Shown in pieces: positions 1 to 64,000 of a stretch of 64,000 nt of DNA. Origin of the DNA: Dimorphilus gyrociliatus. Lineage: Eukaryota > Animalia > Annelida. Within the stretch, counting starts at the first letter, position 1; every line of letters begins with the position of its first letter. The translations under genes and the position numbers were made by a program. Location of the stretch: contig CAJFCJ010000002.1 in the NCBI GenBank assembly GCA_904063045.1, positions 62,001-126,000 on the forward strand, given 5' to 3'. The notes beneath the pieces were generated by a model, which was not told where the DNA came from, did not search any database, and saw nothing but the letters and a program-made list of their open reading frames with translations.

Positions 1-525
1 AAATTTATCTTGTTCTATGTTGTTCATTAGCATAAATTTTATAACAAAAAAATGTCAAAAATTGATATTCGTTGTTCACATATGGCTATGTTGGCAAAAA
101 CGAGATAAGCGTATCCCACAGAGTTCCAATATTACAAACAGTTAAAAGAATAAAACAAATACTGTTTGTAAAATGGTCTGTGTTATCTTTGATGTAAGCA
201 GATTAGCAGTCCCTCGCTGATTTTAGATTGACTATATCATTGAAATTATGATGCTTGAACATATCCTCTTTGCTTAAATTTCACTTAAACATGTACCTAT
301 CTTTGGTTTAAAATGAATGTTTATGAAGATTTTCTCAAGTTTCGCTTATCTTCACTTTCTTGTATTAAGAGATGGTTTTAATCGGATAGTGTTAGTGTAG
401 AGTCTAGGCATTTAATTTAGACCTTTGGTACAAGAACAATGGTCAGGTTGGCTTACTTAAAGAAATAATTCGGGACGTATTGCATCTCTGAGACACAGTT
501 TACGATATATTCTCTAGGAGAAAGA

Positions 526-2493
526 ATGATTATTGACGACGCTCTCAAGATAGTTGGTGGATATCGAATTTATCATATCTCATTATTAATTATACTGACT
601 CTTTTGGCCTTTGATTTTTATTCAAGACAAATTTTACTATTTGTCTTCGTAGGTAATATTAAATATTCCATATTAACAAATAGCTTTCTTTCAATTTTAC
701 ATATAAATTACCGTTGTTTCAGGTTGGACGCCAGAATTTAAATGTAATTACAATACTAGCCAATATAACAGTTCAGAAGATTTGGATAGCTGTTTAAGAC
801 CTTCGATAAACAACACTGGAAATGGTGTTGAATGTGACAATGGATTTCAATATTTTTCGGAAGGATATACTTCTACTACAATCGAGGTACATAATATTTT
901 AGGAAAACAGAGTCAATCTTAACTATTAACATACTTTATCTCAGTGGAATTTAGTTTGTTCAAGAAAGATGCTCAAAGTAATTAGTCAAATGGCCTATTC
1001 ACTTGGTATACTTTTTTCGTCTTTAGTTGGAAACACTTTGACTGACAAATTTGGAAGACGGTTTATGTGTTGGATAAGTCATGTATTTGGAGTTTCTTTA
1101 GGAATTGCTATAAGCTTTTCTCCTAATTACGAAACTTTCGTCGTCTTAAGATTCTTTATAGCAGTGGCTGCTTCCGTAAGATTAACTTTGATAAGTTCCT
1201 TAGAAAATTTTTTATTAAAAATTAATCATATCCCCTAGAATATCATAAACTCCTCCACCACGTTATTAATAGAACTATTCGATTCCGAAAGAAGAGGGCT
1301 AGTTGGTACAATATATCAGTTTGGTTGGATAATAGGGATGGGCTTTCTTGGTATCACGGCTTACTTAATAAAGGATTGGAGAGAGTTAGCATTAGTAACA
1401 TCAATTAGCCCAGTCATCTGGATTATAGTTTTATGGAAACTACCTGAATCTCCAATATGGCTAGTAGCTAATAATAGAATTAAAGAGGCTCAAGAGTTTT
1501 TAAAGAAAGCGGCAAAGCTAAATAGAGTTAAAATTTTGGATGAAAACGTCTTTAAAATTGAAAGTAAAAGAATCTCTAAAATACCCGATTCGTCTTCAAT
1601 CAAATTAGAATTTGAAAATTTTAAAATAGAACTTGAAAATAATGGAATTGAAAATTCAGCAACTACAAAATATTCCATGATAGATCTCTTCAGAGATAAA
1701 TATTTACTCCGACACTTGGCCATTATGGCACTGCTATGGTTTACGAACAATACTGTATACTATAGTCTAATGTACAGTACACCCAGTTTGGATGGGAATA
1801 GATTTGTTAACTATACTTTCAGCACCTTTGTTGAAATTCCAGCATATTCTGTTGCTACTCTTGCTGTCGTAAAGTAAGAAAAATACTATCAATTCTCTAG
1901 CCTAATTATTTTATTTTATCTATTAAACATTACAGAATAGGGCGACGTATTCCAACCTTTATTATTGTCATGTTGACATCTGTTAGCCTATTATTCGTAT
2001 CCATCTTACCCTTAATTTTGTCTGAAGATCCATATTTAAGAAACAAGCTCGTTTTATTGTTCTCTCTTTTGGGAAAGTTTGGCAGCAGTGCATCGTTTTC
2101 AACGGTAGTGATCTATACCAATGAACTCTTTCCAACTAACCTAAGGTTATTATCAACTTTATTGATAAAATGTAAATGTTTCACTAGCTATCTTTTCTGC
2201 TAAAATAATTTCTAGGTCAACTGCACAAGGTGTTGCAAACACAGTCGGTCAAATAGGAGGAATGATTGCTCCCATATGTGCTGAATTTGTAAGTGTTTTA
2301 TATTTTTAACTATTAACTTTACATTAAATCTCTTCGGTTTTAGATTGCCGATAAAGAATTAAATCTTATTCCTCTACTCTTCTTCACGGTTTTAGCTTTT
2401 GTGGCTGCAATTTTTACATTATTATTACCGGAAACAAGGAACAAACCTCTACCTCAAACAACAAAGGATATTCGATTCTGGTATAAAAAGTAA
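526..2493 (+). CDS. SLC22-family organic cation/carnitine transporter (MFS), 7 exons, 529 aa
   Basis: Exons 526-652, 723-886, 945-1175, 1239-1873, 1936-2145, 2216-2288, 2344-2493 join in frame with GT-AG introns. SLC22 motifs: WNLVCSR, DKFGRR, LPESPIWL, IGRR, GKFGSSASFSTVVIYTNELFPTNLRSTAQG, LPETRNKPLP. Confidence 0.93.
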
Positions 2494-2644
2494 AATTTTT
2501 ATTAGTGTTATACTGAATTTCACGCACCAAATTGACCTAATTTAAGCAAGATATTTACTATATATAGAATAGAGTTTAGTTGTTTTTTCATATTTTTTAC
2601 ACTACTATTAATATTTGTTGAATTTTTAAAATATTTAGTTTTTG

Positions 2645-2660
2645 TGCGCCATCTGGCGTA
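2645..2660 (-). promoter_or_regulatory. CTCF-like motif TACGCCAGATGGCGCA just 3' of the SLC22 gene
   Basis: Contains CCAGATGGCGC. Motif match only. Confidence 0.45.
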
Positions 2661-4267
2661 TTTCTCTTAAAGGCTTTAAGATTAAAAGTTCTAATAAACA
2701 CGTCACTAAATACTAAATAAATAGTAATTCACAATAAGTTAAAAATGACAAACAATATAAATTCAAACAAAAGCAACAAGTATCTAATTCTTTCATTTTG
2801 TTTCTTATTTTCTTTTAAATAAATCTAATTATATATCCTCTTTTTGCTTATATTATAAAAAAGGTTGTTCTTAATACGATATATAGAATATAATTCAATT
2901 TATATTAACAATTAATTAGAAAAGCTACTTCGCTGTTGTCTTTTTCTTATTATTGACATACAATTATTTATTAATTAGATAATTAATTCTCGTAAATATG
3001 CTTTGTTTATAATTTTCTTTAAATAACTATATTACTTTTATGAAATAAAACGAAAAAATTGCTGTTAAAAGAAAGGAAACTGGAAAAAAAACTGGAAAAA
3101 ACAATTTCTATACGTTAAATCGAGATGTCTCCTATTTTTACGTCATTCATTACATTATATTTGATGTAATGATTATCAAGTTTAGTTAAACAAGGAATAC
3201 TATAATTATTCCTTTTATACTAATTACTTAGCTAAATAGTTGATCTCTTCTAGAAAGGGAAAGAAAACGTATTGGAAAATAGTTAATTTGTTGATAAATT
3301 CTGTAAATCAAAAAGGGGCATTCTTCCCTCAGGCATCGTTTAAAGAAGAATCAAGCAACCTTTTCGAGATACTAGGCTTACTCAGAGTGAATTATTACAA
3401 AATTTTCCTGCTTTAATTCACATGTTAGAGATGTTAGCTCCCCTTTTCATTCGATCTTATGAAAGTCATGCTAGCTTAACTTGTTTGAAAATATCGTTCT
3501 TCTAGCAAAGTAAAGTTTCTTCGATATCTTTCTACATGTAAAATGAACATGTTTATAGGTACAAAGAGCATATACTTCGTATTAAAATATTGCCGGTAGG
3601 AAAGAATAAAGTGGCGCCTATATTATCCCGAAAGCGTTATATATTGATTTGGTTGAAGACATTTGGGAGTTTCGGACGTTTAGCGTCGAGGAACGTTACG
3701 TCAAAACATTTGGGAAAAGCCTTCGGGAAAAAAACCGGATAGCAACTTGGACAATTTTTACTTCTTTTAGATTTATGGCTGTTTGACTGTTCCTTTTATT
3801 TTGCATATATTCTTTCTAAATTTGAGATAATTAACTTGGGTATTATTTTGACGTAGTAAGTTCCTAATATATTCTATAATTGTTCAACGGTAGTTCGAGA
3901 TGCTATGGTATACTATGACTCATTCGCTGACTTGTAACAGTAGCACTGTGGTTTGATGTCTTTAGATTGGAATTGAATCGGAAAATCTTCGATTAGGGTC
4001 CTGCAATGAAATTAGATATTCGCAGGCTGTGTGAACGTTTATGGAATGTCTAGGAACGGAAATTATTCTTTCCGGCTTTTGATCTACTTATTAGAAACAG
4101 GGAAGCTCAAGTCATCTCTAACTACGCTGATTGTGACTAATGTACAATTGTCATTCCTGTTATATGCAGCAAGTTAACTTTGCTGAAGGCTACTAAATCA
4201 CCCAAGAATTACCCAAAAGCCGTGATCGCCATCTACCGTCCTTATTCCGGGTCATTAAATTCGGGTG

Positions 4268-4281
4268 CCTCCAGGTGGCGG
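4268..4281 (+). promoter_or_regulatory. CTCF-like motif CCTCCAGGTGGCGG
   Basis: Match to CCNCCAGGTGGCG; paired with an opposite-strand AGATGGCG at 4227-4234. Confidence 0.45.
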
Positions 4282-7089
4282 TTGGTCCTTAATGTAATAT
4301 AGCGCAACCGTTTGAACGCCGTAAAAAATCACTTAGCAAACCCGAAAGGCGCCTGAAGCCAAATTTTTAATCAAACCCACGCACTAAATTGCTCGTTAAA
4401 AACATAATAGAAGATTTCTGTCATTCCATAATGAAGGCACTCAACCGCATGATGTAAATAGAAATAAAATTTGCCACTTCGCTCGCCTCACTTATTATTC
4501 CATTAATTTCTGCACGAAACGTCGCCGCGTCTTTTTTAAACGCCATTTAATATATGTTAACCATTTATAATTGGTCCTTTAATAAAACCTTATTAAGTTG
4601 AGAAAAAGGTCGGCAAATGCGCCATGCCAATTATAGAACTAATCAATTATTATTAGGGTTAATAAATAGTATATTTTATAAACTTGATAATGGAGATTTT
4701 CTTACAGAATATAAAACTAAACGAATCTACCCTTTTAACTAATACTATTATTATCAAAGATACAGCAAATCTATACGATCTATACTGCAAAATGTACTTT
4801 GTCTGAATACCCATATAGTTAGATGTACTTTAGCAAATAGTTACGTAATTGTATATCTTTAGTGATATATCTATAACTATATATTTTACTATATTGTTTA
4901 TATAGTATATATTTCATTCAATTCACGTTTTTTCTCCCACTTGGCTTAATATTTGCATATTTCAAACAAGAAATGTTTCGTTAGATTTCTTACATGAGAC
5001 TTTTGAATACTTTTGATCAGGTGAAGAGCAAATATACGGATATTCAAATATAGAAAGCACTCGTCTTAAACGGCGAAAGTCGACGTAGTCTAGCACGCGA
5101 GGGAACCAACGGCGTTTCCCGCAGCGTCGCGGTTTTTGATGTAATATAGAAGTTGTCGCGTGACGTAATCACTACAACTGTTCGTCCATTAATTCCGCCA
5201 ATAGGCCCGACAAAGACCTCGAGTGACGAATTAAAAGTTCAGAGAAGCCCTAGACGCCCCAAGCCCGACGCCCTTTTTCCTCAAAAAAGAGGAGAAAGAC
5301 CGTTCTTCTACCCGGTAGCCTTGCGCATTTACAAAGTTTTTACGGTCTTGGATTGCGCATTCCGACGGATGAAATTGCAAACTTAGGCTTGATATTTAAT
5401 ATAGGCGTATTTCGAAACTAGTAATTATTTTTCTTGGTGACCAACCTATAGACAGGAGAGGGGGTGGGATGATAGGGGCGTATTTTTTTCAGGATTTTAA
5501 AATTAGGTCATATACATGTATGCGCTTACGCATGCACTATGACCTAATTAAGGCCGTTGATTAAACGGAATTTATAACCCGACCGGCCGACCGGAAACCC
5601 TTAACCCCGCCGGATCCGCCTTCGACTAGATTGTCTCGTTGTATAGGGACAGCTGCGCGGCGCCCGAAGACAAGTTCATTCTTTGTGAGAATCTCGAACG
5701 ACGGAGCGCGAACTAATTGTCCTAATAGAACGATGCTGAAAGATCGGGAATCTCGCGAGAAATTTTCGGTTTTTGGCCTATGGCTGTCAATTATGGCGCT
5801 CAATTTGGCGCAATTAGAGTGAGGGAAGGTTGGATGAGAAGAAAGGAGAATTTTTATCTCTCTATCTCTCTTTCATTCATTTATTCCTTTATTATTATAG
5901 TTAATATAAATGGAATTAGTTTTGCTACTTGGCGACATTTAGCGCGTTCGCTGCCTATATAGCGCTTTCCTATCTTACGCAATCGTTCACGTTCGCGTGA
6001 CGTAATGTTGGCGGCGATTATGCTCTTTGATTGAGGCGGCGAATGAACGGGTTTTTACACCAACTAACGAATTGTCGAATTTCCTCTGTTTCGTCCCATC
6101 GGAGAGTGAACAATAGGAATTTAACGTCTTTCATGTTCTTATCTTGATGGAATCGCATTGGACGTCAATCAAAAACATATGCATAGATGCTAAATATAAC
6201 CAAAATGGCACAAATTTATTTATAACTCACTTAATCGTTATATATATAAAAAAAAGAAAAACAAGAAAAAATTCTAATTAAAGAGAATTGGCAGTATAAT
6301 AAAAAAAAAGTAGATTTCATTAATTTTTTAACGTTTTTATAAAACGTTAGAACTTAGAAATCAAATTATAAAATATCAATGCCAATCATTAGCTTTGAGT
6401 TCATGACGTAAAACATCAAACGGGCTAAATGGCGCCCTTTTCATTATCGCTATTCAACTATCTTGTTTACACTGTGTTTTTTATACTATTCTGTTACCTG
6501 TTGTTAACTGATTTTAGCATGATGAACTGAGTTGGCTCGGTGGGAGCCTATTTTATTTAGTATTTATAATAGCACATAATCTGAGTTGTCTTATATATAT
6601 ATATAGTATCGTAATATACAAACTATATATATATATATAGATATATTACAATTAAGTAAATAATAAACAAATAATAGACGTTTGTAAATACAGAAAGTAT
6701 TAGATATACTAAATACACTAACCGAAAATTACGATACGTAGGCATAATGACCGAAATATTCAGTCCTATATATTTGATAAAGTTTCATTAATAACCGTAT
6801 AAAGTCTGTTTTTAACTTCCTTCATATTATGATATACGAATAGCGGAAAGTAAGTAGAAATATTTAAAATAAAAGGATAGAGAAAATTAGCTTAGACGAA
6901 AAAAAAAGATAGAAAAGATAGAGGGAGAGAGCGGTGACGGGGTTAAGAGAGGAGACGGGTGGAAAAAGAAAGCAAAGTGGGTAGGAGAAAAAAGCAAAGA
7001 TGTAGGAGAAAAAGACAAGGGAAAGAGAGAGGTAGTTGATGAGTAATAAGACTGTACATACATATCGAACATGAAATTATGTATACGAG

Positions 7090-7100
7090 TATATACATAT

Positions 7101-7131
<31 letters not shown>

Positions 7132-7212
7132 TAGTATATATATACAGTATATATATATCTATACACATGTATATATGCATATACAGTATATATGAATATA
7201 TAAATGAATATA
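7090..7212. repeat. (TA)n-rich microsatellite in the rx 3' region
   Basis: Visible TA dinucleotide runs. Confidence 0.9.
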
Positions 7213-7251
7213 CGCGCACACTAGTTATAGATTTATTAGGAAAGAAGGTGT

Positions 7252-10200
7252 TCAATGGCCAACAATCGACTGTAAACTATCAGAATGCTCTTTGGCCTTC
7301 ATTCGTAGGGCAGCTACACTTGAATTGCAGTCGGTATTTGAAACTGGAATCGAATAGACACTAGTGGGTGCCGTCATGAAGGATTGATGAGAGAAATGTG
7401 ATCCCATAATAGGTGCCGCTATCCATGGATCCAGTGGTAGACTACTACTTAATCCAGACGTGCTGGGACGAGACTGCAAAGTAGCCATGGGATAGTTTTC
7501 GTTCAATTTTATATTGGCCGTCTCCAATTTCTCCTGCCGCCGCCATTTGGCGCGCCGGTTTTGGAACCACACCTGTTTTAGCGAAAAATTCCGATTAATC
7601 GGCATTAAATTACATTTTTCCTGATAGGTTAGAAGAAAAGAAATTAAAAAGCGGGGAATGGCAAAAATCTCAAGTGAAATATTCAAATCTTTTTCTTAAC
7701 AAAAAATGGTGTCAATTGCAAAAAAGAACCCAATTTAACAAGACCCCAGGGTGTTCATTTTTACAGGGCGTAGTTGGACCTATAATGAAATTACCGGGCT
7801 CTCCCTTTCTTCTCAACCTCTCCTCCTGAACTCTAAGCCTATAGCAAGAGAGTAGGAGAAAAATAATAACATAGCGAACAGTGAGTAGGAGGGGAGTGGG
7901 GAGAGTCGTTCGTTTATAAGGCAAGCGAAGAGATGCCGCAACGTTCGACGTCTAGTTTCGCTACTCTATAGCGTACATTAATAAGAAAATGGACTCTTGG
8001 CAAATCTTATTTCGCCCTGTTTATTTGCGCGCCTTTCAAGTTGGTCACCTACTCGGAAAATCACGCACGCTAAGCTTGTGTGGAAGCAGAAAATGCGTTT
8101 TCCAACGATTTTCGGTTGCGGCGTTCGGTGCTTTGAGCGCTGGCCTAAAATAAACTAGGAGCGTCCCTCTTCTTTTGCTTTCGAACGCCTCCTTCATGAA
8201 CAAATTTTATTACGTTCTGCATGTGATGTGATGTAATTTGGACTCCTCGCGCTATATGACGCATGCGGCATTAATACCATATATTAGGCTTAATTCCAAA
8301 GACGCTGAAAGTCACGAACTAAATATTTCGAGCGTTCAGTACAAAGACAAAAAGGAAGAGACACTTCATTGAGAATTACGCGTCACTTTTATAAGGAGCC
8401 CACTTTCATTGGTTTTCTTATTAACAAATTAATAATATTAATAAACATAATTCGATAATTCCCCTCTTCACTTGACGTGACGTCCAAGTGACGCCTAGTA
8501 AAAAATTTTGGCTCAAAAAAATCTTATAAAAAAGAACATTACTTGAACCCGAACTTCAGGCAGATTAATCTTAAGCGCCAATTCTTCGCGGCTATAGACG
8601 TCGGGATAATGCGATTTTTCGAAAGCTCTTTCAAGCTCGTGCAGCTGATAAGTCGTAAACGTTGTTCGATTCCGTCGATGTTTCTTTTTATCCGAGTGAT
8701 CATCATTTAATGCATCATCAGCCATTTTATCACTGTGCATTTCGTTTCCTAATTGTAAACAAAAAACAATACACGTTAATTAATTAATTAATTAATTAAA
8801 CATTATCTTAGAATATCTTAATTATAGGAGAGAAAACAATACTGTATGAGAAAGGATTAATTCTGAGTGTATATGAGTTATAATTCCGCCATTAGATGGC
8901 GCAAATGAATTTGGTAAGTCTGTAATGGGTGAAAATTGAATCTGTGATATGTATAAAAGGAGGCATATGTAGACGTCCGATTTCTCATGGGACAATTAGA
9001 AAAATTATGTCGACGCCGACCGACTTAACGACATCCGACGTTTGGCACTAATTGATAGCGACCTTGGAACGCTTCGTCGGCTTGTCTATCTATATCTTCT
9101 TTTATATCTGATTGACGGACATCTAGGCAGAACTTGACCACCTCTATTTATGTTTCATAAAAAGTTAAAAAGTTAGACCCCCTTAAGCCTACGACGTAGG
9201 ACACATTAACCGCGTCGCTGAATCGGAATAGGCGTCGCATGATGTGACATAGTTAATTGGACGATTAAAGGCGTCGTACGACGAAAGCCTAATAAATTTA
9301 TAGGCCTAAGTTTGTAATAATTTGACAGTTTTAATTGGTTTATTGCTATCAAACGTATATCAAAAGATGAATAGCGGGAAATATAATAGTTTGCATGCAC
9401 TCTGTGAGAAGCATTGAACAGTAAGAATAAGGTTATTATAGCCTCTATTAAAAAGAGAAAGTACCCTTTGGGTATCCTAAAAAGGAAAGAGTTGTGCTGA
9501 GGCAAAACAAAGGAAAAGAGAGACGAAAAAACAGTTATCTTCTCATGTGTAAGTATACTCTGTATCTTTGAATAAGAGTAGGAGGGCGGTTAGTAGGGGG
9601 GAGGCACATGGCAGGGGGGAGGAAGTAAAGTAGGGTTTAATTTCTCAATAGGGGAATTAGTGAGCGTCAACTATCCCGCAAAGTTTACTTTTCTTCAATT
9701 CCTATGATAGGGAATAGCTGATTTGGGAATAAGAGAAAGACATTCCAAGTATATTCTATTCAATTATATTATTTGGTAAAATTTATTAATTATTTAGATT
9801 TTTTCAAACGGTTGTCGGCAAAAAGAAACTAATATTTAATCGACGGCGTCATACTGACAGCGAAATTTCCGAAATCAAAAGAAACGCCGACATTTCTCTC
9901 TCTCTTTATTTTACTTAATGGACTCGTATACACAAAATCCCTACAAATCGAATTTGCGCTTATGCCCGTCTTTTGTGAGCAGTAATTCGTTGACAATATA
10001 TCGAATTTGTTCGATCGTCGTTATTGGATTGATTGAATTCGATCGAATCGTTTAAAGATTTCCTTTTCGAATCCTAAATACAGCCTTATTTTGGTATAAA
10101 ACTCAAAGAAAGGAGTAAATATTAGATTATTGGGCATATAATTTCTTTCTCTTCACCGATCTAGTAATCAGTCTTGTACAAATAGCAGGAAGGGAAAATT

Positions 10201-13020
10201 TCTAGAGGGAAGAAATTTGCCGTAATTAGTACGTCATTAACTGAACATCAACTAATCAATATTGTCAATTAATGCACACTCTTTCTCCAAGCCTTTGATT
10301 ACAGGCGTCCGACACAATTACTTTAATCATCGTCTTTAGACGACCTTCTATTGTAAACTCCATTATTTTAGCCTCAGGCTAATGTAATTGAGTTAAAGTA
10401 GGACAATTTTTGTTTTAAATATAAAATCAAGGACGGGTGAAGGGAAAGTATCCCATTGCCGCAATCTTCTTAAGTTGGCAATCTCGGATAAAGAAGAAGA
10501 CAGTTTAACTAATTAATCTGCCATTCGTGAAAAGCATTGAGTACTTATTAAAACCAACTACTTCCCTACGCCCCTTCCCGTTTCAATATTTCTTCCTCAA
10601 TACCATAGAGACTTTATAATTCTTTAAATAGTTATGTTTTAAAAGAAATTCGACTTCTTCCTAGTTCTCTTATTTGTAAAAGGAAACCTAGCATGAAATT
10701 GTATTTGAGTAAAACATTCCCCCAAATTTTCTTCATTATATAATCTACTAACGCATTATTTTGAATTGCGCTTAAAGTCACGCCATTTTATGGCCAAAGT
10801 TGATATATAAAAAAAGAGTATAGAATAGCTTTGCTTTCTTACTCCACCCTCTTTTTGTTACTTTCTCTTTCATTTCTCATTGGGCAAACTTATACGAATT
10901 AAACCCGCCGTAAAATTAGATTCGCTCCATTTCGCATGGTCAATTAACACTTTACTAATTACTTCGTACGCCCCAATTACAACCGGCGCCAAACCGGGTT
11001 CGAAACACCGCCTCAAGGCGTCTAAGAGAAGCGTCTATTGAAAAGAATGGCGTAAAGATCGAAACGCTAATTGAGCGAGTCTAAGCAGGGGGTACGGAAA
11101 GAAGAAAAAAATATAAATTGCCCTGGGTTTCAAATTTCGTAAACCGGGTAAAATTTTTCTAAAATAGCAACTTCCTGTACGATAGACCCATAGGCCCAGA
11201 CGATCAGACGCCGAGGCTTATTTACTGTAATTAAAGAAGGCGGCGCGTGTGTAGAAGGTCGAAGGAATTGAAAATTTAGTAGGTTGAACGAAAATAGAAT
11301 ACTTTCGAGTGCATTAAAATATCACAAACAATTTACGATTTACGTCACTGATATTTCAGATGAAAGGAGCGCTTTTTTAAACCATATTTTAAGTCTATAC
11401 ATTGTCAAAGGCTTTGCTATTCCCTATACTGTAAACATATCTCTCTCTTATAAAGTTACAATTATGTAGTAAATACTGTAAATACTCAAAAATACAAATA
11501 TATATATATAACTTTCATTATTTACCGAAATCCTCTTTCCTCTATAAACTTTAATAGAATTTAATAATAGAAAAAGGATTATTCCTTTCTTTCATAATAT
11601 AATTAGAGAAATTAAAATTTTTTCAACCTTCTTATAACTACTTTATTGTATTGAATAAGTGGTTGAAAACATTTTTAACGGACGATTGTTGAGAATTCAT
11701 GTCGATTTTGATCTTTCACTTCGAATTATTTGCCAAACGAACCGTAAATTATAAAGTGACTGCTTGTATATAAAGAAAACATAACAGATGCTACTATAAG
11801 ACCTTGTAAAGTTTTTTCTCTCTCTCTCCTTACCTTCCATAAATGTATAGTATACAGTTACCTTGTGTACTTTTACCGAGCATAATATACTATAACTAAA
11901 CTAATTTACGAGTAACTAGTTCAATTTATCTACTTACCAGTCATTGTATGAATTATTTTAATGAATATCTTCTCATTAACAGATTAGGAAAAAACTATAA
12001 TTCAACTATTTTTTTTTCGTTGCTACCAAATGTCTTCTCTTAACCGAGTCTGACCAAAGAATGATATGAGCATCTGTGGTACCACTCTAAAGGAGGCACC
12101 ATAATGCTTTATTTTATACTCTAAAGATTCTTCCATAATTTCTGTTTCATGCCTACTTGGATTTATATATTCTCCATAGAGATTATTCATAATTATCTCA
12201 ACTCTTAATTAATTAATTTTTTGATAAGTTTCCTTTGTATTTCGAATTTTTCATTATAATACACAGGCTTTTTTGTGTTTCATAGTACTTAAAAAGAATT
12301 ACCGCTTTTTTCTTAGTCATTTAAACGCCTAAAAGCGTTCGGCCTCTCGACGCCAATTCGGGAATTTGACGAAAAAGAAACGCTCGACGAGTCGGGCGAT
12401 TACGGCAATTTACACAAGAACTCTTTCATCAAGGCGCGCGCCATTCATAATTGCCCGATTGAATTATGAGGCAAAATTGGCGCGTAACGAAGCGACTGAT
12501 AGGAAATTGAGTGGCGCAGCCTTCTAAAGGCGCCATATTGTCGATGCGTCTAAAGGAATTCGCTGTCGTCTATGCGTTCATCGGATGTCGGCCGTCGGTC
12601 GATTTCCGTCATTCCTTTTTTGTATTGCGTAAAACACACGCTCGGTTTTTTGTACAGAGGTTTTAGGTAAATAATAGATTTCATAGCTGGCGTTAATCCG
12701 ATTACAACTAAATCGAATGCCAGACGGATTTGTTTGTTTACGTAACGCTTCTATAAAGAACTAGCGAAGTATGTACCGCAGTATAGAATTTAAGTCTGTA
12801 CAAAGTTGCAGATTATTCTTTCGCACGCATGCTACTATTGTCTTGGAATTGTGGGAACCGAACAAACGGTTATCTCTCATCAAAAGCTCCTAATTAGTTT
12901 GACGGGAAATGACTCACCTTTCTCTCTATTCAGCCTCTCCTGTTCTCTCAATCCGAGAATATTGTCGATTGAATGGGAAGAAGATGGATTTGGAAGAGAC
13001 ATATGCTGCCTCGAATACAT
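7252..13020 (-). CDS. rx: Retinal homeobox protein Rx/Rax (paired-like homeodomain), 3 exons, 209 aa
   Basis: Exons 13020-12918, 8748-8543, 7572-7252 are in frame (103+206+321 nt). Exon 1 [23 protein letters not shown] carries the octapeptide. Homeodomain [64 protein letters not shown] is the Rx signature. Also LPLDPW motif and C-terminal OAR domain [13 protein letters not shown]. Confidence 0.96.
8777..8799. repeat. (TAAT)5 tandem repeat near the rx intron 1 acceptor
   Basis: taattaattaattaattaattaa. Confidence 0.9.
12694..12704. promoter_or_regulatory. P3K palindromic paired-class homeodomain dimer site TAATCCGATTA in rx intron 1
   Basis: Exact TAAT-CCG-ATTA, about 215 nt into rx intron 1. 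Matches the K50 (Otx/Gsc-type) dimer consensus. Function untested. Confidence 0.45.
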
Positions 13021-13940
13021 TCTTCTCCACTTTTCTTCGATCAACGACGCTTCTTTCAAACTCGACGAAAGTCACTAGCTCCACCTCTGGTTGTTGATTG
13101 GCTATTTCAACTATTATGCAAATCAATAAGGCGGAGCATATGGATAATTGAAGGCTACGCACAGTTTAGCGGCAAGGTTGTGATTGAGTAATTGCGGGCT
13201 TGTTATTCTTTTGTGCCGGCGGCGTTCCGACCGCTTTTCGTCTTGAATGGAATGTTTATTATTTATTTTTAGAGTTATTCATTCACTATATAATATTACA
13301 TAAGTAGGCGCACGTATACTACCCACTGATTTTATTAGCTCGCGCAATTAATAAGAAATTATATTCTGTTAACTAATTAACCGAGAATATAGAAGTGACT
13401 TTGATCTTGATTAGCTGAGAATAAGCTGCAGGTGAGTGGTTTAAATTGTCAAGTCTCTTGCGCAATCATAAGGATAGTCACGCGAATTGAAAGCAATCGA
13501 AATAAATTTGTATATCTATTATATTTCCACTTTAAATTGAAAAAAAAAGTTCAAAAATAGACCTTGAGAAATGGAAAGGCGTTTTTTCTCAGAAAGCGAT
13601 CAATCGTTGCTAAAAACTTTTACTTTGACCTTTGATCTCGTTCTCCCATCTGAACAAAATGTTCACGCATATCCCCCCATTTTCTAACAATATACTAAAC
13701 GAAAAGGTTATCAAAAATACACCGATACAGTAGTGTAATTTGTGAGTTTTATTGCTATAATTATTCATTATTGGGAATTGATGATGTGCATAGACTATCC
13801 ATACTTTCATAAGATGCATTCGTTTGCAAATTTCTAGAAGACGATGAAAAACAACTGCGAAGTTTGTACGTTACTCTTCTTATCACAGACCTATTAAGAT
13901 AGTCAAGTAATTAACATAAATTCTCTTTACAAAATTGATC

Positions 13941-16595
13941 TTACATTGTTTGTAGTTCTTTGCTAACTTGTTCCAATGTACGCCCTCTTGTCTCTGGAAC
14001 TAATAGACTAACAAAAAGGATGGATAATAGGCAGACAATAGCGGAAATTGTGCACATATTCGCTAATCCAATGGCAGCTGCATGAAAATTATTAAATTAT
14101 AACTTCACTTTTAGTTTTTGTTAATAATACATTTACCCGTTACATCCAAGAATGTCATCGATACTAAAATGTTTGATCCGAGACCAAATATATTCGCCAC
14201 AGAGAATGCTCTTCCTTTTAGAGATGTGGGAAATATCTCACTGAGAATTAACCACGAAACTGTAATAAAAACAAAAGGTGTGTGTGTGTGTGAGAGAGAA
14301 AGAAAGGTATAAATTTTAAGAGGATCTTGTAAATATAATAAAAATTACTTACTCGGACCAAAACCGATGGAAAATCCGATTACGAACGTAATTAAAGAGC
14401 TTATCACTAGGAAACGAAAGAATCTTGTTGGCTGTATTTCTAATTCGTTATTTGCTGATATATTAGCTGGAGTGGTTATAGAACTGTCGTTGAACGCGAA
14501 CACTATTGAGGTCGTATTTTTATCATCAATGCATATCTTTTCCAATTTGAGATCGTTAGGTGAATTATATAAGGTTATTGCCAATAAAGCCATGCTAATC
14601 AACATTAAAGTGCAGCCAATTGTTAATAATCTCCGTCTACTAAATCTATCGACTACGAATAATAGACATCCAGTAAAAATACACTGTAAAAATAGTTTTA
14701 AAGTTAGCTAATTTCTCAAAGTGACTGGCAGCTCCATCTAGTATTTTATATTAGAATGAATCTCTTTGTTATTTAATTAATGAGTAGCTACTTTATTTGA
14801 TAGCAAAACTACTAAACAGTGTTTATGTTATAAAGAGTTCACTTAATTAATTTAGAGCTGAATTAGTAATTAGTGACGAAACGATTGTTTTATTTTGTTA
14901 CCTTTGCCAAACCTAAGCCAACTGTTGCCAAAGTAGAGGCTGTATCTTTATGAAAACCAATATGTTGAAATATTGTTGGCGAATAGAATAGTATATTTGG
15001 TTGACCAGAAAACTATAAATAGTTATATAAATTCATTTATTAATATCTAATTATTAACGTCTACATTGTATATTTACTTGTAAAAGAGTAACAATACTTA
15101 TAGCGATGCCCATTCTTGCCATCATATTGTCTTTATTTCTGAATAGATCAAGGAAATTGTAGCGCTGTATGGAAAGTTGCACAAATATAATAAGATATAT
15201 AATTAGATATATTTAAAAAAAATAAGCAGACAGATTCTTCGAACAAAGACTTCTTAATTAGATGAATTTCAGTCTCTATGGATGAATGACCTCGAAGTAT
15301 TCTTAAGCAATTAATCGCCTATTAATTATAACATTTTTGTATTTATAAACAAACTCATTGAATAGATGTAATTGAGTGATAAACTTACTTCGGCTTCTTT
15401 ATTCTTCAATAACAAATACCTGGGACTTTTCGGCATGTTTAACATTAATAGAGCCTGTATAACAGATGGTATGGAAGCTAATCCGAACATGTATCTCCTG
15501 AAAAAGAATTATAAGTTGTCTATCAAAGATTAATATAGTATTAGGAAGAATTCAACTAACCATCCATCAGAAGTTGTAATAAGTAAATAGCTGACAAGGA
15601 ATGACACTAAAAACCCCAAAGTTATACCAAATTCATATAATGAAACCAATCTTCCCCTTAATTTCTAATTTAAAAACAAAAATTAAATAGTATTATTAAC
15701 TAAGGCAGCTATTTTATTCGACATAGTAATCGAATAGCTTACTAACAGAAATTGCTATTTCTGACATATAAATACAAGTTGAAACGGACGATAATGAAAC
15801 AGCACACCCGACAAGTAACCTGGCAAATATCTAAAAAGAAGATAAATGTTAGATAATTTGTAGAAAGAACTTATTTTCATTACCAAAATACTAAAATTCT
15901 GAGCAAACGCCAATAAAAACGAAGCTATTGTGAAGATTACACAATTTATTATAATTGTAACTTTTCTCCCAACCTTATCTACTAATAGACCTATAAATAT
16001 TTTTAAGAATTAGAAAAAATAGGAATCAAAATTCAATTATATTACTATTTACCCGCTATTACATATGAGACAATACCACCAATCAGTGCAGAGGAAACTA
16101 ATAATTCTCTGTCCTTACAATTCAATTGAAAATGAGTTTTTAATTGAAGTAAAGCACCAGATATAATACCTGATAATATCGATTATATATTTAAAGTATG
16201 ATCTATATGAAGGATAACCTACCAATATCATAACCGAATAAAACTCCATTAATACAAGATAAAATTCCAGCCGAGATTGTTAAGCAGGTTGGAAAGGACT
16301 TTTTCCTTGGAGGAATAGTTGGAGACAAGCTTTCGGAGGATAGTAACGATGTTTCTATGTTGTCACCTTCGTTCGTTCTAATTTCAGATTCGGTATCTGA
16401 TAATTGATCATCGCTCTGGATTGAAAATTTCCTTTCTCGTTCAAAAGCAATATTTGCTTTCGAAAATTCTTGATCAATTAATTCACCTAGAGGGTTATTA
16501 TTAATTATTTAGCAAAGTAATGAAAGTAAACTGTAATTTAAGCAAAGTTTACGGTTGATTGCATCGACTAGATCGTCAATTTCACTGTCGTCCAT
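13941..16595 (-). CDS. SLC2A12: Class III facilitated glucose transporter, GLUT10/GLUT12-like, about 13 exons
   Basis: Exons read by hand, e.g. 16595-16553, 16486-16223, 16169-16053, 15990-15884, 15830-15747, 15664-15561, 15497-15389, last exon ending TAA at 13941. Motifs GVLFGYDIGIISGALLQLK, DKVGRK, LRGRLVSLYEFGITLG, DLFRNKDNM, GQPNILFY, GPISWLILSEIFP, PETRGRTLEQ. SLC2A10 versus SLC2A12 cannot be separated by eye. Confidence 0.88.
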
Positions 16596-16933
16596 TGATA
16601 TGCCGTATTATCGCTCACAATATGTAATCACATTTCGTAACAAATAACAAGTTTTTCTTCAACAGTTATTTGATGCGATTTTAATTTTCCATTTAAGCCT
16701 GTAAGTCACATAAACAAGTCACTGCATCATTTTTTAACTGAAAAACGCAGCAAATTCTTGGAAGAAAAGTGTAAATAAAAAATCCCATCATTCAAACTGT
16801 TTCGAGAAAACACCTCAAATCGGAAACGAGGCTGTAAAAACACGGAATCCCCCAGCTCTTGCGATTTTCTCAAAGTAAAGAGGCTGGAGTAATCGCAAAT
16901 TATCTTATAAGAATTAAATGTTTAGAAATTTTA

Positions 16934-18532
16934 ATGGACGGAAATGAGGTAAATAGTCATTAAAGGAACAATCTGGGTAGTCGTCATTATTATAAAACCC
17001 ATTCTAAAATAGGCTTTGCAGCTTTAGTGATGACTATAGAAAATGGCTAAAAAATTAACTTTTTTTTAAGGAGGAACCATCTTTTAAGAAGACCAAAATC
17101 CAAAATGTTTCCAAAGATGACGAAGATGGATTGTACACTCGAACAAAACGTTAGTATTATTTTGATTCTAGTAATATCTAGAATTTAAATTTCGTAACTT
17201 TCAAATATAAACAATCTATACATTCTAATGCAGGAGTAGTAAAAGTGAAGCAATTTTTTCCCTGTCCGGTTTGTGGTGAGGAGTTGACTAGTGAAGAACT
17301 GTCTCCTCATTTAAATAATGAAGTATGCTGGCTTCAGGATTACACCAAGAAATTATTCAAACGCCATACTTATTCATCATCTCGACGTACTGTTTCTGAA
17401 AGTGATGATAGAATAACCCCTTCTACCTCAACTAGTACCGAAGAAATGACTCATAAAGATATGCGAGAAGCTCTCTTGCAGGTTCGACAAAATCGACGAC
17501 AAAGAGTTCGAGGGGCTGCTAGGTGTCCTGTATGCTTTAAAGCCATTCCAGGAGAAGAGCGAGACGTTCAGGAACATGTTGATTCTTGTCTTGAGCGAAG
17601 TGTTAGTATCAGTTTTCAAGTCAAAGAGGATAAATAGATAATTTTATTGATAATAAATAGACAAGAAGAAACGAAGAAGAAAACGGACAGATCGTCGTAG
17701 ATGAAAGCACTGACGACGATGAAGAATTTGATTCGTATACGTGGTGTGGACAAACAAGAGTAAGAGCAACATCAGGAATGCATAGCCATGCATTTGGTTC
17801 CCTAGCAACAAGAGGCAAGAAAGCAACCGAAGATGAAGATGCTGTTGTAAATGTAGAAGAGGTAGAAGAGAATCAATACGGGGACACGCAATACGATGAG
17901 AAAGATGTTATTTTACCTAGTCGTTCTAATAATGCTGAAGTTCGAGAAGCCTTAGCTATTCGTTCAGCTTTAGTAGGGTAAATACATAAATTATTTAGAA
18001 AGCTAATTGACCTAATTAATATTAAATGATTTTCAAATAATTATAGTCAAAGTCAAGTTGACATTCCTGAAAGTCGAAAGCGTTGGGAAGATGTAGGAAT
18101 TGAAACTACAGAAATAGCAGATGAACAAAATGGAAAAGAGAATAAAATAAGAGATTGTTGTAAAATGATTCAAGATAAATTTGATATAACAACAAAAAAT
18201 TTAGAAAATTTACAGGGAAACATCCAGAAATGCTTAATATGCATGGTAAGTTTGTACAATAATTTCAATACTTTTAACTATTAAAAGACATTTGATAATA
18301 TGTCATTTTTCAGGAACCGTATCAAATACCAGTAGTATCTATCACATGTTGGCATGTTTTCTGTGAGGAATGCTGGCTTCGTTCCTTAGTAAGTTATATA
18401 ATTAGTATAAAATTTAAAAGCTAAATTAGACAATAAGTGTTTCATTTTGTTTTTTAAAAGGGATCCAAGAAAGTTTGCCCTAAATGCAACGAAATAACCT
18501 CTCCATCTAATTTAAGGAAAATTTATTTATGA
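16934..18532 (+). CDS. RNF220: E3 ubiquitin ligase RNF220
   Basis: CPVC zinc-binding motifs, EEFDSYTWCGQTRVRATS (cf. RNF220 EEYEWCGQKRIRAT), and C-terminal RING CLICMEPYQIPVVSITCWHVFCEECWLRSLGSKKVCPKCNEITSPSNLRKIYL*. The short first exons (16934-16948, 17071-17149) are inferred from splice phase. Confidence 0.92.
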
Positions 18533-18677
18533 CTGACGATCGCAATGTGCGATAATTTTACTACATGGGATATCATTGATATCTAATTCAATTAATCATG
18601 TTATATATAGCTATCCAAGTAGAATTTATAGAATAAATCGTGTATATATTATTATCTATATTATTATTATTAATATT

Positions 18678-19519
<842 letters not shown>

Positions 19520-19929
19520 CTATTCGAAGTGAAAATGATGAAGTAACCGACAAAGGGCAAGGTGAAAAGATGTTTTTTAGACAGCGAAACATCTGTACTT
19601 GCTCTATTTCCCGTTCCGCTCTTGATAACGAAAGTGAAGAGGCCGTATTTAATATATTATGATAAACTCTCTAAAATGTTATAAATAATGCACACAAAAA
19701 ATGGTACATTGAAAAACGATCATATTTATAATCGTAGTTTATTTAAAAGTCTTTAAGCGCGAAATTTAAAAAGTTGATTTCAAAAAAAAACTGTATTAAG
19801 CTTAATAAGATTATATCGTTACGTAAAACAAATAACTATAAAAAAGTATGGCATTTTGAGCAATTTTTTAGTATCAGGATAAAAAATTTCTGAAAGAAAT
19901 TAAGTTTGTAACTGTTATATATAAAAGCC

Positions 19930-22900
19930 TTAATACTTTGTCCAAGTAGTTTTAGGTATAGTCAAATTATTCAAGTCAAATGTATTGTTTTTTGACATTT
20001 CGTGCGTTTTCAAATGTGTTTTAAGGTTGCACTGTAAGGCAAACCTCTTACCACAAACGTTACATTGATGAGGTTTATCTCCGCTGTGCAAAAGTAAATG
20101 ATTTTTTAAATTGGTTGCCTTGCTGAAACCCCTCTGGCATACTTGGCATCTGAATGGCCAAGAACCATTATGGACATAGGTATGGGACCGCAAATCTCCT
20201 GGTGTTGGGAAAGATTTTGAGCATAATTTGCATTTATGAGGTTTTTCTTTGTCGTGTGTCATTCTATGGTAGTATAGATTTGAACTTGCTGTAAATCTTT
20301 TACCACAAATTTGACATTCATGTGGTTTTTCTCCAGAGTGTATTCTCCTGTGTGTATTTAAACTAGATGACGTCGAAAATGATTTACCACACACATCACA
20401 CGAATGAGGTTTCTCACCCGTATGTGTCCTCGTGTGACGCCTCAACAGCGATGGTCTATCAAATTTTTTCCCACAAACTGTACAAGGTAGCCAAGTTTTT
20501 TCCTTTTTATTTCTAATAGGATTTCCCGGAAGCGAGTTATTATAGAATAGAGAGGTTGTTGGATGGGGCGGAGGAGGTAGTGGAGGAGGGGGAGGAGGAA
20601 GAGGTGGATTCATTGATGAAAATAGATGTTTAGGTGGAGAAAAAATATCACTAGTTGGTGTTAGTAAATGAGAAAAAAATCTTGTATCATAAGGCGATTG
20701 GAATTTCTCCGATAAAGTTGATGTTGATGCAATGCCACTGTCTGACAATTCTCTCTTAGCTTCCATTTGAAATAAAAGTTCTTGTCCGGCATCTATATCA
20801 CATAAAACTTTAAAACCAACAATACTGCCATCTATATCTCGAATATCTTCTAAATTTTCACGTTTTGAATTTCTCACAAATCTCACCCAATTACAATGTC
20901 TAACCAAGTGCTTTTCGACCGACATAATATTCTCAATGCATCCTCGATCAAATCGAATCTAAAAATAGAAGCAAAAAACATATTTTTAACATCTAAGTTT
21001 AATGCCATCTGGTGGGCGCAAGTGTAATGGTTGAGAAAATATTTTCGATTTGCCTACAATCAGCGAGATTTTTGAACCCTTTGAACTGGGCTGATGTTGA
21101 AGCTGACAGAGTAAGAGTTGCAATTTTACGGATCTTATAGAATATTGAAAAGAGTATAGAGAAATGAGCAACAATTCTGAATTTAATTGGTCATATATTT
21201 TTTCTATGCATTTACATCTATCAATTTCATTTGCTTTTATATTTATTCAATAGATTAAATCTATCAAGTAAAGTTTACGGAAGGAGGAAAAGAGAGAAAA
21301 TTATAGACCAGTCGGCGAATCGGCGCCAGCAGCTGTCAATGGTGAAAGATGATCAGTAAATGAAGCGTATTGCTCTGCATTGAAATCGTCTTTTAAAATA
21401 CACCCATAGTCGTTTAGCGACCCGAACAGTATTATAAATTCGAATAGATAAGAGACGAGCATTTGTTCCATGTGAACTATGCCTATTCTATAAAAAAATA
21501 TTTTTGTCTCCTTTCACCCTTATTTTATTCTGGTTTTCTTTTCTTCTTGTCGGCCTACTTGATCTTGTTTATGGTATTTTCTAAAATATTGTCACTTTCT
21601 ATATTCTTTAAATAAATAACTGAAAGAAAATTTCTTTCTTTAACAGTAACTAATAGGAACCTAACAAAATTATGAATATCGGGATCATATTTCTCTCAGT
21701 TATATCATGTAGCATATAATTTTCAAAATAGTTTGAATTAAGCTATATAAAATAATTGAATTAGCAACAAAGGAAAGCTTACAAAAAGTTTAATGGGTGG
21801 AATTTGAATAAAAGAAGGTGGAGAGGAGGAGGTGAAGAGAGAGTGTATAAATGAGAGATATCAGAAAAGACAGATAATTAATCTAGACATTTCTCTTTTT
21901 TTATAAATTGTTTCAATTTGACGAGTATTTGAAACGCTGTGGCGCGTGGCGCTTTCAATACAACAGACGCTTTGTATCTTCTCGCCATTTTTACGACCAT
22001 CCTGCTCTCGCGTGGCAGTCATTAGCATATAGAATGATGAACGTAATTTATTGCGCGTCACTGCTCTCTATATATTTTAATTATCGTCCAGACTGTATAA
22101 AGGGAAAAAATGATGGACCGCTATCTAACGACCCAACAGAAAATACCCTGACCGTTTCGGACATCTTCTTTCAAAGTCATTGTCTGTAAATTATTGATTC
22201 TCTAACAAAGAAGACCACTTAAAAATTTTACTATATAGTCTATCCTCTATTTTCTTCATTACCGTGAAGTTGACACGTCTACATTTATTTCATAAACTGA
22301 TAATTATTGCAAAATATTTTAAATTTAATGTTAGAAAATTGTAGGCTATTTTGAAAATTTATATTCAAAGAATGGAATATATTTTCTATAGTTGATGAAA
22401 AGAAGCCGTCTATAGATGATGCATTTCACAAATCGTTTTACTGTTCATTATGGTCTATAATTACCGTTTATGGAGGTTTGGAACGAACTGTCGACTTTTA
22501 AATATATAGGGGTACTAAAAAACTAGTAAAGAAATACCAATTTGATATTTTATTGCACGATGAACAAGTTTCATTTGGTTTTAAACCTTTTTAGGACCAT
22601 CTTCACAGGGATTCCGCCGTATTGTTAGTGTAAATTGCCGATCATAATTCTAAGTTCATTCGTAGGAAACAGCACAGCGACTGTTCGAGGCGGGTGGTGC
22701 TATACGGGCTAGTAAAATTGAGTAGAATTCTAATGTTCTTTTAATGATTCTTTTATAGAGTGGTATATGCATGCGTGCATCCGAATTGACCTTTTCTAGC
22801 ACTTAGAGATATGGTCTTTAAGTAAAAACCAGAGCGAGTCAAAAATTTTAAGGAATAGATGAGAAAATAGATTATCTTAAGGTCATTCATCCGATTCTAT

Positions 22901-23331
22901 ACCGGCATTATTATTTTCTTAAATATTATCACCTTGAAAATTTTACTCTTTACAAGGGTTTTTATAATGTATTTTTAGCAAATTGCCTCGTAATTAGTTT
23001 ATTTACCAAATAGATTGCTCTTCGTTATTCCTCAATAAAGGGAATTTGAATGAAGAATGAATTAAAGAAGAATGAAAAGAAAGAGAAGGTTTATAAATGT
23101 TTGTTTACTTACATCGTCCTTTTCTAAAATTTCACTTATTTGATATTGAAACAATTCAATTCGTCCTTGATTGGGAGAGAGAATGCATCCTTTTTTCAAC
23201 TTTTTTCTAGCTCGAACTGACACTCCAACGTCAAATTTGTTGAATGTTCCAGGATGATTGTTATCTTCATGTTGTTTAAAAGGTTCCAAAACTAACGAAA
23301 GACAGTCGGGAATTAAAACGCAGCTCTCCAT
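19930..23331 (-). CDS. PR/SET-domain C2H2 zinc-finger transcription factor (PRDM-like, 6 fingers), 2 exons, about 415 aa
   Basis: Exons 23331-23113 and 20958-19930 join in phase 0. PR-like motifs VRARKKLKKG, CNWVRFVR, DIDAGQELL; a polyproline linker; six tandem C2H2 fingers with TGEKPH-type linkers. The start ATG at 23331 is inferred. Confidence 0.85.
21001..21017 (-). promoter_or_regulatory. CTCF-like motif GCCCACCAGATGGCATT (PRDM-like intron)
   Basis: Close match to the CTCF core. Motif match only. Confidence 0.5.
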
Positions 23332-24940
23332 TGAAAAAATCGAAATGAACGGACAGAATATCAATAAGATTTCGATCAGAAAATGACGTAGAAAACATTG
23401 TCCCGCCTACATTTTGTAAAGATCAGGCAATTCTTGAAAACATTCAACCAATCGCCACCATGTGGGCGGAGTTATAAGTTTTAGAAAATGGAGAAATATT
23501 ACCTTCGGGTCATGTTTGACTTGGACAAAGAAAAGATAAGGGCTTATCAGTGGATGAATTTAATAGGCTTGAAATTACACGTTCTGCAGATGGGGGTACT
23601 TTATGTGACCCCCTTGTTTTCCCATTGATATCCTTGACCGTTGTAAAAATAAACTCAATAAGTATAATATTCAAATTTAGAAAGACGAGAAGAGAAACTG
23701 AAACCGTTAAATTTTTAAATTAAAGTATTAAATTGCAACATGCAAAGGAGGAACATCTTCGCGATAATTGCAGACTAATCTGTTCAAGACACTCTTTCGA
23801 TACTCTTAAATAAAATTGACTTGATATAATAATTTGTATTATTAAATTATTCCCCAATTATTTGTCATCGTTTTTCCACTGTAGAAACAAATTTCCAATA
23901 GTGTTTCATGCAAGAATTACAAGTACTTTTACTTTGCTTAATGCTCTCTTTCTCCCCTTTCGCTCTCCCTCTTTCTCACTCTTTGTAGTTAAATTCGTAC
24001 GATTCGATTCAAGCGTGTTGAATAGTTTGTTCAATTATCTTATTTTTGAAGACACAGAGCAAGGTGTTTAAATAATGCTAAATTACCTGCGAACCCCATA
24101 TTTACATCTAATTTATATCTAACGATCAAAAAAGCTGAATTGTATCCGGAAGGCTTTTCACTATCGTTTACAGCGGTTTACCTATTAATGATATGTAATC
24201 TACGCGATAATAGAAATAGCTTTTATACAGTCATTTGTATGTTCATTTTTACATTTATCATAACATTATCTAATAATTACTGCTATTATAGCTAATTATA
24301 ATAAACTATTTAAATAATAAAGTACTTTTAGAATGTTAAAATAATTAAGTTAAGGTATAGTAGTTCTTTTTTTTTGTATTTCGATGCTCTCTAAACATAG
24401 ATGTCATTTTTAAGAGTCTGCTTTGAAAGTATATGTTAAAAAATTGTTAATGTCAATTTGATTCAAACATCATGAGAATTTAACTACGTTCCTAAGTCGA
24501 TCTCTAAAGTATAACCTTTCTTGGCCATCAAAACTTCAAACACCCTACAATACGATAATAAACTTTTATATAATAGCAGAAACCTTGACGAAAAGGAATT
24601 TTGAGTTCGGACAATGTTAAATTCAGCACGTATATAATACTACATTCTTGGGGTTAAATCTCTGTTTCTTCTCAAATTTATTCTTTTATGTCAAAGCTTA
24701 TTTCTGGTGAATGAGAGTCGAATATTAAGAATTAAGCGAAAAGAGGCTTTTTTTAAGTGTTATACTTGTAAAAAGTTATTTTACGATTACGACAGTAAAT
24801 GATTGAGTAATACATTAATCTTGAGTATCTGATTGGTAAGACAAACGATTTATTGTTAACAAATATTTAATTTTATAGTAGTGATATTATTCAAAAGTAT
24901 TTCTATTAGCTTTTATATAAAAGGCGCGTTTATCTGGCTT

Positions 24941-24948
24941 ACTTCCGG
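24941..24948 (-). promoter_or_regulatory. ETS/GABP-type motif CCGGAAGT 30 nt upstream of the GTPBP8 ATG
   Basis: ACTTCCGG on the + strand immediately upstream of a housekeeping mitochondrial gene. Confidence 0.35.
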
Positions 24949-24977
24949 CGGAACATTGAAAAGCAATTGTTTATTAC

Positions 24978-26215
24978 ATGTGGACGATATTTAGAAAACG
25001 TCTTGCGCTTCCAATCCCGTTACGAAAGTATATTGCTTTTTTATTGCTCAATTACAACAGCTAGTTTTGTTTATCTATCAGTCAATCATATCAACGCCAT
25101 TTAATTCCAAGTACTTTTTGCAGATGTTTTTCGGAATTAAGTCATTGGAAAGACGTAAAACCTGATGAAACTCCCTTTGAAATTCTTAAACAGTACACAT
25201 CTGTCCCTCTTGAAAAATACCACGTCTTTCTACCACCAAAAGAAAGTCTTGTTAAATCATCTGACTTATTTTCCAAACGAAATGAATATATCGTTCATAA
25301 AGGAGCTATACACCCTGATAAATTGCCAGATACTAAAGAACTGGAGGTGAATTTTAAACTTATTTAATGGTATCCACAGACCATAAATTATTTGATAAAT
25401 TCTATAACTAAAAGGTAGCATTACTTGGTCAAAGTAATGTTGGAAAATCATCTCTTATTCAAGCATTGTATAATCATAATGAAGCTCTTAGGATAAAAAC
25501 ATCAAAAAAGCCAGTAATTACTTTTATGACCAACACCTTTCTATTATACTCGCTTCAATAATTTGTTTGAAAATAGGGTCATACTAAAGTAATCAAAATC
25601 TATTCTTACCCCAAAAATTTCTCTTTGGTGGATATGCCTGGTTTTGGTGAAAATATGCCGAAATACTTTGAAGAATGCGTCGAAAACTATTGCGTAATGA
25701 GACGACAGTAAATAATATTAAATATATTTTTATACATATAATTAATAATTCGAATTGATCTTTTCTCTCTAGGTTGACAAGGCTTCTTTTACTGATTGAC
25801 GCTGAACAAGGTATAACAGATATCGATAATATAGCTCTCGATATGCTTGAAGAATTTAACAGGCCATACGTGGTAGAAATTTTTGATGAATTTCTTTGAA
25901 AAATATGATGTTATATTCTTTATTATAGATAGTTCTTACGAAAATCGATAAATGTCATATAAGTCAACTCATTAGAACTATAATTAACGTTCAGGAAAGA
26001 ATTAAAATGACTTTGCATTGTTCTTTTCAACAGCCATTCCTTGTTAGGTTTGTTTATCCTTAATGGATTCTTTTATTAATAACAATAATAAGTGATATAC
26101 AATGTCTTTTTTTTTTCATTGCATTTTCTTTAGCTCTAAACAAGATCTTGGATTGCACCACTTGCGATGTTTTATTGCTTACGTTACCGGATGTATTTCT
26201 ATAAGGAATCTTTAA
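24978..26215 (+). CDS. GTPBP8: GTP-binding protein 8 (EngB/YihA-type GTPase), mitochondrial-type N-terminus
   Basis: G1 VALLGQSNVGKSSLI, G2 TSKKPGHT, G3 LVDMPGFG, G4 IVLTKIDK, and C-terminal GLHHLRCFIAYVTG. Small GT-AG introns restore the frame. Confidence 0.9.
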
Positions 26216-26506
26216 TAGTTCTTAAACTATTTTCAATAAAAATAAATAAAAAATTGCAATTACTTTTCGAGACCTCAACTGCGCCATCTGTATTCAATAT
26301 TAAACACAATAACGAACAAGTTTTTCAGTCGGTAGATGGCGTTAGATATGCAACAATATTTTTTAAGTAATTTGATTAATAAGATATATAATTATAAAAT
26401 TCTAAAAAAGCTTCATTTGTATTGACAAGATATAAAAAAATACTTTGTTTTCTTTGTTTCTTTGCAAAACGTATAAAACGAAAAAAATTGTGAAAGCAGT
26501 CTTTTT

Positions 26507-26538
26507 GTTTGTTTGTTTGTTTGTTTAGTTTTGTTTGT
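26507..26538. repeat. (GTTT)n microsatellite
   Basis: tgtttgtttgtttgtttgttt. Confidence 0.85.
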
Positions 26539-26602
26539 TATAATTAGTTTTATAACAATAGCACCAAATAATTTTTTTTTACGGATAGCTCATCCGTTTT
26601 AA

Positions 26603-29600
26603 CTAAACTCGCACTTCATAAAATGTTTTTTTTGTAGAATTCGATCCAGAATCACTGGGTGTCGGAGCTAAAACAACAGGAATTTCGCATGATCGCTGTA
26701 GTCGATCTAAATGAATAAAAAATTTATAGATTTTTATATCTAAACAATAAATATACTTGTATCATTTGGATATAAAACTTACGATGAGGGTAGCTGTAAG
26801 TATCATTTCCGTTAACTTCAACTGTAGACGGAATATCACATACGTCATTAAGATTACTAGTCAAACACTTTTTCGTTCTTGACCATAATGAATCGTCCAA
26901 TTTTTCACTGTTTGTACAACAGTTAAATGATATAAAAATTCGATTATTGATCGAATACTTGTATTATTTTCGATAACTTACTCGATAACGACTTTTTGAC
27001 TAGGGGGTTTTCTTCTTTTAATAATTGTAAATATTACGATAATCAATAGAATGAGAACAATTGACACTGATACTATTCCAATTATTATTACTGTTCCGGT
27101 TGAAATTGCCTGTTGTTCTTCAACATCGTCGTAAACTATTAAATTGAGAATTGTAATTATATTATATTGTTTTGTTCAAGCAATATATTGAATCTTACCA
27201 AAAAGAGCTTCACTATTTGGACCACAAATACTTTTGAAATGACGAGAACAAAAAGACACTCTGATTTTCTTTGGTGAAAACTTGCTGGAAACTTTGTATG
27301 TTCCATTTCCGTGTGGAGCGCAAGTTACGAGAATTTTCCAGTCTTTTTTGTTATTAATAATATATTATTATATAATAAATTAGTTAATTAATATAAATGT
27401 TAATGTTGAAAAATGTATAGTCACCTTTTTCGTAAATTTCTACTTTGACGCATATAGCCGATGATGGAACTCTATATGATAAAATTCTCTTTGAAAAGTA
27501 GTACTCTATTCTCTGAGGTACGGGAAGTAAAAGCTCTGTAGAAATGAATTCAACTGTTTTCAAAAGCCTAATTTAATAAGAAGAAAATACGTACTTGACG
27601 TTTTAAATGTTAGAGAAGAGGTTGGAGGGCCAAATCCCATGATATTGAATGGATAAATTGTAACTTCGTAATTGTTATCTGGCTCTAACCCCGTCAAGTT
27701 GTAACGATTTTGGGTAATTTTTTCAATATGGAGAGGTAATTGGTTTGAATTTTTCTTTGTATAAACTAATTTAAATGATTGGGTTTCACCCCCGTCAAAA
27801 CCAGGTGTCCAATATAAATTGAGACTATTCCAAGTTCGGCTACTCAATTTAAAATCTTTTATTTGATTTGGTCGAGATTTTTCCTGTAAAACTACTGAAG
27901 TTTCTCCCTTTTCGTTATATTTATTAGTTGCGACACATCTATAATTTCCATAATCGAGTTTCGAAACCTTTATAATCGATAGTGAACTTTCGAACTTTTC
28001 TCCTTTACCGTTCTCTATTGATATTCGTTCTCTGTTTTAAATCAAATGATAATTAAGCAATCAGAAAGTTGTGAAATGCGTAATGAAAAACGTACTGAGG
28101 AGATAGTAGTTTGTCTCCCTTATACCACTCAACGGTGGAAGATGGAACGGAATGAACTGCACATTGTAAAACTGCTGGAATATTATCTTTGATATCTACA
28201 GCAGCGAATGGTGTTGAAGTAGTAACGATAGGAGGAACTGTAATGGAAAAGATACAAACATAATAGCTTGTTAAACTAAAATATAGTCAATTTTTTAACA
28301 ACTTACATTCAATTATGAGTTCCGTTTCGGATTGTATCTTTCCATAAGTATTGGACACAACGCAGGTATAAATACCTGCATCGGAAGGATTTAGTGTATT
28401 GTCGGCCGAGTATTCATTTATCCCCCGGTCGTAACCGTAAAATACGATACTACTGATAGTCGTCCAAAATTTATGTAATACACTATCTGTGTGAGATTCC
28501 TCTACTCTATAGAGACTATGGTAATGAGGTATTTGGATTAGATTAATGGAAATAAATCCTAATGTAATTAAAAGTACTTACTATTTATTGTCTGTGATTA
28601 ATTTACCATTCTTAAACCATTGTATTGTTGAACGAGGCGATGCATTAAATGCGCAAGATAATCTTCCAGGCTTATGACCTATATCCCACACAGTTGTTTT
28701 ATTCATAGTTATTACGGGTTCAGGGGGTCCTGCAAAGGGTAAAATAAAATAAATGTAGATGGCGTTACTAGTAAATTGTGGATTTCAAAAGATCGGGTAA
28801 AGAAGCGGGGGGGTAAAATTCCTCTGCGGGCAAAAAGCTTTCACTATTGACGGCAAGGGCGTCAAAAAGCACTCAATAAACAGCAATACTCGGAGCAATA
28901 TTACTGGTACCGTGACTGACTAGTAAAAGAGAGCGGTTCCGGCCGATTAATTCGGCACGTAATAGAAATGTTGGTTAAAATACAAGGAAAATAGTTAGAA
29001 AGAAATAAATAAACAAACTACTACCACTTGAACACGTGCGTTCTACATTAAGTCAATCAGCAGACACTTCATTAGCGGCGTGCCAAAAACGGCTAACGAC
29101 TTAGTGTATTCCTTTCTGTTTTGCTTTTGTGTAGTATGTCTTTCCCTATACTTGTTTTTAATGAAAGAGGATGTTGGATTGTAATGTGTGAATAGGGAGC
29201 GAAAAAAAACGTTGTTATCTCGTTAAACGAATTTGTGTATCTACTTTCGAAGAAAGTAACTTTTCCCTTTAAACTTTCTATTTATATTGAGCAAACTTTT
29301 TAACAGAAATAATCCGCTTTTTAAATTACTGCCGATTTATGCTGTATACTTCTATTTAGTAGAATATTTATACATGGCATATTATATAAAGAACTTTTAA
29401 AGGAAAGGAAAATATTAAGGGATTCGTGTCAATTTATATTCTATTTAGTCGCTAAACGACTCTCATCCCTTTTTTTCATCCCTTTTAAACCCTTTATTAT
29501 CTTAATGTTATCTTTTTTAGAGGTAAATATCTCTGTTCGTCAGATGCTAGCGTTAGCATCTAGTTTTAGATAAGCTGGATAAGCTGATTTCCCATTTTAT

Positions 29601-32600
29601 CGCTAAACTTTCGCCCCCGCCGTTTAAGCATTTGTAGCAATGAATGTTTCCCATAGCGTAGTATTTCCGCTGAATTTTTTGTGAACTTTAAAACTATGTT
29701 CGTTTTCCTTATCTATTTCTTCTATATTTTCTTAAATATTTCGATAAAAACTCTTAATGGGGTAACGCCTATTTTTTTACCTGCTTCTAATCTACACCTT
29801 CGTTAATTGCGACTCGCTGTAAAATTACTAGCGACTAATTAATTGTTTCGCTCGCGGCATCGCTTTGTAGTACTTCCGACGAACTCTATGGCTATATTTG
29901 TAAAATAAAGAAAACGACACGGTCACTGGTATAACGGCCAGCTTTTTAACGCTAATGTACAAAACATACACGGGGGGTTGTGTTCCACTGTCAATTGCAC
30001 AGAATTCCATATGACGTCATCATGGCAAAACAACTCTTTAATTTCCGTCTGTCACCGTCGTTCGGCCGATTTACGTAACGCAAGGGGCAGAGACGCTATA
30101 GACGCCATATGTCGAAGTGGCAGTTACGTACATACAGAAAAAGAGGGGTTAGGCGTTTGTTCAAACAAACTTTAACTCTTATACTTAATAAAATGCCGCC
30201 TTGTTTGCAAAGCGGAGGTATTAGTAAAGGAGAAAGGAAGGAAAATATGCCGACATATGCATATCTTTATAGTAAATCGCTAAAAAGAAAGATATTAAAT
30301 AAAAAAGGAACTCCTTTTGTGATATTTTTATCAGAGACGCTTGTCCATTAAAAAAGGAGAAGAAAAAACAAAAATAAAAACTTCTCGTATTACATATCGG
30401 TATTTTTGTCTATTGAATAAGGCCGCTACAACAAAGAGATTGTAATCAACAACCACCTCATAGTCTTCCTAACCAGTCGACCGAACAATGCATTGTTACG
30501 CCTATACATAATGAAGTACATGAACAAACCCCGCGGGTAAGAAATTTATGTTCAAACGGTTTTTTTCACTTTTCTCAGATTTCCCGATCCTTAACATCTT
30601 AGACCGCGGTCGGAAGAGATAAAAACTTACCTTCAACGACTAAGGCAATATTCCTAGCAGGACCGCACCCTAGGTAATTACAGCAAGCGCAATTATATGC
30701 GTTCCTATCGGCGTATTTCGTTCTTGGTATGATGTAAGAGTTTCCCCGTCCCACCGGTTTGTAAGGGTGGATTGTATACCATAAAATCGTTCCACTAGGA
30801 TTACCTCGTTCCTTTATAGTACAGCTCATATTAACCCTTTGACCTTCCCCCTTCACGACAATCTCCTTCGTTAATTCTTTAGTCGGTCCTGGCTTATCTA
30901 TAGACAAATAAAAAACGAAAAGATATAGAAAGGAAAACTTCAAGAGAGCATAAATAGGAAAAAAAATATCGGTTTAATTATTTACTGACAAATCCGATTA
31001 TAAAAGCTTCGATCCGCCCAGTTCGGCGTTAACGAACGGCTTAATAAAGTTCGTTTCGGATAATTAGTAAAATCGAACGGTTTTAAATTCTTCCAATTCC
31101 CATAGTTCACCCACCACATGGGGAAACTAGGTTTTAATCAAATAAAAAACAGGGTTACAATTGAAAAAGGGCTAAAAAAAAATGGCCCTCATTCGATCAT
31201 AATAGGCCTAAATATTTTTTTTATAGATCCCGCTGAACCCTTTCTTAAACGATAAATTTTTTTTGCGACCCCTTTCCTTATCCCTCTCAACTTTTTAAAA
31301 GAGTATAAAAAAATAAATAAATAATAAACACCAGGAATAATGAATAAATAAATAAATACGTATACAAATATTGGTGTGAATATTAATACATTTACAGAAT
31401 AGAATTCTAATTTTTCTCTCTCTGTCTCTCTGTCCCTCTCCCTCTCTCACCTCTGAAATAAACTAATAAACTTGATTGCTTGTCCAGGTGCATATATGAC
31501 GCCCGAACGTATTTGCATATTTACCGTGCGTATAGGAGTTACGACGGAGCACATGCCCGCAAAATAAATTTACTTTTCCAGGATTAAAAAGAAAATCGTT
31601 GCGATTTATCGAATAAATAAAAAATAGTGGAAGGAGGAAACATATAGATTTAGCTATAATAAAATATCGAATAAATAGTGCTTTTTTTGTTGTTGATAGG
31701 TTTTGTCCCTTTATTATCGCTACATAAACAACGAAATTAATAGGAGAAAAGTATATAAAAATATATAATATGGATCAATTATCTCAAATGCGGAAGATTC
31801 TAATATTTAGATTGGAGGCGGAGCGTGTCCACCAGGGGGATTAATGAAGGTAGGGAGCACGACCTCGGCTATGTGACACGCGCCCTTTTGCAGCTGCCGC
31901 CTTTCACATAACCTTTTCCAGTACACAGGTAGGGCATTAATAAATTACGGGTAAATGCTAGCTTAATTCCTTTTTCCATCGCCACTCTATTCTCTAAAAC
32001 TGCCCCCGTCGACACCTTCCATTTCCACCCATCTTTTTTTTAGTCTGGGAACCGCCCAAGGTTCTCTTCCCGTATTATTACGCGGGCTGAATAAAAGAAA
32101 ATTAGGAGAAAAACGTCCTACAGAAGACGTCGGGATTGGACAATACCATCAAAGTCGTTAAACGTAATAAGGCGTAAGGAGGGGGTTGAAGACCTCCTCC
32201 TAGCGTTCTTAACCTTGCCATTTTTAACTGGAGATCGCCCAATTTCAGTATTCATCCCGCCCCTACGTGACGAGAATCTTGTCACTTGGCGTGAACGGTC
32301 GTAAATACACATAGAAATATATCGCGGGTGGTCAACAGTAGCTTTTTTTTTATTAAACTATAGTTTAATAGGGCTATATAAATTACATGAAGGGGGGTGC
32401 TACTTATTCGTTGATTCCGTAATTTTACGATTTTTTATAAGTGTTCGCCCGTGCTCTTATTCAAACTCTCCCACCTGCGTTTTTATTTACGTGAGCAGAA
32501 AGACTATATTGTCGATCCTATCCTGTTCAATAGATCGTAGAGATTTTCTTCTTATCCGAGTTATTACTATTACTTTTATTGTTTCCATTAACAATATTCT

Positions 32601-35600
32601 ATTTCTCATTGTTCTCCTTTTCTACTTAGAGTTTTTTTTTTTACTAATGTTTGCGTCTCATTAGATATTGTTCGATAATTGGACGTCTAGACGCCAGGAA
32701 AACGATAAATTACTTGTCAACCGTGCAGCGTTTTTCGTGCGCTAGTTTCAATCGGATATAATCAGCGATTGTTTTTTTGTTCCATACAGTATTTTGTTTT
32801 TCTACCTGCATTTATAAATACAATAATAACAATAATACTTACAATTAACTGAATAAAAAACTAATGTTTTTCCAGATAACCTTCGAGCAGGCCCGTTTGA
32901 AGGCTTTAGAACATTTTCAGCTATGCATTGGTATTCTCCTTTATCCTTTCTTGTAACGTTTATTAAGACATTTGTCCCTTCGTATATCGACCCATTTGGG
33001 AATCGAATAAATACTCTCTCAGCGGGAGGATTAGCTTCTACTATACAAGTTAAATTTAGTGTCCAGCCCTCCTGAGACGTTCGGTTCTTAGCTGTAGGTC
33101 CCGCAAAACGGACTTTCGGCTCATCTATAGAGAAGACAACGGGCATTCAAATATACTTGTATACAGGATAAATATAGAAAAATATATTAAAGCTATTAGC
33201 GTTTATACGTTAGCAAGAGCACGTTACCGTAAAATAGCTGACAAAGGATAGACAGGGAAGGGTAGAAAGAAAAACTTACGTAATACATCCAGGTAAAGTC
33301 TCCTTCGATTTTTTCCGATGTCATTTTCTGATTCACACTCGTAGTAGCCGCTATCGGATACTGCTACACGATCCTTTTTCCATCTCAGCGGTAAACCTGC
33401 AACGGGTCAGAGGGCGGTGAAGTTGAATGAAATTAACTACTATAAATAATATATATTAAATTTTAATATAAAGAAAGCCCGTTTTTACTTTATATTCATT
33501 AAAATACTAGTTTTCTCTATAGAGACGCCGAAATCTGCCGTAGGGTTTCGTGTCAAAAGAATACAATAGGTCGAAGATAAGAATCGAAATGAGTGTTATA
33601 AATGTCCAGGTGATAAATATCAAAATTGACTTTTGCTCGCATACGATATATGCCTTAAAAAGTATTTAGCATTAAAGAAATAGGAGGAAAGAGGAGGAAT
33701 TTGAAAAGAATAGAAAATAGCGCATTTCACATATGTCGAGGGCAAAGTTGAACGGTATAATAAGAGATTACGGAACGATATTGTAAGAAATGTGAAATCA
33801 GATATTGTAGAACTAATGACTTCCCCTCCGTTTCCATTGATTACTCTTATTATTTATAGTATGATATAGAACTTTGTACGTTCCTCCAACCAAAATTATT
33901 ATCATTATATTGAAGCACGAAATTGCCCTGAAGTCTGTCGTCCATAAGCGAGGGTCTTAAAATTACCGGACTAAGGTCGTGGGATACTTTTATTGTGACA
34001 AGTAAAAAAATCAACATTACAAACATGGAAACCTCTCGGCCTACCGCCCACTGTTTTTTTTTAACCTTTTTTCGGTGCATTTGAGATTCATAAAGCAAGC
34101 AGCCTAGAAAATAATTTTCCATACCAAGTATTCACTACAATTTTAAGAAAACTCTTGAGAGATTTGATATTTTTCCATAGACGGATTGGTAAATGTTTAT
34201 CAAAGGAAATATGGTTGTAATTGAAACTGTACTGGATTTCACTACACCTGGAAATTGGTTGGAATCGGTTAGGCAAGTATTTTGTTTGAAGAGGAATTGA
34301 ATAAGCAGCCGTTTCGCGCTCTTCACGCGAGGTTCTATCGCGTCATTTTACTCTTCTCCTTTTCTCTCCCTTCTCATTCTAGATTATAACAATCAAACAC
34401 TCGAAAAACCCTATAGACATTATCCTCGTAATCCTCACCGCCCTTTTTCAAAAGGTCGAATCAGAACTGCCAACAAAACCACTGACAGTTTGTACATAAG
34501 CGCCGACTGTTTATACACGCCGCGGTACGAAAACATTAAAAGAATGGCGACTGAAAAAAGTGGAGGGAGGTGCAGAAGAAATTTATTAAAGGAACAGTTT
34601 AAAAAAAAATTGAGAATAAATATTTTAGATTCGTTTTTTAACTGTATTTCTTTCTCCTAGTCGCTTTTTTTATTTTGTCAAGCCCTCTCTCTTACATCTT
34701 AACAAAAGCAAGGAAGTTGAACTACTTCAGGGTCGGTCTTGTCTAAATCTTTGCGCAAATACCTTAGTCTTTTTGATCAGAGATGCTGTTCCGCCGCTTA
34801 GCAAATAGCCCCTTTTGGTAAATGTTAAGCGTTTACAAAATTTCCGCTTTTTAACGCCTACTTGCCACCTTTTTCCGCTAGAAGAAAATCTTTTAAAACT
34901 CCGCCCCGCCTTCCCATTTTTCTCCTCCTCTTACTCCTCATCTTTTCTTTCTCATCTTCAAATGAGAAAACTATAATTTGCTCTATTTATATTTCTTTCA
35001 TCGTCAACATGCTTTAAACCGTATTCATTATTACATTTATAACCGTCTTTTAAAGGCTGTAACATACGGCTATTTAACGATTATAAATCGTTAATAAAGC
35101 GTACAGATCGTAGTTGGTATAAATAAAAAAAAATGAAGCAATCAATTAGCGAGTAGGCATTATGCTAATTCCTTATAATCCGCCTTTTGTACGGCGGTAG
35201 AAAGGACAGCGTACAGCTGATTACGTAAGGTCTTTTTTCGGGTAATTTTATCGCCATTTTAGACGGATTATACTACCTTCGAGCAATGAGCATTGAAATT
35301 ATTTGCCATCCTACACGATTAATCCCTTGCTAAAACCGTAAACGAACAAACAAATAGAGATAGCAAAGTAAAACAATTAACCGATTAACCAGTTTCACCC
35401 CCATGTAAACAGCAATTTTTCTGAGTGATTAACCCACCTTTTCAGTTGATACGTTACGTAAAAAAAAAAAGATAAACGGTTCCACCTCCTTCCGACCTTT
35501 GACCGACAAATTTTATTATATTTATATAGATTTTTTTTTTAAATATATATATAAATGCCTTATATCGGTAAATTCACTATAAATAAATAGAGACATATAT

Positions 35601-38600
35601 AAATATATGCTCCAAGTCCTCTTCTTTTACGCTTCATTTCCTTAGTTCAGTCAGCTTTTTTTAAAAATGGCCTTCAAAATGAAAGAGAAAGCGAGCTGGA
35701 CCGACGGAATTACTGTATATATTTTAGCCTGAGGACTTATTTGAACGATTTAGTTAAAGAATTTGAGAGGGAAACTGTTAACAAGTATAAAAAATGTTAT
35801 GGACAGAGTAGAAGAGGTCTTTGGGAGGTTGGTAGGAACGTTAAAAATTATCAATAGAGGCGTTGATTAGAGGCCCAACAGCGCATTGGTTGCGTGTCGA
35901 AGTTATTCTAGTGGCACTCGAGTCTTCAATTAAGGCTTCGTTCGATCGAGTAAACAATCAACAATTTCACCAGTATACGTTATATATAAAAGTATTCTTT
36001 TTCAGGGATATAACGTTTACACTATATTTATAGATTTGGCATTGTATATATATATATATATGGGGAATAGTGTGGGAGGGGGTTGAAGAGGCGGCGGGAG
36101 ACGATTAAGATCAATCACATCGGATTTCAAGGTCGACCGATCTCTATTACAAACAATCTAACGAGTTTGTTTTTATTAAAAACTGAGTATGGCTAAGACT
36201 GGTATAGCCGTAGGCTATATAGGGGACTCGTCTTTTCCTTACAGCCTATCAATTCATCTGACATGGCCTGATATATGCTTCTGTCCCTCGAGCTATTTGT
36301 TTAAATACCCTATTCATCCGATCGGAGGCGGTCTTGGAATACTTTCTGATAATAAAAAAGCTGGTGTTGCTGAGCCCACCAACTAACTATTTACGTTATA
36401 ATTTACTAGAATACTTCGACACGCCCTCTAGTTGACACGAGTCTTATTAATGAATAGACCCAGCTGAGAGCATAAGGGATTTCAATACTCTGTTCTTCAA
36501 CACTTTCCTTTCAAAAATACAATTAAGCGTTGACATTCGAACACGACTCTTAAAAAAAGAGAGAGAGGAAACAGAGAATTAAAATATAATAGTAGTTAAA
36601 AAAAGGGAACACTTTTTGCCGTCACCCCCTACTAGTCGTTCCACCCCCTTTGCCTTCTCCTCTTCCACATTGCCTACCTTCATTCTCTATGATCTTTTTA
36701 TTCTATGAATTGTCACGTGATTCATGCGCGTGACTGGCGTTGGATTACCCGTGACGCGTCATCCGCGTATTAGCTTTCTTTTTAAGGGGCGAGGCCGTCT
36801 ATTACAAATTAACCTTTAGTGGGCAGCAGATATACCGGCCAATAACGTCGGCCCTTAACTCCTCTAATTAGAGGACGGTGAGGACGATAGGATATCGGCA
36901 CGCGAGATTGGCAAGTGTATGAAAGAAAGAGATTCTAATCATCCTTCGTTAATTGCCTCATATTCCTATTCGACGCCCTAAACTCTTTCTTTCTTTAAAA
37001 AACAAATGCCACCCTTTTTTCTCTTCTTTCTTCATCATTCAAAAAAATTTAAAAGCTTATGAATAGAAATATGCGCTATTGAACAAAGGCTATGAGAAAG
37101 AAAGTAATAAAGAAAAAATATGAACTTATATATTACTAAGTGTTTGTTTAGATAATACGAGGTGAAAGGAATTGGTAATCGATAAGAGAAAAGAGAGAGA
37201 GAGAGAGAAAGGGAGAGAGAGGGATATGATAAAAAAAAAAGACTTACCTGTATTTGTCCATTCCAGATCAGTTTTACTCGGAGAATCCTTTTTAATTTTA
37301 ATCCATTTTGTTCTCCATGAAGAAGGATTACTTTTTGTATTACATTCCAAAGTCACTCTATCATTTTCGACAACTTTAATTGAATCTTTTAAATCCCCGA
37401 AATTAATTATTGGACGGTCTGTTTGAAAGGTAAATATACAATAAAAAAAAGCGTAAGAGTTAATTTAATGTTATAAAAATGTTACACTACACAAATGAAA
37501 TTCATTAAAGGAGTCCCGTATTTTTTACAGATTGTAACATCTGTTGTAGTTTAAATTATAAAAGCTATTTATATATATAAAAAAAATAAATATCTTTTTA
37601 TCATCTTCCTCCCTCATTTTTCCCATAGTTGGACACTCTGTTAATTTGACCCATACAATTACAGGGACAGGTGTGAAAATTTCGGTAAGGAGTAGAGAAG
37701 GAGAGAAAGATAGAGAGACAAAATAACGAACATACTAAACTTTGACAGAGATTGATAGAGGAGAAATTTATTTTCACTAGCATCTTAATGAAAGGGATCT
37801 TTATGTTTTTTTTTTAAATGGGTTAGAAAGATGATATCCCCTTCTTGCAAATAAAACGTGACCGAAAGACAGCAAAATACAAAGTTGCAGCGATATTCAA
37901 GAGCTGTTTAATCAACCGCAAGAAGAAATAGCCTTCTGATATTTCCGTTCGCCCTCTAAATTATATTCTTTCTACAACATGTCACATTCTTGTAAAGCAT
38001 GCAAGACTTGAACTATACAATATCTGATTCTATTCAATTTTTCTAGAGTAGGAGGAACCTACAGTGTCGGATAACATAAGTTTGAAACGAAGGCAATCGA
38101 TACTCCTCCCAGTAAAAGGGAAGATCGACAAAAATCGGTTATATCCTTGTTTACATTATAAATATTTGCAATCGCCCCGTTTTTTCTTTCAATGTCGGCC
38201 AAAAAAAAATTCCCCTCTCCTCCTTTTATTGTCAGTTTTTTCATTGTCCTGTTAATCGTTTGGACGACACATCCCAAAACGCGTTACATTGTTATTATAT
38301 AATCATTAGAATTAATACTTACGTTTGACGTGAAGGGTTATGGAGTTCTTGACTTGAATATTACTAATCGAATTATAACTCAGGCAAGATAAGTTACTCA
38401 TATCGAATGAGTGATTGAGCGTTACGTTCCAGGTAAGCTTAGCAGTTTTAAAAGCTGCTTCCAAAGGTTCATAGAATAATTTAGGCACTTTTCGCTCTTT
38501 CCACAATAGGTTGATAGCTGGGGAAGGATTAGCACCACTAACGAGGCACGAGAACGAAACTAATTCATTCTCTTTAAGATCTTTATTCTTTGAATCTATT

Positions 38601-40271
38601 AGAATTTCGGCTGAGGATGGCGGAGCTGTTTGAAAAAGAGAAAAAGTGAAAGTCTATTATAATGAATCTCATTAATAGGCCTAGTCAATAGAAGATGCCG
38701 TAAAAAAGTGGGTCGTTGAATACTAAATGACTACCCTTTTTGTTATATACATAGGAATTATACAGTATACAAAGATGTCAACACACATTACATCGATATA
38801 TACTTAGGCCTAATACTTATTAAATGAATAAAAATTTTCTATTTACTTTACGGAAACTATAGACGTAATAAGCTAGTGAAAGAAAGAAAGAAGAGCACAT
38901 ACTCGACCGGACAAAGACGCTTCGCAGACTATAAATAGGCCGAAATAAGGAGAGTGAAGAGGACAAAAAAAGGAGAGAAATAGATAGAAAATTAGCCAAT
39001 TTTATCTACGGGTGCGTATACGTATATATATAAAAAGTATCTATAAAGTTTACGGAAATAAAAGGATAATGATTTTAAGGTCTCGCAGATGGGCGGATGA
39101 TGTAGCGTAAAATATTCTCCTCCCCTGGAATGTCGCTTTATAAGCCTCTAACTTATCGTCAAACATTCAATTACGCCATTGTCAGTCGTTCAAAAGCACC
39201 GCCAGAACCTAGAAAGCTTACGGCTCTCACCGAACTTAAGCTTCCTCTTCAAACCGTCAATGCTTTCGCGCCATAAAGCTTGATTATTTCGCACAATCGC
39301 ATTCATAAAATTTCAATAAATGAACAGTAATGGTGGCATTTTCCACCATTCAAACTTAAGTTTTTTTCTAATAAGTTCCGTCAAAAGTTTCTTTAAATAA
39401 ATTTGAAGGCAAAATTAGATACACAAAGCGTCGAAAACGGGCAGGTGTCCAACTCTCGTGTGCGCTATTGTTTTTAATTAAGGGGTCATTGTTACGTAAT
39501 AGACGCTCGTGACAGGTTACCGACTATTATCCGTTATGCTAATTAATTACTATTTACGTGTGGAAGAGAGGTACTCCGATACGATCTGACACGGGAGGAA
39601 GAAATCACTGGCTACGCTATTCAAGCGGACGGGTGGGACAGGTGATAGCCGACGGCTATCATAGACGCTTTTTTTCTTAAAAAGGGCCGAAAAGTTGTGT
39701 TAATGATGTTTTTCACCTCAGTACTCGCCTTACCTCTACTCTACTCTTCTATACACCTAATTAAATCGTGAAAACGCTCCCGGGGCTACTCATTTTAGTA
39801 TTGTTATTATTCTCATTATTATTACTACTATTTGTATTATTATCATTATTACTAATTCTGCTTTCTCTTATTCACACACTCTTCCGTAGGTGAGAGGGTA
39901 ACATTGCAGTGAATCATTTATGAGTTCTTTACTTCACTCATTAACAGGGTGATAGTTTGTCACGTGATTAAATCATCAATAATTAACGATTAAGGGAAAG
40001 CCGTGTTTACTTGAACAACACGCTTTTTAAAAAGTACCCGTCTTATAAATGAATTATGGAGCGTATATCGGTAGCAAAGAGTATTCTTTGAGAATGGTAA
40101 TCAATACAGAGATGTTATTCTTCTCCTTGTAAAACCGTTGAGATTTCATAAAATACAAAAAAGAGAGAAGGAAATCGAATAAAGTACTGGAGGCTGTTGA
40201 GGAATAGACACACAGAGAGAAAGAAAGAATTAGAGAAAGAGTGAAAGAGAACACTGAGACAGATAGCAGAC

Positions 40272-40306
<35 letters not shown>

Positions 40307-42352
40307 GAGTAAGAAGTTGAAAGAGAAAAAGAAAAGGGAAAAAGCCGCTTGTTCAAACTAGCCTAATTTTGGCCTTTCGGTCTAATAGAAAAACAGGTTG
40401 GGATTTCCGTAAAATGAGACGTCTTGAAAAAATTGAACAAATACAATGTTGTGGAATAGAGGTTCTTCAAAACCTTTTTCAGATAATAAAAAACAAGCTA
40501 AAAGGCGATTTAGAACAGATTTCTAATCCCGCTAAATACCGACAATCGGCGACCTTTAAATATTTCGGGTCTGTCGCCAAGCAACCCTTAAACCGGCTTC
40601 ATTTTTTTCTAGTTTAAACTAATTTTAGGCCTAAGAAAAAGACGTCGTTGGATTCGCATTAATCTTTCTTATCTCAAAACTACGAATTAACTCGACAGCA
40701 TCGAAATTCCCTTGTCGTCGAATCTAGAGATAAACAACTAAGCTAATTACCCCTTCCTCTTCACCTGTTCAACATATTTGATAAGAGAAAGAATTTGAGA
40801 AGAGAAAGGAAGAGATGGACTAGGGAGGGGAGGTCGTTTAGTAGATTAGCAGTGAAAGATAGATAGTGATAGAGAGAGAAAGAAAGGCAGCGATAAAAAA
40901 AAGGGGGAAAAGAAGAGAAAAAGGGTACAATGAAACTCTTTGTAAGGACCCTTTTTTTCTTATTTTCTCCTATTTTCCCCTTTTCTATGCACTAATTCAC
41001 GATTTACGACTTGACATTTTTTCGAAGCGCGTAACTTTTATGACGAACAATTTCCCTTATTCCCCCTTCTACGATATTCCTTCCCTTCCCGCCTTTCTTT
41101 CCACCCATTAACTCCTCCTACCTCAAAGAGGAAGAAGGGTGAATAGAAGAAAAACAAAAACGAGTTTCAACTCGTCGATTGAAAAACATCAGGCGTCGCC
41201 CGTCTCTTTTTCATCTTTCGATCGAAAATTCTATTCTAAAGTTACGAAGCAAAGTGCTAATGCAGATAATGATACCATTCTCTATTTTTACAGTATTATC
41301 TTTCGGTTACTGCAATAGTGGAGAAAATTTCATTTTTTTTTCATATTTGTGATTTCGATCGATATGAGCAATAAATAGTTAAAACTATTCATATATACAA
41401 AGACATACATATACAATATCTACAAGATATGTGTAAGAGTACAATGATAAAAACGTATTTCATATACGATATAGCCGGCGGCTATTTAAAAGAGTTGAAT
41501 ACATTTGCTATAGTAAAAATATATACTACGCACGTTTGGGGAATAAACTTGAATAAACTTGAATAAGATTTTTTTTTTTTTACTAATAGTCTTAAATACA
41601 TAATAAATTCCAAATCGACCTTTTCCGCCTCCTCTTTTTTTATTGTATATCCTTTAAACCTTTCGCGCGCGTTCTTTACTTTGAATAATTGTAATAATAA
41701 AACGGTGTTAAAAGAGAAAAAAAGTTGGGCAAACATATTGCATTTTTCTTTACAGTTGAAGGAGTCAGAGGAATGGCTCGATTACCAACTATTACGTAAA
41801 GTTTCCATCCAGCGTATGTTATTATGCAAATTAGATTATATATTAAAAGGACGTTATTTTTTTTTTAACCAACGCCTATTCCTCTCCCTTTACTTCCCCT
41901 TGTCCATCTTTTTCTAATAAATCTACTATTTAAATAACAATAAGAAGAAAATAAATCTTACCTTGCACGTTCACAAACGCTGTTCGGTTAAGTAAATCAT
42001 TCCCGTTTATGAAAATTTTGTAAAAAGCTCTATCAGATCGTCTTATCTTCTTTATAACTAATACGTATTTTAAAGTAGATCCGATAGATGTTTTTGTTAC
42101 TTCATAGTTAATATCTGTTGTAGACGTTAAGTCATTCCACGAGATTATCTTAACTTTGCCGTTAACAGGCTGTTGAATCCATTGCAAATCACTAGATGAT
42201 GATAAACCATCTATCTCAGCTGTTAACATCGTATTACTATTCACACTAACTGTCGTATTTTTCGGAAACCTTCTTATACTCAAAGAACAACATTTTCCCA
42301 TTAATACCATCATTACTACCGAAATACAACTAATAACATTATAAATTAGCAT
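26603..42352 (-). CDS. ed: Echinoid-like immunoglobulin-superfamily cell adhesion receptor (signal peptide, 7 Ig, FN3, FN-like, TM, short tail), 15 exons
   Basis: Phase-consistent exons 42352-41962, 38625-38323, 37418-37248, 33396-33280, 33124-32843, 30897-30631, 28729-28582, 28515-28307, 28237-28096, 28031-27595, 27535-27425, 27342-27199, 27135-26982, 26907-26783, 26706-26603. FN3 motif WTPGFDGGETQSF. Membrane-proximal IRVSFCSRHFKSICG resembles the Echinoid/Fred VRVKLC..H..CG segment (recalled). TM VIIIGIVSVSIVLILLIIVIFTII; C-terminus FYEVRV. Orthology to ed is not proven. Confidence 0.8.
40276..40303. repeat. (AG)n microsatellite in ed-like intron 1
   Basis: Visible AG run. Confidence 0.9.
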
Positions 42353-45300
42353 AGTTTTTCTTTTAGATTATAATAGTCCGATCTATAAATGTAGAATAAT
42401 TAAGTTTAAATTAATATTTTCTCTCCTCTCTTCTCTTCTCTCTATCTTCTAACTTCTTCTTCCTTTTTCGTTCGTAACAAAAGAGAGAATAAATTTTCGT
42501 TATTTAGTTCTCACACTGAAATCTCGATAGCGACTGAGTGTCGATCTATCTCGCTTCTCTTCAATAATAGGGGGCAACAAACGATTCTGATTGGCTAGAA
42601 ACTTATACTTGATTTTTTCGTTTAGCTGATAGGATAACGAAATATTTTGGAAGAAAGCGATGAAATTTTATGTTGTAGAATCCTATTGGAATTTTTATAT
42701 TAGTTCTCATAAAAAACTAAATAAAATAGCTACACACTTCATTAAGATTTATTTAAATTTATCTGTAATAAGGATTATACCCTTGTGAACAATAGATGGC
42801 GCCTATATAGAAAAAGCGACATCTTTTGCTAGACTATAACATATTGTTTGTAACTGAAGTTGCTTTTGGTCATTTTTTGTCATAGTAAGATCGATTCGTA
42901 CTCAGCCAAGTGACGTTATTTAAAAAAAAAACTTCATTAATATTTATGAAGTGTTTTTACTTGAAATATTCCTTTTATAGATGTCGATAGGTTTTTTTGT
43001 TCAGCAGAAATTTTACTCTTAATTGAACAGGTAAAAATATTCTAAAGGAACAATCTTATTAAAAAACCAGTATCCTTAATCCATGCAGTATGTTGTTCAG
43101 TAAAAATTCATATCGACCTGTGTTGACTACCCTCGCCAACACTCTTTTACACAATGGTCTAACTAACATGATACTAATGAGAAAAAGAAAGAAAACGCAA
43201 TAGCATTTTAACAGATGACGTTTACTATACAATCAAAGATAACCTTTTAAATCTAATACACACATATATGCATATATAATGTATACATACGTATATATAT
43301 ATATGTAAATTTATCTGGTATATTGCGTAAGAAACTCATTTTGTGTATAAATAATCAAAATGTTTCAATTATGCATTAGACAAATAGAGGGGCGGAAAGG
43401 GAAGTGGTAGGGAGAAGGGAAAACAAAAAATAAAAACAAGGCAAAACTTTAAGAAAATAAACTAAAAGGTTAAATTACCTAGTTTATTACTAAATACAGG
43501 ACTAATTATTAAATATTTACAATATTTCAACAATATATAACTCATATCCACCACAAGAGATGAATAAAATGAGTGAATTTTATACAATATATTACAGTTC
43601 GAAAAGGTTATTTATAGTAGAATCTCTAATTTTTATTCTTGAATTATTATATACAGTATATATGTATTCAATAGATAATATTATATAGGTTCAAGTGTTT
43701 TATTAAATAACCTTGCTTAGAAACCAACTTGTTAATCTTCTAAAATTACTATTCATAATAAAAAAGGACTACTTTTTTTTTATTTTCTTTTTTCTTGTGA
43801 ATAAGTCCCCTTTTCAGGACGAATAATGAAATTATATCAATATAAAATAAGACTTAATAAATAAAGGAAAAAATCATTGAAATTTTAGATATAATTCTTA
43901 CTTTATAGGCTACTTTAGCTATAATTATACTATCTCTCTTTTTAGCTTTGGGCCTCAAGATATTGCGTAGTAGATTATTTCATAAACAATTCTAACATAA
44001 AACTTTGAACAAATTGAAAAGAGAGAAAAACTAGAAATTCAAATACAAAGCATACATTGTATGTATGAAAGACGAAACCTTACATATATACATAAATAAA
44101 CAGTATATAATAGAGTAATAAAGAAATTTTTATTTAATAGAAGTACGCTGTGGAGAGAAACGATAAAGGAAAAAAGGAGATTTTGTTTACAAATAGCTTT
44201 TTTTTCCTTTTTCTTATTGACAAAACCATAAGAATTAAAGTAATTCTATTATTTCTATCGTTTTGTTATACAACATCATATATTAGAATATGTATACATG
44301 TATATGTATCCCTTATATATACAGTATATGTCAGGTGTAGTACTTACTCTGATATATTAGTGCATATAATATTTCAACACCGTTTTTCAATTATCTAATA
44401 AATAATACAGAAATTCAATACACTATATATACTTTTTATAGAAAGAAAAATAGTCTTTATCTTAAAAATCTATCGATAGATAATTATAAAAATATAATAG
44501 GATAAAAGAGAAAAGATTAAAACAATTTCCCATTTTTTTTATCATATCTATCATGATGAATATGATATATTATTAGTAATAAGATAATTAGTTTTCTTTT
44601 TCTTAATTAATTCAGTTTATTTAATTAGATTGTTTGATGGTAATTTACGTAATAGAGTATATACACTTCAAAATATAAATATTATATAAAAGTAATATAT
44701 ACATGCAGTATAGGAGTATATAATATATGTAGCATATATCATTTTTATCTATGCATTATACAGCAAATTCAATGAGATTTACAGGTAAAATTTGTACTAT
44801 AGACACATACATACAAACATCTATACTATATGTACGCTTTATATAAATATATATCCATTTTGATATTAATCCACAGCTTTCTTTAAGAAAATCAAAAATA
44901 TCTTAATGAATGATTTTTTTTCTTTGTCCTTTCATTATTTTCTTTTCTTTTTTTTGTTATTATTGTTTTTTAGATTAATTATAAACATATCAATTATATC
45001 TTAATCAATAAAGTATTTATAGACATATTTCCAGTTTAAAACAAAAACAATTGAGTATATTTTTATTTTAATACCTTTTAGCTTAAACCAATAGTTGAAT
45101 GTTTGGTTTGATCACGTGACTACTATAAATTAAATATCGTTAAGCACGCTAGGTTATTTACAGAAAATAAAGGATAAATTTAATCGAGTATACTGTTATA
45201 TACAATATCGTATTATAGAGACATTTTACAAGGCCTATTTGGACCTTCTTTTCTGTCAATCTATACATAATATAATAGGACCAAATGAACAGACACTTAA

Positions 45301-45579
45301 AGTGTGGTAAATGTCCTCGTAATTGAATTCGAGTTGAACATATGTCCGCTTAACCAGCTTTGATAATTGACCAGACTCTAGGCCTACGTTCCGATAAACA
45401 ACACATGCCGAACATTTACTCTTTGAGTTTTGATTAGCGATCAGCTTTAATTTCTTTTACTATTGAAATGTGGAATATAAATTATTTATTCGCGTTTACA
45501 TAGTACGGACGTCTAAAGATAGGCGGCATTGCAGTCGTAGTTAATACCACGCCCTTTTTTAGTATATCGGACGGCTAAA

Positions 45580-47999
45580 ATGACGCCGGAAACTACTGAA
45601 CGAGCTCATCTCTTAACTGAGGCCGTGTATAGAGTAAGTAAAATAATATTCCTAATTTGTCGAAAATTTATATGTCTTTATCGTTCAATTTTTCCTCGTC
45701 TAAATAGTTGTTTTATAAATTTTAAAGAGATTATCATTTCTGAACTGTATTCTATCTCTTCTCCCCTCCCTTCCGCCCCCTCCTCTATCTCTCTCTCTCC
45801 CTCTCTACATGTATATATTTATACACAGGTGTGTGTATGTGACCATATACTTGTTTCCCCATTCTGTCTATATAGTTCGACGTCTTTCATTATACATGAT
45901 GTCACCGCTTAATCATAACATTTTCATTTCAATAACGTTTTACTAATCATATTATTTTATTTCATAATTTACAGAATATGCACGAGCATCTCTTACCCGG
46001 AATAAAACAGTTAATTTCAAGTACAAAGGCCTACCAAAAGGCTATGCATGGTAAAAAAAATTAACCAGTTTCCTTTTAGTTCATTAGAATAATTTTATTT
46101 TCAATATAATAATTGATAATGTATTATAAATAGAAAGTATAATACATCTACTATAAGCTTTATATAAAATATTATTAATATTAGCCATAAAAAGGATATA
46201 CTTGAAGTATATTTAAAAAAAAAAACAGGCGTTACTACCTCCTGCAAATCGTTTGTTGACGCCCTTTACTCTTTGGCGCATATTACTCAGGCTGGACGGG
46301 GAGCAAGTCTCGATGTTGGTGAGGAAATCTTATATAATTTCGTAATATTAAATATAAAACGTAATACCTAACGCATAAATGATGTATATATATATATATC
46401 AACATGAAAAAGTTGGATATAATGTACTGTGTATATACACGAATACACAATGAAAGGAACTATAGGCCTATGTTAGTCAACTGTAACGGCTATGGCATTG
46501 ATTGCTGCATATAGCCGGCGCGTGTTGCTGTAGCGATGAGTAAATAGGCCTGTACGATGATTTTTTTTTACAGGTGGTGCTTTACTACAAATAGCCGAAG
46601 TTCACAAGGAAATCAATAATAATATCCTAGATAACGTACGTAGTTTGTTAGTTAACAATTTTATTTTAAATCAACGCTTAAAACTTTGTAGATAAAAACA
46701 TTCGAAAGTGAACTTGTAGCTTCGCTCGAGTATAGTCTTGCTTCGACTGAACCTACCCCTCAGACTGTCTTGAAACGTTACACAGCATCTCATAAGATAG
46801 CTTGTACTTCAAGAGACAAACTATATTCTAACTTGAGAAAACATAGAAAGCGATCAAAATCCTCCAAGTTCGGAGGAATAGACCCTAAGCAAGCGCAAAT
46901 AGAACGAGACTTGAATGACGCTCAGGCACGCCTGGACAATTTTCGTGTTCAAAGTTTAAAATCGGCATTTTTAAGTGAGCGAAGATGGAGCTGTAATCTT
47001 CTTAATAGAATATTGAATATAATTAGATCAACAGCTTCTCTACACAGCAAATCACATGAGTTACTAACACATAGACTGCCAGAATGGACGTCAATTGGAT
47101 CAATGTGGCAAAAGTTACCAGAATCGTCTGAATCTTTCTTAATGAACTTTGCTCATCCTTTGAACGTTTCCCAAACAAATGGCGTTTCTTCTCCCCATCC
47201 ACACTCCAATTCGAGTCAGCAAAACGAAGAGGTATACTCTTCACCCAGTGAACAAGAGCCTGATAGTTCGACAGCCGATTACGAGCATGCCGAATTCGCA
47301 AGATCTAAGGCTAGAAGACCTTATGAGGATGATTGGAAAAAAGTTCGCGCTGTATATTCCTTTACAGCAGGGAATTCTGGTACACAACTATCAATAGCGG
47401 AAGGTGACGTAATTAATGTCGTTGCGGGATCTAATAGGGGAGGTGGCTGGTTGTATGGACAGAATGAGAGAAGTAACTTGATGGGCTGGTTCCCTGCATC
47501 GTTCACAGTACCGGCTGATGGAGTATCGAGCGCTAATAGAGTTAAAAGTCTGGGAGACCTGGCAACATTGCCCAACACTTACATCGATCCGGAAAGTGGA
47601 CATGCTCATACTTCGTCGTCAACACCGCACACCTCAAGAAGAAATACTGGAACAAATACACCGCGACATGAAAAACAAGAAAAGCATGAAATTTACATAG
47701 TTAGGCCTGAGCGGCCACCGCCCATACCGCCTACACAGTCTGATGGTCCACCAGCTCCACCCCCACCACCTCCTCCTCCCGACATTAATGGAATTGTTAA
47801 TAATGCTCACAACCATAGAGGATCATTTACCCCGTCGCCGCCAAATAGCAGTTCTGGTTATTCGGGTACAAGTGCTCTACCGCCACCACCACCTATAATA
47901 CATCAAGAGGAGGAACCACCCCCTGTAAATAATCCGTTTACCAGTGTGACACTGAGAAAAACAGTCACTAACGACCGTTCAGCACCAAAGATAAGATAA
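45580..47999 (+). CDS. BAIAP2: IRSp53/IRTKS family I-BAR (IMD)-SH3-WH2 adaptor, 5 exons
   Basis: Exons 45580-45633, 45975-46050, 46229-46318, 46574-46635, 46692-47999 are in frame. IMD helices (KSFVDALYSLA..GASLDVGGALLQIAEVHKEI), SH3 (VRAVYSF..QLSIAEGDVI..GWLYG..GWFPASFT), and C-terminus NPFTSVTLRKTVTNDRSAPKIR matching the BAIAP2L1/BAIAP2 tail. Confidence 0.92.
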
Positions 48000-48332
48000 A
48001 CGAGAGATTTTTCTTTTTTTTTTGTTTTTAATATATTGAGTGTCTTGTTTTTCCTTGGTGTTTTCATTACCAGGAGAGTCTATTCTTTAATTATAATTTT
48101 ATTTTGCTTGCAGAAGAAAAATCCTTTTTGAATTTGTATTACTTGTTAAAACTTATTATATGTTCCTATGCATAGATAAGTTATCAATTATTTAATGATA
48201 TAAGATTGTATCAGATTTTTTCGACACGAGTGCAGTTTGTTCTTTTATATTTGCAGTTTCTGAGAAATACACATATATAAAAAGGTGTGTATACATACAT
48301 ATATATATGAAAAAAAGTGATTGCTTTTAGAA

Positions 48333-48335
48333 AGA

Positions 48336-48374
<39 letters not shown>
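48333..48374. repeat. (AG)n microsatellite between BAIAP2 and Pal
   Basis: Visible AG run. Confidence 0.9.
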
Positions 48375-48377
<3 letters not shown>

Positions 48378-49579
48378 GAAAGAAATGTGAGAAAGATATA
48401 AGAGTAAAATAGGTAAGAGAATGGAATGTTCAATAATTCAATGACCGCTCAATAATTTTCTATTGCGCCCCTTTAGCTTTTATAGATAATTTTTCTTTTA
48501 ATTGCCTTCCTTCTGAGCATATCATTATTTTGGCGTTTTTTCCTTCAATACAAATAAATAACAAAATATTCTCTATATCATGATATAATGAGGTCTACAG
48601 AGAATATTTACACGATAAATATTGAATGTTGTATCTATCTTCTCTTGTACTTTTTGCGCATTACAATGTATTTTAACAAGCGGCAAAAATAATTATATGC
48701 AAATTAAAAGGCTCAGGAATAGGCGTTGATAATTTGGTAAGAAATACTTTATTTATTTCTGTTATATTGGTAATCTGAATTAAGAACCTCCCAGGTTCAA
48801 TTTTAATATTGAATATCTTAATTATTTAATATATTTCTTCTCTTAACGTTAAGCCTAACTATCTTTTATTCGATAATTTGCAATTGTTGAAAATAAAATC
48901 GACATATTCTATTCGATTTTTTTTCTGTTGTCGATTGCAAAATATAAAATAAAATTAATAGCTTTAACAAAAGATAGGAAGAGAAAGAGGTCTCCTTTTG
49001 CACTAAAGCGAAACGCCCTACCGTCAGCTAGACCTAACAGAAATGTTGAAATGGAGAGACTTTTATTCGCGAGTACAAAACTTAAATGAGATGTTTTTTT
49101 TTTTTGTTATTAAGTATTTATACATTTTCTTCACAAAATGAAGCATCATTTAGACTGATTATTAAAGGGGGGATTATTCTAATTGGGTATACGAGTACTT
49201 AGGATTATTAATTTTTATTCATCTTATTTCTTTTTACAGAGACAAAAAGATAGATAGATAGATAAATAAAGAAATTTCTCTTTTTGTTGTTAACAGATTT
49301 TTGGATACATTTGGCATTGTATTCCTTTTTTTTAAATTATGCAAAGAGGAGAAAAAGGAGATTTGTCAGTGGACAAGACATTTTTTTTTTAAAGAAAAAA
49401 GTCTTATGCGAAGTGAATCTTTGTCACTTCTCTTAAAATTCACCACGCTTCATTATTATTGTATATAATCATGTAATATAGCATATAAACAATGTCTATA
49501 GTCTATAAATATAGACAAGTGCATATACTATGTAATTATATAGTACATAAGAAGAAATGTATCTTTATGATTTATCTTC

Positions 49580-52050
49580 TTACATATAACTTTTCTTTAC
49601 AATTTCCATATCTTGTTCTTCTTTAATTTTGCCATTATCATTTAGTAAAACATCTTTAAAGACAACGGCCTTATGTGTTAATTTATGCAGATTCTTTGAA
49701 CCAGCTTCGGTTTTTAGCTCTCCGACATAAACGCTGCTTTCGTCAAGTGACACTGCTAAGTCGTGAGGACTTTGGAATTTCTAAAATTATTTTACAAACA
49801 AAATTAACATAAACTTTTTAATTATAAAACATTCCGCAAACCTTTTCTGGAGACCATAGAGAAACAATACCGTAAGACCACACTCCCCTTTCATCCTCAC
49901 CCAATTCAATAGTCATACCGATTGGAGCTAGGCGTTCAGAGTTTCCACTAACAGCGTACAGTCTTCCTGTAAATTATAACAGAAAATGAGCATATTGTTT
50001 GTTTTCTTAAATTTTGATACAAATTGTTTCTTTCAACAATTCTCTCTCATTCTTTTTTTTTTTTACAATTTGTTTCTTTTATTCTTTTAGAAAAGGAAAT
50101 AAATGAACAATTAATTTTATAAACTTCCCCTTCTACTGTTACTTTCCTTCAATGTTTTTGATATCTTTTTTACATAATTATTATTATGAACACTGGCACA
50201 ATGAACAAAAGAGGAAATGAGTTTCTTTTTAAAGTATCATAATTTGAGCAAACTTTCTCTCTCTCTCTCTCTCTTTTAGTGAATTTTAAATGATAAGTGA
50301 GTTTTTTAACCTTTTTGCTAAGATATTTATGATTGTTTTTCTTTTCTAGAAACAGAATAAAAACAACTGTTCATAGAAATAAAGCTGATTTGATAACATT
50401 AACTGCCATCTGGTGGTTAATTTGTAAGAATGGGAAAAGGAGTTTTTAAACAATGAGATAAACGAGCACGTTCTGCTCTCTGTCTAACTCTAATCTTGTT
50501 ACATTTTCTAGAATTTATTTTATTTTTAACCTACCGTTGGACCCAAATTCAATTGCAAAGACCCTGCCAACATTCTCATTGATTTGTCCAATCTTTAGAC
50601 CTGTGTAGGCTTTATCCCTTATTCCGGCTTTATAACAGGTTATCCTAGGAAAGGAAACAAAGCAACTTTAACTTAATACATCTATTGAATTTATTATGAA
50701 AACAGAATAAAGAATATATGTTTCATTTTCAAACCTTTCATGTTCTCTATCAGCAACGCAGATAATGTCAAGATCTTCGTTAATTGCTAGACTGTGTGGG
50801 ATGGCAAAATCACCCTCTCCTATAATTCCAATTAAATTTCCATCCGGACTATATTTCAGTACACGACTATTGCAGTATCTGTTTTAGAAATTATTACATA
50901 GCTTCAAATAACCAGTATGCAATTACAAAATTACAGGACACTAAATGTAGACAAATGTTACATTAAGCAAAGAGCTTCAATATAAATAGATAAATCATGA
51001 TTTTGTCCTAAAATAACAATCTCTCTTCTTCTCTTACATTATACATAAAGTATAAATATCCTTTGATAATAAATTATTTACCCATCGCTTACGAAGAATT
51101 CTCCATTTGAAGCAACAGCAACGTCAGTTGGTTTGCAGAAATTTTTTAAATCTTGATTATCTTTTGCTGGTACAAAAGCTGTTCCAAGCGTGAGCGTAGG
51201 TTTCTCCTCTCCCTTGTTTATTTTAAATACTTGATGCCTGGCTACGTCAGTCAGCCAGTAATTGCCATCTTTATCAATTGTTAATCCATGCGGCATATAG
51301 TATCTGGAAAATACAATGATGTATTGCTCTTATAAATGAACGAAAGATTACAGAAGATTCCATATATTGCTAAATTGCTGTCTATAGTTGCAATTATAAT
51401 TATTATTAATCTATAGTTAATCTTATTTATAGCTTATTCATATATGTTGAAAATAATTAATGACTGCTTACTCATTTTCACCAAAGGATTTGAGGATTTT
51501 TCCACTTGGATCAACCACCATTAAAGTGGGGCTAGATATTGGTCCTTCGTTCTTTTTCAAATAGGTTCCGTTCTTTGAAAAATCACTATAAAATAGAAAA
51601 AGAAGAAATTAGAGTGATTGATTTGAAACCTTTAAAGATTTGTTTTATTTACTCTAATTTCCAGATTCTCTCGGCCCGATGAAAAACACCCAATAGACCA
51701 TTTCTATCTACAGCGAGTCCGCCAACCTCTCCTGAAGGAACGTTCCACTTAGTGTCCTCATGCAGATCAAGGTCATTTTCTTCCCCTTCTACAGTTTCTT
51801 CAACTTCTGATACATATGATGGCTTTCCCTCCAAATTGTCACCAAAAAATTCTTTCATCAGCTGTTCAACAAGATTGGAAATGAAAACACATAACAAAAA
51901 CAAAGACTAAAATAAAGTATGAACAATATGGTCCTGTAAGAGATGATATAAATTAAATACCTCGTCTAGATTCTCTTTTCCATGATATTGCGGCCAACTG
52001 GAGGAGAGTTCAACCAACGCCAGCGAAATCAGAACGAATTTCCACATCAT
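49580..52050 (-). CDS. Pal: Monofunctional peptidyl-alpha-hydroxyglycine alpha-amidating lyase (PAL), secreted, about 8 exons
   Basis: Signal peptide MMWKFVLISLALVELSSSW; VGGLAVD..VFHRA; MPHGLTID..WLTDVARHQVFK; FCKPTDVAV..FFVSDGYCNSR (catalytic Tyr); IPHSL; CVADREHER; FQSPHDLAVS. No PHM domain and no TM segment were found. The exact 3' end is uncertain. Confidence 0.9.
50401..50417 (-). promoter_or_regulatory. CTCF-like motif ACCACCAGATGGCAGTT (PAL intron)
   Basis: Close match to the CTCF core CCACCAGRKGGCR. Motif match only. Confidence 0.5.
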
Positions 52051-52727
52051 CGTGAATGCTGTGGAATATTCGCTCAACTACTGTATATGTGACGCCATAA
52101 GCGTCTAATATCGATCTTTTTACGTCAGAAATACATTATAGCTGTATTCCAATAGATGGCGAACTCGTAAATAAGCCAAAACCATATAAGGCTCCATCTA
52201 TAATGTTGTGTTCGGACTTAGATGGTCTGAGCATATTAAATGCTTATTCTATTTTGTTGTAGTTATTGTTATACTACGCTATATAGGACTTTGAAAATAA
52301 AATAATGGCCCAGTTATTATATAGTTTTCAATATTGAAAAAGTAGGTTATAGTTATCCTAGGAACAGTGCTGCACTTATTCATTTCACAAAGTACCCGAT
52401 GATAATGATGGAAGTCTTGATATAACATTACCAAATCGGCAACATTTACGGTAATTAAGTCAAAACTGGCAGATGAACAGCTGTGTACATTGAAATTTGC
52501 TCTGTTTGTAAATGTTTGAAAGAATAATCGATGTGAATGCATAAAATTGTATAAAAAAGAAATATAGGCTTAACAAAGCATTTCGACTAAAAATCCAACA
52601 TATTTTTTCAGATGGCAAGATGACTAAGCGAAGTTTTAAAACTTTTAACTCGTTATGAATTTAGATTTGTTAATATTTGTGTCGCAGAAAATTTCATATT
52701 AAACAACAATTTTCATCTGCTATAATT

Positions 52728-55700
52728 ATGGATTTCTACTTTCCAAGACGTTTTATTATAGTAATTATGACAAGTTTAGGAATGATTGTTATACATGCTA
52801 TGAGAGTAAATATAGCCGTAACCGCTATTACTTTTTTGGATAAGAAACCTCATACAAAAGTTGGAACTGCCGAAGCCGTTTTCAATCTCCCAAGTGTTAA
52901 TTGGTCGTCCCAAATGGTTGGATATTTGCATAGTATATTCTACACAGGATATTTATTCACACAAATACCTGGAGGTATCTTAGCTCAAATGTTTCCCGCT
53001 CACAGGTTTTATGAAAATTATATTAAATTTCTATATTCAGTTTTGTATAATACTCTTAATATATATATACGTTTTATTGTCAACAAGCATAAAACTGTAC
53101 AAAAGCATCCATCACGGTGGAATATAAAAATGAATTTATAGTATTTTCCTATTATTTTAATTGATAGAATTGCTTTATATCAAAAAAGGAAGAGTCTAAT
53201 TTTATTTATTAACTTATTTTTAGAATATTCGGAGGATGTATATTAGTATCTTGTACTCTAAACTTATTACTTCCAATTTGCATTGAACAAGTTGGCTATG
53301 GAATGGCAGCAGCAGTTCGCGCTTTACAAGGATTAAGCGAGGTAAAAAATATCCAATAAGATATTCACCACAAATACAGAGTATATAGAAATTCTTAATC
53401 TGTACAAGCACAGTTCACACAAGCCTATAAAATCGTAAATACATATATATATATATATATATATACATATATACTGTATAATACTGTATGTAAGTGCAAT
53501 AAAAACTTTGTGAATGGCGAGATATTCAACATTTCAATATAAATTCATAAAGACTATTGAGAACTAGTTCTATTGCATTATTTATTGTACTTTGTAAAGG
53601 CAATTTACTGCTGATTTATTTCAACATATATACAAATAAATATTAATTTATTATATAATGTATTATAACAGAATATACTTCTATATTCTATATTTATCCG
53701 TCAAAATTTAATCATATATCAATCCAAGATGTAGGTAAGAGGATATTTCCGTTACATATATAGTATATTCCTTGTAACGTCGTTAAATAGGAAGTCGTCT
53801 AAATACATGTCGAACGCATACGACTTCTAACGAAAAATGACATTAAATAAAGTATATTGAAATCTCTTTGAATCTTCATCTTCCTCTTTAGGTACATTTT
53901 GTATACTTAACTATGTATTAACGTCTCTCTCTATCATTCTCTTATTTTACACAGGGTTTGCTATTTCCTAGTTCTTATGCGATTATGCGTCACTGGGTTA
54001 CACCAGAAGAAAAGAGTAGAATGGGTTCAGTCGTATTGACAGGAGTTTACTCTGGAGCAGTTATAGGCTTACCAATTTCTGGTTTTATTACTCATTATTT
54101 AGGTTGGAACTATGTGTATTACTTTCACGGTAAGGAAATTCAACTAGAAAATAGATTTATTATCATAAACGTGGCTGATTGTGTAGATATGAAATAAATT
54201 TTCATCTTCTTCTCATGTATAATATAAAAATCTAGGTGGAATTGGAATATTTTGGTTTATAATATGGTTATTCCTTGGTTTCGAGAAGCCATCTCACCAT
54301 CGATTTATTTCACAAGATGAAATTAAACATATTGAAGCTTCTCAAGGTCAAACCGCCATTGTGCATGAAGTAATCAAATAACTTATATAATTCCATCATT
54401 CTTCTCGTTTACCTAAAAGTGTTTTTGTTGCTCTTATATTTCTATTCCAGGATGATCAAGTACCTTGGAAACAAATATTTCTATCTCTACCAGTAAACGC
54501 TCTCAATCTTTGTAATTTTGCCAGAAGTTTCATATTTTTTCTATTATTAACAAACGAGCCAGAATATTTAAATGTTTTCGGTTTTACAATTGCCGAGGTA
54601 GATATATAGACAATTAACATTATCTAATAAATATAATGGGAAAATCATATCTTTTAATGGATTAAATTTCATCATGCTTCAGAATGGATTATATTCGGCA
54701 ATGCCTCATCTTTTTATGGCTATATTTTCAGGCTTAAGTGGCCCTATGGCTGATTACTTAATCAATGGTGGGATGGTAACACCTACGCAAGTTAGGAAGC
54801 TCTTTACTGGAATAGGTATATATCCAATTTTCGAGCAATTAACCAGCTAATGAAAGTCCCAATTATTTCCGATTTAAAGGTTTTGGAATGGAGGGGACGT
54901 GTATGCTCTTGCTGGTTTTTATTAGGGATGGGACTTTGGCGCTTATATATTTGACTATTGGAGTCGGATTTAGCGGCTTTAGCATTTCCGGTTGGCAAAT
55001 AAATCACCTAGACCTATCGCCGAGATACGCTAGTGTACTAGTAGGTATTACTACAGCGGTAGGAACTGTTGCAGGAATACTAAATCCCACTCTAGTTGGT
55101 CAAATGACTAAAGATCAGGTAAATTTCTTTATACCTAACAGGAAAAAATTACCCTTAATAGTCTCTGTAAGGGCGTCTTTTTACTTTCTTATAGTCTGTT
55201 GCACTGGCACGACCTCAACTCTCAATGAAAAGATAGGCAATCTAATTTCTTTAAGATGCAATCTATATAATTAAGAAATAAATAACACGTTAGTCCTGAG
55301 AGTCCGAACATGTTCACTTTTGTTCCCATAGACTATTTAGGTATATTTTCTAAGTAGTCGAGAGTGACCATTAGCCTACAAACACCTTTTAAGTCTTCTT
55401 TTAGTACTGAGGGTAAAAATTATTTCCAACAGAGAAAGTAATTTCATTTCTCGGTTTTGTTGTTTCTTTTTAAAAAAAATTTCAATAAAAAAAAACTACT
55501 TTTCAAATTTCTATTAACATTTTCATCCTTGTCGCGAGAGAATAAATAAAATATAAAAAAATTGACGTGTCGAAAATGCAAAAGACGAAAATTAAGAGAA
55601 AATAATATTCTGATCTAATGAGTACTAATGTAAAATGAGAATTTATTAGGAACGTTTGTTCCGTGTAATTTCTAATTTTCTTTACAGACAGTAGAACAGT

Positions 55701-55909
55701 GGCAGAATGTCTTCCTACTTTCATCTTGTGTTCTGTTCTTCTGTACCGCATTTTATTCAATTTTCGGCTCCGCTAAACAACAACCCTGGGCTGAACCGGT
55801 TCCAAAAGTGCAGGTTCAACTTAAAGGTAATTTACTAGATGGTCAACAATTGTATCTTCCTGTTAAAAGTCAAATGGATCATGAGACTGAAAAGCAGAAA
55901 GATCAGTAA
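52728..55909 (+). CDS. VGlut: Vesicular glutamate transporter-like SLC17 protein
   Basis: PRRFIIVIMTSLG..MRVNIAV, YLHSIFYTGYLFTQIPGG, VRALQGLSE, HWVTPEEKSR, NFARSFIFFLLL, INHLDLSPRYASVLVGITTAVGT, EQWQNVF..FGSAKQQPWA. The TM2 His and TM7 Arg typical of VGLUTs are present. The true start may lie in an upstream exon (about 52362-52450). Confidence 0.82.
53442..53472. repeat. (TA)n microsatellite in a VGlut intron
   Basis: Visible TA run. Confidence 0.9.
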
Positions 55910-56399
55910 TCTGTTACCTTTATCTATAGTCGTGAAAAGAAATAAGGTTTAGTCTAATGATTATACTTGATATTAAAATCAATTTTGCCATTCTGATATT
56001 TTGTCTTTTCTATTTAATTCTTTTATATAATTTAAGTAAATAAATCCCAGAATAAATGAGGATATCTTGCAATTATTTGAGATAGACGAAGGCCGTAATT
56101 TGTCACGTGTCTGCAATATTTCCATAGCAACTGCTTGCGTGGCGCTCCAGCATCTTTTTTGCGGCGGCGTACTGCAAAACACTCTACAAAACAAACTGAG
56201 AATGATGAACGTCGTCCCGCGAAAGGTGAGTAGCGGGAAAGCAGAACTTATAACTATTTGATAGTGTTGAGCAAATATTTACCTATAAAGAAGAAAGGAA
56301 AAGTGAACTAAAGCAAAATAGTAAATAGAGGAAGAAAGGGATATAAACTATATTTCCCCAGCAATAACAATAACGGCGCTGAAAAAACAAGCGGGTTTG

Positions 56400-56630
56400 A
56401 TGGAATTGACGACCGCTAAACCACAGTCTTCAGTTTTGCAGTTGACGCCTGGCGTTATCGCTCTATGCGTGCTAGCAGCTTTGTGCGCAATCCTTGGCGC
56501 TATCTACGCTTACATTTATTATACTCGCATTCGACCGCGTTCCAGTCGTGCTAGGAAATTTATGGAGGGTGGAGGCGAAGATGATGGATCAGGCGCTACT
56601 CACACTCACTTGTTCCTTTTTAAGAAATAA
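56400..56630 (+). CDS. Uncharacterised 76-aa single-pass membrane microprotein
   Basis: ORF MELTTAKPQSSVLQLTPGVIALCVLAALCAILGAIYAYIYYTRIRPRSSRARKFMEGGGEDDGSGATHTHLFLFKK*. One hydrophobic helix of about 22 aa is followed by a basic cluster. An upstream canonical intron is present (donor AG|GTGAGT 56226, acceptor TTTCCCCAG| 56361). Confidence 0.65.
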   Translation: MELTTAKPQSSVLQLTPGVIALCVLAALCAILGAIYAYIYYTRIRPRSSRARKFMEGGGEDDGSGATHTHLFLFKK

Positions 56631-57683
56631 ACAAACTCTACATTCCACAAGATTGATGGAGATTGAGAAGAGAACAGAAATGAAAAAGATGAAAAGTGTT
56701 TTCCTATTATGTATTCGAAATCGATTCTATAAAATTGTGCGAACACCGACCACGATGCTATCAGACCTGATTAGACCAAGATAAGAAAATTTCTTCCATA
56801 CGCGTTTTTTTTCAAATCCTCGAATTCCGCTTGGTATTTTACGTTTGATTAATCGGAAGCTGTTGTTGATGTTCATTGATAGTCATTCGGGGAATTCTCA
56901 TTAGGACGTTACCGACAGTTTGTTTTTGTACGGCCTCGCCATCTGCAGACTACTCTCAATATTAATCTCCTTAAACTGTTTAGATATAGTTCGTAAATTT
57001 CCGTTCAACGTTCATACACAAGTTATCTCGTGTATGTAAATATAAACATTCACTATAAAAAAAAAAACGATTAAGACTTTTTTTCTCAAAAATCAATGAA
57101 CTTCTGGTGGAAGAAAGCAAAGAGGCGTCTATCTATAATAAATTGCAATTCAACGCCTTCCATTATGTAAAGTAAATAATTGCTGTTGACACTATACGAA
57201 TTCAGAGATTCAGAGTTACGTTTCGGTGCCTATCAAACAGGAGGATTTCCTTAACTAAATTTTAGCCTGACTTTCAAGTTGAGCAACCATCCGATTAGCT
57301 TTTCTCTGTTCGCTATTAAATCTAGAAACACAAGAGAGAAACTAAAAAGAAAATTTGATGCGCAGATAAAAATGAGACTATTAATTTTTTATATATATAC
57401 AGTATATGTATATATATATATAAAACGCTGATTTATAAACGGTTTTTTTTTTCGTTATATTTTTACTGAATATAAAAAGAATTTGTAAACAGGCTATTTT
57501 TTTTTCCTTTTCTCTTTTTTGTCAATAGCTTACACAAAATAAGCGTAGTAAACATTGCATTACAAAAAAATTTTGACTGCCTGAACGGTATTAGCAAATA
57601 GAAAACACCCGGATTGTTTTTTTGTTTAGTAGAGGAAAACAATTACATATACTTAAATAATAAAAAATCATTAAAAAAATATT

Positions 57684-60600
57684 TTAAAAATGATCAACAA
57701 GAACAGATACGGAATTTTTGCCTACAACGCCCTGAGAGAGGGCATCCAAACCGGCTAATTGTACGTCCTGCCATTTTGAACCATCTCCTGTCAAAAAGAA
57801 ATCATCTATTTATACTATATCACTTCGTAATGAGAATTTTTATTTACCCGATGTTGTGTCTGATGATGATTTTAGAGCAAATGCCCAGGAATCTGGGTTT
57901 ACGGAAGCGCAATGCGGTAATCTAAGCTCTACAGGTTGATCGAACTTTAAACCGTGAGGACCGCACATCACCAACGGACTCAGCAATGTTTCTCCCTTTT
58001 CCTTGTCCAAAGGAGGCATAAGTGAATTATCCTTACAGACCTGAAAAGAATTTCATCGTTTGTACCCTTTAGCAAAAAAACCGTCAAGCCCTAAATGTTT
58101 TCATTGAAAAGGGCAAATATAAATCCAATAGATGGCGCGCAAAGTTACCTTAAAATATATATTCTGTTGCACTCCATGCGGTATAGCACCTTTTGGTATT
58201 ACAATAGAGACGCCAGATTCGGGAGAATCTAAAATTCCCCCCTCATATCCAAATACACCTGAGGCGGTTGCAACTACCTCGTGCTCACCTTCTTCTGATT
58301 GAAGCCTATAAAAACAATTAATGATCAATTAAAATCCGACACATGACGCAATCGTTCTATCGATCTAAAGCTAATGCTACCTGTCACGCTGAACTTGCGG
58401 AACACCATTGGACGAAGAAGTAGCATAAAAACCGGGGCTAGTAACTAATTTTTTATAAGATTGAAATGAAGATGAGGAAGAAATAGGTGGTTTAGGGGGG
58501 GGAGGTGGTGGTGGTGGTGGCGGAGTTTCTCTTTGCTGCGAATCTTGATGGTATGAGTGTTGATTTGTAAATCGAGAATAATCAGAAAAGTGACTACATG
58601 CAGGGGAAAAGTAAAACAAAATAAAATCCTTAATAAATGCACTAAGCAAAAAAAAAACCAAAAATCACAAATAAATACAAATAACACCTACTTTTGAGAT
58701 GATTTAATGGCGGCGAGCTTTTCTCCATTTGTTTTATTGGCGTTCAATCTCCCTATTATTCTATCATTTTTCTGGAAAGTGCTTGTGGAAGAGTACGGAT
58801 TACCCTTTCCAGGTCTTGCAGAATGTTTAGCTCGCCGAATTTGGTTAGCGTCAACGTAAATAGGATTGTCCAAATGCGTTGGCACGTTTCTTCTGGGTGG
58901 GCTAACTTCCGATTGAAAATCGCTTAGCTTTCCATATGGACTCTCTTCTTTAGCTAGCTTATCTGCTTCTGAAACCCAGTTTTTCTGCTGTTTTTGCTTC
59001 TGAAGCCAATCAAAGTTTGGACGGTCAACATAATGCGATACTGGTCTATCGTGACCTGGATATTTTGGAAATGCTTGATTTACAACTGTGCTCCTTGGTC
59101 TGTTCCTTTCGTAGTTCATACGATTCGGTGGTGGCTTACTTTGGGGAGATCCATCACGAGTTTCACGTCTACTTAATTTTTGATCATCTGAAGTGTAACC
59201 GGAAGTAGCAGGTGACAATGGTTGTCGTACTGGCACCCTAGTGTAAGTGGGCTCCCTTCTGGAGGATGCTTCTTTAACTCTCAGCTTGACATCATCTTGT
59301 TGATTAGCCAAATAATCATCCATGACTGCCTGATTCTAAGAGCAAAATATTAATAGAGGTTACTAGCCTGTCTGTCTAATAAATTTATAAATGAAGAATA
59401 AAAAATTTACTCGATATTCTCTTAGACTAGGGGTTGAGCTGTAGGTTTTAGGATCTTGATGGTTTTTATGTGTTGCTTGCTCAACGACCTGATATTGTTT
59501 GGCGTGCACCCGGCTGTATAGTGGTTCACCACGTCTACTCAATTCTAAGTGAGATCATTTTACACAATTAGAAGAATAATAAAATAAACTGAGATCGTCA
59601 TTTATTTACCGTTGTCATACGGATAATGTGCTATGTCCGTGTGTGATTTGCTAGGTCCATTCTTTTGCTAATAATGTGAATTGTTTGTAAATTTTAAGAT
59701 AAAATAAATTAAAATAAGTGCATTCTTATGACATTTGATAGTGTTAATAAAATAGTAAAAAAAAAAATCTAATCGCCTACCGGCAGAGGCGGTACAGCTG
59801 GGGGTTCATAACCATGCATGTATGCCGGTGGATTAGGGTAAGGAGGGATTCCAGGCACCCTTTCAGTAGTTGATAAACTAGGATCTGAATTAGTTCTATA
59901 AAAATGTTTTCTGCCTGAAATACGATGCTGGGGTTGGGAAACATGCTCATGCTCCTGTTGATTCCATACCGCGTCGATTTCTCCTAGATCTTCTGGTCCA
60001 GACGCATAACTATGACGATTGTCAGCTAAAGGAAAAAATTAAATTAGAAAAATATAACTGATATTTTAGCACAATAGGATTAATTAATAGTAACCTCCTG
60101 CCATAGGAAAGAAATATTCATCATCAACGTCCATTTCAGGTGCCTCATGGGTCATCCAAACTGGCTGTTGTTGTTGTGCATTAATCGTCTCTTCAAGCTT
60201 ATTAAGCCACTTTTCCCCTTCTAAATAGACATATGTTGTAAAGAGATGACTATAAATCTTTTCCAGCTTTTCGCTTTGGTCGAATAGACTTTTTGGTGAT
60301 TTTCTGCTCTTCTTAACAGATTTGTTGCGTAGGTATTTAACGGTTGCCTTTGACGCAGCCTTTAAAAAGACAACGATGGGGACGTATTGGGCGTGTTGGA
60401 GTCTGTCAACAGCCGATGGGGTAACATCAAGTAAACAGTGTTTTTGTGTTTCTATCACTTTACGGATGCTCTGTAACTTGATTATCCCTGATCTGCCTTT
60501 AGTGTTGCTCTCAGCTTCTAAACGTGTTTTAAGATTGCATCAGAAAAGCAAATGTGGATTGATGAAATATTTATCAAAGTTATAATAAAAGAAAATATTT

Positions 60601-63600
60601 AAGGACTTACGAGGTGATTCATAAGATTTTGAATAATTCTTTAATAAATGCTCTCTTGCAACATCAGCTAAGGATCCAAAAATAACCACAGGTCTCACGA
60701 AAGGCGCTAGTAAAATATAAAAATAAGTAGATTGTGTCACTATTCACAAAAGTATTTATAACAAAAATTTTTCTAAAGGTGCTAATTGGACTGAAAATAG
60801 TAACCGGCAATAGTATATAAGAAGTGGAAAAACTTTATTTGATGTAAAATCGAGAAAGACAACTACAACTACAACTAAAGACATGGTTCTCCTATTTGCT
60901 TTCCTACTTGTTGCAGCAGCTACTGCAGCGGATCCTCCGGTCGATTTAGAAGAAATTGAATCGTATTTGGCTCAATTTGCTGGCTATAAAAAATCGGAAA
61001 ATACTCTTGTGGCCAGTTGGGAAACAGAAGAATTTAACGAAGCTGTTAAGAGATTCCAACGTGAAGTTGGTTTAGAAGAAACAGGCAGACTCAATGAAGA
61101 AACCTTAACTTTAATGAAAGAAGATCGTTGTGGTATTACCGATGGTGGTGATGGTGACAATAGTCAAGATTATCAAGTCTGGACAAGCTGGTTTAAATAC
61201 TCTCCAAAAAGAACCCTTTCTTATTGCATTACAGACTACACAAAAGATCTTTCACCAAGCACTGCTCGCCGAGTCATCTCAGATGCCGTTAGAGCTTGGA
61301 CCAGATACGGAAACTTGAATATCAGATATACATCAAGCAGGAGCTGTGACTTAAAAATGAAATGGGGTGTAAGAAACCACGGTTGCTTCTCTCCCTTCGA
61401 TGGTAGAGGAAGAATCTTGGCTCACGCCTTCTATCCCACCAATGGTGACGTGCATTTCGATGATGACGAATACTGGACAGATAGAAGCAGAAGCGGAAAG
61501 AATTTGTACTACGTTTCAGTTCACGAACTTGGACATGCTCTTGGCATTCGTCACAGTAGAGTTAGAGATTCAGTCATGTACCCAATTTATCGTAGCTACA
61601 ATCCCAACTTTAAATTGCACATGGATGATATCAATGCTATCCGTAAATTATATCGTAAGTTTTAAATAACTTTCTTATTAACGAAACCTAATGTTTTAAA
61701 ACCTATTTTCTTTTTCAAACAGCTTGAACTTAAAGGACTTCCTATTAGTGTGGTTTGTGTTTTAATAATAATGTTAGCTATTTTATGAAAAATTCAGTGA
61801 GTTACTCTAGTCATCAGATATAAATAAATCATTATAATTTGAGCACTTACGATCTCTGAGTACAACTCTTTCGTATGCGTCGAACTTCGTAGTAGGATTC
61901 GCTATTATTAAAACGAAAAAAAAATAGATATTTTTTGACATTGTGCAATGCAAACTTACAAAACACAACTTCTTCCCAATGATCTTTACTTAAAGACTTT
62001 GATCTTCTTGCTCTTTTCATAAAAAATATACTAGAGCTCCTTTTATTCTCTTTATCTTCGGTACTTTGAGCAATTTCTCTCTGCTTTGCAACATATTCTC
62101 TGGCCCTGCGTTAAAAACAATTTTTACCAATCACAAATGAATTACCAACTTAAAGGCCAATAACACTTACTTCTCTAGATTCGGAATCACTCCAATCTCA
62201 ACGGTCTTATTACCTTTTCCCAGTTTTCTCACACACCAAAATCCTGGTACACCATTGTATAAAGTGTCCGTAACGTGAAAGACATCAGAATTTTTAAACG
62301 GCATGCAATCCTTATCGGGATTATCGTATGAAAAATGAGCTCTAACATAGAATGAATCCCCAGATCCACCATCTTGCATTAGCCTGCTGAAATCTTCTTT
62401 TCTATTTTGAACCTGCAATTCCACCTGCTCTCGAAGATTCATTAAAACTGTTACAACCTCTTCTCGAGTCCTTCCACCCAACTCCATACCATTAACGGAT
62501 AATAGTACATCGCCTTCAAACAGTAAACCATAAGCAGGTGTTCCATAATTAACAGTTGCAACAAAGACACCGGTTCGATTTCCACCAGAAACTCTTATTC
62601 CAAGCCCAGATTTATATTTTGTAAATTGCACTATACGTACTCGAGAATCGAGTGGTGCTTGTTGGCTAGGCGATCCCGTAGCTGTCTTCTTTATCGGAAC
62701 TTGCTGATAATTCGAGTCTATAAAAATATCAAACACAAGTTGCCTAGTATACTAGAATGAGATTAATTATAAAATAAGCGAATACCCAAGCAGGCGGGTA
62801 AGGGTGGTCTAGGGGGACCATCATCTGCTGATGACTTTGCTGTATTAGCTGTATATATTGATTGAATTATAGTTTTTAATGAATATATACAGAGGCGTTC
62901 AAATTAAAGCAACAATTATTAAGCAGAAGAATTGTTTAGCAATGATCCACTTACTAGAATATATTTTTTCCTCGTTCAATCTTGGACTACTGCTATAGTT
63001 TTGATTTAAATCTGTTGAATTGTCGGAAATTCCTGTTCTATTTAATATTTCTCTTTCGTGCTTCGACACATTCATTTTTAAATGGCGATCTCTACACCTG
63101 TCAACCAATTTTTGAGCTTCAACTAAAGACAAATGACTAGTCTTTTGACCATTAATAGATAATATGACGTCGCCTTCATGTATGTTTTTTTCTTTGGAAG
63201 CTATAGAATCGGGCAATATTCGTGACACGAAGAGTTTGCAGCCAAATACAACTCCCCAAGGAAGATGAGAATTTTCCAATGTTCTCAATAGGGTTGCTTC
63301 TCGGCATTGCGATTGAGGGGAGGCCTTACGTCTAACGATTAAATGAACCGTATCTCCGCACTCTTTCAACACTGATATGGCTGTATTATAATCCACGTTC
63401 TCCAGACTGACGGAATTGACGAAAAGTACCCGATCATTATGGCTATAAGACGAAAGGAAAGTATTAAGTAATAGAGACCCCCCACTGTTTATATATTTTT
63501 CTTACAATAGACGACCTTCAGCCGGGCCTCCTCTCAATACGTCGGATATAGCTATTGACGGTTCCCCACTTGAAAAGTGAGGATTGTCTCGACCTCCGCT

Positions 63601-63675
63601 AACGGCTATACCGAATCCGTAAGGTTGCACCTTACTTAGAGTCACGTGGTGTGTTTCCCACATCGTGGCGTCGCC
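57684..63675 (-). CDS. TJP1: Tight junction protein ZO-1 / polychaetoid (PDZ1-3, SH3, GUK, ZU5); 5' end probably beyond the window
   Basis: PDZ1 [43 protein letters not shown]; PDZ2; PDZ3 [16 protein letters not shown]; SH3 [22 protein letters not shown]; [33 protein letters not shown]; ZU5 [40 protein letters not shown]; C-terminus VSVLVDHF*. Confidence 0.95.
60883..61665 (+). CDS. Minimal matrix metalloproteinase (signal, pro-domain, catalytic domain; no hemopexin), nested antisense in a ZO-1 intron
   Basis: Signal [15 protein letters not shown]; pro-domain [22 protein letters not shown] with cysteine switch DRCGITD; [25 protein letters not shown]; zinc motif [12 protein letters not shown]; Met-turn SVMYP. 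It ends KLYRKF* unspliced, or KLYP* if spliced 61655-61722 (stop at 61727). Confidence 0.95.
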   Translation: MVLLFAFLLVAAATAADPPVDLEEIESYLAQFAGYKKSENTLVASWETEEFNEAVKRFQREVGLEETGRLNEETLTLMKEDRCGITDGGDGDNSQDYQVWTSWFKYSPKRTLSYCITDYTKDLSPSTARRVISDAVRAWTRYGNLNIRYTSSRSCDLKMKWGVRNHGCFSPFDGRGRILAHAFYPTNGDVHFDDDEYWTDRSRSGKNLYYVSVHELGHALGIRHSRVRDSVMYPIYRSYNPNFKLHMDDINAIRKLYRKF

Positions 63676-64000
63676 CTGTGTAGTGGAAAAATTAGTTTAT
63701 TATCTTGAGAAAATATAACAATAACAAGATAGATACCAATAACATAAAATAAAATAAATTATATTAAAGCTGGGCATATATGCAGGCATACGAAAAGTAT
63801 ATTGTGCATACATACCGAAGAACTCACACCGCGCATACTTATTAAGCATCAATCAAGTCCTAGTCAAAACATGTACAGCAGAAGGAATAGAAACAAAAAT
63901 TACAGTGAGAATAGCACACTAAAAAAAACCTTAACTTGAATAGTTTGCAATAAAATTGACAGTAAATCATTGTTTTTTTTTCAGACTCACGTCTAAATAA

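Follow-up and report, generated by a model that had tools for sequence, protein, structure and literature searches.

How does a complete gene for a secreted protease come to lie inside an intron of a junction scaffold gene, and do the two influence each other? Within the window, the whole 64,000-nt stretch of Dimorphilus gyrociliatus DNA analysed here, an intron of ZO-1 contains a matrix metalloproteinase (MMP) reading frame on the opposite strand. Judged from sequence, the host/guest pair is real and conserved. We put the probability at about 80% that it is an ordinary pair in a compact genome, the nest being a side effect, tolerated by the genome, of a gene's insertion into an intron.

The host gene has the complete ZO-1/TJP MAGUK architecture. 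Exon-by-exon Pfam searches of the minus strand recovered PDZ, PDZ, PDZ-SH3, GUK and ZU5 in order, that is, PDZ1, PDZ2, PDZ3, SH3, GUK and a C-terminal ZU5, with each exon searched and translated singly rather than as part of a spliced model. The host features are as follows.

57840–63663, minus strand: ZO-1 coding region, approximate, PDZ1 (ATG at 63663) through ZU5 (Pfam order, start context)
62171–62736, minus strand: PDZ3-SH3 exon (Pfam PDZ and SH3_2; exact at its 3' end, while its 5' coordinate marks only where the open frame stops)
61960–62105, minus strand: exon that follows SH3 and precedes exon A (AREYVAKQ…DHWEEVVF), with introns of 65 and 58 nt on its sides
61851–61901, minus strand: exon A, 51 nt, ending …AYERVVLRD (splice junctions by script)
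60707–61850, minus strand: host intron, 1144 nt, phase 1, GTAAGT…AG, after the last SH3 strand and before GUK begins
60611–60706, minus strand: exon B, 96 nt, start of the GUK domain (junctions by script; alignment to 3tsw_A)
60087–60517, minus strand: exon C, remainder of GUK (Pfam Guanylate_kin, E=3.8e-10), 93 nt of intron away from exon B

Exons A and B probably belong to one ZO-1 mRNA. An earlier note, made from the sequence alone, had them joining in phase across a 1144-nt intron, and a script returned exactly those coordinates, with GT-AG borders and phase 1; its range of 50–75 nt for the neighbouring introns fits those of 65 and 58 nt and misses the one of 93 nt. Exon A is bordered by ttaataatag/CGAATCC…GAGATC/gtaagtgctc, the acceptor of exon B reads attttactag/CGCCTTTCGTG…, and the codon split over the intron, C/CG, encodes Pro. 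The exon A peptide aligns with …YPAYERVVLKE in the ZO-1 of an unrelated animal (L016), exon B aligns to residues 228–258 of human ZO-1 chain 3tsw_A, and the closest solved structure to the PDZ3-SH3 exon is human ZO-1 PDZ3-SH3-GUK (E=3.8e-30). A PDB search with the 53-aa open frame around exon A, a frame too short for the purpose, gave no match. Compatible phase, consensus sites, collinearity with human ZO-1 and the same intron in L016 together point to the joining of A and B.

The MMP accounts for the size of this intron, as the earlier note had argued. In L016 the intron lies at the same position and phase, measures 67 nt and holds no guest gene, against 1144 nt with the guest in D. gyrociliatus. 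The phase-1 intron is ancient and measures about 60–70 nt where guest-free. The published D. gyrociliatus assembly comprises ~78 Mb in ~350 scaffolds, with a median intron of 66 bp and splicing reported to be tuned to short introns (PMC7854359). As a counterpoint to tolerance of the nest, the host intron is 17-fold longer than typical in this genome; given splicing tuned to short introns, such length might carry a cost, and the nest might not be neutral.

The guest is predicted to be a complete MMP gene with its own signals. Four features define it.

60883–61665, plus strand: one-exon MMP coding sequence of the guest, 260 aa and a TAA stop (ORF list, Pfam, 1SLM alignment, dN/dS)
60814–60820, plus strand: TATATAA, putative MMP TATA box in a conserved block, 63 nt 5' of the ATG
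61823–61828, plus strand: AATAAA, putative MMP poly(A) signal, kept in the sister species, 22 nt from ZO-1 exon A
61795–61833, no strand assigned: conserved 39-nt non-coding block with the palindrome GAGTNACTC and the AATAAA, 82% identical to the sister species

Tested against the matrixin family (MEROPS M10A, Pfam PF00413), the guest classifies as a matrixin by profile, zinc motif, Met-turn and cysteine switch, with predicted protease activity. Peptidase_M10 (PF00413) matched at E=2.2e-46 with 158.1 bits (cut-off 24) over profile positions 4–158 of 159, and PG_binding_1 matched at E=2.4e-8. An in-frame stop lies 23 codons 5' of the ATG with no ATG between. The HExxHxxGxxH zinc-binding motif spans residues 214–224 and is followed by the Met-turn SVMYP (M232); H214, E215, H218, H224 and M232 occupy invariant columns of an 18-sequence alignment, as do the structural-zinc ligands H166, H181 and H191. 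The Asp of the HGD structural-zinc motif, present in the sister species, is Cys (HGC) in D. gyrociliatus, and this Cys may still be a structural-zinc ligand. The switch, DRCGITD, aligns to RCGVPD of proMMP-3 and departs from the PRCGxPD consensus at its first and fifth residues; the sister species has DRCGITE, with the Cys retained. The complete plus-strand MMP frame of the earlier note was thus recovered with its zinc motif and Met-turn, its switch being a PRCGxPD variant. Three lines of evidence exclude a chance reading frame: the Pfam scores, the 72%-identical orthologue and the codon-position substitution pattern.

The encoded zymogen consists of a prodomain and a catalytic domain, with no hinge, hemopexin domain or furin site. 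It aligns end-to-end with proMMP-3 (1SLM, E=1.5e-44), which is also the top structural match of its AlphaFold model (pLDDT 80). Its N-terminus is signal-like, judged by eye. The product would carry a signal peptide, a three-helix prodomain with the cysteine switch and a zinc catalytic domain, and would be secreted latent and activated extracellularly by prodomain removal, as matrilysin or stromelysin are. We infer this step from knowledge of the family, because the protein has no furin site, hinge or hemopexin domain.

Could the reading frame instead be a silent relic, or one exon of a larger plus-strand gene with, for example, hemopexin repeats elsewhere? In favour of this, a perfect GTAAGT overlaps the last MMP codons (61655–61660) and is kept in the sister species, and the catalytic domain ends in 'LYR' in place of the usual 'LYG'. 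We nevertheless regard this as very improbable. The stop falls at the same codon in both species, three codons past LY, and identity after it drops to 42% as far as the AATAAA block, which leaves no coding exon in that stretch. Pfam found no hemopexin domain (PF00045) in the protein, and a whole-genome scan found none within megabases of the locus; no suitable downstream plus-strand frame for further MMP domains occurs in the last 2.3 kb of the window or the 10 kb beyond it. The absence of hemopexin, which the first reading had also noted, therefore stands. A relic is likewise at odds with a dN/dS of 0.12 and catalytic motifs that are all intact in both species, and an internal exon with a signal-like start just 3' of a conserved putative TATA box. 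Other MMP genes of the genome are single-exon too, which also argues against a missing remainder. For the same reason, and because a target-site duplication would be erased at such divergence, the intronless state does not reveal a retrogene origin. A paralogous locus (L002) matches the D. gyrociliatus protein CAD5122118.1 exactly, in agreement with the species assignment.

The predicted guest unit nearly fills the host intron. Coding sequence, putative TATA box (60814) and putative AATAAA (61823) all lie inside 60707–61850, and the predicted transcription unit takes up roughly 1035 of the 1144 nt, leaving about 107 nt between guest TATA and host acceptor for the ZO-1 branch point and acceptor. 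The TATA-bearing block GTATATAAG is kept in the sister species amid otherwise diverged intron sequence, and the AATAAA lies ~160 nt 3' of the MMP stop. From purifying selection and the conservation of both signals, the MMP is probably transcribed independently. With the AATAAA so near the host exon, the guest transcript probably extends as far as the splice donor of ZO-1 and may touch exon A.

Interleaved constraint, assignable neither to the host nor to the guest singly, marks both ends of the intron. The 39-nt block adjoins the host splice donor and stands at 82% identity, against 41–50% for ordinary introns in the same alignment, and the stretch between host acceptor and guest TATA is raised to 65%. 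This interleaving is a second counterpoint to a merely tolerated nest. A search for structured RNA in the intron gave no Rfam match at E≤0.1. A minus-strand C-box/D-box-like pair in the conserved block was considered as a snoRNA and rejected, the pair not being kept in the sister species.

The nest is conserved in a second species. Whether the arrangement extends to relatives had been posed as a check on it, and one related species, the sister species, has the same ZO-1/MMP nest, with matching splice junctions on either side of an intron of 1137 nt. Gene order and strands agree on three readable contigs from separate sequencing runs, with a fourth listed. These contigs, from short-read assemblies made independently for a different species, effectively refute the idea that the locus is misassembled or that a contaminant has entered ZO-1. 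The MMP coding sequence also equals the host exons in GC content (40.7% against 39–41%), and the flanking ZO-1 exons stay in phase.

Substitution patterns indicate that both genes are under purifying selection. The MMP, 72% identical to its sister-species orthologue, has a dN/dS of 0.12 at a dS of 1.66, where synonymous sites are saturated, and its identity at codon positions 1, 2 and 3 is 79, 84 and 52%. One ZO-1 exon gives a dN/dS of 0.01 between the two species, and exon A is 78% identical with its differences at third positions. Persistence through such deep divergence, a third counterpoint, would also be expected under functional coupling.

The nest appears confined to dinophilids among the sequences searched. 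When the PDZ3-SH3 and GUK exons were used in word searches, they retrieved the sister species and a few metagenome contigs only; two of these contigs carry compact ZO-1 loci with no guest at this intron, and a third is too short to tell.

The main competing explanation, raised in the earlier note, makes the nest a regulatory unit. Transcription of the MMP would disturb that of ZO-1 or the splicing of its transcript, or ZO-1 would disturb the MMP, or the genes would share enhancers and be co-expressed; under interference, a cell would alternate between maintaining its junctions, with ZO-1 on, and remodelling matrix or junctions, with the MMP on. We think this unlikely. Nested antisense genes are common across animal genomes, so nesting alone is no argument for coupling. 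Retention in two species despite saturated synonymous divergence would suit a functional unit, but retention does not call for a function, since a guest has no easy way out of an intron. Tightly interleaved cis-elements (TATA 107 nt from the host acceptor, AATAAA 22 nt from the host exon) and conserved non-coding blocks also favour it, as does this species' preference for short introns; yet two other compact ZO-1 genes are guest-free here, so ZO-1 has no need of the guest. In Drosophila, nested genes are documented to interfere with each other's transcription, but surviving pairs mostly evolve divergent expression that limits such interference (PMC5174743).

A more specific version, a shade less likely again, is a conserved antagonistic module. 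Antisense MMP transcription through ZO-1's only long intron would lower productive ZO-1 mRNA, and this one locus would move epithelial cells back and forth between maintaining junctions and remodelling them or the matrix, for example in hatching, growth or wound repair.

Our preferred reading remains the tolerated nest. In the dinophilid lineage, an ancient ZO-1 intron holds a complete, opposite-strand, single-exon MMP gene that comes with a compact putative TATA box and poly(A) signal of its own. The persistence of the nest probably reflects how unlikely a clean excision would be, and host and guest probably run separate expression programmes; we infer that functional coupling is lacking.

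Either outcome would leave knowledge of MMPs or of ZO-1 themselves unchanged. If merely tolerated, the nest is a clean and very compact host/guest example, its whole predicted guest unit held in 1.1 kb, with the guest promoter ~100 nt from the host acceptor and the poly(A) signal ~20 nt from the host exon. It would be a convenient test case for the coexistence of nested genes in a genome tuned to ~66-nt introns. Should the genes interfere, a junction scaffold and a matrix protease would be linked at transcription, which would interest epithelial biologists.

Among known MMPs, the guest most resembles the minimal-domain forms. MMP-7, MMP-26 and the cnidarian and mollusc 'matrilysin'-like proteins likewise have only a signal peptide, a switch-bearing prodomain and a catalytic domain, with no hinge, hemopexin domain or furin site. 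The guest aligns end-to-end with proMMP-7 (2MZH, E=1.4e-40), and a Nematostella protein of 260 aa shares its architecture at 46% identity. Its switch is DRCGITD in place of PRCGVPD, and it is 37% identical to bird matrilysin. In a maximum-likelihood tree with little resolution among lineages, the dinophilid pair stands as a lineage of its own, and it may or may not be orthologous to MMP-7 or MMP-26. An exhaustive protein search of 1.84 billion representatives returned nothing outside the sister species above 46% identity; the named best matches are a fish tandem-MMP model and mussel, scallop, Hydra, crinoid and insect proteins.

Among known nested systems, the closest parallel is the synapsin–TIMP arrangement. 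TIMP genes lie reversed inside synapsin introns (SYN1/TIMP1, SYN2/TIMP4, SYN3/TIMP3), from cnidarians and Drosophila to human (PMC2825198). Both arrangements place a gene of the matrix-protease system reversed within one intron of an unrelated host, and both keep that relation across species. They differ in their partners: there the guest is an inhibitor and the host synapsin, whereas here the guest is a protease and the host ZO-1. Known from two dinophilids and absent from two compact ZO-1 loci, the ZO-1/MMP nest is therefore far younger or narrower than SYN–TIMP. In form it also matches the nests of Drosophila, where nested genes are put at ~10% of genes by one account (PMC3814207) and where a short, intronless, opposite-strand guest in an unusually long intron is described as the commonest protein-coding overlap (PMC5174743, PMC3814207). 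The ZO-1/MMP pair shares the short, intronless, opposite-strand guest and the long host intron, but its 'long' intron measures no more than 1.1 kb, nearly all of it taken up by the guest's predicted transcription unit.

An MMP gene is nested antisense inside a single intron of a ZO-1 gene, as the earlier note had proposed; splice junctions, the open reading frame (ORF) and Pfam domains confirm the arrangement. The host is a minus-strand ZO-1-type MAGUK gene whose exons, assigned one by one with Pfam, run in the order PDZ1, PDZ2, PDZ3-SH3, guanylate kinase (GUK) and C-terminal ZU5. Human ZO-1 PDZ3-SH3-GUK chains are the closest solved relatives of both the PDZ3-SH3 exon (E=3.8e-30) and the first GUK exon (E=4e-3). 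A script that printed the junctions found AG before and GTAAGT after each ZO-1 exon examined, and the intron and exon coordinates first read by eye proved exact. The window spans scaffold C2:62,001-126,000; its features are these, in window positions:

63663, minus strand: ATG, start of ZO-1 PDZ1 (Pfam)
62105-61960, minus strand: ZO-1 exon ending …DHWEEVVF (scripted junction check)
61901-61851, minus strand: ZO-1 exon A (scripted junction check)
60706-60611, minus strand: ZO-1 exon B (scripted junction check)
60517 (start), minus strand: ZO-1 exon C (scripted junction check)
60814-60820, plus strand: putative TATA box TATATAA, within the kept block GTATATAAG (alignment with the sister species)
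60883-61665, plus strand: MMP coding ORF, 260 aa (ORF listing)
61823-61828, plus strand: putative poly(A) signal AATAAA, within a block 82% identical to the sister species

The guest accounts for the size of the intron, as had been suggested. ZO-1 introns here measure, in order, 65, 58, 1144 and 93 nt; the median D. gyrociliatus intron is 66 bp (PMC7854359), so the guest-bearing intron (60707-61850; phase 1, split proline codon C/CG) is about 17 times the norm. The guest fills about 1015 nt of it from TATA box to poly(A) signal, or about 1035 nt to the likely cleavage site. Three arguments underlie the predicted joining of exon A to exon B: the intron phase and splice sites, their collinearity with human ZO-1, and a comparison with another animal's ZO-1 contig (L016); exons were searched singly, with no spliced ZO-1 protein as query. 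In L016, …YPAYERVVLKE is followed by a 67-nt phase-1 intron at the identical codon position, and the phase-1 intron after VVL(K/R)(E/D) is common to both genes. The ZO-1 intron is therefore old, and short when empty. No gene lies between PDZ3-SH3 and GUK in two compact ZO-1 loci from metagenome contigs. L016 itself (2020-7396; ENA ERZ19565998, a metagenome contig) is a compact animal ZO-1 with PDZ-SH3, GUK, ZU5 and Asn/Ser-rich inserts.

The guest encodes a minimal MMP. Its ORF covers almost the entire Peptidase_M10 profile (E=2.2e-46) and matches the MMP prodomain family PG_binding_1 (E=2.4e-8). Residues 13-257 align to C-truncated human pro-stromelysin-1 (1SLM, E=1.5e-44), and pro-matrilysin aligns at E=1.4e-40. 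An AlphaFold model (pLDDT 80, pTM 0.79) ranks the same proenzymes first in a structure search (1SLM, E=2e-21, TM 0.70/0.80). The hydrophobic N-terminus reads by eye as a putative signal peptide, followed by Asp; the cysteine switch is DRCGITD, the zinc-binding motif has the form HExGHxxGxxH, and the Met-turn is SVMYP. No furin-type RxKR separates prodomain from catalytic domain, and several paralogous MMPs of the genome carry one. Cys168 (61384-61386) stands where the HGD motif normally supplies an Asp ligand for the structural zinc; the sister species keeps that Asp. Cys115 (…SYCI…) and Cys155 (…SCD…), unusual in MMP catalytic domains, are kept in both species, so a disulfide is possible.

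The protein appears to end with its catalytic domain. The stop falls three codons past 'LY', the usual end of that domain, and Pfam finds no hemopexin in the protein. A scan of the 77.9-Mb, 349-contig assembly gives 16 hemopexin matches, none within megabases of the locus, and neither the remaining window nor the following 10 kb holds a hemopexin-type plus-strand ORF downstream. Past the stop, identity to the sister species is just 42% up to the block carrying AATAAA, so a downstream coding exon is unlikely. A plus-strand GTAAGT at 61655-61660 overlaps the final three codons (…TAT C/GTAAGT TT TAA) and is kept in the sister species; it is a possible cryptic or alternative splice donor, and the alignment revealed no conserved exon downstream of it.

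The nest is conserved in a sister species. A word search returned one close MMP relative (258 aa, 72% identical), on contigs from four sequencing runs (SRR23372228, SRR23372229, SRR23372231, SRR31984834). On each such contig the MMP is flanked by a GUK exon and a PDZ-SH3 exon that lie on the opposite strand. By global alignment and coordinate transfer, the sister intron is 1137 nt long with the same acceptor, GTAAGT donor and exon A peptide. The two species have diverged deeply: synonymous sites are saturated, with a dS of 1.66 in the MMP and 1.88 in the ZO-1 PDZ3-SH3 exon, and ordinary introns within the alignment share 41-50% identity. The corresponding dN/dS values are 0.12 and 0.01, and MMP identity at codon positions 1/2/3 is 79/84/52%. 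The comparison shows two intact genes under selection on opposite strands, the guest lying within one host intron with its own conserved candidate core-promoter and poly(A) motifs. The analysis thus demonstrates the nest in just two dinophilid-like annelids. In the sister species a WDR36/Utp21-like WD-repeat gene (L014:11556-12596; Pfam families) lies a few kb upstream of ZO-1; in D. gyrociliatus the corresponding position holds minus-strand ORFs that look similar (L018:6067-9244, C2:132067-135244). Should they prove to be that gene, the nest would sit in a region of conserved local synteny.

Non-coding sequence at both ends of the intron is also kept. The 107 nt from the ZO-1 acceptor to the MMP TATA box (60707-60813) share 65% identity with the sister species, with conserved blocks including ACAAAAGTATTTAT, TAATTG and AAAATAG; these blocks are possible upstream promoter elements of the MMP that overlap the host branch-point region. 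A 39-nt block (61795-61833), 17-55 nt from the ZO-1 donor, reaches 82% identity, against 41-50% in neutral introns. It has no Rfam match and could serve either gene, in MMP 3'-end formation or in ZO-1 long-intron splicing. Its palindrome, GAGT(T/A)ACTC, varies in the centre between species and keeps its symmetry. Such crowding bears on the earlier proposal that transcriptional interference makes the two genes co-regulated or mutually exclusive. Host and guest signals are extremely interleaved, the guest promoter lying about 107 nt from the acceptor and its poly(A) signal 22 nt from the ZO-1 exon, and short introns are reportedly spliced more efficiently in D. gyrociliatus (PMC7854359). A nest can nevertheless stay conserved with no function at all, and we consider such coupling improbable.

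Beyond the sister species, the nested MMP has no near kin among the sequences searched. Searched exhaustively, 1.84 billion representatives yielded 8338 MMP relatives; outside the sister species all were at or below about 46% identity, with named best matches spread over fish, molluscs, cnidarians, echinoderms and insects. Maximum-likelihood phylogeny gives the dinophilid pair a long-stemmed lineage of its own (support 100/100), with no resolved sister lineage and no close paralogue among seven other MMP loci from the genome. A paralogous MMP locus of the assembly matches the named D. gyrociliatus protein CAD5122118.1 (559 aa) exactly over its full length, which settles the species. Several paralogues join the matrixin catalytic domain directly to a Hedgehog-type Hint module, with Cys-Phe immediately after the protease end 'LYG(K)S':

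C24:671443-677241: MMP-Hint paralogues L004 (Peptidase_M10 E=9e-55, Hint E=2.7e-47) and L010
C2:4476784-4477218: MMP-Hint paralogue L006

C24 has a cluster of three such genes. The literature checked on Hog/Lophohog proteins mentions no metalloproteinase N-domain.

By analogy with well-studied matrixins, the nested MMP would be secreted as a latent zymogen, the thiol of its Cys86 blocking the catalytic zinc until the prodomain is taken off outside the cell. Since it lacks hemopexin, matrilysin-like behaviour is expected: it would cleave matrix and shed proteins broadly, without triple-helical collagenolysis. As for the nest, a short gene probably inserted into an existing ZO-1 intron and was then passively retained, the simplest and most likely account. 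Overall, the earlier interpretation is partly supported.

Nested genes are the commonest protein-coding overlap, and in Drosophila they make up about 10% of all genes (PMC3814207, PMC5174743). Our literature search found no published description of an MMP nested in ZO-1. The nearest known arrangement is the TIMP-in-synapsin nest, conserved across Metazoa (PMC2825198); among protein classes, the minimal-domain MMPs of matrilysin type come nearest. MMP-in-ZO-1 is a fresh example of a familiar kind of nested gene rather than a new kind.
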